Shown: one piece after another, positions 1 through 64,000 of the stretch
How positions within the stretch are numbered: position 1 is the first letter of the stretch
Layout of the letters: each line of letters starts with the position of its first letter
Assembly (NCBI GenBank): GCA_964016885.1
Contig: OZ024742.1
Span: 94,364,001 to 94,428,000 of the forward strand
From: Eledone cirrhosa
Taxonomy: Eukaryota
DNA: 64,000 nucleotides
Reading direction: 5' to 3'
Notes under the pieces: model-generated
Database searches by the model: none
What the model was told of the DNA's origin: nothing
The model's input: the letters and a program-made list of their open reading frames with translations, nothing else
Program-made: the position numbers and the translations under genes

Positions 1-1090
1 AACTGTCTGATATGCATCCCAATGCTCTAACTGCCACTGGAATCATGAAAATCTTCTTTGTCTCCCACAACTTTCCAACCCCCTCCTTCAGAGACTCATA
101 ATTCTCTATCTTTTCATGCTCTTTATCCTTTGCTCTACTATCTCCTGATATATATATATCGATAATTTGGGCTTCTTTTTCTTTTTGTTCACAACTATAA
201 TGTCTGGCCTTCTTGCTTCAATCATTCAATTGCATTGAATGGTGAAGTTCCACAAAAGCTTAAATTTGTCATTCCCTAACATCATTTCTGGTCTATACTG
301 CTACCGTTTAGTTAGTCTGACAAACCTACATTTCTTAGATATCATCCAATGTATCTGGCAACATTATCATATTGTCTTTTCTAGTCTTGTTGTGCCAGCT
401 AAATACATTTGCTTATAATATGCTTATAATATCTCTTTTTGTTTCACACATTATAATGATGATTTTATGTTTTTGACAACATGTTTAATGTTTAATGTTA
501 GTTTGGGTGCTGCATACCAGTTTATCTTTTCATTCCTTTTCAAGTTCTTATTTTACTCTCATCTTACATTTATTGGGTGTTACTACATCAGCAGATTTTA
601 CTGTGTCATGATGTTACGCCTTATATTTTTAAGGTACTGAACTAGGTTGTTTTCTCATTTTGACACAATTTTCACAACTTATTAGTCCTCTACCTCCTTT
701 CTTTCTCCCTACATAAAGTCTTGTGTCTTTGGATGGAGTTCTGTATGCACTGTCATCAATTTTCTATTTTTCCTATCAATACTTTCCAATTCACCTTTCC
801 TCCATTTAATAACTCCTGTCCCATAGTGCATGAGAGACACAGCCTATGTATTTGTTGAGTTGATCTTATTCCTTTTTCCCTTCCATTAAATTTAGATGAC
901 ATTACAAGTCTCCTTTACCTGACATTCTTATAAGAACAGCTTCAGTTCTTTCTCTTTGATTTTATCCAACTGAAAGACTCCCAAATACTTGTATCCTTCT
1001 TCTACTTCTTTCATAGTCTGGCCATTTGCAAGCTCAATCCCTTTAGTTAGTTTTTCAAGTTTCAGGGTTACAATACCACATTTATCTACT
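1..1090 (-). mobile_element. Decayed non-LTR retrotransposon fragment with restriction-like endonuclease (R4/Dong-like)
   Basis: Minus strand reads GYKYLG (~985-995, RT C-terminal motif) and LLWNFTIQ..IEARRPDIIVV (~190-260, RLE motif). Many stops and frameshifts. Confidence 0.75.
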
Positions 1091-1104
1091 TTTGAGGGTT
1101 ATAA

Positions 1105-1490
1105 CATGTTTTGCTGCATATAGTTACAGTCCGTTATATTCTGAGTTCAAATCCCGCCAAGTTTAGCGTTGCCTTTCATCCTTACAAGGTTGATAAAATA
1201 AAGCACCAGTAATGCACTGGGGCTGATTTAATCACAAACTGCTGGCCTTGTACCTAAAGTTAAAACAATTATTGTTTGGCAGTATCGATAGAGGGTTGGA
1301 TGCCATGCTTAGCAGCAAAGAGTTACGGCCCTTTATGGTCTGAGTTCAAATCCCGCCGAGGTTAACTTTGCCTTTCATCCTTATGGGGTCGATAAAATAA
1401 AGTACCAGTCACGTACTGGGGTCGATTTAATCGACTTTCCCTTCCCCCCAAATTACTGGCCTTGTGCCTATATAAGAAACCATTATTATA
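1105..1490 (+). mobile_element. Two tandem copies of tRNA-derived SINE family 1 (first 5'-truncated)
   Basis: A-box-like TGGCAGTATCG, B-box GAGTTCAAATCCC, conserved body GCCTTTCATCCTTAYGGGGTCGATAAAATAAAGTACCAG, 3' end CTGGCCTTGTGCC..AGAAAC-(ATT)n. About 12 copies in the window. Confidence 0.9.
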
Positions 1491-2244
1491 CAAAGCAATA
1501 ACAACATAAACATAATAATCAGTCTTTCTCTCTACATATGTATATTTCTCACTGACACTCTTTCAAAACACCTCTATTATCACTATATTTCATGACATTA
1601 CAAAATGTGATGTTTTTTAGTCTACCACTAGAAAATATATTTATATTCTAACAGGCAGTTGAATAACAACGCAACAAGCATTTTAAGGCAAGTTTTCTAG
1701 CTTTAACAAGATTTAGCCTTGCAGGTCCCATGATAGGTTTCATATACACTTTTTAAGACAATGTTTTAGTGCCAGATGCTTATCCTGGCACCAATCCTTT
1801 TAGTCACCTCTTACAACACAGGGATATAATGTACCAATTCTAAAAGAAATACAAAGAAAGACCAGATAAACACAGTTCTTATGTAACCAAATTCACTGGA
1901 AGTGTAGAGGTAAAGACAAGTATGTGATAAAAGGTATTTGCCCAAGATGCTGCACATTGGGATTGAACTTAAAACCACATAATAGCGACATGAAGTAAAT
2001 TTCATAAGATCTCTACTATGTTTTCTCTCCTATCATAGCATTATTTCCTCTCATCAATGCTCTCTTTCTCTTCCCATCTCATTCTCCTTACTTAGTCTGT
2101 CTCTTGTATCCTCACATTGCTTTCATCTCTCATGCACTATGCTGTGACAGTACATATAGTTCAGCATTATCTTGGAGTCAAACACCCCATATTCACTCAT
2201 ATCTCACATTTTTCTTATCACATTTGCACCCTCTTGCTATACAA

Positions 2245-5710
<3,466 letters not shown>

Positions 5711-6399
5711 GCATACATTTATTCTCTCATTATATATCTATGTTCTTATTCCTTCCTCTTTTTCTAAAATCTATTTTCATTCTCTTCATTGAAACTTTTA
5801 ATTTCTATTTCTTACCACTCATACACCCCACCCCCTGTCTCCCCCTCATCTTCTTCTTCCTCTTTCTTTGTTTCCTTATTCTATATTTCACTCCTTTGCT
5901 ACTCTGAGTTTCCTGCTTAAATGTATTTATACAACATACATTATTACTTTCAAGGGAGGGAATTAGAGAGAATTGAAACATTTGAATCAATATATATAAT
6001 TACTTGCAACTTACAAAGACAATGGTTTTTAGTGGCAAGCTTTCTTTGCCCCATTGTAGCTACATCACTGGACTGTGAATGATTTCCTGGGAGATAAGAG
6101 TGGAGATGGCTAGATACTACTGGCTAGATATAGTTGTGGTTTCTACAACAAAGTTCTGTGGCTCTGGTACTTTATATTTGGGTGGAGGATGGAAAATCAA
6201 CTATTCAGGAGTGGCACTAGAAATGACAGGAGAGTGGACCAGATTCAGGGAATCAGTAATGTCTTCTTTTCATCTCCTGAGAATGCACCATTCTGAAGAG
6301 AGAAAAATCCCAGATGCATTCCTGATAGCAGACATGAAGGAGGACTTTTTATTTCGCAAAGTCAACAGATGGTTTGCCAGAGCACTTTATTTGCTGATC

Positions 6400-6570
6400 T
6401 GAAGTTAGATTTTAACTTAACTCCAAATCCTCTGAAAGTTTTGTTTAAAAACTCTGCCTTAACCCTCCAAATTCATCCCTTCTTCATGAGTCTTGGGTAA
6501 TGACTGAAAGAATATGATCACAAATACAAGAGGCTGAAATGTATTTCCTCCGAAGGGTCTTTGAAGTAAT
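6400..6570 (+). mobile_element. Small old RTE-type LINE C-terminal fragment (different family from the main RTE)
   Basis: Reads ESWVMTERI*SQIQEAEMYFLRRV, typical of the post-RT region of RTE-clade ORFs. Confidence 0.55.
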
Positions 6571-7499
6571 GTTATTTTTTTTATTACTTTCTGTATATAG
6601 ATATTTAAAATAATTTTTTTATATCATGTTTTGCAATATTTAAATACCTTTTAACAATTTTTATTCTCATGAAAATGGACACTAGGACAGATGACAATAG
6701 GTGCCTTATAAATAGATTTGAGCATAGTACAATCTGGGATAAAGGTCAGGAGTCTGCTTGTATATATATATTGATGAGGTTATAAGGAATATTTGCTCTG
6801 ATCACATTTGCTCACAATTATTCACTCAATGAGAGATGGTTTGAACGTGTATTGAGCAAAACTTGTCTCAGAGTGCTAACCAAATGTATATTCATAATGT
6901 GGAAGTTGCACTTGCTTGTCTGGACCCCAAGGTTTCTGTTAATACGGTAAGCTTTGATAAGTGCAATTTGTGAATACAGTGGTGCACTATGCTAGCCAAA
7001 TCCACTAACCTCATCAGCAGACATTGTAATTATATAGAGAGAGTGAAGCCATCCAATCACAGTGAGCATTACCGGATTACTGCTAGAATAAGTTCTCTGC
7101 AGCAAAATATTGATGTCACAGGTGGGAGAATGACCTATCTCTTACTACTGGACAGTGCTAAATGGCAGCAAAAATTCAAAATAAAATATATTTCAAATCT
7201 CCACCAGTTTGGGGAAAATAAAAACAGAATTGTAAATAAATCCAGGTGTAAAAGATATTGAAGCAATCTTACAATTCTGTTTGTTCTGTTAACTGGGAGA
7301 AAAAAATATATATCAACGAGGTTATAGGGAATATTCACCATAAACCTGTTTGTTCACAATTAATCACTGAATTGGATATGGTTTTAATGTAGATATATCA
7401 ATGCAAATTCTGGGAACATTGACCATACAAATCACATATGCCTGCATGTAGGCAGCTACACATTTGCCTAAAAAGAAACAGTTGCATATGTCAACAAAA

Positions 7500-7545
7500 A
7501 TTCACATCCTGAAGATGAGATTGTGAAAGTCTAGAAATGTAGGAA
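7500..7545 (+). ncRNA. Degenerate hammerhead-like motif
   Basis: CTGAAGA (7509-7515), imperfect hairpin AGATT/AGTCT, then GAAA-TGTA. Stem I is poor. Confidence 0.3.
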
Positions 7546-10247
7546 CTGCAAGGGAGTAATATGAAAATATGAAATAAAAACTTAATAAAAAAGGATAAAA
7601 CTAGAACAGTAATATTATAAAAGCATTATATAAATGTATGTAGAGCAGATACAAGAGAGAATATAGTCAGTACATGTAGTACATTGTATTTATTTATTTG
7701 AAAGTGATGAATCACTTCACTGCCGATAGCAGCAATGGTTTGAATCAACAGAATTGAATGGAAATATATTGTAGGATGGGCAGCATATTTGATGATCTTT
7801 GATTTTTGGAAAATTCTATAATGTTGAATATATTGTTTATTATCTCCCTAAAATATAAACCATGTAAGAGGATGGGGTTAACTCTATATCATTGTAAAAC
7901 TTAAGTGAATGTCACTGACTGTGAATATTTGCAACTTACTTGTAAAAAGCAAAGAAATTTAAGAATTTTTCATAAAAATAATCAATCCTCTCTCCGTGTT
8001 GATTTATATATGTATACATAATCTATATATGTTCTTCTGGTTTTAATATTTTATGAATTTTCACCAGTAGAGAGATAGTTTAAGACTCTGCCCCCACCAC
8101 AACCTTACCAGGAATAAGTGGGCGAAGAAGAAATAGAAGAAATAAAAGAGAGTCATTTCTATCCTAGAAGTGCAAGTGTGGGTGTTATTGCTTGTGTGGA
8201 TGTGTATATTTTGAGTTATATGTGTACGCATCTGTATGTTTCTATATCTAAACGTGTATATGCAATTATCACATGCTGAAATTCTGAAATGTTTTATATA
8301 TTTTTACAGTTCCATTAATGGACTGTACTTGCAACTTCCTAACAAACGGTGGTCTTACTGATTCTTTGAAAACCAGCATCTTGACATTTGTACTGAGGCA
8401 GTTAGTAACATATCCCACAACCCCAAGTATCACAAATTCACATCTAAAAGTATAGTCAGGTGTGATAATCTGCAGACTCCTCATTAATTGTTCAGCTTTG
8501 GGCTAATCTTTAGCATTATGTTGTTGTCATGGGTTTAATATATGTTTGAGATGCAACTGTAACTTAGTTTAAGAATGAGCCTCTTAAATAGACTACAATA
8601 CATATAGTTGAGAAGGAATGCTTATGTTCTACATTAAGTTATTAAGATTTTAATTACATCCTACTTTATATGGAGGTAGAAGTGTGTGTGAGGGGTGGTG
8701 GTGAATGAGAGAACATTATACTCTTGTGGTTTTTTTTTTTCAAGAGTTCCTAGTAATTTCAATCATATTGTGGGTGTATAAGCTATCTGTTCCATAAAAC
8801 CACTTGCATCATTTTAATAAGGAGTTACTTTATCAAAAATATTTTTATTATTGGTCAAGTTAAATATTAGCCTACCGATATCCTTAACTTAGTAGGAGAA
8901 TATACTCTTTGTTAATACAGTAGTGAGAAGTGAGCAATTATAATTGATATTCTGTATAGTCTAGGAAATAAATTCAGTGTGATGAGTTGATTGTGCAATG
9001 TTCAAGTAATCAATCACTATTCAGCATCTAGAGAAGCCATAGCAAGACAATTAACCTCCTCACTGCATCTTTCTTGGGCATCAGCCAATCTTTTTTCCCA
9101 CCATTTTGCTCTCTTCATTCTCTGCCGTTGCTTAACTATCCTTCTTTTTGTGGTTTTCATATTTCTCTTTTACCACATATTTGTCCATGCATGACCATAT
9201 TGGATAGAGATAAAATGTAATGGTGTCATGTTACATGTCTAAACAACTTCATTTTCTGCCTTTTTACATTTGACAGAAAATATTTGTGGTTCACAATCGT
9301 CCTACTTCACTAAATGATTTACTTCCACAAAATATAGAATAAATGAGAGCTGAAATAGAATGGATGCCTTGCTACCACAGGTCATGAATTATGAATATAT
9401 GACCCACCCTCCTCTGTTTATGGATCAAGAGGAACAGGGAACTAATGTTGAAATGTAGATGTGAAAAAAAACTCCCCAAAACAGAACTAGAAAAAGTGGT
9501 TGTTCTCAAATATCAGATGATGATTAATTAAGATGTAGAACAATATATATACTTATCCAATCTAATGCTGATTATTGATGCAAGTGTATATTATTATCAC
9601 TAGGTCATTGCCTGTCAGTACACTGCTAGTACAAAATACTTGTTAATCATGTACATACCTTCATACTCTGTTCAAATAATCTTTAAATTGACTTTTTCAG
9701 TGAAGATCAACAACAGTTTGAATACATTTATTTAAGATACTTTGTTTCATATTCTACAGAATAAGTATATTTGCTATTTCTCCCTCTGTCTGTTCACCAC
9801 ACATATATGTAGGAGGCAAAGAAGGAGGATTGAAAAGTTGCTGTTGTTAAGAGAGAAATAGAGTGAGAGAGAAAGTTTGTGAAAGATAGATAAACAGATA
9901 GGTAGTGTCATCACTTTCTCTCCCTCACTGTATTTCTCTCACCACTTCAATATTACCATCAACATTTCATCATCAACCATTTACTTTTTATAATGGGTTG
10001 GATGGGTCTTAGTGTATCTTGTTAGTCTTCATGTATTTTATCATACAATTAGCAATGAAAATCTTGTCTATAGCAAGATTAAAGACTTCCATCAAACCAG
10101 AGTTAATGTTGCCCTAAATTGGTTGCCATCACATAAGCTTGTACAATTCATGCCCCCTTGATTCACACACTTCCTTTTACTATGTTTTTACTATAGTATG
10201 CTCTTCCTAAGGACATCCATCTGACTGTAAAAATTGGATATTATTTA

Positions 10248-10440
10248 GTGGTGGATTGGCAGTATTGGTAGAGGGTCAGACACCATGCTTTGATGCATAG
10301 AGTTACGGCCCTTGCCATTCTGAGTTCAAATCCTGCCGAGGTTAACTTTGCCTTTCATCCTTATGGGGTCGATAAAATAAAGTACAAGTAATGTACTGGG
10401 TATTTGCCTGCCTTGTGCCAAAAGTAAAAACAATTATTTA
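10248..10440 (+). mobile_element. SINE family 1, full-length
   Basis: GGTGGATTGGCAGTAT head, B box, conserved body, AAACAATTATT tail. Confidence 0.9.
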
Positions 10441-10642
10441 TCACACAACAGGCACCCGAGACTTTGTCTGTTACAGGAATAAAGAGTTCTTTCTTTGCAA
10501 TTTTTTTTTTTTAGCTTTACCTAGATAGGTTGCTGCACAGCTGCATGTACATGTCATGTCATCAATCCCTTACTTCATTTTTGAAGTGTCTTTATGTGTG
10601 TGTATACATGCACACACACACAGACACACACATATATATATA

Positions 10643-11201
10643 TAATCTGAGTTTTTCGAATATTAATAATAACATTTGATTCGTTTGCAATTATGCAAAC
10701 AAGCCTCAATTTTATAGCCATGTCAGTAGAATAAACTCTTCATTCTTGCTCTTGTGTTGGCATGTAAACAGAACTGCAGACACTAATGTTTCTGGGTATC
10801 ACCCTTCATCAGTACATCTCACTGTTCACCTGCCAACTCTGTGAGCTAGCGAAAATATATGCTATTTTCTAAAATATACAGTGACTGATCGGCCTGATTT
10901 GCATATTAGCAAACTGGCTGATCAGTGGACCTGCTAATATGCAGATCTGACTGATCAACCAGTCTGCTAATATGCAAATCAGGTCGATCAGTCACTGTAT
11001 ATTTTAGAAAATAGCATATATTTTCACTAGCTCAGAGAGTTGGCAGGTGAACAGTGAGCTGTACTGATGAAGGGTGATACCCAGAAAAATTAGAGCAAGA
11101 ATGAAGAGTTCATTTCACTGACATGGCTATAAAAAAGAGGCTTGTTTGCATAATTGCAAATGAATCAAATGTTGTTATTAATATTCGAAAACCTCAGATT
11201 A
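10643..11201. repeat. ~560 bp imperfect palindrome (inverted pseudo-LTR pair of a non-autonomous PLE-like element)
   Basis: 10643-~10925 is the reverse complement of ~10950-11201, with one ~31 bp indel. Flanked by TA repeats. Extra partial terminal copy at 11225-11253. Confidence 0.9.
10771..10820 (-). ncRNA. Minimal type I hammerhead ribozyme
   Basis: GAGATGTA-CTGATGA-A-GGGT gat ACCC-A-GAAAC-ATTAGT-GTC-TGCAGTTC: core, stem II, short stem III, GUC site and stem I all present. Confidence 0.75.
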
Positions 11202-11299
11202 CAGATATATACATATATCTATAAATATTAATATTCAAAAAACTCAGATTACATTTATTGTATTGATCCATGTAGAGCGATAATTTTCTTTATATTCAT

Positions 11300-15620
<4,321 letters not shown>

Positions 15621-15671
15621 TAAGATACCTTCGAGAATTTATATATATATATAGATATATATATATATATA

Positions 15672-15976
15672 AATTGTTATACTTGGGGAGGGTAATATTG
15701 TTGTAATAATATTGCCAGAAATAACAGAAGACACTCACTGTTTGGTTGGTTTTCACTTCTGCATCTTTTATATCTCCATAGTTAATTCATTCGGCCATCA
15801 GTGATTATCACTGACTGACCAACGGTAAAAAATACAGATATAAATACATATATATAGTCTGTTATTATTTCTGGCAATATTATTGCAACAATATGATCCT
15901 CCCCAAGTATAACAATATTTGTTTCGACACACAATTTCATAACAAAAACCTCGCAAAACAAATTCATCACTGTCAT
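15672..15976. mobile_element. Short inverted pseudo-LTR remnant of PLE family B
   Basis: TTGTTATACTTGGGGAG..TATTGCCAGAAAT at 15674 and its reverse complement at 15858-15918. Same terminus occurs at 24880, 26422, 27915, 59520 and 63525. Confidence 0.8.
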
Positions 15977-16827
15977 ATATATATATATATATATATACCT
16001 ACCTATATATGTATGTGTTTATATGAGTTTGTGTTTGTGTCTACAAACACATCCTTCTGAGATTAAAATAATACCAGTCAAAGTGTTGCAATCAATATAA
16101 TTAACTAAATCCTTTTAAAAATTCTGTTCCATTGTGGTTACAATGTATATGTATATATACAATGTATATGTATATATACTTGAATCGGGCAATGGCACGT
16201 GCGGACATGATTATCTCCGTAGGAATTCAACTTTATTTTACTACATCTCATCGTATGTATTTATTTTGAATGTATTATCCGTGGTGGTGGGTCTTGCCTA
16301 ATGTGGTATTTCGGTGTTTAATATCAGCTTTGACCCGGGTGTCCTACGCTGTGTGTGTGTGAGTGTGTGTCTGTGTATACATTTATATGTGTATGGGTGT
16401 AGGTGGTTGTATGTGTCTGTATATAAAAAATATATATATATATATGTATACCGTCTCTGCATATGCATGTGGTGTGTATATGTGCATATACGTGCTGAAC
16501 ATATTGATGTGTACAATCTTGTGATGTCCCAATGCGGTGACTTCATGGCTCTTGAAGCTATTTTTTATATATCTTTTGTCTTTTTATATATCTTTTGTAT
16601 GCGCTCCAACTGTGTCTGCTTGCTTTGGCTAACCCGCCTGCACCTCGCTTGCTACTGCACGTGAATTCTCCTACCTTCCTTCGATGCACCTCTGTTTGAC
16701 CATTGGACTCCTGCCCGGGTGTGAACCGGTTTGTGATTACCCCACCGCTCAACTGTGTGAATGCACACCTGTGACTTTCGAGTGAACTTTTGAGACTGCC
16801 CAACCTGGGACGCCTCCATTGCCTTGC

Positions 16828-16988
16828 AATGGTCAAGTGATACTGGTGACTGTGACACTTAGTGCCTTCGTGGGCCCCTGATGTTTTCAAGAAATATATT
16901 TTAAAAAATGGTCAAGTGATACAGATGACTGTGACACTTAGTGCCTTCGTGGGCCCCTGATATATTCAAGAGATATATTCTAAAAAAA
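16828..16988. repeat. Two tandem ~79 bp units
   Basis: AATGGTCAAGTGATAC..GACTGTGACACTTAGTGCCTTCGTGGGCCCCTGAT occurs twice. Confidence 0.9.
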
Positions 16989-17078
16989 TATATATCTTAT
17001 CTCAATTTATTTTATTTCATTTTATTTTATTTTATTTCATTTCATTTTATCTAATTTTATTTATTTACTTATTTAATT

Positions 17079-17109
<31 letters not shown>

Positions 17110-17170
17110 CTTATTTATTTATTTATTTATTTATTTAAATTTAATTTTAATTTTATTTATTTATTTAATT

Positions 17171-17230
<60 letters not shown>

Positions 17231-17781
17231 TTACATTTAATTATATCTTATATTATATTATTTTACTTTAGTCTATTTTATTTTATTTTAGTTTACCTTA
17301 TATTATCTTATTTTATGATTATATTATATTATGTTCTATTTTATATAATTTTAATTTTAATTTTATATTATTTTATTTCATTCATTACCCTGTATCACTA
17401 TTATCTGTATATTTTATATTTTATATTTTATGTGTAAGTTTGTTATATATTTCTTTATATTTTCTTATATATATTATAAGTCTGTTTTTCACCTATTTTT
17501 TACCTACTCTTACCTAATCCTATCTATCTTATCTACTCTTGTCTGTTCTCTTATCCATGTGTATGCTTGTATGTAACTATATGTTGACAGCACCCCGCCC
17601 AACTGTGACTGATAGCACCCCTTATTTTTCATTGTTTATTTTATTATTTTATTTTTATTTTTATTTTTATTTTTATTCTTATTTTTACTTTTACTTCCTT
17701 AATATCCTTTATCTTCTATTATTTTTCATTCTTCAATGTCTTGGATTTGTTATTGCTTGTATGGTATGTAATTAACCTTTA

Positions 17782-17827
17782 TGCTCTGATGAGTCCCACT
17801 TATAGTGCGGATGAAACAATGTTAGCA
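17782..17827 (+). ncRNA. Minimal type I hammerhead ribozyme
   Basis: TGCT-CTGATGA-GTCC CAC ttata GTG c GGAT-GAAAC-AAT-GTT-AGCA. Lies just before a (TA)n block. Confidence 0.7.
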
Positions 17828-17869
17828 AGTAAAGATATGCATATGCTATAGGCGTTCTTTGTTATTTAT

Positions 17870-17972
<103 letters not shown>

Positions 17973-18299
17973 CTATCAAAACAATGTGGCAGCAAAATAA
18001 TGTCAATACCTAAAACTGAAGCTATGTGACAGTTTTACACAGCATGCAGAGAGGCTGAAATAAGGAGGTTTGCCAATGTGCTAAGATGTGATGATCAAAG
18101 ATGTGATGTGTACCACTTTGCAAAGCTGGGTGTCACTGAAAATCAGGATGTATTTGGTGAAACTTTTGTTCACAATGACACTGGTGCATTTAGCTTCATT
18201 GATGCTCAAGATAAGGGGTCTGGAAGTGCAATTATGAAGGGCTGAAGAAAGTGGAGAATGAAAAGACGGAAGGAAGACTAATCGAAGTAAACTCAACAG

Positions 18300-18830
18300 A
18301 TGTTCCTATCGAAGCTGACAGTTATATGATTAAAGAAAAAATCAGAATTGAAAAATGGAAAAGTTGCCAGAAAAGTTGTCAGACATTCATCGAGAGGTTG
18401 AAATCATCTGGTTGAAATCACATAGTCAATCAGACGATCCATGATAGTGTTATACTCAAATTCTGACATAGCAGTATGATCATTATTTGTTATGTGGGAA
18501 AAGATGATGCTCGATAAAGTATCAATTACAGAAGTATAAATCCGATATCAAGTTATCGAAGCCACAAATGTGAGTACAATTAATTAGGGAAAGATTCAAT
18601 TTAGCTGAAATGCAGTTTGGTTTAATGCAACAACCGAGCATTACAGATGCCCATTTAAAGTGACACAACTACAAGAGAAATACATGGTAAGACAAATGCC
18701 ACTATACATGTCTTCATTCATCTTGAAAAGGGTATTTGACAGAGTGCCATGATCTGTTATCTGGTGATCCTTAAGGAAACTGGTTTGTGAGAGCAATGTA
18801 AATCACGTACTGAGGGCTGAGTTCATTCAG
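18300..18830 (+). mobile_element. Highly decayed RTE LINE RT fragment
   Basis: EMQFGL, QLQEKY and LEK.FDRVP remnants. Confidence 0.6.
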
Positions 18831-19049
18831 CAGTAGCAACACTATGAGAAGAAATATTTACATGCTAGTTTTGTAATGAGGGTATTTCAGCAGTTGTGTA
18901 TGAGCTTAAGCTTACACACATACATACAAAAATGTGTGTGTGTCTGCATCTTTCTGTCTATATATATTTATGTATGTATATTTTGGTAATAAACTGGGAG
19001 GTTATATCCGTAGTTGGTAGAGCATTCAGTCCAAAGGACGAGTTCAGTA

Positions 19050-19310
19050 TAGAGTTAGTTCCACAACAAATTAGCAATCCATACCCAAGGACGTGTGTTT
19101 CACCGGACAGATGTTCAACTTGTGTATGGCTGCGGTGAGAACGGAAGTATATATGAAACTGAAGTTACATCCACTCGATCAAGTAAACAGAAAGAAGTTA
19201 AAACATATGTAGGTATGATGGAGAACCGGTATAAAGAATACTTCCTTGACCATCAGTTGACCATTAGATACTCTGATAAGCAATCGTCCATGAAGCTGGT
19301 AAACCATATA
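19050..19310 (+). mobile_element. Decayed PLE GIY-YIG fragment
   Basis: SIYETEV...KTYVGMMENRYKE...H...SSMKLVNHI, a Naiad-like GIY-YIG remnant. Confidence 0.6.
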
Positions 19311-20025
19311 TTGTCATTTCTGACTTTCTATTTAACAGGTTTATTTTCGAATAAATAAGAGTGTAAGGCTCTAGGAGACAGAGGTTACAGAATTTGTTGG
19401 GTGGTTTATAAGAGGGGACCTTAGCTAACACATCCCATTCTAGAGTATAAGGTTTATTGCTAGTTTTCAATGAATATATATATGTAGATAATGAAGTAGT
19501 GTGTTTTAGTTTAGAATTTCTAAAAGTGTGAAGATGCGAGATATACCTCGTCTTAAAGCTATTCGAGGTGGAACCAATATAAGTTTTCGAAATTGCAGGT
19601 GTGATGACCATGCAGGAGTAATCGATAACTTTAATTAGGCAATTTTTCCTCAGGGAGCAAATTTTATTTGGTCTACAGTTACAGTTGGTCTGGTTCATGA
19701 TATATTGGTCTAGAGGGTATTTGGTTGCATGGTTATTATAGTTAGTAGTGTGAGTATTGAGATTATGGTAATTATCATTATTACTATTAATATTAATGTC
19801 ATTATTACTATTACTATTACTATTATTGTTCCTAACACTCTCATATATTGAGTTATTATGATGGTAAGTTCTACGTTGAGAGTTATTAACTTGGCGTAAT
19901 TGGAAATATTTATGAATCTTCTTTTTATTACTGCTAGCTATGTGGTTCGCAATATATATGGTCTGATGAATCCAGACATTTGTCTGGAAGAAACGAACGT
20001 CAGCAATTAAAGGCTTAAACAAAAT
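19311..20025 (-). mobile_element. PLE (Naiad-like) fragment: Asn-rich linker and GIY-YIG endonuclease
   Basis: CNCRPNKICSLRKNC (CxCx5Cx5C), KTYIGSTSNSFKTRYISH, FCNLCLLE. Confidence 0.85.
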
Positions 20026-20034
20026 TCTATGTTG

Positions 20035-20092
<58 letters not shown>

Positions 20093-20899
20093 TGCAAATT
20101 CCTTTGTTTGAATGCAACCACCAAACCACGTGTTTTAGTCTAATATAGAAGGCTTCCTCTTTTTCATTAGAGGCAGAGTGTGAGAATGGCAAGAACTGCT
20201 GGATGCCTTATCCAGTAGTAACGGCTATAACATAATGTATAGACCTATTTTATGATTGGGACCACCTGCAGAAGACATGAAATAGCCCGGTTACGTAACT
20301 ATCTGCTGATATTACATGACAATCTGAACATTGCACATGTAAAATCTGTATTTGTCAAGTTATGTTGCACAGAAAAGATATCGTTCAGGAGTTAAGATAT
20401 TTACTTTTATCTGTACCACAACACAGCCACTGTAATTGCTATTAACTGAATGTGTGCACTCTGAACAGCTGGTTCGAGCTGCATTACTACAATTTGGTAT
20501 TTTCATTGAGTGAACTAGACGTTGGCCGGAGAAAGTTACTTTTATATTATATATATATATACATTCATATATATATATCCATATATATGTCTAGAACCTT
20601 CCTTCATCTACGCCCGCTAACTTTGTAAACCTTTTCCTCCTTCTCTCGTACACCCCATCCCGTCCGCTCGCAAGTATAAAATAAACCTTGCTGGGTTCCA
20701 AGGACAGAATTTATCTATCTAATCTATCTTAAGGACGATCTGTCGATTTTGAGAATGTAAGCTAAACACTTGTCTTTCCTTTTACACATAGTTCATCCAA
20801 TGAGCAGTGTTTTAAACTTATATTTATTCTCCGTTTTTCTATCGGATTTTCAATTAATATTTTACATGTTTTTAATAATATGTCTCATTCTGTTAGACC

Positions 20900-23226
20900 C
20901 TTCCTAAAAACTAACCTTCTCCTAAAGTTACCCATTTCCCCACACGCCACCATTGCTGTTTGATGGGTGGACTGCGGAATTTGGAAAGTCTAAACACTCA
21001 ATGACAATGTCACAGATAAAGATAAATTCACCTCCCGCCGCCAGGAATAGACGTATTCGACGACAGAAGAGGCCTATCTTGAGGAGAAGATATATGGAAG
21101 TTGAAGGACCCCATAGCCTGTGACAAATTTAAAAGCTTATTACTTGATGCCTTTGACAATAAGGAAGAGCAATTAGAGACGTGCAATATAGAGGGACAGT
21201 GGGAATTCTCGAAGGTGAACCTGCTGAAAGCAACGGATGAAATCTGTGGCTGGAGCATATCTATTGGCAGGAGGAGAATAACTTGGTGGTGGAACAGTAA
21301 GGTGGAGGAGACAATCAAGGCGAAAAAGCAGACTTGGAAAGTATGGCAGAATGGGGGAAGTAAAGAACACTATCAAGTGGCCAGGAGAGAAGCTAGGAGA
21401 CAAGTGTACCTTGCAAAAATGGAAGCAGGGGATAGAAAGTTCAAGCTTGTTCTACAACGTGAGGACCAAAAACGTGATAGGGGAAACTATAGAGGCATTA
21501 AGTTAGTTGACTAGGTCATGAAGGTCACAGAAATAGTTATACCACAGATGCTCTTTTCCTTGTATGACAACTACAGGAGAAGTACCGAGCAAAAAGACCC
21601 GGAGAAAGCCTTTGACAGAGTCCCCACTCCATTATCTGGAGGGCTCTTAGAAAACTAGGTGTAGATGAAAGGCTTGAGAGAGCTATACAAGCGATGTATA
21701 AAGAAACAGTCAGTAAGGTTAGAATTAACAATGAATATTGTGAAGAATTTAGTGTAAAAGTTGGTGTTTATCAAGGCTCTGTCCTTAGCCCCTTCCTATT
21801 TATTAGTGTCCTTCAGGCTATATCAGAGGTGTTCAAGACCGGCTGCCCATAGGACCTCCTATACGCAGATGATCTAACTCTCATAGCTGAATCTATGGCT
21901 GAACTAGAGAAGACATTCCAAACATGGAAGAATGGCCTATATTCAAAAGGCCTTAAAGTTAACTTGTCTAAGTTCTAGTTTGTAGAAAGGAAAATATGGC
22001 ACAGGTGCCCTCAGGGAAATGGCCATGCTCAGTGTGTAGGAAAGGAGTAGGGAGAAACTTCATTTTATGTCCCAAATGTAAACTATGGGTTCATAAAAGA
22101 TGTAGTGGGATCACAGGTAAACTATCTAAGAACGTAGAATTTATATGTGGCCAATGCTCAGGTGCAATAAGCAGCAAGTGCCCACAGGATACTAGCTCCT
22201 TCTATTGCCCACATGGTTCTATAGAAATAGTGGACACTTTCCGTTACCTGGGTGACAAAATCAACAGTGGTGGAGGGTGCTCTGAAAGTACAGTAGCCAG
22301 AGTCAGAATGGGATGGAAACAGTTCAGAGAGCTTATACCGCTGTTGGCCACTAAAGGTTTCCCTCTAAAAATGAAAGGTAGATTGTATGATGCCTGTATA
22401 CAGCAATGCTACATGGCAGTGAGACATAGGCATTGCCTGCGGACGACCTGCGCAGACTGGAGAGGAACGAAGCATGCATGCTCCGTTGGATGTGTAATAG
22501 TAATACACGTGAACGCCAAAGCATAAATGAACTAAGTGAGAAATTAGGAATAAGAGGGATCAGATGCTGTTTACTTGAAAGAAGACTACGTTGGTATGGT
22601 CACGTGATGCGCATGAAAGACGACAGCTGTATAAAAAAGTGCAGGCCGATCAAATTTGATGGTAGTTACGGAGTAGGTAGACCTAGAAAACCTGGAAGGA
22701 TTTGATAAATTCCGACCTTACACACTTGCACCTCTCTAAGACAATGTCACTGGACCGAGATCTTTGTCGCTACTCAGTAATAGAGAAGGCCCGCTTTGCT
22801 TATGTACAACGCGAAACCTACAGTCCGTAGGCACCTCTTATCCAAATATACACCCCAATCCACTACCCCTACCATATCCTCCCACACCCACAATCACCAC
22901 CCTCCCTCTGTAAAGTTGGTTCCACAACATCCAGTCCAAATAAATGAGATAATGAGATCAAGATCGAGATCGTGTAGGTGTCACGACAAAAAAAAAGAAT
23001 ACACACACAGTCCACGCTGTAATGTGGCCGTGTAGGTAACACGGTGCAAAATTCCCAGTTCCACACTATAAATGTGACAGCCAGACGTAGAAAATCTGCC
23101 AGATAGTCCTATATGAGTGAGACACGGTCACCCAACCAACCTTGCCTCAAGTGGGACAACTCCCGTCTAACCCATGTTAGCGTGGAAGATGGACGTTAAA
23201 CGAAGATGATGATGATTATGATGATG
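20900..23226 (+). mobile_element. Internally deleted RTE LINE
   Basis: TWWWN, RGNYRGIKL, YADD region, PHD-like finger, 3'UTR and (GAT)n tail. Deletions and frameshifts relative to the intact copy. Confidence 0.9.
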
Positions 23227-23526
23227 AATTAAAAACAACTTGCAAGTAGAGAAAAGCGGACGTAAAATGATGATGATGATATATATATACATGATATATA
23301 TGTATATCCATATATAAATATAAATTCAGTGAGAATGTCTTTTCGGCGGGTAGAAAAAGCGAAACGAAACGCAAAATCAGAGTTATGCTGGCAAGCGCCC
23401 CATAGTTAAAAAAAACTAGAGCTAAACATATGTTAAAACGCCATACAAACTGAAAAACCACCTAAGCCAAAAAGTCAAGCTAGTCAGGTCAAACAAAATA
23501 AATGATAAATCATATATATATATATA

Positions 23527-24097
23527 TGAAAAAATGGGGAGAAGAATACTGCAGGTTGCACATGGATAACATGTTATAAAATGAGTCCCTCATCAGTGAT
23601 TTGCCAACGATCATAGATATTTCATTGCATTAAAAACCATATACCTCACGTTGGTGCAATAATAACTAAATTAAGTTATTAGGACAATTAAAACGCGTAA
23701 AGCGAGTGAGACAAGTAAACAACAAAGAGAAAAGCTAACCGTAGATAGGAAGAGGCACAAGCTACATAGTTATTCTGTCAGCATAAGCTAGGTGAATATA
23801 TGAGCGCGTAGAAAAATAGACCTTTCGAGATGAATTCAATGTAAGAAAGAAGGAAATTGTTTTCATCGCGAACGAGGTGAAGTGAGAAGGGGAGAAACAG
23901 TGAGTGAGTGAGTGGAAGTTTGAGGAAGAGGTCAGTAGAGAGAAAGTGTTAACTGACATGACAGAGGGGGCGAAAGAAAGTAAGAGAAACAGAGAGAACG
24001 AGGGAGCAGTAAGAGAGAGAGAGAGAAAAACAGAATCGCAGTTTAGGTAAATATATGTGAAAAATGGGGAGAAAAATACTGCAGGTTGCACATGGAT

Positions 24098-24101
<4 letters not shown>
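23527..24101 (-). mobile_element. Non-autonomous ~530 bp tandem-type element carrying the k-turn/hammerhead motif
   Basis: Terminal 45 bp repeated at 23527 and 24058. Embedded in (TA)n. Homologous to 28290-29057 in the opposite orientation. Confidence 0.7.
23578..23654 (-). ncRNA. Candidate rewired hammerhead ribozyme with kink-turn
   Basis: CCAACG-T-GA-GGTAT-A-TGGTTT-ttaatgcaat-GAAA-TATC-TAT-GA-T-CGTTGG-c-AAATCA-CTGATGA-gggactcatt. Confidence 0.65.
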
Positions 24102-24157
<56 letters not shown>

Positions 24158-24831
24158 CACATATATAACCGACCTGGACCCATTGGAATTGATGGTAAAA
24201 TCCAAATGCAGGGTTTCTATGTCACCTAAATCAATAATACTGTCTGCTTAAAACTATAAGCTTTTGGTATAATGATCGAACAAGGAATATCACGTTAACA
24301 ACAGGTATTTTGCTCTGCGCCAACTTTATGAATGACGCAGAGCTTTGTAAAAACACATGCGTAACTCACAAGGGGGAAAACCCCATCTTTTGGCAAATTA
24401 ATTCAGAATGTGTAAATCATGCAAAACATTGCATAATAGCACAAATCGAATAAGCACTCAACCGTGTAGTTTTAAAATAAAATTATGCAATTGATCTGTC
24501 AATAGAATTATTAACAGGTTAATTGTAAGACTCGGGAGATTAATACAAATATAAATTCAGTGAGAATCACATTTCGGCGGGTAGAAAAAGCGAAACGAAA
24601 CGCAAAATCAGAGTTATGCTGGCAAGCGCTCTATAGTTAAAAAAACAGAGCTAAACATATATGTTAAAACGCCATACAAAACTGAAAAAGTGGTCAAGAA
24701 GGCATTAACCACCTAAGCCAAAAAACAAGTCAAGCTAAACAGGTCAAACAAAATAAAGTATAAAATCATATATATATATATATATATGCACACACACACA
24801 CATATATATATATATATAAATATATATATTA

Positions 24832-27800
24832 AAAGTTTTGCGAGGTTTTTTATATGAAATCGTGTGTCGAAACAAATATTATTATACTTGGGGAGTGTCA
24901 TATTGTTGTAATAATATTGCCAGAATTAATAACAGAACACACTCACTGTTTGGTTGGTTTTCGCTTCTGTGTCTTTTATATCAGTTAATTTATTCGGTCC
25001 TCAACGTTTACCATTGACTGATCAACGGTCAAAAATACAGATATAATGTAGACACAAACACATATTTATAGTCTAAAAAAGTTGTTTCGTTGCACATCTG
25101 AAACATCGTCAGTGGTGCTATTATGTTTCCCCCTGTTGTATTGTATGTCTACGCCATCTATATTTAATCTGTTTATTTATTTATTTTTGTTTTCTACTCT
25201 GCGCATGCGTTTGCGTATGTGTGTTCGTGTTTGGGCGACTGTTTTGGTTATTGTATTCTATCTTAGTTTACTAGTGTCTGTTTATATGTGTTTGTTGTTA
25301 TTGTGCTTGTGTATGTATTTTTTTATTTTTTTATTTATTTATATTTCTCTTAGGTCAGTATTGTTTGTTTGGGTGTTGTTGTTATTCCATTCATTTTTTC
25401 TGTTTAGCTTGGCCTTCTAAGTTCTATTTCACTGGCCTCTCTGATTTGCCTATCTGCTGGGTCATTTCTATGTTTAGATATTATTTTAATTTCTATGTTG
25501 TCTATGTTACCGTCGTGTTGTTGTCTGGCGTGTTCGTATAATACTGAACCGTGTTTTCGTCCTTTTAGTTCCCCCCAGTGTTGGTCTATCCGTTCACCTA
25601 TGCTACGAGCTGTCTCGCCTATGTATGTTGTTGTCATGTTTCTGCAAGTAACCTCTGTACATCTTATGTTATAGACTACGTTTCTAGTTTTACAGTTTAT
25701 CCGCGGGTTTACTTTACATATAATACATTTCCTATTAGTACAGTGGGTTTTCTTAAAAGGGTATGTATGGCTGATCAAGGATTTTATGGTGGTTCCTGGC
25801 TTTTCTACTACCTTACGCTTTAAGTGGGTCTTTCTCAGGGCCTTTCTACACTGGTTAGCTAATTTCCTTCCAGGGGTAGCGTCCACGAACATGGCAATCT
25901 GGTATCTCTGCTTGTTGTACCATGAGGTGTCTTTCCCTAACTTATATTTAGCCCTATCTAAGCTATTCCATGATTTGCTCCTGTATAATAGGCAAGTTCC
26001 TTTCATGTCCAGTTCTATGAGGGTCTTATACTTCTCCGTGGCTCCTTCGTATACTCTGATTCTGTCTCTTTGGTTGTAGCCAGAGAACTGCATGCGGTTG
26101 ATGAAGTGTTGGATGTGTCATTCTATTTATTTTGGGTCGCACATGCAGGCCACGTTCTTCGTCACTCGTACCAAGTCTGCTATCAGAATATTAAACTTAG
26201 CACTACTGGACATTACTGAGATTTTGAGTATCAGGTATTTGGAGGCCATGGGTCTAGCGTAGTGTGAGTGGAGAATTTGAGCACTCTCGTCTATAGTGTT
26301 AATCCAGAGTTCCGTGTCTAATACAGGTAGTCTATTGTTAGGGTGTTTGGAAGGGTAGTCGATAGTTACAGTTATACTCTGGTGTATAGAATTAGCTATC
26401 TGCTGGATGCTTTCCATTGTGCTTGGGGAGGGTCATATTGTTGTAATAATATTGCCAGAATTAATGACAGAACACACTCACTGTTTGGTTGGTTTTCGCT
26501 TCCTATCGAGTGCAAAACGGAGCTGGAAAAGTGTTTCACAAAAATACGTTGGAATGCAAAAATAAACAACAACAACTATACGGAGAACAACAACAATAAT
26601 AACGATAATAGTAATATAAACAATAACTCTGAGTATAGAAATAACAGCTATAATAGTAATAGTCATAACAATAACAATAGCAGGAAAGTGAGAAATAGTA
26701 ATCATAATAATAATAGAAACATTAACGACAGACACAACAACAACAACCACAATAGTAATAATGGAAATAATACGAGTAACAACAACAACAACCACCATAA
26801 TAACAATAATAGCAACACACACAACTATGACGATAGATATAATGACAACCCCTTAGAGAAACTATTCTTCAATCCAGCTGACAAAACATATAAGATGGGT
26901 AATATTATCCTACGAGGTTACCCTTTAATAAAAGGGTTTGAATACCACAACAAATAGATGACGGGACAGAGGCACAACTCACCATAGCTAGAAATAAGAT
27001 TAGACAAATAGTAGACCGGTATATAAAAGACAAACCCACTGTACTAATAGGAAATGTATTATATGTAAAGTAAACCCCCGGATAAACATTAAAACTAGAA
27101 ACGTAGTCTATAACATAAGATGTACAGAGGGTACTTGCAGAAACATGACAACATACATAGGCGGGACAGCTCGTAGCATAGGGGAAAGGATAGACCAACA
27201 CTGGGGGAACTAAAAGGACGAAAACACGGTTCAGTACTATACGAACACGCCAGACAACAACACAACGGTAACATAGACAGTATAGAAATTAAAATAATAT
27301 CTAAACATAGAAATGACACAGCAGATAGGCAAATCAGAGAGGCCAGTGAAATAGAACTTAGAAGGCCAAAGCTAAACAGAAAAAATGAATGGAATAACAA
27401 CAACACCCAAAGAAACAATACTGACCTAAGAGAAATATAAATAAATAAATAAATATATACAAAGGCACAATAACAACAAACACATATAAACACACACTAG
27501 TAAACTAAGATAGAATACAATAACGAAAACATCTACCAAACACGAACACACATCAAACACTATACACACACGCAAACGCATGCGCAGAGAAGAAGATAAA
27601 AATAAATAAATAAATGAATTATCAGATTAAATAAAGATGGCGTAGACATACAATACAACAGGGGGAAACATAATAGCACCACTGACGATGTTTCAGATGT
27701 GCAACGAAACAACTTTTTTAGACTATAAATATGTGTTTGTGTCTACATTATATCTGTGTTTTTGACCGTTGATCAGTCAATGGTAAACGTTGAGGACCGA

Positions 27801-27918
27801 ATAAATTAACTGATATAAAAGACACAGAAGCGAAAACCAACCAAACAGTGAGTGTGTTCTGTTATTAATTCTGGCAATATTATTACAACAATATGACACT
27901 CCCCAAGTATAACAATAT
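24832..27918. mobile_element. PLE family B (Neptune-like) inverted composite
   Basis: Minus-strand RT thumb and GIY-YIG (ORFs 26127-26417, 25404-26093: CTNRKCIIC..NVVYNIRC..YIGETARSIGERIDQH). Central pLTR piece plus an Asn-rich, probably N-terminal fragment (26422-27030). Plus-strand GIY-YIG and pLTR (27030-27918). Confidence 0.88.
27675..27730 (+). ncRNA. Hammerhead-like motif in family B pLTR (mirror copy at ~25070-25120, minus strand)
   Basis: CTGACGA-T-GTTTCA gatg TGCAAC-GAAAC. Stems I and III unclear. Confidence 0.45.
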
Positions 27919-28000
27919 ATATATCCATATATATATATACATATCAATATATATATATATGGAGGAGGTTATAGTTCACTTGAAGCATTGTGTAATGAGG

Positions 28001-28236
28001 TATAAACGTTTGAATATGTGTAATAAAGCCAAAACAATGCAGGTATGGACATAGAAAAAAGAATGCAATTGTAAAAGATATTGTTGAGAATTCGTCCTTT
28101 ACCTTGAATTTATTTAAATGTCTTCATTAAATAAATTCAAGGTAAAGGACGAATTCTCAACAATATCTTTTACAATTGCATTCTTTTTTCTATGTCCATA
28201 CCTGCATTGTTTTGGCTTTATTACACATATTCAAAC

Positions 28237-28243
<7 letters not shown>
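28001..28243. repeat. Perfect inverted repeat, 117 bp arms and 9 nt loop
   Basis: 28001-28117 matches the reverse complement of 28127-28243 with no mismatch seen. Confidence 0.93.
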
Positions 28244-28289
<46 letters not shown>

Positions 28290-28293
<4 letters not shown>

Positions 28294-29053
28294 CCTTCTC
28301 TTTCTCCACACAACTCTTTTTATCCCAGTAACTTATTTTAGTTATTGTATCGCCCTAGGCGGAGGTATATTGTCTGTAATGCGAAGAAATACCTATGATT
28401 CCTAGTAGACAACTGATTATGGATATTCCTAACTTCTATTTCTAATTCGTCATTTTTTTATACTTAAGTGCAACAACACAGCTCGCCATTTTTGATTCAT
28501 ATATGCTTCCCCCTTCGTTGTGACCTGTCTTTTTTCTCTTCCTTTGCAGCTATCCTCATTCTCTCACTCCTTCTCCCTCTTACTTTCACTCACCCCCTCT
28601 GCTAGTCACCCTCTCTCGGCTCGCCTCTTCCTCACACTTTCACTCGCTCACTCTCTGCTACTCACCCTCTCTCTCACTTCCCCCATTGTCCCACACTACG
28701 CGGCCTTTCTTCTCGCTCACACCCGTACGGTTAAGATGTGTCTTTGTTCTCCTCGTCAAAATTCGCCTGTTCTTATGTTCGAAATGAATTATTGACTTGA
28801 TTTTTTGATATTTTCCTCTCTTTACGTTGCCTCACCATTCGTGTCTGTTTACCTGCGCTCTTTCTCCAGCCAACTCTTTTTATCCCAATAACTTATTTTA
28901 GTTATTGTATCGCCCTAGGCGGAGGTATATTGTCTGTAATGCGAAGAAATACCTATGATGCCTAGTAGACAACTGATGATGGATATTCCTAACTTCTATT
29001 GCTAATTCTTCATTTTTTATACTTAAGTGCAACAACACAGTTCGCCATTTTTG

Positions 29054-29057
<4 letters not shown>
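28290..29057 (+). mobile_element. Non-autonomous tandem element (560 bp period), retrozyme-like
   Basis: ~187 bp direct repeats at 28311-28498 and 28871-29057, CT-rich spacer, (TA)n on both flanks, structured motif in each repeat. Confidence 0.8.
28915..28990 (+). ncRNA. Candidate rewired hammerhead ribozyme with kink-turn (mutated copy at 28355-28430)
   Basis: CTAGGC-G-GA-GGTAT-A-TTGTCT-gtaatgcgaa-GAAA-TACC-TAT-GA-T-GCCTAG-t-AGACAA-CTGATGA-tggatatt. Confidence 0.65.
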
Positions 29058-29127
<70 letters not shown>

Positions 29128-29173
29128 CATATACTGTACCAATTATGTTGTTATTTCTGTTTACCTTTTACAT

Positions 29174-29235
<62 letters not shown>

Positions 29236-29607
29236 ATATATATGCATACACACACACATTGAATTAGTAAATATATATATATATATATATAGGTTTGTAT
29301 ATATGTACGTATGTATATATATATATATATATACATTCATACATATGTACATTTAATTATTACGTATGTGTGTATATGTGCATGTATGTGTGTATGTATA
29401 TAAATATGTATAGAAGGTTCTGTTTTTAAAACTCATATATAACACACATGCAACAGACACATATATATACTAAAATGCATAGAAATGTTTGAGAAGACTG
29501 ATGTGTATAAGGTGTGAAATACTTATACAAACACTGAATTAGACAACACACACACATGCACATATATATATATAGAGAGAGAGAGGGAGAGTATGAGTGA
29601 GTGAGAT

Positions 29608-29805
29608 TAGGGGCGGTGGATTGGCAGTATCGGTAGAAGGTCGGACGCCATGCTTTGATGCATAGATTTACGGCCCTTGCCATTCTGAGTTCAAATTCCG
29701 CCAAGGTTAACTTTGCTTTTCATCCTTACGGGGTCCATAAAATAAAGTACCAGTAATGCACTGGGTATTTGCTGGCCTTGTGCCAAAAGTAGAAACAATT
29801 ATTAA
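29608..29805 (+). mobile_element. SINE family 1, full-length
   Basis: Head, B box, body and AAACAATTATT tail. Confidence 0.9.
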
Positions 29806-31061
29806 ATAGATTGAATGCCATATGCAGTTGTACTTAGGTTTATTTTTATTTTCATGATACATATTTCTCTAAGGTCTATGGCTAGTTGATTTTCTTCCTA
29901 CACATTCCAATAACCCGAGCTCGTCAGATGGTGAAAAACAAATATTTAAACAATTTCACACAACTTAAAACTTTAAAAGATTTAAAAAAAACTTCTCAAA
30001 AAATTAAAGAAATATCCTTGAACAATTCTTCTGCTTCCTGATATAGGGGATGGCAGAATGTGTCGATGTTTTTATGCCAGCTAAACCTCGAATGGCCCTT
30101 AGTGCTGTGGCAGAAGTGCGGGTCAGTCCCCCATCCCAAGTCATTACCCGTAAATGTTGAAAATAGCACATCATCCTTGTAGGGACAACGTCTGCAAGTA
30201 GCCTGTCTCCCTCTACTCTCTACCAGGAAGTTGTTATTATAGTAATATTGACAACCATCTCCTTCCAACCCAGTAGTCAACTTCGTTTGCCACACCATCA
30301 CACCATTAAAGTTATGAGTGGAGGAGGGGGTTAACTGTGAATGAGGGGTTGGAATATTATAACCCAAAACAAGAAGTAAATATAAAATAAAATAAATTAA
30401 AATCAAATCGATATATTTAAATTAGATAAGACTATATCTTATAACGTAGTTGTTAGATATTTAAGGTTTGACTGAGCTAAAATTCCTGTGTGAGTGCCCT
30501 TCTCCATCACTAGATCCACATCTAACTATAGCACAATGGATTACATCCAATACCCATGGCCCCATCCTAGGAGATTCTTACATTCAATGAGCAGCGGTAG
30601 TAATATTCTCTGCAACTTGCAATATTCAGTAGTGAAACTGATCGAGATATCCAAGCCAACTTGTCTAACCAATGAGAAGCTAATAGGGAGTTCCGTAAAC
30701 AATTAAATAGCGTAGGCTGACCAAAAATAACTGAGAGTAAATATAAGAATGTGACACATGAAAATAAATAATAGATAAACGAAATTAAAATAAATGTAAT
30801 TCAAATATGGTCAGAAAAGTACACTATAATAAGTCAAATGGCATGGTATAATATATAACACTATACGAGGTAAGGAAAATATAGAAAACAAATAGTGGAT
30901 AATGTGATCATACAAGAAGAAAATGAAAATGTACATATAATAAATACAATAAACTAGATGCAAAATATACAGTAACATAGCCTGAGATCTGCTCAAGGGT
31001 AACTAAACATAGATACAAATGTGCTTAAATATATATAGAAAATAAATTGGGAAAATATACA

Positions 31062-31577
31062 GATTAGGCAGACCCAGAAAAACCTGGGACGACTTGATAA
31101 ATTCCGACCTCACACACTTACACCTCTCCAAGACAATGTCACTGGACCGAGATCTTTGGCGCTACACTGTAATACAGAAGACCCGCCTTGCCTAAGTACA
31201 AAGCGAAACCTACAGTCAGTAGGCACCTCTAACAAAAATACACCCCACCCCATCCACCCCACCCCATCCACACCACCCCCTTCAATGTAAAGTTATGTTG
31301 GTGCCACAACATCCAGTCCGAAATAAATGAGGTCGTGTAGGTGTCACGACAAAAAACACACAGTCCACGCTGTAATGTGGTCGTGTAGGTAACACGGTAA
31401 AAACCTCCCAGTCCACACTGTAAACGTGGTTGGTGTTAGGAAGGGCATCCAGCCGTAGAAAACCCGCCAGACAGTCCTATACGAGCAAGAAAACCAATCT
31501 TGCTTCAAGTGGGAAAATTCCCGTTCAAACCCATGCAAGCGTGGAAGATGGATGTTAAACGATTATGATGGTGATGA
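31062..31577 (+). mobile_element. RTE LINE 3' fragment
   Basis: GRPRKTWDDLINSDLTHLHLS, 3'UTR and GAT tail. Confidence 0.9.
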
Positions 31578-31999
31578 GCTAGGTAAAGAAAAGGATAGGA
31601 ATAGAGTTAATATTATTCATGGAGAGACTTCCACTGGTTTGCCAGTTTGTGTGCAGCAGGGGAGAGGGTCACTCCCGAAAGTGTTCTATTCCCTATGGAT
31701 AGACACGGCTAAATTCTGTAAAGTGTTTTTCTTGGTGCAGGGATGTTGTTACTTTCCATGTTCACTAGTCTAGAAGGCTAAGTTTAGTCCTCTGGTCAGC
31801 TTTGGTAGTCAAATTTAAGTGGATGTTTAAGTTCAATCCATTGCAAATCAGATAAAGCTATTGTTTATTTATTGTGTCAGCAAAGAACTCAACTTTAAAG
31901 GAGTATTTAATTACTACAATATATATATAGATATATAAACAAGGTTTTCTCAGAGATTGAGTTGGAGCACAAGTGAATTAGAATTCATAGAATAATGAG

Positions 32000-32450
32000 A
32001 ACTCAAAGCAAGAAAGCTGTTGTAACAAACGGTTTCTGTTGACCACAAAAGGATGACAGTATGACACCTGTATTTGAAGTGTGATGCTGCATGGTAGGGA
32101 GACATGGGCTGTGATAGCAGAGGACATGCGTAGAATGGAGTGATATGAAGCAACCATGTTTCAGCGTATGTGCAATGTAAATGTGATAGAAAACCTGCAC
32201 ATGGATGAGCTGTGTGAGAAACTGGGTTTAAGAGGAATCCAAGATAGTGTGCAGGAGAGAGGACTGTGTTGGCATAGACGTGTTGCACATGGACAATGAT
32301 TTCTGGGTGAAAAATGCCAGCAAATTGCATTGGAAGGAAGCCACAGTAGCGGTAGACCAAGATAGATCTAGGCAGAAATTGTGACAGCAGACCTCAAGTT
32401 AGTGAAACCCTCAGAGATGATGATGAAGGAATGCGATGAATGGAGGAATA
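32000..32450 (+). mobile_element. Old decayed RTE C-terminal fragment
   Basis: Remnants of the LHG.ETWA and ERxLxW motifs. Confidence 0.55.
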
Positions 32451-32501
32451 AGTACATCTGTATAAATACATAACCTCCCCCCATATATATATACATGTAT
32501 A

Positions 32502-33311
32502 CGAGGTGTGTCAGAAAAGTTCCAGGACTGATGTCACAAAAGATTTATTTCAAGCCCAAACTTCACACTAAGAGTTTTCTCCTTCAATGGTGTATGTAAC
32601 TGTAATCTTAGCTCTCTGCAGCGATCAAGCTTTTTTTTTGATAATTTTATATACATGTCCTCTGTTTCAGGTCGTCAAGCAATGAGCACAGAGCAATGAA
32701 CAAACTTGAAAACTCCGTCATAAGCACTGGGAATGTTGCAGCAAGTGTATGGAGGTGAGACGATGTCACGCTCACGTGTTTATGAGTGGTGCAAGAGGTT
32801 TAAAGAAGGATGTAAGGACGTGGAAGGCCCTCAACAACCAGGACTGAGGTCAACGTTGAGCACGTCAGGCAGATGGTGCGTAGCGATCGTCGGCTGACTG
32901 TTCGACTGATGGCAAATGAGCTGGGCATGAATCGGGACAGTGTCTGGAAGATTTTCACTGAAGATTTGGACATGCAGAAAGTCTGGTGTTGCAGATGGTG
33001 CTAAAACTGCTGAATGATGACCAGAAGGGTCGACGTATGCAAGTTTGCCAGGACATCCTCGAGCGTCTTGAAACCGAACCAGACTTGCTAGGGACAGTAA
33101 TCACCGGTGATGAGTCAGGGATCTTCGAGTACGACTCGGAGGGGGTCCGTTTTGAAGACATGGATGACATCAAAAAGCGTGGTGGAAAAGGATGGAAAAG
33201 TGCATTAGACTCCAGGGGGTTTACTTTGAAGGAGAAAATTCTTAGTGTGAAGTTTGGGTTTGAAATAAATCTTTTGTGACATCAGTCCTGGAACTTTTCT
33301 GACCCACCTCG
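32502..33311 (+). mobile_element. Internally deleted mariner element with ~70 bp TIRs and TA TSD
   Basis: ta|CGAGGTGTGTCAGAAAAGTTCCAGGACTGATGTCACAAAAG...CTTTTGTGACATCAGTCCTGGAACTTTTCTGACCCACCTCG|ta. Transposase remnants (HTH region, ITGDES..FEYD). Confidence 0.93.
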
Positions 33312-33650
33312 TATACATACATATATATATATATACACGGTTCAAGAGTAACCAATCTTAAAGAGAGAGATGGAGATAGTAGAGGAGATATGAGAGGAAA
33401 GATTGGTGAGTTAGTTAGAAGCCGAAGCGTAAAGGCATGTGCTCAATGTGCAATATGCAGTAGAAAGCAGCTAGGTGGCTGGGTTCATGCAGAGGTTAGG
33501 TGCGCAGAGCTGGAAATATTCATTAGTTAAGCAAAACAAGACCACAAATTTCACAAGGAAGATAATTATTAAAAGATTGTCAACATATTTTAGTTTGATG
33601 TAAGGAATGTGAGAATAATAATAATAATAATATTAATAATAATAATGTCC

Positions 33651-33771
33651 GTTTACAATTGTTTCGCTACTCCATATAATATTTCTGGATCAAATGACTA
33701 TATATGATAATTGATCTGGTTCAGTTGAAAATAATTAACATATTTAAAAAAACAGAGTGGCTCATCGGAAC
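33651..33771 (-). ncRNA. Hammerhead motif of the Naiad-like PLE (left arm)
   Basis: Mirror image of 37191-37311. Confidence 0.6.
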
Positions 33772-33811
33772 TCAAAGGATTATAAATTAAAATAATGTTA
33801 CATAATATAAT

Positions 33812-33915
33812 TGTTTCTATTTTAGGCACAAGGCCACCAATTACCCAGTGCATTACTGGTACTTTATTTTATCGACCCCGTAAGGATGAAAGGCAAAGTC
33901 AACCTCGGCGGGATT
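33812..33915 (-). mobile_element. 5'-truncated SINE family 1 with 16 bp TSD
   Basis: TSD TGTTACATAATATAAT at 33796-33811 and 33916-33931. The site is empty in the right arm (~37150-37167). Confidence 0.93.
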
Positions 33916-34258
33916 TGTTACATAATATAATGTTCCATATATTGGTTTTTACTATGGTGCCTTGGTTACATCAGCTGTCAGCCATACTCAAGCAGTATTC
34001 ATCTGTCGATGCTGCATTGTGTGAGATCTGCCTATGGGTAACAAGAAGGCTGCCAAAGGGCATATTTACCTTACTAATTAGAGGGTGGTTTCAGGGGATG
34101 TAACTTCTCGAGAGATTAGAGATTGTGTGTATTTTATAGTTATGTGCTAGTATTTAAATTATTTAATTGAGAGACAATGTAGGGGAGGTAACTCATAATT
34201 ATCGAGTTGTTCATAGCAATTTAACTTATTAGCTACAATTAGAGATGGGGCTACATGA

Positions 34259-35137
34259 CTAAATTGGGTCAAAAACTCTATTGGAGAAGGAATTAGCCCT
34301 TCGATGTTGACAGCTAATGGTTACCTCCGTTCTATCGTTAATTGGTAGAGGTCGTGATAGAGTTATGTAATATGCTTCCGTAACACAGAAATCACAATAT
34401 TTCCTTCGTCCATTGAACGGTTGGGCCCTAGCTACGATATCCCATTTTAGTGAGTGTTGAACTTTGTTTAATTTAAGGTTTTTAATGAGCCTAGCTAGCG
34501 ATGTCGAACATCTGTTGCTAGGGTCTCGGAAGGAAAAAGAGTGCGCGTTATAGCGTACCTTAAAAGGGTTAGAGGTAGATCCGATATAAGAGCTGGTATT
34601 CGAAGCAGTCTCAACTGTGCACCTATAGACTATGTTGGGTGTCAGGCAGTGTCCATTTAATGGGCATGCATTGGGGTACCGGCAGCTGCAGTTGCTTCTG
34701 CGGTTAGTGAGAGTAGGGTTGTTTAACCTAAGCAGTTGGTCCGTGCTAGAAGGATTAGATGGGGGAGGTGTGCTACTAGAGTAATTATTGGTGTAGTGGC
34801 GTGGTGTATTTGATAGGGGTGGTGGTACCGCGGTGTGGGAGTTATACTGTCTTAGCTTATGATGGTTACTGAACGCGATGTGGCTAGCTAGGTTAGGTGT
34901 TGTGGAGAATGAGAATTTAATGTTATTTTTATTAAAGAGTTTGTAATATTTATGGTTAGGGGGGAAGTGTTTGGATAGGATAGAGAAGAAGCGATTGGGG
35001 ATATTAGTGGCTAGATTAGATGAGAATGGTGGGTTAAGCCAGGTGATATTTCTAGGTCTATTCCTTCTAGGGGTTCTAGTGGAGTTGGTAGGGGCCTTCC
35101 TAGGGTTATTATTACCTGGGGCTTTGTTATTTGTCAT
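34259..35137 (-). CDS. Inverted partial PLE ORF (linker and GIY-YIG)
   Basis: 292 aa, nearly identical to the C-terminal part of 35198-36823. Confidence 0.8.
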   Translation of the reverse strand: MTNNKAPGNNNPRKAPTNSTRTPRRNRPRNITWLNPPFSSNLATNIPNRFFSILSKHFPPNHKYYKLFNKNNIKFSFSTTPNLASHIAFSNHHKLRQYNSHTAVPPPLSNTPRHYTNNYSSSTPPPSNPSSTDQLLRLNNPTLTNRRSNCSCRYPNACPLNGHCLTPNIVYRCTVETASNTSSYIGSTSNPFKVRYNAHSFSFRDPSNRCSTSLARLIKNLKLNKVQHSLKWDIVARAQPFNGRRKYCDFCVTEAYYITLSRPLPINDRTEVTISCQHRRANSFSNRVFDPI

Positions 35138-35197
35138 CCACTAGCCCTAGCCACCACCAACTCGGACATAACCAACAATGAGATTAACATCATACTC

Positions 35198-36823
35198 ATG
35201 GCTAGGCAGACTAGCATTGAATTCAACGGAGCACTCTGGACTAGAAAAGATAGAACAGACAACTTTGACATTACGATGGGCTCAAGTGACTCCGCGCAAA
35301 TCACCGATTTAGTTGGGATTTACCTATTTGGTAACATCAGAGACGAAATACAACCCATGCAAGGTGGAATATACAGGGACGACGCCCTATTTGCAGTCCA
35401 CAATTGCATTAATCGGGGAATCGATTTGCTAAAGAAACAATTTCATAGATTCTTCAAACATAACGGTCTCTCTATCACCATCGAGCTGAACCATAAAGTA
35501 GTAAACTTCCTAGACGTCACTCTTGATCTCAACAATAACCTTTATAACCCTTACCATAAACCAGGCGAAATACTCACATATATTAGCTCACACTCTAACC
35601 ACCCACCGGCAGTCATCAGAGCAGTAATCAAATCTATCTCCTATAGGATCTCAATGCTATCAGCAAATGAAGAGATATTTATAAACCACGCACAATATTA
35701 TAATAAGGCTCTCTCTGAATCTGGTTATAAACAATCAATTTATTACATACCAAAATGCCATAACACAGCAATTCACCATACTAAACTTAACACTAGAACT
35801 AGAAATACCTTAGCATATAGCCAGATTCGCCGGAATTTTAGCAGTAACAGCACCTATACAGGGAACCTTAATGGTGGCAGCGGCCTGCTCTCCACTCTAA
35901 GTAGCAAACAAAGAATCAACCCTAGAATAGGAATGAGAAATGGGATGACAAATAACAAACCCCCAGGTAATAATAACCCTAGGAAGGCCCCTACCAACTC
36001 CACTAGAACCCCTAGAAGGAATAGACCTAGAAATATCACTTGGATTAACCCACTATTCTCATCTAATCTAGCCACTAATATCCCCAATCGCTTCTTCTCT
36101 ATCCTATCCAAACACTTCCCCCCTAACCATAGATATTACAAACTCTTTAATAAAAATAACATTAACATCTCATTCTCCACAACACCTAACCTAGCTAGCC
36201 ACATCGCGTTCAGTAACCATCATAAGCTAAGACAGTATAACTCCCACACCGCGGTACCACCACCCCTATCAAATACACCACGCCACTACACCAATAATTA
36301 CTCTAGTAGCACACCTCCCCCATCTAATCCTTCTAGCACGGACCAACTGCTTAGGTTAAACAACCCTACTCTCACTAACCGCAGAAGCAACTGCAGCTGC
36401 CGGTACCCCAATGCATGCCCATTAAATGGACACTGCCTGACACCCAACATAGTCTATAGGTGCACAGTTGAGACTGCTTCGAATACCAGCTCTTATATCG
36501 GATCTACCTCTAACCCTTTTAAGGTACGCTATAACGCGCACTCTTTTTCCTTCCGAGACCCTAGCAACAGATGTTCGACATCGCTAGCTAGGCTCATTAA
36601 AAACCTTAAATTAAACAAAGTTGAACACTCACTAAAATGGGATATCGTAGCTAGGGCCCAACCGTTCAATGGACGAAGGAAATATTGTGATCTCTGTGTT
36701 ACGGAAGCATATTACATAACTCTATCACGACCTCTACCAATTAACGATAGAACGGAGGTAACCATTAGCTGTCAACATCGAAGGGCTAATTCCTTCGCCA
36801 ATAGAGTTTTTGACCCAACTTAG
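35198..36823 (+). CDS. 5'-truncated PLE ORF: RT C-half, thumb and GIY-YIG endonuclease
   Basis: FDITMGS, GIYRDD, NFLDVTLDL, YHKP, SNHPP, CSCx5Cx5C, IVY..YIGST..FKVRYNAH, CDLC..E. Confidence 0.88.
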   Translation: MARQTSIEFNGALWTRKDRTDNFDITMGSSDSAQITDLVGIYLFGNIRDEIQPMQGGIYRDDALFAVHNCINRGIDLLKKQFHRFFKHNGLSITIELNHKVVNFLDVTLDLNNNLYNPYHKPGEILTYISSHSNHPPAVIRAVIKSISYRISMLSANEEIFINHAQYYNKALSESGYKQSIYYIPKCHNTAIHHTKLNTRTRNTLAYSQIRRNFSSNSTYTGNLNGGSGLLSTLSSKQRINPRIGMRNGMTNNKPPGNNNPRKAPTNSTRTPRRNRPRNITWINPLFSSNLATNIPNRFFSILSKHFPPNHRYYKLFNKNNINISFSTTPNLASHIAFSNHHKLRQYNSHTAVPPPLSNTPRHYTNNYSSSTPPPSNPSSTDQLLRLNNPTLTNRRSNCSCRYPNACPLNGHCLTPNIVYRCTVETASNTSSYIGSTSNPFKVRYNAHSFSFRDPSNRCSTSLARLIKNLKLNKVEHSLKWDIVARAQPFNGRRKYCDLCVTEAYYITLSRPLPINDRTEVTISCQHRRANSFANRVFDPT

Positions 36824-37190
36824 TCATGTAGCCCCATCTCTAATTGTAGCTAATAAGTTAAATTGCTATGAACAACTCGATAATTATAAGTTACCTCCCC
36901 TACATTGTCTCTCAATTAAATAATTTAAATACTAGCACATAACTATAAAATACACACAATCTCTAATCTCTCGAGAAGTTACTTCCCTTGAAACCACCCT
37001 CTAATTAGTAAGGTAAATATGCCCTTTGGCAGCCTTCTTGTTACCCATAGGCAGATCTCACACAATTCAGCCTCGACAGATGAATACTGCTTGATTATGG
37101 CTGACAGCTATTGCAACCAAGGCACCATAGTAAAAACCAATATATGGAACATTATAATATGTAACATTATTTTAATTTATATTCCTTTGA

Positions 37191-37311
37191 GTTCCGATGA
37201 GCCACTCTGTTTTTTTAAATATGTTAATTATTTTCAACTGAACCAGACCAATTATCATATATAGTCATCTGATCCAGAAATATTATATGGAGTAGCGAAA
37301 CAATTGTAAAC
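37191..37311 (+). ncRNA. Type I hammerhead motif with palindromic stem III and expanded stem II
   Basis: GTT-CCGATGA-GCCACTC-(~80 nt)-GAGTAGC-GAAAC-AATT-GTA-AAC. Confidence 0.6.
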
Positions 37312-37442
37312 GGACATTATTATTATTAATATTATTATTATTATTATTCTCTACATTCCTTACATCAAAGTAAAATATGTTGACAATCTTTTAATAATGT
37401 CTTTCTTGTGAAATTTGTGGACTTGTTTTGCTTAACTAATGA

Positions 37443-37479
<37 letters not shown>

Positions 37480-37726
37480 CATATATGTGTGTGTACATGT
37501 ATTCCTATACATGAGTCTGTATTGATGTGTACATGTGTGTGTATGTGGAGAGGGTGTTTTTCTATGTTATCACATGAGACAAATCAATGATAAGGAAAGA
37601 ATGGTCTACCTTAAATATTAATGAAATATTAATCTTCATGCTTCACTTCAATCCTTCCATTTTGCCATTTTGACATAATATATATATATATATTTGTGTG
37701 TGTGTGATCGTGTGTGTGTGTGTATA

Positions 37727-37797
<71 letters not shown>

Positions 37798-38439
37798 TCA
37801 GATTCCTGATGATTTCTCACGAATGAAACCGTTCGAGTCCTGTAGAATCTTTTCTATATATATATATGTCTGTATGTACTTATGTTTCATGGTCACGCTG
37901 TTTGATTTTTGAGACAGTACAATACTACATACACATCATACATTGTTTAGACAAAGCTGAAGTGGCTATTCATGAGAAACAACTAAGAAACAAAAGTATT
38001 GAATAAACAAGACAAGAACAACTGAGAATGTGACTTAACAGTTTTTCTCCCTTGCTTGAATGTGCATTTCTAAGAGTAAAGTAGAAAATGGCTAGAACAA
38101 TTTTATTATTTAGACAAATGGGACCTTTGTCAGTTGTAATTTACTGTCCTATACTTATGTCACATTAATTTGTAAAAGGAGTGTATTTGTGTGTATTAAG
38201 TCTATGTCAGGTTGTGGCTTACTGAGATGAGGAATTTACAAAAGTTTATCAGAGGTAATTTTTCAAAGGTGGGGTGTGTGCATACTTAAATGTGATATTT
38301 TATTATGAACGTGCATGTAATGTGAATAGAAGTCAGGAAGAAATTATGTATTCAATGAGCTAAGAAGTTTGTGAAGATCTATCTAACATGTGACAATTGC
38401 TGTTTATGTACAGATGTGTTTATAAGCTGTGTTACATTT

Positions 38440-39705
38440 GCGATTCTGGAAAATATTGAATAGTGGCACACAATCAAATTCTGTTTGAAATTCAACATAT
38501 CTGCAAGCAAAACTTTTAATTCTTTAACACAAGCTTGTCGAGATGCCACTTTATCGAGAAGTAAAGTTTATAAGTGGCACAAAGCTTTCAAAGAGAGCTG
38601 AGATAATGTTAAGATGAACCTTGTTCTGGAAGGCCAATTTCATCAACAAAGTGTGGAAGGTGTGCATGTGGTGATGGAAAAAGACCACCGATTAATTGTT
38701 AGGAGGAGTGCAGAAGAAATAGGCTTGGATAAAAATGCAGTTCTCAGAAGTTTTACAGAACATTTGCACATGCGAAAAATGTGTGCAAAACTAGTGTCCA
38801 AACTCTTGTCTGTGGAGCATAAAATGAACTGATTGGCAAATTGTCAGGATTTGTTTGAAAGACTCAACATTTCTTGGATAAAATAATAATAGGAAATGAA
38901 TCATGGGTGTTTGAGTATGATCCAGATACAAAACAACAAAGTTAGGAGTGGCACAGGAAAAATTCTCCTGATCCGAAGAAAGCTTGCATGAGCAGATCCA
39001 GGGGGAAAACGAGAATTATCTTTTTTTCCGACAGCTGTGGTATTGTACATAAAGAAATTTTACCTCCAAGTTAGACAGATTCTAACTTGGATTCCAACAA
39101 CAAAATTCTCTTGGAAAGACTTCAAAAACAGATCCAGCAAGTGTGAAAAGACATAGCAGGAGATTAGGTACTGCACCATAATAACATGCCTGCTCACACA
39201 GCCCTTAGAGAATTTATGGTGAAGAAAAACATTCCCCTCTTACAAATCCTCCCTACAACCCAAACCTAGCTCTGTGTGATTTCTACCTCTTCCCTAAATT
39301 AAAATCAAAGTGAAAGGTCATTATTTTGGGACTGTGGAAAACATCCAAAAATGTAACAGACAAGCTAAGGACACTCACAGAAAATAACTTCAAGAACTGC
39401 TATGATCAATGGAATAAATATTGGTACCCCTGTGTGACTTCCCAAGGGTCGATTTTGAAAGGGACAGCACTCACTGTAAATGAGGTTGGTGTTAGGAAGG
39501 GCATCCAGCTGTAGAAATCAAGCCAGATCAGTTCCTGTATGAGCAAGGCATGGTCAGCCGACCAGACACTGCCCACAACAGGACAACCCGTCTAACCCAT
39601 GCTAGCGTGGAAGAACGGACGTAAAACGGTGATGATGATGATGATGATGATGTTTGTCTAAAATACATTTAAATAAAACATCAGTACACTTATTTTCGGA
39701 ACAAA
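38440..39705 (+). mobile_element. Decayed mariner transposase relic
   Basis: IKFCLK, GNESWVFEYDPDTKQQS, LHHNNMPAHT and PPYNPNLALCDFYLFPKLK motifs, with stops and frameshifts. Confidence 0.85.
39465..39652 (+). mobile_element. RTE 3'UTR fragment inserted near the mariner end
   Basis: Near-identical to the reverse complement of 11823-12010. (GAT)n tail. Confidence 0.88.
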
Positions 39706-40102
39706 CCTGCTCTTACCCCAAAGCCAAAGTAGCTATATGAAGACAGCTTAAACTACCCACAGCAATACTAAACACAAGATTAAAAATAAACATATTGTAC
39801 ATGGGTTCATATTTACATTTCTTCAGAATAAAATTGTATTAGTGCTATTACTAATTATAATCTATATTTTAACATAAAATTAACATATTTTAACATAAGT
39901 ATTGATTTACTGCTTCCTTTCTTTCATCATCATCATCAACACCCTTTTACATCCATTTTTCCATGCTAGCATGGGTTAGACGAGTTGTCCTGTTGTGGGC
40001 AATGCCGAGATCAGGTGGCCATGACTAGCACATACAGATGTTTTTTTGTTGTGTATTTTATTTGATATATTTTTGTGCATTATATTTATGAGGTTACTAG
40101 CA

Positions 40103-41175
40103 ATAATTGTTTCTACTTTAGGCACAAGGCCAGCAATTACCCAGTGCATTACTGGTACTTTATTTTATCGACCCCGTAAGGATGAAAGGCAAAGTCAACC
40201 TCGGCTAGGTTACTAGCAATAATGAATTGTATTTTTTTTATATATGTTTATATTTTCTTTCTGTTAGGATTTGTAATGATATTTATACAACAGTGAATAA
40301 TTGTTTCTAATTTTGGCACAAGGCCAGCAATTATCCTAGTACATTACTGGTACTTTATTTTATTGACCCCGTAAGGATAAAAGGCAAAGTTAATATCGAC
40401 GGTATTTGAACTCAGTCCGTTAAGAGACGTAACTCTGTGCCGCAAAGCATGGCGTCCGACCCTCTGCTGATACTGCCAATCCACCACCCTCAGTGAATAA
40501 TAAAAATAATATATTACCAAATTAACTGCATTCAAACTTTTTATTTAAAGTAAGATGTAGCTCTGGTAGTAAAACACTTGAAGTGAGCTTTCATCAAAGC
40601 CACAACATCATTGTCATTATGTTCATGATGAACATCTTTCTGTTTTATTTTCTTCAATTTTAATTCTCCTTCAGGCACTCTTACTTCATCTATATCATTA
40701 TCAAGGTTACTACCATCATTGTCATCTTCATTATTATCATCACCGTGGATTGGCAGTATCGGTAGAGGGTCGGATGCCATGCTTTGAAGCATAGAGTTAC
40801 ATCCCTTTATGATCTGAGTTCAAATCCCGCCGAGGTTAATTTTGCCTTTCATCCTTATGGAGTCAATAAAATAAAGTACCAGTAATACACTGGGATAATT
40901 GCTGGCCTTGTGCCAAAAGTAGAAACAATTATTATCATCATCAACAATGTCAGGGCGGTGGATTGGCAGTATCGGTACAGCGTCGAACAATATGCTTTAA
41001 GGCTTAGAGTTATGTCCCTTTACACTCTGAGTTCAAATTCCGCTGAGATTAGCTTTGCCTTTCAACCATACCAGGGGGATAAAACAAAGTACCAGTAACA
41101 CACTGGGGTTGCTTTAACCGACTTCCCCTTCCACCAACATTGCTGGCCTTGTGCCTAAATCAGAAACCATTATTA
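40103..41175. mobile_element. Cluster of four SINE family 1 copies (40103-40206 -, 40300-40490 -, 40742-40935 +, 40950-41175 +)
   Basis: Conserved body in each. TSDs AGGTTACTAGCAATAAT and CAGTGAATAAT around the first two. Confidence 0.9.
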
Positions 41176-41661
41176 TCATCATCATCAATGTTGGCACCTT
41201 CACTGTCATCATCCCCATCATTGACACCATTGCCATCATCATTGGTGCCAACATCACTCTCATCATTAGTATTAGCAGTGTTGTCCTTTTAAGCATTTTC
41301 AAAAATCTACTGCTTTTCACCGCATCACAAAATCAATACCACCATCACTACAACACTCCATCACCATCTCTACACCATGCCTCTACACCTCACACTTCAT
41401 ATTCATGTAGGTGTGCACACACTCACGATGCCACACCATCCTCACCACAACCATCACCAACAATACCTACTATCATCATATTTTTACAGTCATCTTGATC
41501 ACTATCCCCTCTACAATTATGGTAATCACCATCAGCATATCAGGAATTGAATGAGGAAATGTAGATGTGTGTGTGTGTGCATGTATAAATATATATAACT
41601 ATATAGCTGTTGAAAGAACAAGAGCTGAGCTGCAGGGTACAGACTCATTATAATATATAAC

Positions 41662-41830
41662 ACGGTGGTGGATTGGTAGTATCGGTAGAGAGTCGGACGC
41701 CATGCTTTGAAGCATAGAGTTGCGTCCCTTTATGATCTGAGTTCAAATCCCGCCGAGGTTAACTTTGCCTTTCATCCTTACGGGGTAGATAAAATAAAGT
41801 ACCAGTAATGCACTGGGTAATTGCTGGCCT
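41662..41830 (+). mobile_element. SINE family 1 flanked by TATAATATATAACAC duplication
   Basis: Direct repeat on both sides. The usual 3' tail is missing. Confidence 0.88.
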
Positions 41831-41849
41831 ATAATATATAACACTGCCA

Positions 41850-42050
41850 TCCAGTTCCACACTGTAAATGTGGTTGGTGTTAGGAAGGGCATTCAGCTGT
41901 AAAAATCCCAATCAAATTTACAGTTCAGTCAGAGCAAGGTGCAGCATGGCTCATTCTTGCCCAACATATGTCTCAATGTGGATGACCCGTCTAACCCATA
42001 CAAGCATAGAAAATAGACGTTAAACGGTGATGAAGATGATGATGATGCTG
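41850..42050 (+). mobile_element. RTE 3'UTR fragment
   Basis: GTGGTTGGTGTTAGGAAGGGCAT...GACGTTAAACG-(GAT)n. Confidence 0.8.
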
Positions 42051-42499
42051 ATATATGCGTGTGTGCGTTTATCTGCATGTGTATGTATGTATGTATGCAT
42101 AGCAATACACAAAGAGATAGTAACAACAATTACATATATTGGCACAGTATACCCAATATCTTTATTTCTCTCTCTCTCCCTATCTATCTATCTCAACACA
42201 CATAGATGCACACATATATATATTTCTATTGATAAGTATATATGTATGTATGTGTGTGTGTGCGTCTGCATTTGTATACTGATACATACTGACACACACA
42301 CATACACACTTATACAAACAGATGCAATGACATTGGTGTGCATTGTTTGATTTTTATATTCATAAGACATTATACTATGGACAATATTTACATTTTAGTT
42401 TACAAAATATCCTGGGAGATATATTTTACTTTAAATACAAAGCTTGTGGCCAAATTATTTGATTTCAGCAAACAAAATCATATGATTATATATATAAGT

Positions 42500-45300
<2,801 letters not shown>

Positions 45301-46799
45301 CGTGTATAAATATATTTATACATACATATGATAACTATCAATACTTTTATATATATATAGACATTTATATGAATATATGGGTATATGCATGTTGATTGTA
45401 TAATGATATGTTTATATGAAAATATATATATGTATGCTTAAGTAAAAGCACATATATATATTTATATAAATGTAATACCTGATTTCGTGTGTTTTTATTA
45501 TGGTGTATATAAACGCTGTTTATAAAACATATATTTGTGTACTTTGTGTGTGTATGTGTACATCTTGAACTTCAAGGATACACATTCACATGTGTATGTC
45601 TGTGTGTATGTATAGGTGTATGTGAACTATGTGTATAAAACAATCTATGTATGTGTGTGTATTGATCTATAAAACACACAAGTATAATATGCGTGTGTAA
45701 AATACCTGTGTGTGTATGTATGTTGAACTACATCCACAAAGCACACACATGTATATTGTTTATAATATGTCAGTGAATATAAATAAGGACAGACAATATA
45801 ATTTCCCTAAATCAAATAGTGAATGTTATTATAGTTGTTTTGAATAACTATTTTCAAATCTTGCTTCCAAATAGCTTTTTTATTGATGTTTGTCTCATGG
45901 TGATGACGATGATGGTGATGATGATGGTGGGGATGTTTATCAGGATAGTGTCAATGGCAGCATAGGTGATGAAGGTCATGGTACTGTGTATAAGAACAAC
46001 AACACTAATAATAATAATAATAAGAAGAATTTTAAACAAATAAATAATAGCTGCCTTGTGGTGACACACTGGTTCATTTGGTGGGATATGTTTTGTCCAA
46101 TTTTGTACATTTACACAGTCCATGGTCGGCTATCAGTTTCCACAATCGTCTCTCGTGGAAAGGGCTCTTAATGCCTGTTTAAATACTTCTCGCTTTTCCA
46201 ACTCTTCAAAAATTCAAATTCAAAATGGTTGGTTTAAAATATTGAGGAGAATATGGCTGTCACAGAGGTCACATTTTTCGTATCTTTACTCATAGTAGCA
46301 GAGTCAACAATGAAGCCTTGCTGATCCCTGATGACGACAGCAGCACCAACAAAAATCAACTCAGAAAGTAACAATAATAATAACAATAATGACAATGTGC
46401 CTTACCTTTTTCTATGGCAAACACAATTACAATAACAACAATCATTTGAAAGGAAAAGCCAGTCTATTTATTGACTAGACTCTATGGCCTTAACCAGATC
46501 AAAACATGTAATATCACCCAGACAACAACAAAACAAAAGGAAGAAAGGACAAACAGCCGCAATGTCATCCACACCACCACTACCATTACCACAGAAACAC
46601 TTTCAAACAACACCTATTCTGCCAGCACCGCGACCAGCACCAGCAGAGTCACAGCCTCTGTGATAGTTGAAACAGGCAACATCAACAATGGAAACAACAA
46701 TAACACTCACAAGGCCAAAAAGAAGTCTTTAGCCTTGGTTGGTGACATTCCTAGTGATAGTGTACACAATAAAATACGAATGTCATGAAAATAATGACG

Positions 46800-48730
46800 A
46801 GAAAAAAAGGAATTCAAACTCCTATGGAGGTGTAACTCTTGATGGCTGTTTCTTGGAGGCAATTAGAGGTGAAGCTGTTGGGCAGCGCAAGTGTAACAGG
46901 AGTGGAGCTGTTAACAGCTCAACTCATAGGGTACAGGTGTCCACGGGCCCTCATCATGCAGCTATACCTCAAAATAAACTACAGGTTTATATCTGCAGAA
47001 AAGTAAATATGATGCAATGAAAACGGAGGCAGAAGAAAATAGAGCAAAGAAAATAATAAAATCACAATCAAGTATTGCATTCTTGCAAAAAAAGGGAGGA
47101 GCATGTGGTGTCGGTGAATGGATGCTTCAGCATTGGAAGAGGTTTGAAATGTTTGAAATCAATGTGAACAATCTGATGGGAAAAAAAAGTAGGCAGAGAA
47201 ATTGGGTCACCAAAGTCAAATTAGAGGCCCTGGAAGTTGAAGTTTAAAGAATGAATGTTAATACTGATGGTAACTTAGATGAGAAATGTTATCATTAAAA
47301 AGCCGAGAAGGTCCTAGAAAATCAGACTGCAAAACTCTTGAGGGACTTTACAAAGCAGATAGCTAGAGTTCTTGAAAATACAAGGTCAGACATAACTTTG
47401 TTAGAGAAAGGTATTGAAAGGAGATGTTTGCTTATAGATGTAGCTTGCCCAGGAAACCATTACATCAATGGTAAAGAAACTGAGAAAAATTGTGAAATAT
47501 GCAGAGTCGAGAATAGATGTTGAAAGAATGTGGAATATGAAAGCAAGTGTGGTACCAATTGAACAAATTAATAATAATAATATTGATTTCTACTATAGGC
47601 ACAAGACCAGCAATTTTGGGGATGGAAAAGTTGATTAAATAATCAACAGTGCATTACTGGTATTTTAGTTTATCGACCTCTTAACGATGAAAAGCAAAGC
47701 GAACCTCAGTGGGATTTGAACTCAGAATGTAAACAGCCATAACTCTATGCTACGAAGCAGGGTGTCTGACGCTCTACCGATTCTGCCATTTCACCACACT
47801 GGTGGAGGGTGGTAGAATGGCAGAATTGGTAATAATAATAATAATTGCTTCTACTTTAGGTACAAGGACAGCAATTTGAAGGGGAGGTGAAATTCGATTA
47901 AATTGACCTTAGTGCATTCTGGTACTTTATTTTATCAACCCCATAAGGATTCTAGGCAAAGCCAACCTTTGCAGGATTTGAACTTAGAAGGTAAATAGCA
48001 GTAATTCTATGTCGTATAGAATATTGCCCAATATTCTACAAATATTGCCAATAATAATAATAAGGGGAGATATGAAGAGAGAGATGGAGTGTTTACTTTT
48101 AACCACCCAGGATCAAGCACTAAGCACCAACTCAATAAAGAAGTTACATGGACAAAGCAATAATGACAAATGTAGGTTGCGTAAATCAGTAAATCAAAAG
48201 AGGAGACTGTAACATACATTGTAAGTGACTGTACTTTGCTTGTGCTGAAAGATTACAAGAGACACCATGACAAGGTGTGCTTGGTTACTTTATCAGAAAT
48301 ATGGATTCAAAGTGGGAGAGAAATGGTATTACCATGAACTGGATAGTGTAATTGAGAATAACAAAGCAAAGAGTATGTGGTATCTGATTGTACAAACAGA
48401 CAGAGTTATTGAAGAGTGGAGACCTGACATTGTCGTGATTGAAAAAGAGGAGAGAAAGTGCTGGATAATTGATGTTGCAATCTCTGGGGATCAGAGAATT
48501 GAAAAGAAGGAATGGGAAAAGATGAGGAATTATTCAGAGAAAAGAGTTGAAACAGCTAGGTTATGGATTATGTCAACAAAGGTGATTCATATTGTTATTG
48601 GTGCACTGGGATGAACACTAAATAAATCATAGAAGAAATTGGAATACAACCTAATATTTCCTGTCTGCAAAACTCAGCTCTTCTTGGCTTAGCCCATATC
48701 ATATTGGTGATAAAAAGAATAAGCTAATAA
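46800..48730 (+). mobile_element. R4/Dong-like RLE LINE relics interrupted by SINEs
   Basis: RSDITLLEK..CLLIDVACP (47338-47523). QDQAL, CRL..ETV.YIVS.C zinc-knuckle remnant and RPDIVV..CWIIDVAI..EK (48060-48620). Confidence 0.8.
47580..48030 (-). mobile_element. Two older SINE family 1 copies plus a short inverted head
   Basis: Reverse-complement body at 47580-47800 and 47843-48030, inside AAT repeats. Confidence 0.8.
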
Positions 48731-48896
48731 TAACAATTACAATGCACAGTATATATACTTAAGCCTCACTCATTGCCCAACTGAAACAGAAGCTCTGTAA
48801 TGAAAAGGTTAAATGAAATGGATGAACTATTGACTTTTGTTTTCTCACAAAACGTCTTTCTGCATTCTTTGCAATGTTTCCATTGTTTTTACATTT

Positions 48897-50362
48897 CATA
48901 ACAATGAATATTGTGAAGAATTTAGTGTAAAGGTTGGTGTTCATCAAGGCTCTGTCCTTAGCCCTCTCATATTTATTATTGCCCTTCAGGCTATAACAGA
49001 GGAGTTTAAGACCGGCTGCCCATGGGAACTCCTATATGCAGATGATCTAACTCTCATAGCTGAATCTATAGCTGAACTAGAGGAGAGATTCCAAACATGG
49101 AAGAATGGCCTAGAATCAAAAGGCCTTACAGTTAACTTATCTAAGACTAAAGTTCTAGTTTGGAGAAAGGAAAATAGGGCACAGGTGCCCTCAGGGAAAT
49201 GGCCATGCTCACTGTGTAGGAAAGGAGTAAGCAGAAATTCCATTTTATGTCCCAAATGCAAACTAAAGGTACGTAAAAAATGTAGTGGGATCACAGGTAA
49301 ACTATCTAAGAACGTAGATTTTATATGTCGCCGACGCTCAGGTGCAATAAGTAGCAAGTGCCCACAGGATACTAGCTCCTTCTATTGCCCAGATGGTTCT
49401 ATAGAAATAGTGGGTACTTTCCGTTCCCTGGGTGACAAAATCAGCAGTGGTGGAGGGTGCTCTGAAAGTACAGTAGCCAGAGTCAGAATGGGATGGAAAA
49501 AGTTCAGAGAGCTTATACCGCTGTTGGCCACAAAAGGTTTCTCTCTAAAAATGAAGGGCAGTTTGTATGATGCCTGTATAGGAACAGCAATGCTACATGG
49601 CAGTGAGACATGGGCATTGCGTGCAGAGGACCTGCGCAGACTGGAAAGTAACAAAGCATGCATGCTCCGTTGGATGTGTAATAGTAATATACATGAATGG
49701 CGAAGCATATATGAACTAAGTGAGAAATTAGAAATAAGAGGGATCAGATGCTGTTTACTTGGTATGGTCACGTGATGTGCATGAAAGACGAGAGCTGTAT
49801 AAAAAAGTGCAGGGTAATCAAAATTGATGGTAGTTATGGAGTAGGTAGACCCAGAAAAACCTGGGATGATTTGATAAAATTCCGACCTTACATACTTGCA
49901 CCTCTCTAAGACTGTCACTGGACCGAGATCATTGGCGCTATGCAGTAATACAGAAGACCCGCCTTGCCTATGTACAATGCAGTAGGCACCTCTTAACCAA
50001 ATATACACCCCAATCCACTACCTCTACCCTATCCTACCACTCCCACTAACACCACCCTCTCTCTGTAAAGTTGGTACCACAACATCCAGTCAAAATAAAT
50101 GAGATAATGAGATCGAGATCATGTAGGTGTTACAACAAAAAAACACGCAGTCCAGGTAACACGGTGAAAAGTTCCCAGTTCCACACTGTAAATGTGGTTG
50201 GTGTTAGGAAGGGCATCCATCCGTAGAAAACCACCCAGATAGTCCTATATGAGCGAGACACGGTCACCCAACCAACCTTGCCTCAAGTGGGACATCACCC
50301 GTCTAACCCATTCTAGTGTGGAAGATGGAAGTTTAGTGAAGATGATTATGATTATGATGATG
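48897..50362 (+). mobile_element. 5'-truncated RTE LINE
   Basis: [17 protein letters not shown]-like finger, 3'UTR and GAT tail (ORF 48837-49775). Confidence 0.92.
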
Positions 50363-50389
50363 AATTAAAAACAACTGGATGTGTAATAT

Positions 50390-51150
50390 ATAGGTTATGT
50401 CTGAAATAAACAGGACTCATCATCATCATCATCATCTTCGTTTAATGATGATGATGATGAGTCCTGTTTCTGGGATTGCAAAAAATATTTCAAATCCAAA
50501 CTACAAATTACAATTTCCCCCTTCAAAATAATCCCCTGAAGTCTAATGCACGTTCCCATCCTTCTCTTCCATGGCTTCATGCACTCCTAGAGGATTTTTC
50601 TGGGATTCTCTGCTGCTCCATTGTCATGGCCTTCTTGGTCGCTCTGGCATCTTGTCTCTGGGTAATACTCAAAGATCCATGACTCAACAACTATGATGGC
50701 TCTCCCCTGCAAATCTGGTCTGGAACACTCGAGAATGTCCTAACACACCTTCATGCATCACTTCTTCTAGTCATCGTTCAGCAGATTCAACATCATCTTC
50801 TGCATGTCCAAATCTTCTGTGATTATATTTGAAGCACTTTTGCAGTTCATGTTCAGCTTATTTGCAATCAGTTGAACACTCAGCCAACGATCACCTTGCA
50901 CCACCTACCTCATCTGCTTAACTTTGATCTCAGTCCTGCTCTTTGAGGTCATCTTTCATCCTTTTGTGCCACTTGAAAACTCATGAGCAGAACATCATCT
51001 CATCTACATATAATTGCTGCAGTATTCTGAGTTCTTTTGACAGAGTTTTCCTCAGCTGGACCAGAAACTTCAGGTTGGTTCATTACACTGTGCTCATCAC
51101 TTGACAGCCTAAAATTGAGGAGCTGTTAACAAAAGCACGTGAGAAAGCAT
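50390..51150 (-). mobile_element. Decayed mariner relic related to 32502-33311
   Basis: Reverse complement shows GAAGATTTGGACATGCAGAAG and C-terminal CIRLQG..L.G remnants. TIR-like GGATTGCAAAAAATATTTCAAATCCAAACT. Confidence 0.7.
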
Positions 51151-51989
51151 ACAATGGGTGTTATATACTCTCTGAATATAACATCACATGGTGACACAAT
51201 CTGCTAATCCCTACCCCACTTTCATATGTGCACATTCATTATAATTGATAATTTCTTCTTTCACACAGACAAATGATATCAGATGCTTCTAATCATTGAA
51301 ATTTATTCAAATAAACGTTTATTAGTGTTTTGTTCAACATACATTTAAATGCATGTTGAACATAAAAATAGAGATCCATTCTCAGCACTAAGAGTATGAA
51401 TATTTACATTATTACAAACCTTATGTATAAGCACATTAACTATTTCAAACTCGGTTTTATATTGTAAAATGTATGTGCATTTATTTTCTATTTTTAAAAG
51501 CAATGAAATATCTAATCTCTGCTAAGCATTTGATTAAAACCTTTTATATTTTTAAGTAGTCAAATACAGTAATCAACGTTACTTCCTCCTACATAGGTTG
51601 GGGAATTATGTTCTATTCATATATTAATATTATCCAACAAAATAAAAAATATTAATTTAACTATTTAACTTTACTTCATTTTCTGTTAATATTCTATTAG
51701 TTTAACACAACATCACTCCAGTAATATACAAATAGATAATGTTTGTTATTAATAGTGACTGTTTACTTTCAACTTTCACTGAAGCTACTGGCTTTTCAAA
51801 ACTGTTTTGAAAAGCCAGTTGATAACTCAAAATTTGAAGTAAACCGTCTTGATAACAAATATATTGATTCTATAGATAATATATAAATCATTGTTTCAAT
51901 GTCCTCCAACAGTATAGAACTTTTTAAGCTGATCTGGAAGATTTTCTGGCACAATCTGTAACCATGGAAATGACCCTGGTCCATAATTA

Positions 51990-52590
51990 CTAACTTGATA
52001 AAAATGAGCAGTCTAAATTGTGGAAACCCCCATCCTCCCCCACCCTGAAGAAGGTCAAGGTCATACCATCAGCAGGAAAGTTCATAGCTACCCTTTTCTG
52101 GAATGCATAAGGAGTGTTGTTGGTAGATTATCTCCAAAAGGGTGACACCATCCTTGTATAGAACTATGCTGACCTACTTAAATGTCCGTGCGAGAACATC
52201 ATGAAGAAGAGGCCAGGATTGCTGACAAATGGGGTTTGTTCCATTATAACAATGCTCCTCTCCACACCGTGGTGGTGGCAATGGCAACAATCCATGACTG
52301 TGGGTTTCAACTCATTTTTATCCACCAAACTCATCAGATTTTATACCCTTCAACTTCCACCTGTTCTCAAACATGAAAAAGTATCTGGCCAGACAAACTA
52401 TGCCACAGATGATGACATCATAGATGCTGTGAAAACCTACCTGAAGTTCTACTTCAGGAAGATCCAGACATTTCAGCACCAGTGGAAGAAGTGTGGGGAC
52501 TTAAAGAGAGAATATGTTGAAAAATAAAACAAGAAAGTATTTGTATAAGCTACTGTTTCTTGAAAGCTCAAAATTTGTCAGTCACTCCTC
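51990..52590 (+). mobile_element. Mariner transposase C-half relic
   Basis: KKVKVIPSAGKFIATLFW..GVLLVDYL, HYNNAPLHT, QWKKC...EYVEK. Confidence 0.8.
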
Positions 52591-52669
52591 ATATATATAT
52601 TTCTATTTTTCTTGTCCTTTCATCTTTTTACTGCTAACTCCTCCCACTCCCTCTTGGAGTTCCTCCCCC

Positions 52670-52712
52670 CGCTCTCCTGATGAAGGACTTATATCCGAAA
52701 TGTGGTAAACAA
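52670..52712 (+). ncRNA. Degenerate hammerhead motif in a short non-coding element (~52595-52800)
   Basis: CTGATGA-A-GGA cttata TCC-GAAA-TGTGGTA. Stems I and III degenerate. Confidence 0.45.
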
Positions 52713-52819
52713 AACCTCCTCCCACTCTCACTAAGCGTGAAGTTAATAACACTATGTAGCATTGACTCTTGCGTTTCATTGTTTGTTTGTCCTTTTGAAC
52801 TATATATATATATTTATTA

Positions 52820-52886
52820 TAAGAACAGATTAAAGTTTAAGCAAAGAAGTGCTGCGATTCTTTGCTTAAACTTTAATCTGTTCTTA
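52820..52886. repeat. Perfect hairpin, 29 bp arms and 9 nt loop
   Basis: TAAGAACAGATTAAAGTTTAAGCAAAGAA and its reverse complement. Confidence 0.9.
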
Positions 52887-52995
52887 CAATCAATATTTGC
52901 TCTATGGGTTTATATATATATACATATTACATATATATATATATAATCCTTATTGAGCCCTCTTCGGATTTTAGTCTTCACATTTATTATTACTG

Positions 52996-53044
<49 letters not shown>

Positions 53045-53051
<7 letters not shown>

Positions 53052-53231
53052 GTTCAAGAGTAACCAATCTTAAAGAGAGAGATGGAGATAGGAGAAGAGA
53101 GATTGGTGAATTAGTTAGAAGCCAAAGCGTAAAGGCATGTGCTCAATGTGCAATATGCAGTGGAAGGCAGCTAGGTGGATGGGTTCATGTCTTCCTTGTG
53201 AAATGTATGGTCTTGTTTTGCTTAACTAATG

Positions 53232-53235
<4 letters not shown>
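53045..53235. mobile_element. Short terminal fragment of the Naiad-like PLE
   Basis: Matches 33336-33490 directly, then joins the 37400-37445 terminus. Confidence 0.85.
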
Positions 53236-53262
<27 letters not shown>

Positions 53263-53377
53263 GTGTGTGAAAGTCTGGAACTAGCTGTTGAAACAGCAAG
53301 AGCTAAGCTGTCACAACCTAACTCTTTCAAATTTAGTCACACTCTACTATCCCAAGTATCAAGTACTCTGTTAAATA

Positions 53378-53564
53378 AGTGTTTCTACTTTAGGCACAAG
53401 GCCAGCAATTACCCAGTGCATTACTGGTACTTTATTTTATCGACCCCGTAAGGATGAAAGGCAAAGTCAACCTCGGCGGGATTTGAACTCAGATCATAAA
53501 GGGACGTAACTATGCTGGAAAGCATGGCGTCCGACCCTCTACCGATACTGCCAATCCACCGCCA
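53378..53564 (-). mobile_element. SINE family 1, full-length with TSD ACTCTGTTAAATAA
   Basis: TSD at 53364 and 53565. Confidence 0.92.
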
Positions 53565-53699
53565 ACTCTGTTAAATAATGGTATTACTAGTTTAATACTG
53601 GTTTAATCCTGATTATATATATTCACTTGGATTTATCTCTCTCCCTCTCTCTCTATTTGTGTGTGCATGTGAGAGAGAAGGAGAGAGAGTGTGTATGTA

Positions 53700-54492
53700 T
53701 CATTGTCATCATCATCATCGTTTAACATCTATCTTCCACACTAGTATGGGTTTAGACGGGAATTGTCCTACTTGAGGCAAGATTGGTCAGGTGACATGTC
53801 TTGCTCGTATAGGACTGTCTGGCAGGTTTTCTATGGCTGGATGCCCTTCCTAACACCAACCACGTTTACAGTGTGGACTGTGTTTTTTTGTTGTGACACC
53901 TACACGACCTCATTTATTTTGGACTGGATGTTGTGGTACCAACATAACTTTACAGAGAAAGGGTGGTGTTGTTGGGGGTGGGGGGGATGGGGTATATATT
54001 TGGTTACGAGATACCGACTGACTGTAGGTTTCGCTTTGTACATAGGCAAGGCGGATCTTCTCTAGTACTGCGTAGCGCCAAAGATCTCGGTCTCAGAGAG
54101 GTGCAAGTGTGTAAGGTCGGAATTTATCTAATCGTCCTAGGTCTTTCTGGTCTACCTACTCCGTAACTTCCATCCATTTTGATCGCCCTGCACATTTTTA
54201 TACAACTGTCGTCTTTCATACGCATCACGTGACCATACCAACGTAGTCTTCTCTCACGTAAACAGCATCTGATCCCTCTTATTCCTAATTTCTCACTTAG
54301 TACATTTATGCTTTGCCGTTCGCATATATTACTATTACAAATCCAACGGAGCATGGATGCTTCATTCCTCTCAAGTCTACGCAGATGCTCTGCACTGAAT
54401 GCCTATGTCTCACTGCCATGTAACATTGCTGTTCGTATGCAGGCATCATACAATCTGCCTTTCATTTTTAGAGAGAAACCTTTAGTGGCCAA
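53700..54492 (-). mobile_element. RTE LINE 3' fragment
   Basis: MLRW..ERRLRWYGHVMR, 3'UTR and tail. Confidence 0.9.
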
Positions 54493-55890
54493 TATATAAA
54501 CATATATATATATATATATATTAGAAAGTGAGGTTTTTTTTACAAAATGAAAAATAACCGAGGTGTCCTACACGAGTGAAAGTATAAAGAAAAAAAGATG
54601 AAATCGAAAATGCAACTGGAGTCTTATTTTTTTCAAAATATATGTATTTATTTGGTTCCGCAGTTCTTCTGCTTATCAAAAGTAGAGTTGAGATGGAGGG
54701 TCTGTGGTTTTTTTTCACATCTGGTTGGTCTTTGAATGTTACTTGTTTTATATGGAAAAAAAGTGGCTCGAAACGCCAGGTTTTTAGAGAAGTAATTTAA
54801 TTGGTTGGTCAATAAGTATAATAAATTTCGCGCCAGTTCGCGTTACAAAGTTCTTCAAACAGGAGGGGGGGGGGCTCAGTTTGTTTTTTCATATATGAGT
54901 GTTTGAATTTCTTTTTACTTAAAAAGGGGGCTCACGAAGTCTTTTTTTAATAAAATGTAATTTGATTGGTTATAAATGAAATTATGGCTATCACGTAAAC
55001 AAGTACATTAAAATTTCCCGCCCGTATTTGGGAATTTATTTTGTAGCCTTTTAGAGAATTTTATGACAATAAAAAAAGTGGCTCCCGAAGGCTTTTTTAA
55101 AAAAAAATGCAATTTGATTGGTTATAAATGAAATTATGACTGTCACGTGAATAAGTTCCGTGCCCGTATTTGTGAATTTATTTTGTAGCCTTTTAGAGAA
55201 TTTTATGACAAGCAAAAGAATGGTCAAGAGAAATGGGATGGGAGAATTGTTCTGGTTCAGTGAATATGGCTAGTTCGCTGGGGTGTCAGAGTTCAGATTT
55301 TCTATTGAAAATTTTCTATTGAAAGTAGACATATGTATGTTTATTTGTGTGTTTGTGTGTGTGTGTGTGTGTGTAGGAAAGTGATTCTATTAGTAGAAAT
55401 GGGGGAGGGAATTGTGTGTGTATGGGTGTTATGTGTATGTGGGAGTATGGTTAGCATGTTAAGATGAAGAGAATTATATTTTGTGTGTGTGTGTGTGTGT
55501 GTATGTGTGTGTGTAGGAAAATGATTCCGTTAGTAAGAATATTTTTGAATGAACATATTTTCCTTACTTATTCGTATTTGTTCTGTTGTATTGTCAGCGC
55601 AAACGTATGTTAAGGTTTATTTAGTTCGGGTTTTTATTTTCTAAAGTAGAAGGTGTTATGTGTGTGTGTATGTATCTTTTTGGATGGTTAGCATGTTATG
55701 GTGTTGACATAATGTATATTAAACCATATTTAATGCTGGTCTATATATTTGAATAAACATATTTTCCTTATTTATTCGTATTTGTTCTGTTGTATTGTCA
55801 GCGCATTCGTTGGATAGTCCAGTGAATTTCAACCGGTGAGGTTGTCTTTTTTCCGGGTATGTCAATATTTATTTATAAAACAAATCTGTC

Positions 55891-55952
55891 TTTTATCTGA
55901 TGAAAGCGCATCATACTTTATCTTGGTCACCCTTGAAATATATATAATAAAA
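55891..55952 (+). ncRNA. Minimal type I hammerhead ribozyme
   Basis: TTTTAT-CTGATGA-AAG...CTT-GAAA-TATATA-TA-ATAAAA, with palindromic stem III. Second copy at 59657-59720. Confidence 0.65.
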
Positions 55953-56115
55953 TAATTATGGTTTTATAAATATAGTTTCCATTTGTATATTTAGTTTCCA
56001 TATTGTATATTTATTCCACTAAGCTTTTGAGTGCTTTATATCAGTTATAAACATTTTTAAGCTTGTTGAATCCCAACAAATTAAATAAAACCTCTGCATA
56101 TATATATATATCTAT

Positions 56116-56161
<46 letters not shown>

Positions 56162-56165
<4 letters not shown>

Positions 56166-57789
56166 TCATCATCATCATCATCGTTTAACGTCCATGTTCC
56201 ACGCTTGCATGGGTTTGGACGGGAGTTTACCCACTTGAGGCAAGAGTGGTTGTCTTGCTCGCATAGGACTGCCTGGCGGGTTTTCTACAGCTGGATGCCC
56301 TTCCTAACACCAACCACATTTACAGTGTGGGACTGGGAGGTTTTTACCGTGTTGCCTACACGGCCACATTACAGCGTGGACTGTGTATTTTTTTTGTCCT
56401 GACATCTACACGATCTCATTTGTTTAGGCCTGGATGTTGTAGCACCAACATAACTTTACATTGAAAGGGGCGGTGTGGATGAGGTGGGGGTGGTGGGACG
56501 GGGGTGTATTTTGTTAGAGATGCCTACTGACTGTAGTAGGTTTTACTTTGTATTTAGGTAAGGCGGGTCTGCTCTATTACTGAGTGCCGCCAAAGATCTC
56601 GGTCCAGTGACATTGTCTTGGAGAGGTGTAAGTGTGTGAGGTCGGAGTTTATCAGGTCGTCCCAGGTTTTTCTGGGTCTGCCTACTCCGTGGCTACCGTC
56701 TATCTGTATTGCCCTGCACTTTTTTATACAGCTGTCGTCTTTCATGCGCATTACGTGACCATACCAACGTAGCCTTTTCTCGAGTAAACAACATCTGATC
56801 CCTCTTATTTCTAATTTATCCCTTAGTTCGTTTATGCTTTGCCGTTCGCGTATATTACTATGACACATCCAGCGGAGCATGCAAGCTTCGTTCCTCTCTA
56901 GTCTGCGTATATCCTCTGCACACAATGCCCAGGTCTCACTGCCATGCAACATTGCTGTTCGTATGCAGGCATCATACAGCCTGCCTTTCATTTTTAGGGA
57001 GAACCCTTTAGCGGCTAATGGTGGTATAAGCTCTCTGAACTTTTTCCATCCAGTTCTGACTCTAGCTACTGTACTTTCAGAGCACCCTCCCCCACCGCTG
57101 ATTTTGTCACCCAGGTAACGGAAGCTGTCCACTATTTCTATAGAACCATCTGTGCAATGGAATGAGCTATTATTCTGTGGGCACTTGCTGCTACTTATTG
57201 CGCCAGAGCACTGGCCACATATAAAATCTATGTACTTAGTTAGCTTACCTGTGATCCCACTACATCTTTTATGCACCCATACCTTGCATTTGGGACACAA
57301 AATGGAGTTTCTACCTACTCCTTTCCTACAAACTGAGTATGGCCATTTCCCGGATGTGAACGGTGCCCTATTTTCCTTCCTACAAACTAGAACTTTAGTC
57401 TTAGACAGGTTAATTTTAAGGCCTTTTGATTCTATGCCATGGTTCCATGTTTGGAATTTCTTCTCTAGTTCGGCCATTAATTCAGCTATGAGCGTTAGAT
57501 AATCTGCGTATAGGAGTTCCCATGGGCAGCCGGTCTTGAACTGCACTGTCATAGTCTGAAGAGCAATAATAAATAATAGGGGGCTAAGAACAGAGCCCTG
57601 ATGAACACCAACTTTTACGCTAAACTCTTCACTATATTCGTTGTTAATTCTAACCTTGCTGACTGTTTCTTCATACATGGCTTGTATAGCTCTCACAAGC
57701 CATTCATCAACACCTAGTTTTCTAAGAGCCCACCAGATAATGGAATGGGAAACTCTGTCGAAGGCTTTCTCCAAGTCGACAAAAGCTAA

Positions 57790-57790
<1 letters not shown>
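56162..57790 (-). mobile_element. 5'-truncated RTE LINE
   Basis: ORF 56554-57774 (YADD changed to YADY), 3'UTR and tail, between (TA)n blocks. Confidence 0.93.
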
Positions 57791-57881
<91 letters not shown>

Positions 57882-57899
57882 ATATATATCAATATAGTT

Positions 57900-59525
57900 A
57901 TAACAACCCCCCCACTAGAGAGCACTAACAAGTTTGATTTAGAACGTAGGACGATGGAAAGCATCCAGCAGATAGCTAATTCCATACACCAGAGTATAAC
58001 TGTAACTATCGACTTCCCTTCCAAACACCCTAACAATAGACTACCTGTATTAGCCACAGAACTCTGGATTAACACTATAGACGAGAGAGCCCAAATTCTC
58101 CACTCACACTATGCTAAACCCATGGCCTCCAAATACCTGATACTCAAAAACTCAGCAATGTCCAGTAGTGCTAAGTTTAATATTCTGATCGCAGATTTGG
58201 TACGAGTGATGAAGAATGTGTCCCGCATGTGCAACCCAACAGAAATGGAAAGACACATCCAACACTTCATCAACCGCATGCAGTTCTCTGGCTACAACCA
58301 AAGAGACAGAGTCAGAGTATACGAAGGAGCCATGGAGAAGTATAAGACCCTCATAGAACTGGACATGAAAGGATTTGCCCATTATACAGGAGCAAATCAT
58401 GGAATAGCTTAGATAGGGCTAGACATAAGATAGGGAAAGCCACCTCATGGTACGACAACCAGAGATACCAGAGTGTCATGTTTGTGGACGCTACCCCTGG
58501 AGGGAAATTAGCTAACCAGTGTAGAAAGGCCCTGAGAAAGACCCACTTAAAAATAAAGGTGGTAGAAAAGCCAGGAACCACCATAAAATCCCTGATCAGC
58601 AAAACATACCCTTTTAAGAAAACCCACTGTACCAATAGGAAATGTATCATATGTAAGGTGAACCCCCGGATAAACTGTAAAACTAGAAACGTAGTCTATA
58701 GCATAAGATGTACAGAGGGTACATGCAGAAACATGACAACAACATACATAGGCGAGACAGCTCGTAGCATAGGTGAAAGGATAGACCAACACTGGAGGAA
58801 ACTAAAAGGACGAAAAAACGGGTCAGTACTATACGAACATGCTAGACAACAACATGACGGTAACATAGACAACATAGAAATTAGAATAATATCTAAACAT
58901 AGAAATGACCCAGCAGATAGGCAAATCAGAGAGGCCAGTGAAATAGAAATTAGAAGACCAAGACTGAACAGAAAGAATGAATGGAATAACAACAACACCC
59001 AAACAAACAACACTGACCTAAGAGAAGTATAAATAAGTAAATAAAATAAATAAATAAATAAATAAATAAATACATACACAAGCACAATAACAACAAGCAC
59101 ATAAACACACACTAGTCACCCATCACACAGCAAACAAAACACTATACACACACGCAAACGCATGCGCAAAGAAGACAAAATAAAATAAACAAACAAGCAA
59201 ATCAATAAATAAATATATAGACAGACTGAATAAAAATGGCGTAGACATACAATACAACAGGAGGAAAATAGAGCACCACTGACGATGTTGCAGATGTGCA
59301 ACGAAAGATTTAGGATAAACTATATATATGTGTTTGTGTCTATATTGTATCTGTATTATTTTTGACCGTCGGTCAGTCAATGGCAACATTGAGGACCGAG
59401 TAAGTTAGATTACCGAGATAAAAGACACAGAAGCGAAAAACAGAAACCAACCAAACAGTGAGTGTGTTCTGTTATTAATTCTGGCAATATTACACAAATA
59501 TGACCCTCCCCAAGTATAACAATAT
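57900..59525 (+). mobile_element. 5'-truncated PLE family B (RT thumb, GIY-YIG, pLTR)
   Basis: ORFs 57954-58412 and 58478-59032, separated by a frameshift. Terminus CCCCAAGTATAACAATAT. Confidence 0.9.
59272..59325 (+). ncRNA. Hammerhead-like motif in family B pLTR
   Basis: CTGACGA-T-GTTGCA gatg TGCAAC-GAAA with perfect stem II. Stem I not evident. Confidence 0.5.
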
Positions 59526-59656
59526 AAACATATATATATATATATATGTAGAGGTTATATTTAATTTGTTGGGATACAACAAGCATAATATTTTTATAAC
59601 TGATATAAAGCACTCAGGGTATGTCAATATTTATTTATAAAACTAACCTATATTAT

Positions 59657-59720
59657 ATTTTATCTGATGAAAGCGCACCATAGTTTGCCTTGGTGGCCCT
59701 TGAGATACGTATAATGAAAT
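59657..59720 (+). ncRNA. Hammerhead motif with GAAA changed to GAGA
   Basis: ATTTTAT-CTGATGA-AAGCGCACCA..TGGTGGCCCTT-GAGA-TACGTA-TA-ATGAAAT. Confidence 0.55.
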
Positions 59721-59755
59721 AAATATGGTTTTATAAATATAGTTTCCATTGTTAA

Positions 59756-62700
59756 TATCATCATCATCATCATCATCAACGTTTAACGTCCGTGTTCCAC
59801 GCTTGCATGGGTTTGGACGGGGGTAGTCCCACTTGAGGCAAGAGTGATTGTCTTGCTCGCATAGGACTGTCTGGCAGGTTTTCTACAGTTGGATGCCCTT
59901 CCTAACACTAACCACATTTACAGTGTGGGTCTGGGAGGTTTTTACCGTGTTGCCTACACGGCCACATTACAGCGTGGGCTGTGTGTTTTTTTGTCGTGAC
60001 ACCTACACGATCTCATTTGTTTCGGCCTATGGCGCGGCACCAACATAACTTTACATAGAACGGGGTGGTGTGGATGGGGTGGGGGTGGGGGTGGTGGGAC
60101 GGGTGTATTTTGTTAGAGATGCCTACTGGTTGGAGTAGGTTTTACTATATATTTAGGTAAGGCGGGTCTTCTCTGTTACTGAGTACCGCCAAAGGTCTCG
60201 GTCCAGTGACATTGTCTTGGAGAGGTGTAAGTGTGTGATGTCGGAGTTTATCAGCTCGTCCCAGGTTTTTCTAGGTCTGCCTATTCCGTGGCTACCGTCT
60301 ATCTTTATTGCCCTGCACTTTGTTATACAGCTATCGACTTTCATGTGCATCACGTGTCCATACCAACGTAGCCTTCTCTCGAGTAAACAACATCTGATCC
60401 CTCTTATCTCTAATTTTTTCCTTAGTTCGTTTATGCTTTGCCGTTCACGTATATTACTGTTACACATCCAGCGGAGCATGCAAGCTTCGTTCCTCTCTAG
60501 TCTGCGTATATCCTCTGCACACAATGCCCAGGTCTCACTGCCATGCAGCATTGCTGTTCGTATGCAGGCATCGTACAACCTGCCTTTCATTTTTAGGAAG
60601 AACCCTTTTGCAGCTAATAGTGGTATAAGCTCTCTGAACTTTTTCCAACCAGTTCTGACTCTAGCTACAGTACTTTCAGAGCACCCTCCCCCACTGCTGA
60701 TTTTATCACCCAGGTAACGGAAGCTGTCCACTATTTCTATAGAACGCTCTGCGCAATTGAAAGAGCTAGTATTTTGTGGGCACTTGCTGCTACTTATTGC
60801 ACCAGAACACCGGCCACATGTAAAATCTATGTTCTTAGTTAGCTTACCTGTGATCCCACTACATCTTTTATGCACCCATACTTTGCATTTAGGACATAAA
60901 ATGGAGTTTCTACCTACGCCTTTCCTACACACCGAGCACGACCATTTCCCAGAAGGGACCGCCGCCTTGTTTTCTTTCCTACAAACTAGAACTTTGGTCT
61001 TAGCCAGGTTAATTTTAAGTCCTTTTGACTCTAGGCCGTGCTTCCATGTTTGGAATTTCTTCTCTAGCTCGGCCATTGATTCCGCTATGAGTGTCAGGTC
61101 GTCTGCGTATAGGAGTTCCCATGGGCAGCCTGTCTTGAACTCCTCTGTTATAGCCTGAAGGGCAATAATAAATAGTAGGGGGCTGAGAACAGAGCCCTGA
61201 TGGACGCCAACTTTTACGCTAAACTCTTCACTATATTCGTTGTTAATTCTAACCTTGCTGACTGTTTCTTTATACATGGCTTGTATAGCCCTCACAAGCC
61301 ATTCGTCAACGCCTAGTTTTCTAAGAGCCCACCAGATAATGGAGCGGGGGACTCTGTCGAAGGCTTTCTCCAAGTCGACAAAAGCTAAGTAGAGGGGTTT
61401 ACCTTTAGCTAGGTACTTCTCCTGTAGTTGTCGTACTATGAGAAGAGCGTCTGTGGTACTTTTGCCTGACACAAACCCGAACTGCATTTCATCTAGGTCG
61501 ATTCTCTCTCTGATTAGTTGCGCTATTACTTTTTCCGTGACCTTCATGACCTGGTCGATTAATTTAATGCCTCTATAGTTACTCCTATCTAGGGCGTCTC
61601 CTTTACCCTTATAACAGTTAACGATGATGCTGCTATGCCAGTCCTTCGGAACAACCCCATTCTGTACGACTTGGTTAACTATGCGGGTGACCATGGTGTG
61701 TCCCACCGTGCCAGATGCCTTCAGCATCTCAGCAACTATTTCCGAAGGCCCAGCCGCCTTACCCGTCTTCATATCCTTGATTGCCTTACTTATTATACTC
61801 CCCTCGACTAACACTGCTGGTCCCTCTATTGGGTCGATATGGGGGAGACTGTCTTTGTCCCATTTATTCTCCTCATTTAGTAGCCTTTCGTAGTGACACT
61901 TCCAAGCTACCTTCTTATCAGCGTCGGTGATGGCAAGTGTGCCATCGTCGTTTAGTACACACTTCTCCCCGACAATATCACGGTTTTCCTTGACGCATTG
62001 CCTAGCAATCCTGAACACCTCACGTTTTTGGTCATCGCGTTGTAGAACATGCTTGAACTTTCTTTCCTCAGCTTCCCTTCTTGCTAAGTACACTTGTCTC
62101 CTAGCTTCCCTCCTGGCCACTTGATAGTCTTCTCTACTTCCCCCATCCCGCCTTACTTTCCAAGCCTGCTTTTTGGCCTTAATTGACCCCTCCACCTTAC
62201 TGTTCCACCACCATGTTACTCTCCTCCTGCCTACAGGCCTGCTCCAGCCACAGACTTCGTCTGTCGCCAACAGCAGGTTTGCTTTCAGAAATTCCCACTC
62301 TCCCTCTATATTGTCCGACTCTAAATGTTCTTCCTTACTGTCGAAAGCATCAAGTAATATGCTTTGAAATTTATTCCTGGCTGTGGGGTCCTTTAGCTTC
62401 CATATTTTTCTCCTGAGGATAGTCCTCTTCTGCTGTCGAGTACGTCTCGTCCTGACTATGAGGTCGCTAATTATCAGTCTATGTTGGGAGGTGCATTCTT
62501 CATGGGGGAGGGATTTGGTGTTTACAACAGACACTCTGTCACGTCTTCTGGTAAGGATATAATCTACCTGGCTTGTGTGTTCCCCGGATCTATAGGTGAT
62601 CAGGTGATTGTCACGTTTTTTGAAGTTAGTGTTACAGATAGTTAGGTTATTTGCATCACAGAATTCCAGGATTCTGGAGCCTTCCTCATTTCTAGTACCA

Positions 62701-63485
62701 AACCCATAGCCTCCATGGATTTCGTCGTAGCCGTCACAATGTTGTCCAACGTGACCATTTAGGTCGCCTGCAATAATTATATAGTCACTGTGGGATATTT
62801 GGGAGGTAATTAGCATCAGTGTCTCATAGAATCTGTCTTTTATAGTGCCGGGCAGTCCGGATTGGGGTGCGTACGCAGATATTACTGTCACCGTAGTTCT
62901 ATTGAGGACAAGTCGTATTTTAATTATTCTGTCGTTCACTCTATTTACGTCTATTATCTTATCTGCCCACTTTTCCGCTACCATGATTCCTACTCCACCC
63001 AGCCCATCGTCGTTTCCCACCCAGAAAAGCTTATAACATCGTTTTTTACCCTCAATGAATCTAGCAGACCCACCCCTCCACCTGGTCTCTTGAATACAAC
63101 AAACATCGACCTCCTTACGTTCAAGCATTTCTACAACCTCGTTAGCGCGACCCTTTAGGGTGCCTACATTTATGGTACCAACTCTGAAGTTTTGGATTGC
63201 GTTTGGGGGTTGGGGGCGGTGGGGGGCGGGGGGCGATGGGGTTATGTTAGCCGTCCGCGGTCGAAACAATGAGGAGTGCTCGCATTCTCGTCCAAGAGGT
63301 GAACTTGTCTTTATCTTTGGCATTGCCGCTGAGCGTCCAGATTTTTCTCTCTCTCTCCTCCACTTTCCAGGATTCCGCAGTCCATCCATCCATCCATCAT
63401 ATATCGAAAGGCAAGCGATAGTATAGGCCTCTGGCTTCTGATTGGTCCGCGTAATAATAATACTGGTGATGCGTGGGGGCTCTGG

Positions 63486-63487
<2 letters not shown>
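59756..63487 (-). mobile_element. Full-length, apparently intact RTE-clade LINE
   Basis: Short 5'UTR, single uninterrupted ORF, 3'UTR, (GAT)n tail at 59757-59778. Confidence 0.95.
60153..63389 (-). CDS. RTE LINE polyprotein: AP endonuclease, reverse transcriptase and internal PHD-like zinc finger
   Basis: 1078 aa. TINVGTL, IQETRW, YAPQ, GDLNGH, DYIL, SQH; [37 protein letters not shown]; CxxC..CxxC..HxxC..CxxC at 60807-60938. Confidence 0.95.
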   Translation of the reverse strand: MDGLRNPGKWRREREKSGRSAAMPKIKTSSPLGRECEHSSLFRPRTANITPSPPAPHRPQPPNAIQNFRVGTINVGTLKGRANEVVEMLERKEVDVCCIQETRWRGGSARFIEGKKRCYKLFWVGNDDGLGGVGIMVAEKWADKIIDVNRVNDRIIKIRLVLNRTTVTVISAYAPQSGLPGTIKDRFYETLMLITSQISHSDYIIIAGDLNGHVGQHCDGYDEIHGGYGFGTRNEEGSRILEFCDANNLTICNTNFKKRDNHLITYRSGEHTSQVDYILTRRRDRVSVVNTKSLPHEECTSQHRLIISDLIVRTRRTRQQKRTILRRKIWKLKDPTARNKFQSILLDAFDSKEEHLESDNIEGEWEFLKANLLLATDEVCGWSRPVGRRRVTWWWNSKVEGSIKAKKQAWKVRRDGGSREDYQVARREARRQVYLARREAEERKFKHVLQRDDQKREVFRIARQCVKENRDIVGEKCVLNDDGTLAITDADKKVAWKCHYERLLNEENKWDKDSLPHIDPIEGPAVLVEGSIISKAIKDMKTGKAAGPSEIVAEMLKASGTVGHTMVTRIVNQVVQNGVVPKDWHSSIIVNCYKGKGDALDRSNYRGIKLIDQVMKVTEKVIAQLIRERIDLDEMQFGFVSGKSTTDALLIVRQLQEKYLAKGKPLYLAFVDLEKAFDRVPRSIIWWALRKLGVDEWLVRAIQAMYKETVSKVRINNEYSEEFSVKVGVHQGSVLSPLLFIIALQAITEEFKTGCPWELLYADDLTLIAESMAELEKKFQTWKHGLESKGLKINLAKTKVLVCRKENKAAVPSGKWSCSVCRKGVGRNSILCPKCKVWVHKRCSGITGKLTKNIDFTCGRCSGAISSSKCPQNTSSFNCAERSIEIVDSFRYLGDKISSGGGCSESTVARVRTGWKKFRELIPLLAAKGFFLKMKGRLYDACIRTAMLHGSETWALCAEDIRRLERNEACMLRWMCNSNIRERQSINELRKKLEIRGIRCCLLERRLRWYGHVMHMKVDSCITKCRAIKIDGSHGIGRPRKTWDELINSDITHLHLSKTMSLDRDLWRYSVTEKTRLT

Positions 63488-63514
<27 letters not shown>

Positions 63515-63522
<8 letters not shown>

Positions 63523-64000
63523 ATACTTTGGGAGGGTCATGTTGCCAATAAAAAACACACGCACCAGTTGCTTTCACTTCTATTATATATTTATAAATTT
63601 ACAAATTTATAAATTTCTGGTTGGTTGGTTGGTTCCACAACCAGATAGTTGTTTATAAATATATAGTCATAGTTCTTTCGTCACACACTCTGTGACCTCT
63701 TCAGTGACTGGAGATTTCTTTCTTCGTTTCTGTGCCTTTCCTTTCTTCTATCCTACGCCATTTTGTTTGTGTGTGGGTTGCGTGCTCAGTTTGCGCATGC
63801 GCCACATCCGGGTGTCTGTGTGTGTTTGTGTTCATTTTTCTATTTTTCTATTTATATTTGTTTGTTTATTTATTTATTTATTGTTGGTTGGTTGTTTGTT
63901 CTATGTGTGTGTGTGTTTTCATTTTGTCTTGTGTGTGTTTTCATTTTGTGTGTGTTTTCAATTGTAAGTTGTTTGTTCTATGTGTGTGTGTGTTTTCATT
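63515..64000 (-). mobile_element. Divergent PLE family B pLTR, truncated by the window edge
   Basis: TTGTTATACTTTGGGAGGGTCAT terminus, CTACGCCAT and TGCGCATGCG motifs shared with 24880-25330. Confidence 0.65.

Follow-up and report, generated by a model that had tools for sequence, protein, structure and literature searches.

Two diverged insertions in a stretch of Eledone cirrhosa DNA (contig OZ024742.1, positions 94,364,001 to 94,428,000; 64,000 nt, hereafter the window) can be read as carrying a hammerhead ribozyme with its conserved blocks in an unfamiliar order, and the question raised by this locus is whether selection has acted on such an RNA or whether the likeness is fortuitous. The original prediction argued for selection on the strength of two sequences; a covariance model built in this analysis recovers exactly three ribozyme copies in the window, one of them without G8. 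Insertion A (23528-24100, minus strand) consists of ca. 1.08 monomers, i.e., a 530-nt unit and a 43-nt terminal repeat, is flanked on both sides by (TA)n and holds one intact ribozyme. Insertion B (28291-29057, plus strand) lies between (TA)n runs and comprises 1.37 monomers of a 560-nt unit from a divergent subfamily, with two ribozyme copies: B1 (28317-28427), which is likely inactive owing to the loss of G8 (CUGAUUA), and B2 (28877-28987), which is intact, with a predicted cut between 28929 and 28930. A scan of the window with Rfam returned 134 matches at E up to 1, among them no ribozyme and none at the three copies. The (TA)n in which insertion B is located adjoins an inverted repeat (28003-28240) centered on a hairpin (28083-28161, a sub-threshold MIR5038 match), and the end of this repeat resembles the 3' end of a Penelope-like element seen in another locus (L193).

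The whole predicted ribozyme of copy A spans 23582-23690 on the minus strand (121 bits against the covariance model, copy A being part of the training set) and includes four helices (Pa to Pd), a k-turn, stems I and III and the core. Read 5' to 3' it runs GGUAU-A, UGGUUU, a linker, GAAA-UAUC and AAAUCA-CUGAUGA, so that the block with the site (S) comes first, that with GAAA (G) second and that with CUGAnGA (C) last, an order that no circular permutation of types I-III produces. Block S (23639-23645) holds the stem III 5' strand GGUAU and A17, and the predicted cut, between 23640 (A17) and 23639, lies where it was originally placed; block G (23616-23624) holds a U, G12-A13-A14-A15.1 and the stem III 3' strand; block C (23585-23602) holds the stem I 3' strand, CUGAUGA (23596-23590), a variable nucleotide (23589) and the Pa 3' strand. 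The stem I 5' strand UGGUUU (23634-23639) would pair with AAAUCA (23602-23597) in a pseudoknot. Pd, the outer helix, joins CCAACG (23649-23654) to CGUUGG (23609-23604) and is separated from stem III by the k-turn, whose non-bulged strand (3n U, 2n G, 1n A) lies at 23646-23648 and whose bulged strand, UAU-GA-U, lies at 23615-23610. In the 5' leader, the Pa strand GUCC (23682-23685) faces GGAC (23588-23585) directly after CUGAUGA-N, the hairpin Pb (UAAUAACU/AGUUAUUA) occupies 23660-23681, and the Pc strand UUGC (23656-23659) faces GCAA (23628-23625) directly before N-GAAA, forming a second predicted pseudoknot.

The pairings originally listed for the two insertions can all be read directly in copies A and B2: CCAACG/CGUUGG against CUAGGC/GCCUAG in the outer helix, UGGUUU/AAAUCA against UUGUCU/AGACAA in stem I, GGUAU/AUAUC against GGUAU/AUACC in stem III, and U·U against U·G at the 3b·3n position of the k-turn, together with an upstream hairpin AAUAACU/AGUUAUU. 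Other claims need qualification. The spacing, described as identical, is so between the outer helix and CUGAUGA, where 46 of 66 columns agree, but the upstream linker is off by 2 nt; several letters described as invariant vary across the family (position 17, N7, the linker UAAU/UAAA, and L1 and 3b of the k-turn); and the spacer is diverged, as stated, yet homologous (66%, versus 76% for the ribozyme region, in 10 divergent monomers). Helices Pa and Pc had been missed, and neither the scale of the family nor its insertion pattern had been given.

The whole genome assembly (2,996 Mb in 1,796 contigs) was searched with exact patterns, which undercount copies. A 30-nt pattern for the 5' half matched 4,738 times, with none in the reversed control, and a pattern of 34 places for the 3' half matched 15,578 times against eight in its control, which bears out the claim that the motif is not a product of chance. 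The sampled loci (30 from the 5' pattern, 25 new ones from a further search and 60 of the 61 regions covering the first 100 matches of the 3' pattern) gave 158 motif hits, of which 133 were full-length, 121 distinct and 119 aligned, two copies (L027+ and L066) being left out for deletions in Pd; the sample was drawn from one contig (C1) and is biased toward copies that fit the search patterns. The same scans elsewhere gave no match in viral contigs, five in metagenomes and two in prokaryote genomes, and these seven were rejected as relatives, since all of them were without stem I and Pd pairing and had no model hit, and are taken as chance. Among the genomic copies, nine identical truncated ones spaced ca. 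50-60 kb apart at C1:143.3-143.8 Mb point to a large tandem array, and two further loci, L105 and L107, resemble a segmental duplication.

Each of the 11 core positions (C3, U4, G5, A6, G8, A9, G12, A13, A14 and the A15.1-U16.1 pair) is kept in 114-119 of the 119 copies; all 11 are intact in 100 copies, and the core together with stems I and III in 71. This retention spans subfamilies with unit identities of only 52-70%. Hammerheads tolerate variation at N7 and at position 17, G excepted. Here N7 is U in 109 copies and C in 10, and position 17 is A in 91, C in 28 and never G (part of the sample having been selected on A), in keeping with the NUH cleavage triplet.

The predicted fold has 34 pairs, distributed over Pa, Pb, Pc, Pd, stems I and III and one opposed pair. 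Across the 119 copies, 95.1% of 4,045 cells are standard-paired, against 26-42% after a shift of the partners by 1-3 columns, a comparison that favours the fold as it was derived from the same sequences. Variant pair types shared by at least four copies comprise 14 two-sided standard changes, 11 one-sided G·U changes and 11 that do not pair. When the same 68 real columns are re-paired at random 5,000 times, a null that preserves relatedness, two-sided changes number 3.2±1.5 (maximum 9, with none of the 5,000 reaching 14) and non-pairing types 26±2 (minimum 17). Among pair types found in only one or two copies, 81 of 100 are non-pairing, as neutral decay predicts. The pairings are thus maintained in the larger alignment, as the original prediction expected, but when all 5,995 column pairs were put to a tree-based test, none was significant on its own: the best three are Pd pairs (E of 0.83, 1.8 and 3.7) and those of Pa, Pb and Pc lie above 40, because the changes sit on few subfamily branches.

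The individual helices differ in how much they vary. Two-sided changes occur in five of the six Pd pairs, and stem I (96.6% of cells paired) has shared two-sided changes in three pairs; stem III is paired to the same extent (96.6%) with no shared two-sided change. Pb has three such changes and one shared A·C mismatch (22 copies). Pa and Pc have one shared two-sided change each: in Pa (95.8% paired), GUCC or AUCC, ca. 45 nt before the cut, pairs with GGAC or GGAU just after CUGAnGA-N, with G-C replaced by A-U in 25 copies, and in Pc (94.7%), UCGC or UUGC pairs with GCGA or GCAA immediately upstream of N-GAAA, C-G being replaced by U-A in 16 copies. At the distal junction, single nucleotides separate Pd from stem I and from Pc, and stem I and Pc are connected by 5 nt. 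Pa also appears in the single-sequence fold, and Pa-Pb-Pd-III is the predicted minimum-energy fold in two of three single copies. The folding energy of single sequences of the ribozyme strand, with pseudoknots not modelled, is not unusual (z of -1.1 to -1.7), and the opposite strand folds equally well or better (z of -2.2 and -5.4); energy thus does not fix the strand, which is fixed by the catalytic and k-turn letters. Taken together, the pairing, the shared two-sided changes and the core retention in 119 copies support the original suggestion that selection acts on RNA structure and on the hammerhead core, and we regard a working hammerhead as a very probable prediction.

The departure from the hammerhead scheme is concentrated in stem II. 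A multi-pair stem II between the strands after CUGAnGA and before GAAA was tried in two registers and rejected, with 35.6% and 16.8% of cells paired; these strands pair instead with the 5' leader, as Pa and Pc. The G10.1-C11.1 pair, nearly universal in hammerheads, is absent from its usual place. The original prediction had placed a 10.1-11.1 pair here, and the G·U of copy A and U-A of copy B2 are indeed opposed beside A9/G12, but across the family the two positions are A-U in 39 copies, G·U in 30, U-A in 20, C·A in 19 and A·A in 9, hence standard in only 89 of 119, and the assignment is uncertain. Either the opposed pair would be a loose 10.1-11.1 beneath a four-way junction, or the variable base would be an extra nucleotide and the conserved G-C that opens Pa would be G10.1-C11.1, with its C detached from GAAA. 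Extra nucleotides after CUGAnGA are described, in the accessible portions of the sources, both for Penelope minimal hammerheads (PMC4209133) and for published SGC ribozymes (PMC10085705). In either reading of the predicted fold, a block that Eckert et al. assumed to be uninterrupted is interrupted.

Between stem III and Pd, the predicted k-turn has a 3-nt bulge and tandem G·A/A·G pairs, with each G/A position kept in 115-116 of 119 copies, L2 A in all 119 and L3 U in 114. The 3b:3n pair is U:U in 59, U:G in 27, C:A in 11, A:G in 9 and A:A in 9, with U at 3b in 86 of 119, and most subfamilies combine 3b U with G:C at 4b:4n in box C/D-like fashion. From what is accessible of two structural papers (PMC5689011, PMC4382518), the standard k-turns Kt-7, box C/D and U4 share with this one the 3-nt bulge, the tandem G·A/A·G, C:G at -1b:-1n and U at L3, and with its main subfamilies also U:U at 3b:3n and G:C at 4b:4n; unlike them, it is embedded in a predicted ribozyme. 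For U:U with G:C at 4b:4n, folding is reported there to be impaired in metal ions alone and to require L7Ae or 15.5K (PMC5689011), and G at 3n or C at 3b to permit folding (PMC4382518). By these rules, copies with 3b U and G:C at 4b:4n would likely need Snu13/15.5K to fold, and hence to cleave, and the subfamilies may differ in what their k-turns need for folding. A kinked fold and the binding of an L7Ae-family protein are thus predicted. The literature searched yielded no natural hammerhead with a k-turn, and such a k-turn would offer a ready model for protein-controlled cleavage.

The repeat unit (G+C 42.5%) holds one ribozyme and is found in many dispersed copies that contain no ORF. Pyrimidines make up 68% of the ribozyme strand (C 29%, U 39%) in 24 natural monomers. 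Two sequencing runs gave only DNA-like coverage, which carries no information about expression. A tRNA in the unit was considered and rejected, the same 24 monomers giving one weak call without an anticodon. Tandem spacings without an internal TA run number 24 and measure 445-679 nt. A (TA)5+ run follows the predicted cut by 50-135 nt in 127 of 158 hits, in clusters at ca. 61-88 and 105-135 nt, and both clusters of 3' ends fall where the unit reads AUAU-like, which suggests target-primed starts. The 5' ends are variable: in 127 locus-strands they abut a microsatellite in 61, an inverted copy in 38 and other sequence in 28. A 40-nt tail is present on a single arm in 13 of 17 head-to-head pairs, with two of the misses representing one duplicated locus in which the tail is shortened. 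Penelope-like elements are described by Craig et al. (2021), in the portion available, as having (TA)n targets, partial tandems, an inverted 5'-truncated copy and a 30-40-bp tail on one end, and the same pattern is found here: a fixed 3' end in (TA)n, 5' truncation, an inverted partner and a one-arm tail. Potential sources of the machinery are abundant, as all 150 scored candidates (of 10,595) matched GIY-YIG elements, which occur in the window as well.

The window holds several other retroelements. Pfam did not recognize three of its Penelope-like fragments, which were identified by their visible GIY-YIG-type and RT motifs. Penelope-like 3' UTRs of the CX2-5CxxC linker family, each with an ordinary minimal hammerhead core, are seen at 59279-59320 (plus), 25112 (minus) and 27682 (plus), this core being composed of CUGACGA, an extra U, a 6-bp stem II and GAAA. 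A Penelope-like RT/GIY-YIG insertion at 33916-37440 has a 1,224-nt inverted partner, and its 3' UTR shows a hammerhead-like core (CCGAUGA at ca. 37194, with GAAA ca. 100 nt later). On the minus strand, 60153-63536 is an open LINE frame of 1,126 aa with endonuclease, RT and a PHD-like finger, which we take to be RTE-like; related broken copies lie at 12132-15167, 21083-22742, 48834-49775 and 56554-57888. The 3' tail of several subfamilies of the tandem element (e.g., those of L047 and L053) carries CGCCATTTT, and its complement, AAAATGGCG, at 59235-59245 of the window, precedes the Penelope-like hammerhead. This motif resembles a YY1 site, and it is possible that it is a clue to the promoter.

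If cut RNA serves as the template of retrotransposition, inserted copies should end near the cut. Searches for 5' ends gave raw counts of 148 (-36 to -28 relative to the cut), 358 (-14 to -8), 409 (-4 to +2), 1,323 (+3 to +12), 413 (+18 to +24) and 372 (+29 to +36), with zero in all reversed controls. By-eye inspection of the first 100 listed matches of each search indicated that ca. 57, 51, 97, 86, 65 and 83% were true truncations, from upstream to downstream, and the patterns covered fractions of 0.49, 0.56, 0.63, 0.63, 0.52 and 0.61 among 63 copies. Normalized for both and divided by window width, the 5' ends per nucleotide are ca. 19, 47, 105, 180, 74 and 63, so that the peak is centered 3-12 nt downstream of the cut rather than on it. 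It exceeds the level farther downstream ca. 2.5-fold and that upstream, where a loop is just as A/T-rich, 4-9-fold. The best microhomology to (TA)n is offered by the UAUA immediately upstream of the cut, yet this site is used less than poorer ones downstream, and since the RT would already have copied the partner strands at the peak, the fold should not stall it there. As far as a rough by-eye classing can carry it, the pile-up is an indirect indication of cleavage in vivo; alternatively, the peak could stem from template switching at UUUAAU. The pile-up also provides a genomic handle on the role of hammerheads in Penelope-type retrotransposition. Two further observations concern particular copies: a subfamily (L083, L100, L115) whose Pd 5' strand is longer by a nucleotide and whose site reads AUC makes up ca. 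35 of the first 100 listed matches in the -14 to -8 search, and a fold-back junction centered exactly on the predicted cut occurs in L121 (the same as L099; C1:29085146), with a similar fold-back pair at C1:293138710/293138725.

Could the ribozyme be real and nevertheless act in the form of a dimer, with domains swapped between tandem units or between molecules and with its blocks in conventional order? Copies are often in tandem, covariation is blind to whether pairing is in cis or in trans, and dimeric action is reported for metazoan minimal hammerheads in the part of PMC4209133 accessible to us. However, stem III has a full 5 bp and is continued by the k-turn and a 6-bp helix, single copies are in two of three cases predicted to adopt Pa-Pb-Pd-III as their minimum-energy fold, and the fixed distal linkers of 1, 1 and 5 nt recall those of monomeric SGC ribozymes, which are short as well; we consider such a dimer unlikely. 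An RNA that does not cleave at all would be harder still to reconcile with the data. It would be a box C/D-like signal for Snu13 binding, acting in stability or retrotransposition, with the hammerhead letters a relic or a coincidence, and its appeal is that CUGA and AUGAUG can also be read as boxes D and C, that the k-turn of the main subfamilies is box C/D-like and that stem II is abnormal. A protein-binding signal alone does not account for the retention of all 11 catalytic positions across subfamilies 52-70% identical, for a position 17 that avoids G, a variable N7 and a covarying stem I, nor for 5' ends that gather beside the predicted cut, and none of the three window copies has an Rfam snoRNA match; of the rival explanations we rate this one the least probable.

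A further alternative leaves the ribozyme untouched and concerns the element that carries it: the copies might be pseudo-LTR remnants of an autonomous Penelope-like family, rather than a free-standing non-autonomous family. Their insertion anatomy is the same as that of Penelope-like elements, most insertions of which are 5'-truncated, and Li et al. (10.64898/2026.07.22.740005), in the text available, derive retrozymes from pLTRs. Against this, full units are preceded by another unit, a microsatellite or an inverted copy, and the 28 unexplained 5' flanks of 127 share no upstream body. No model hit was found in 30 GIY-YIG loci, the five full hits obtained in 16 long-ORF loci proved to be insertions of their own, matching known monomers, and no autonomous partner with the same terminal sequence was seen in the 127 5' flanks and 46 GIY-YIG loci (of more than 10,000 candidates in the genome). 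A remnant origin consequently seems to us a little less credible than the dimer and not much more so than the protein signal.

The account that we prefer, and hold to be likely as a whole, is that of a retrozyme-like tandem element whose S-G-C hammerhead cuts after position 17 and which is copied into (TA)n in Penelope-like fashion. Each unit of this non-coding, high-copy retroelement would carry a hammerhead with ordinary stems I and III. Its stem II would be replaced by a four-way junction, in which at most one opposed pair lies next to A9/G12, Pc is likely stacked under the core, and Pa and Pb form the other stack. Stem I, Pc and Pd would meet in a second, distal three-way junction, to which Pd is probably brought by the k-turn bending stem III back, and the resulting closed cage would replace the usual contact between loops I and II. 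Read-through transcripts of tandem copies would cleave themselves into unit-length RNAs with 5'-OH and 2',3'-cyclic phosphate ends, some of which are likely ligated into circles by RtcB, a step that has been shown for type I retrozymes. A Penelope-like GIY-YIG/RT protein would nick (TA)n, prime at the AUAU motifs ca. 66 or 105-135 nt after the cut and copy the RNA, with cut linear templates giving copies that end just 3' of the cut and circular or uncut templates giving longer, multimeric ones. As a speculation, the motif could have originated through the loss of blocks from tandem type I units, so that S, G and C descend from different repeats. Predicted ribozymes often fail, as is illustrated by cleavage in only one of nine predicted retrozyme dimers in the available text of Li et al. 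(2026).

We put forward more tentatively, and with considerable doubt, that this is a seventh natural hammerhead architecture, outside the six block orders considered possible, with a stem II strand detached from GAAA, a k-turn cage and cleavage switched by Snu13/15.5K, and that similarly permuted ribozymes may explain the Penelope-like clades reported to be without hammerheads. If so, a natural protein-gated ribozyme would drive a repeat that ranks among the most abundant in an animal genome. Non-circularly permuted hammerheads were previously known from metatranscriptomes and metagenomes, not from eukaryotic chromosomes, and the literature searched (most subscription papers and the repeat databases lying outside its reach) made no mention of an S-G-C hammerhead in any eukaryotic genome; the element may be listed in repeat databases as an unclassified repeat. 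That more than 15,000 copies were missed by standard descriptors and Rfam implies that genome-wide ribozyme counts are incomplete. According to the accessible literature, the descriptors that led to the described animal retrozymes were those of type I (or III), to which the S-G-C order is invisible.

The closest known relatives are the type-SGC hammerheads (HRIMA-1 and the SGC variant; Eckert et al. 2023, PMC10085705), for which the accessible text gives 583 examples from metatranscriptomes, five of them cleaving in vitro at 0.007-0.19 per min, with an intact stem II of 5-6 bp and none in the genomes of known organisms. The predicted ribozyme described here has the same S-G-C order, all core nucleotides, a similarly short linker between stem I and the strand that precedes GAAA, and a third helix at the distal junction with stem I and the stem II arm. 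It differs in that stem II is split into a four-way junction, theirs being uninterrupted, and in the strands that build the brace: as far as that text goes, their brace helix uses the 3' tail, whereas here it is the 5' leader that supplies both the brace (Pd) and the distal partners of stem II, pairing as Pd with the strand that precedes stem I and, through GUCC or AUCC, as Pa with the tail. The split breaks the assumption, stated in the available text, that the three blocks cannot be interrupted. The predicted brace is, moreover, continuous with stem III through the k-turn, a concrete answer to the connection between stem III and brace whose geometry Eckert et al. found hard to explain (PMC10085705); the words "kink" and "k-turn" occur zero times in the accessible part of their supplement. 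Topologically, the predicted fold is that of an SGC ribozyme with its 3' brace strand joined to stem III by a k-turn and reopened inside stem II.

With non-LTR retrozymes, described in the accessible portion of PMC7229834 as non-coding tandem units of a few hundred nt that co-occur with Penelope-like elements and for which circular RNA expression has been shown, the element shares tandem units, low GC, one ribozyme per unit, thousands of copies and the company of Penelope-like elements (PMC7229834; Li et al. 2026). Their hammerheads are of type I, with the order C-G-S, and the S-G-C order found here sets the element apart from them. With Penelope-like elements of the Neptune/Naiad pattern, as far as described in what is available of Craig et al. 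(2021), it shares (TA)n targets, partial tandems, the inverted 5'-truncated partner and a tail on one end; unlike them it has no ORF, and their ribozymes are minimal and of type I, as in the 59279 element of the window. By its predicted fold and genomic pattern, the element is a member neither of type-SGC nor of the type I retrozymes as these are defined, and it would work like a hammerhead retrozyme.
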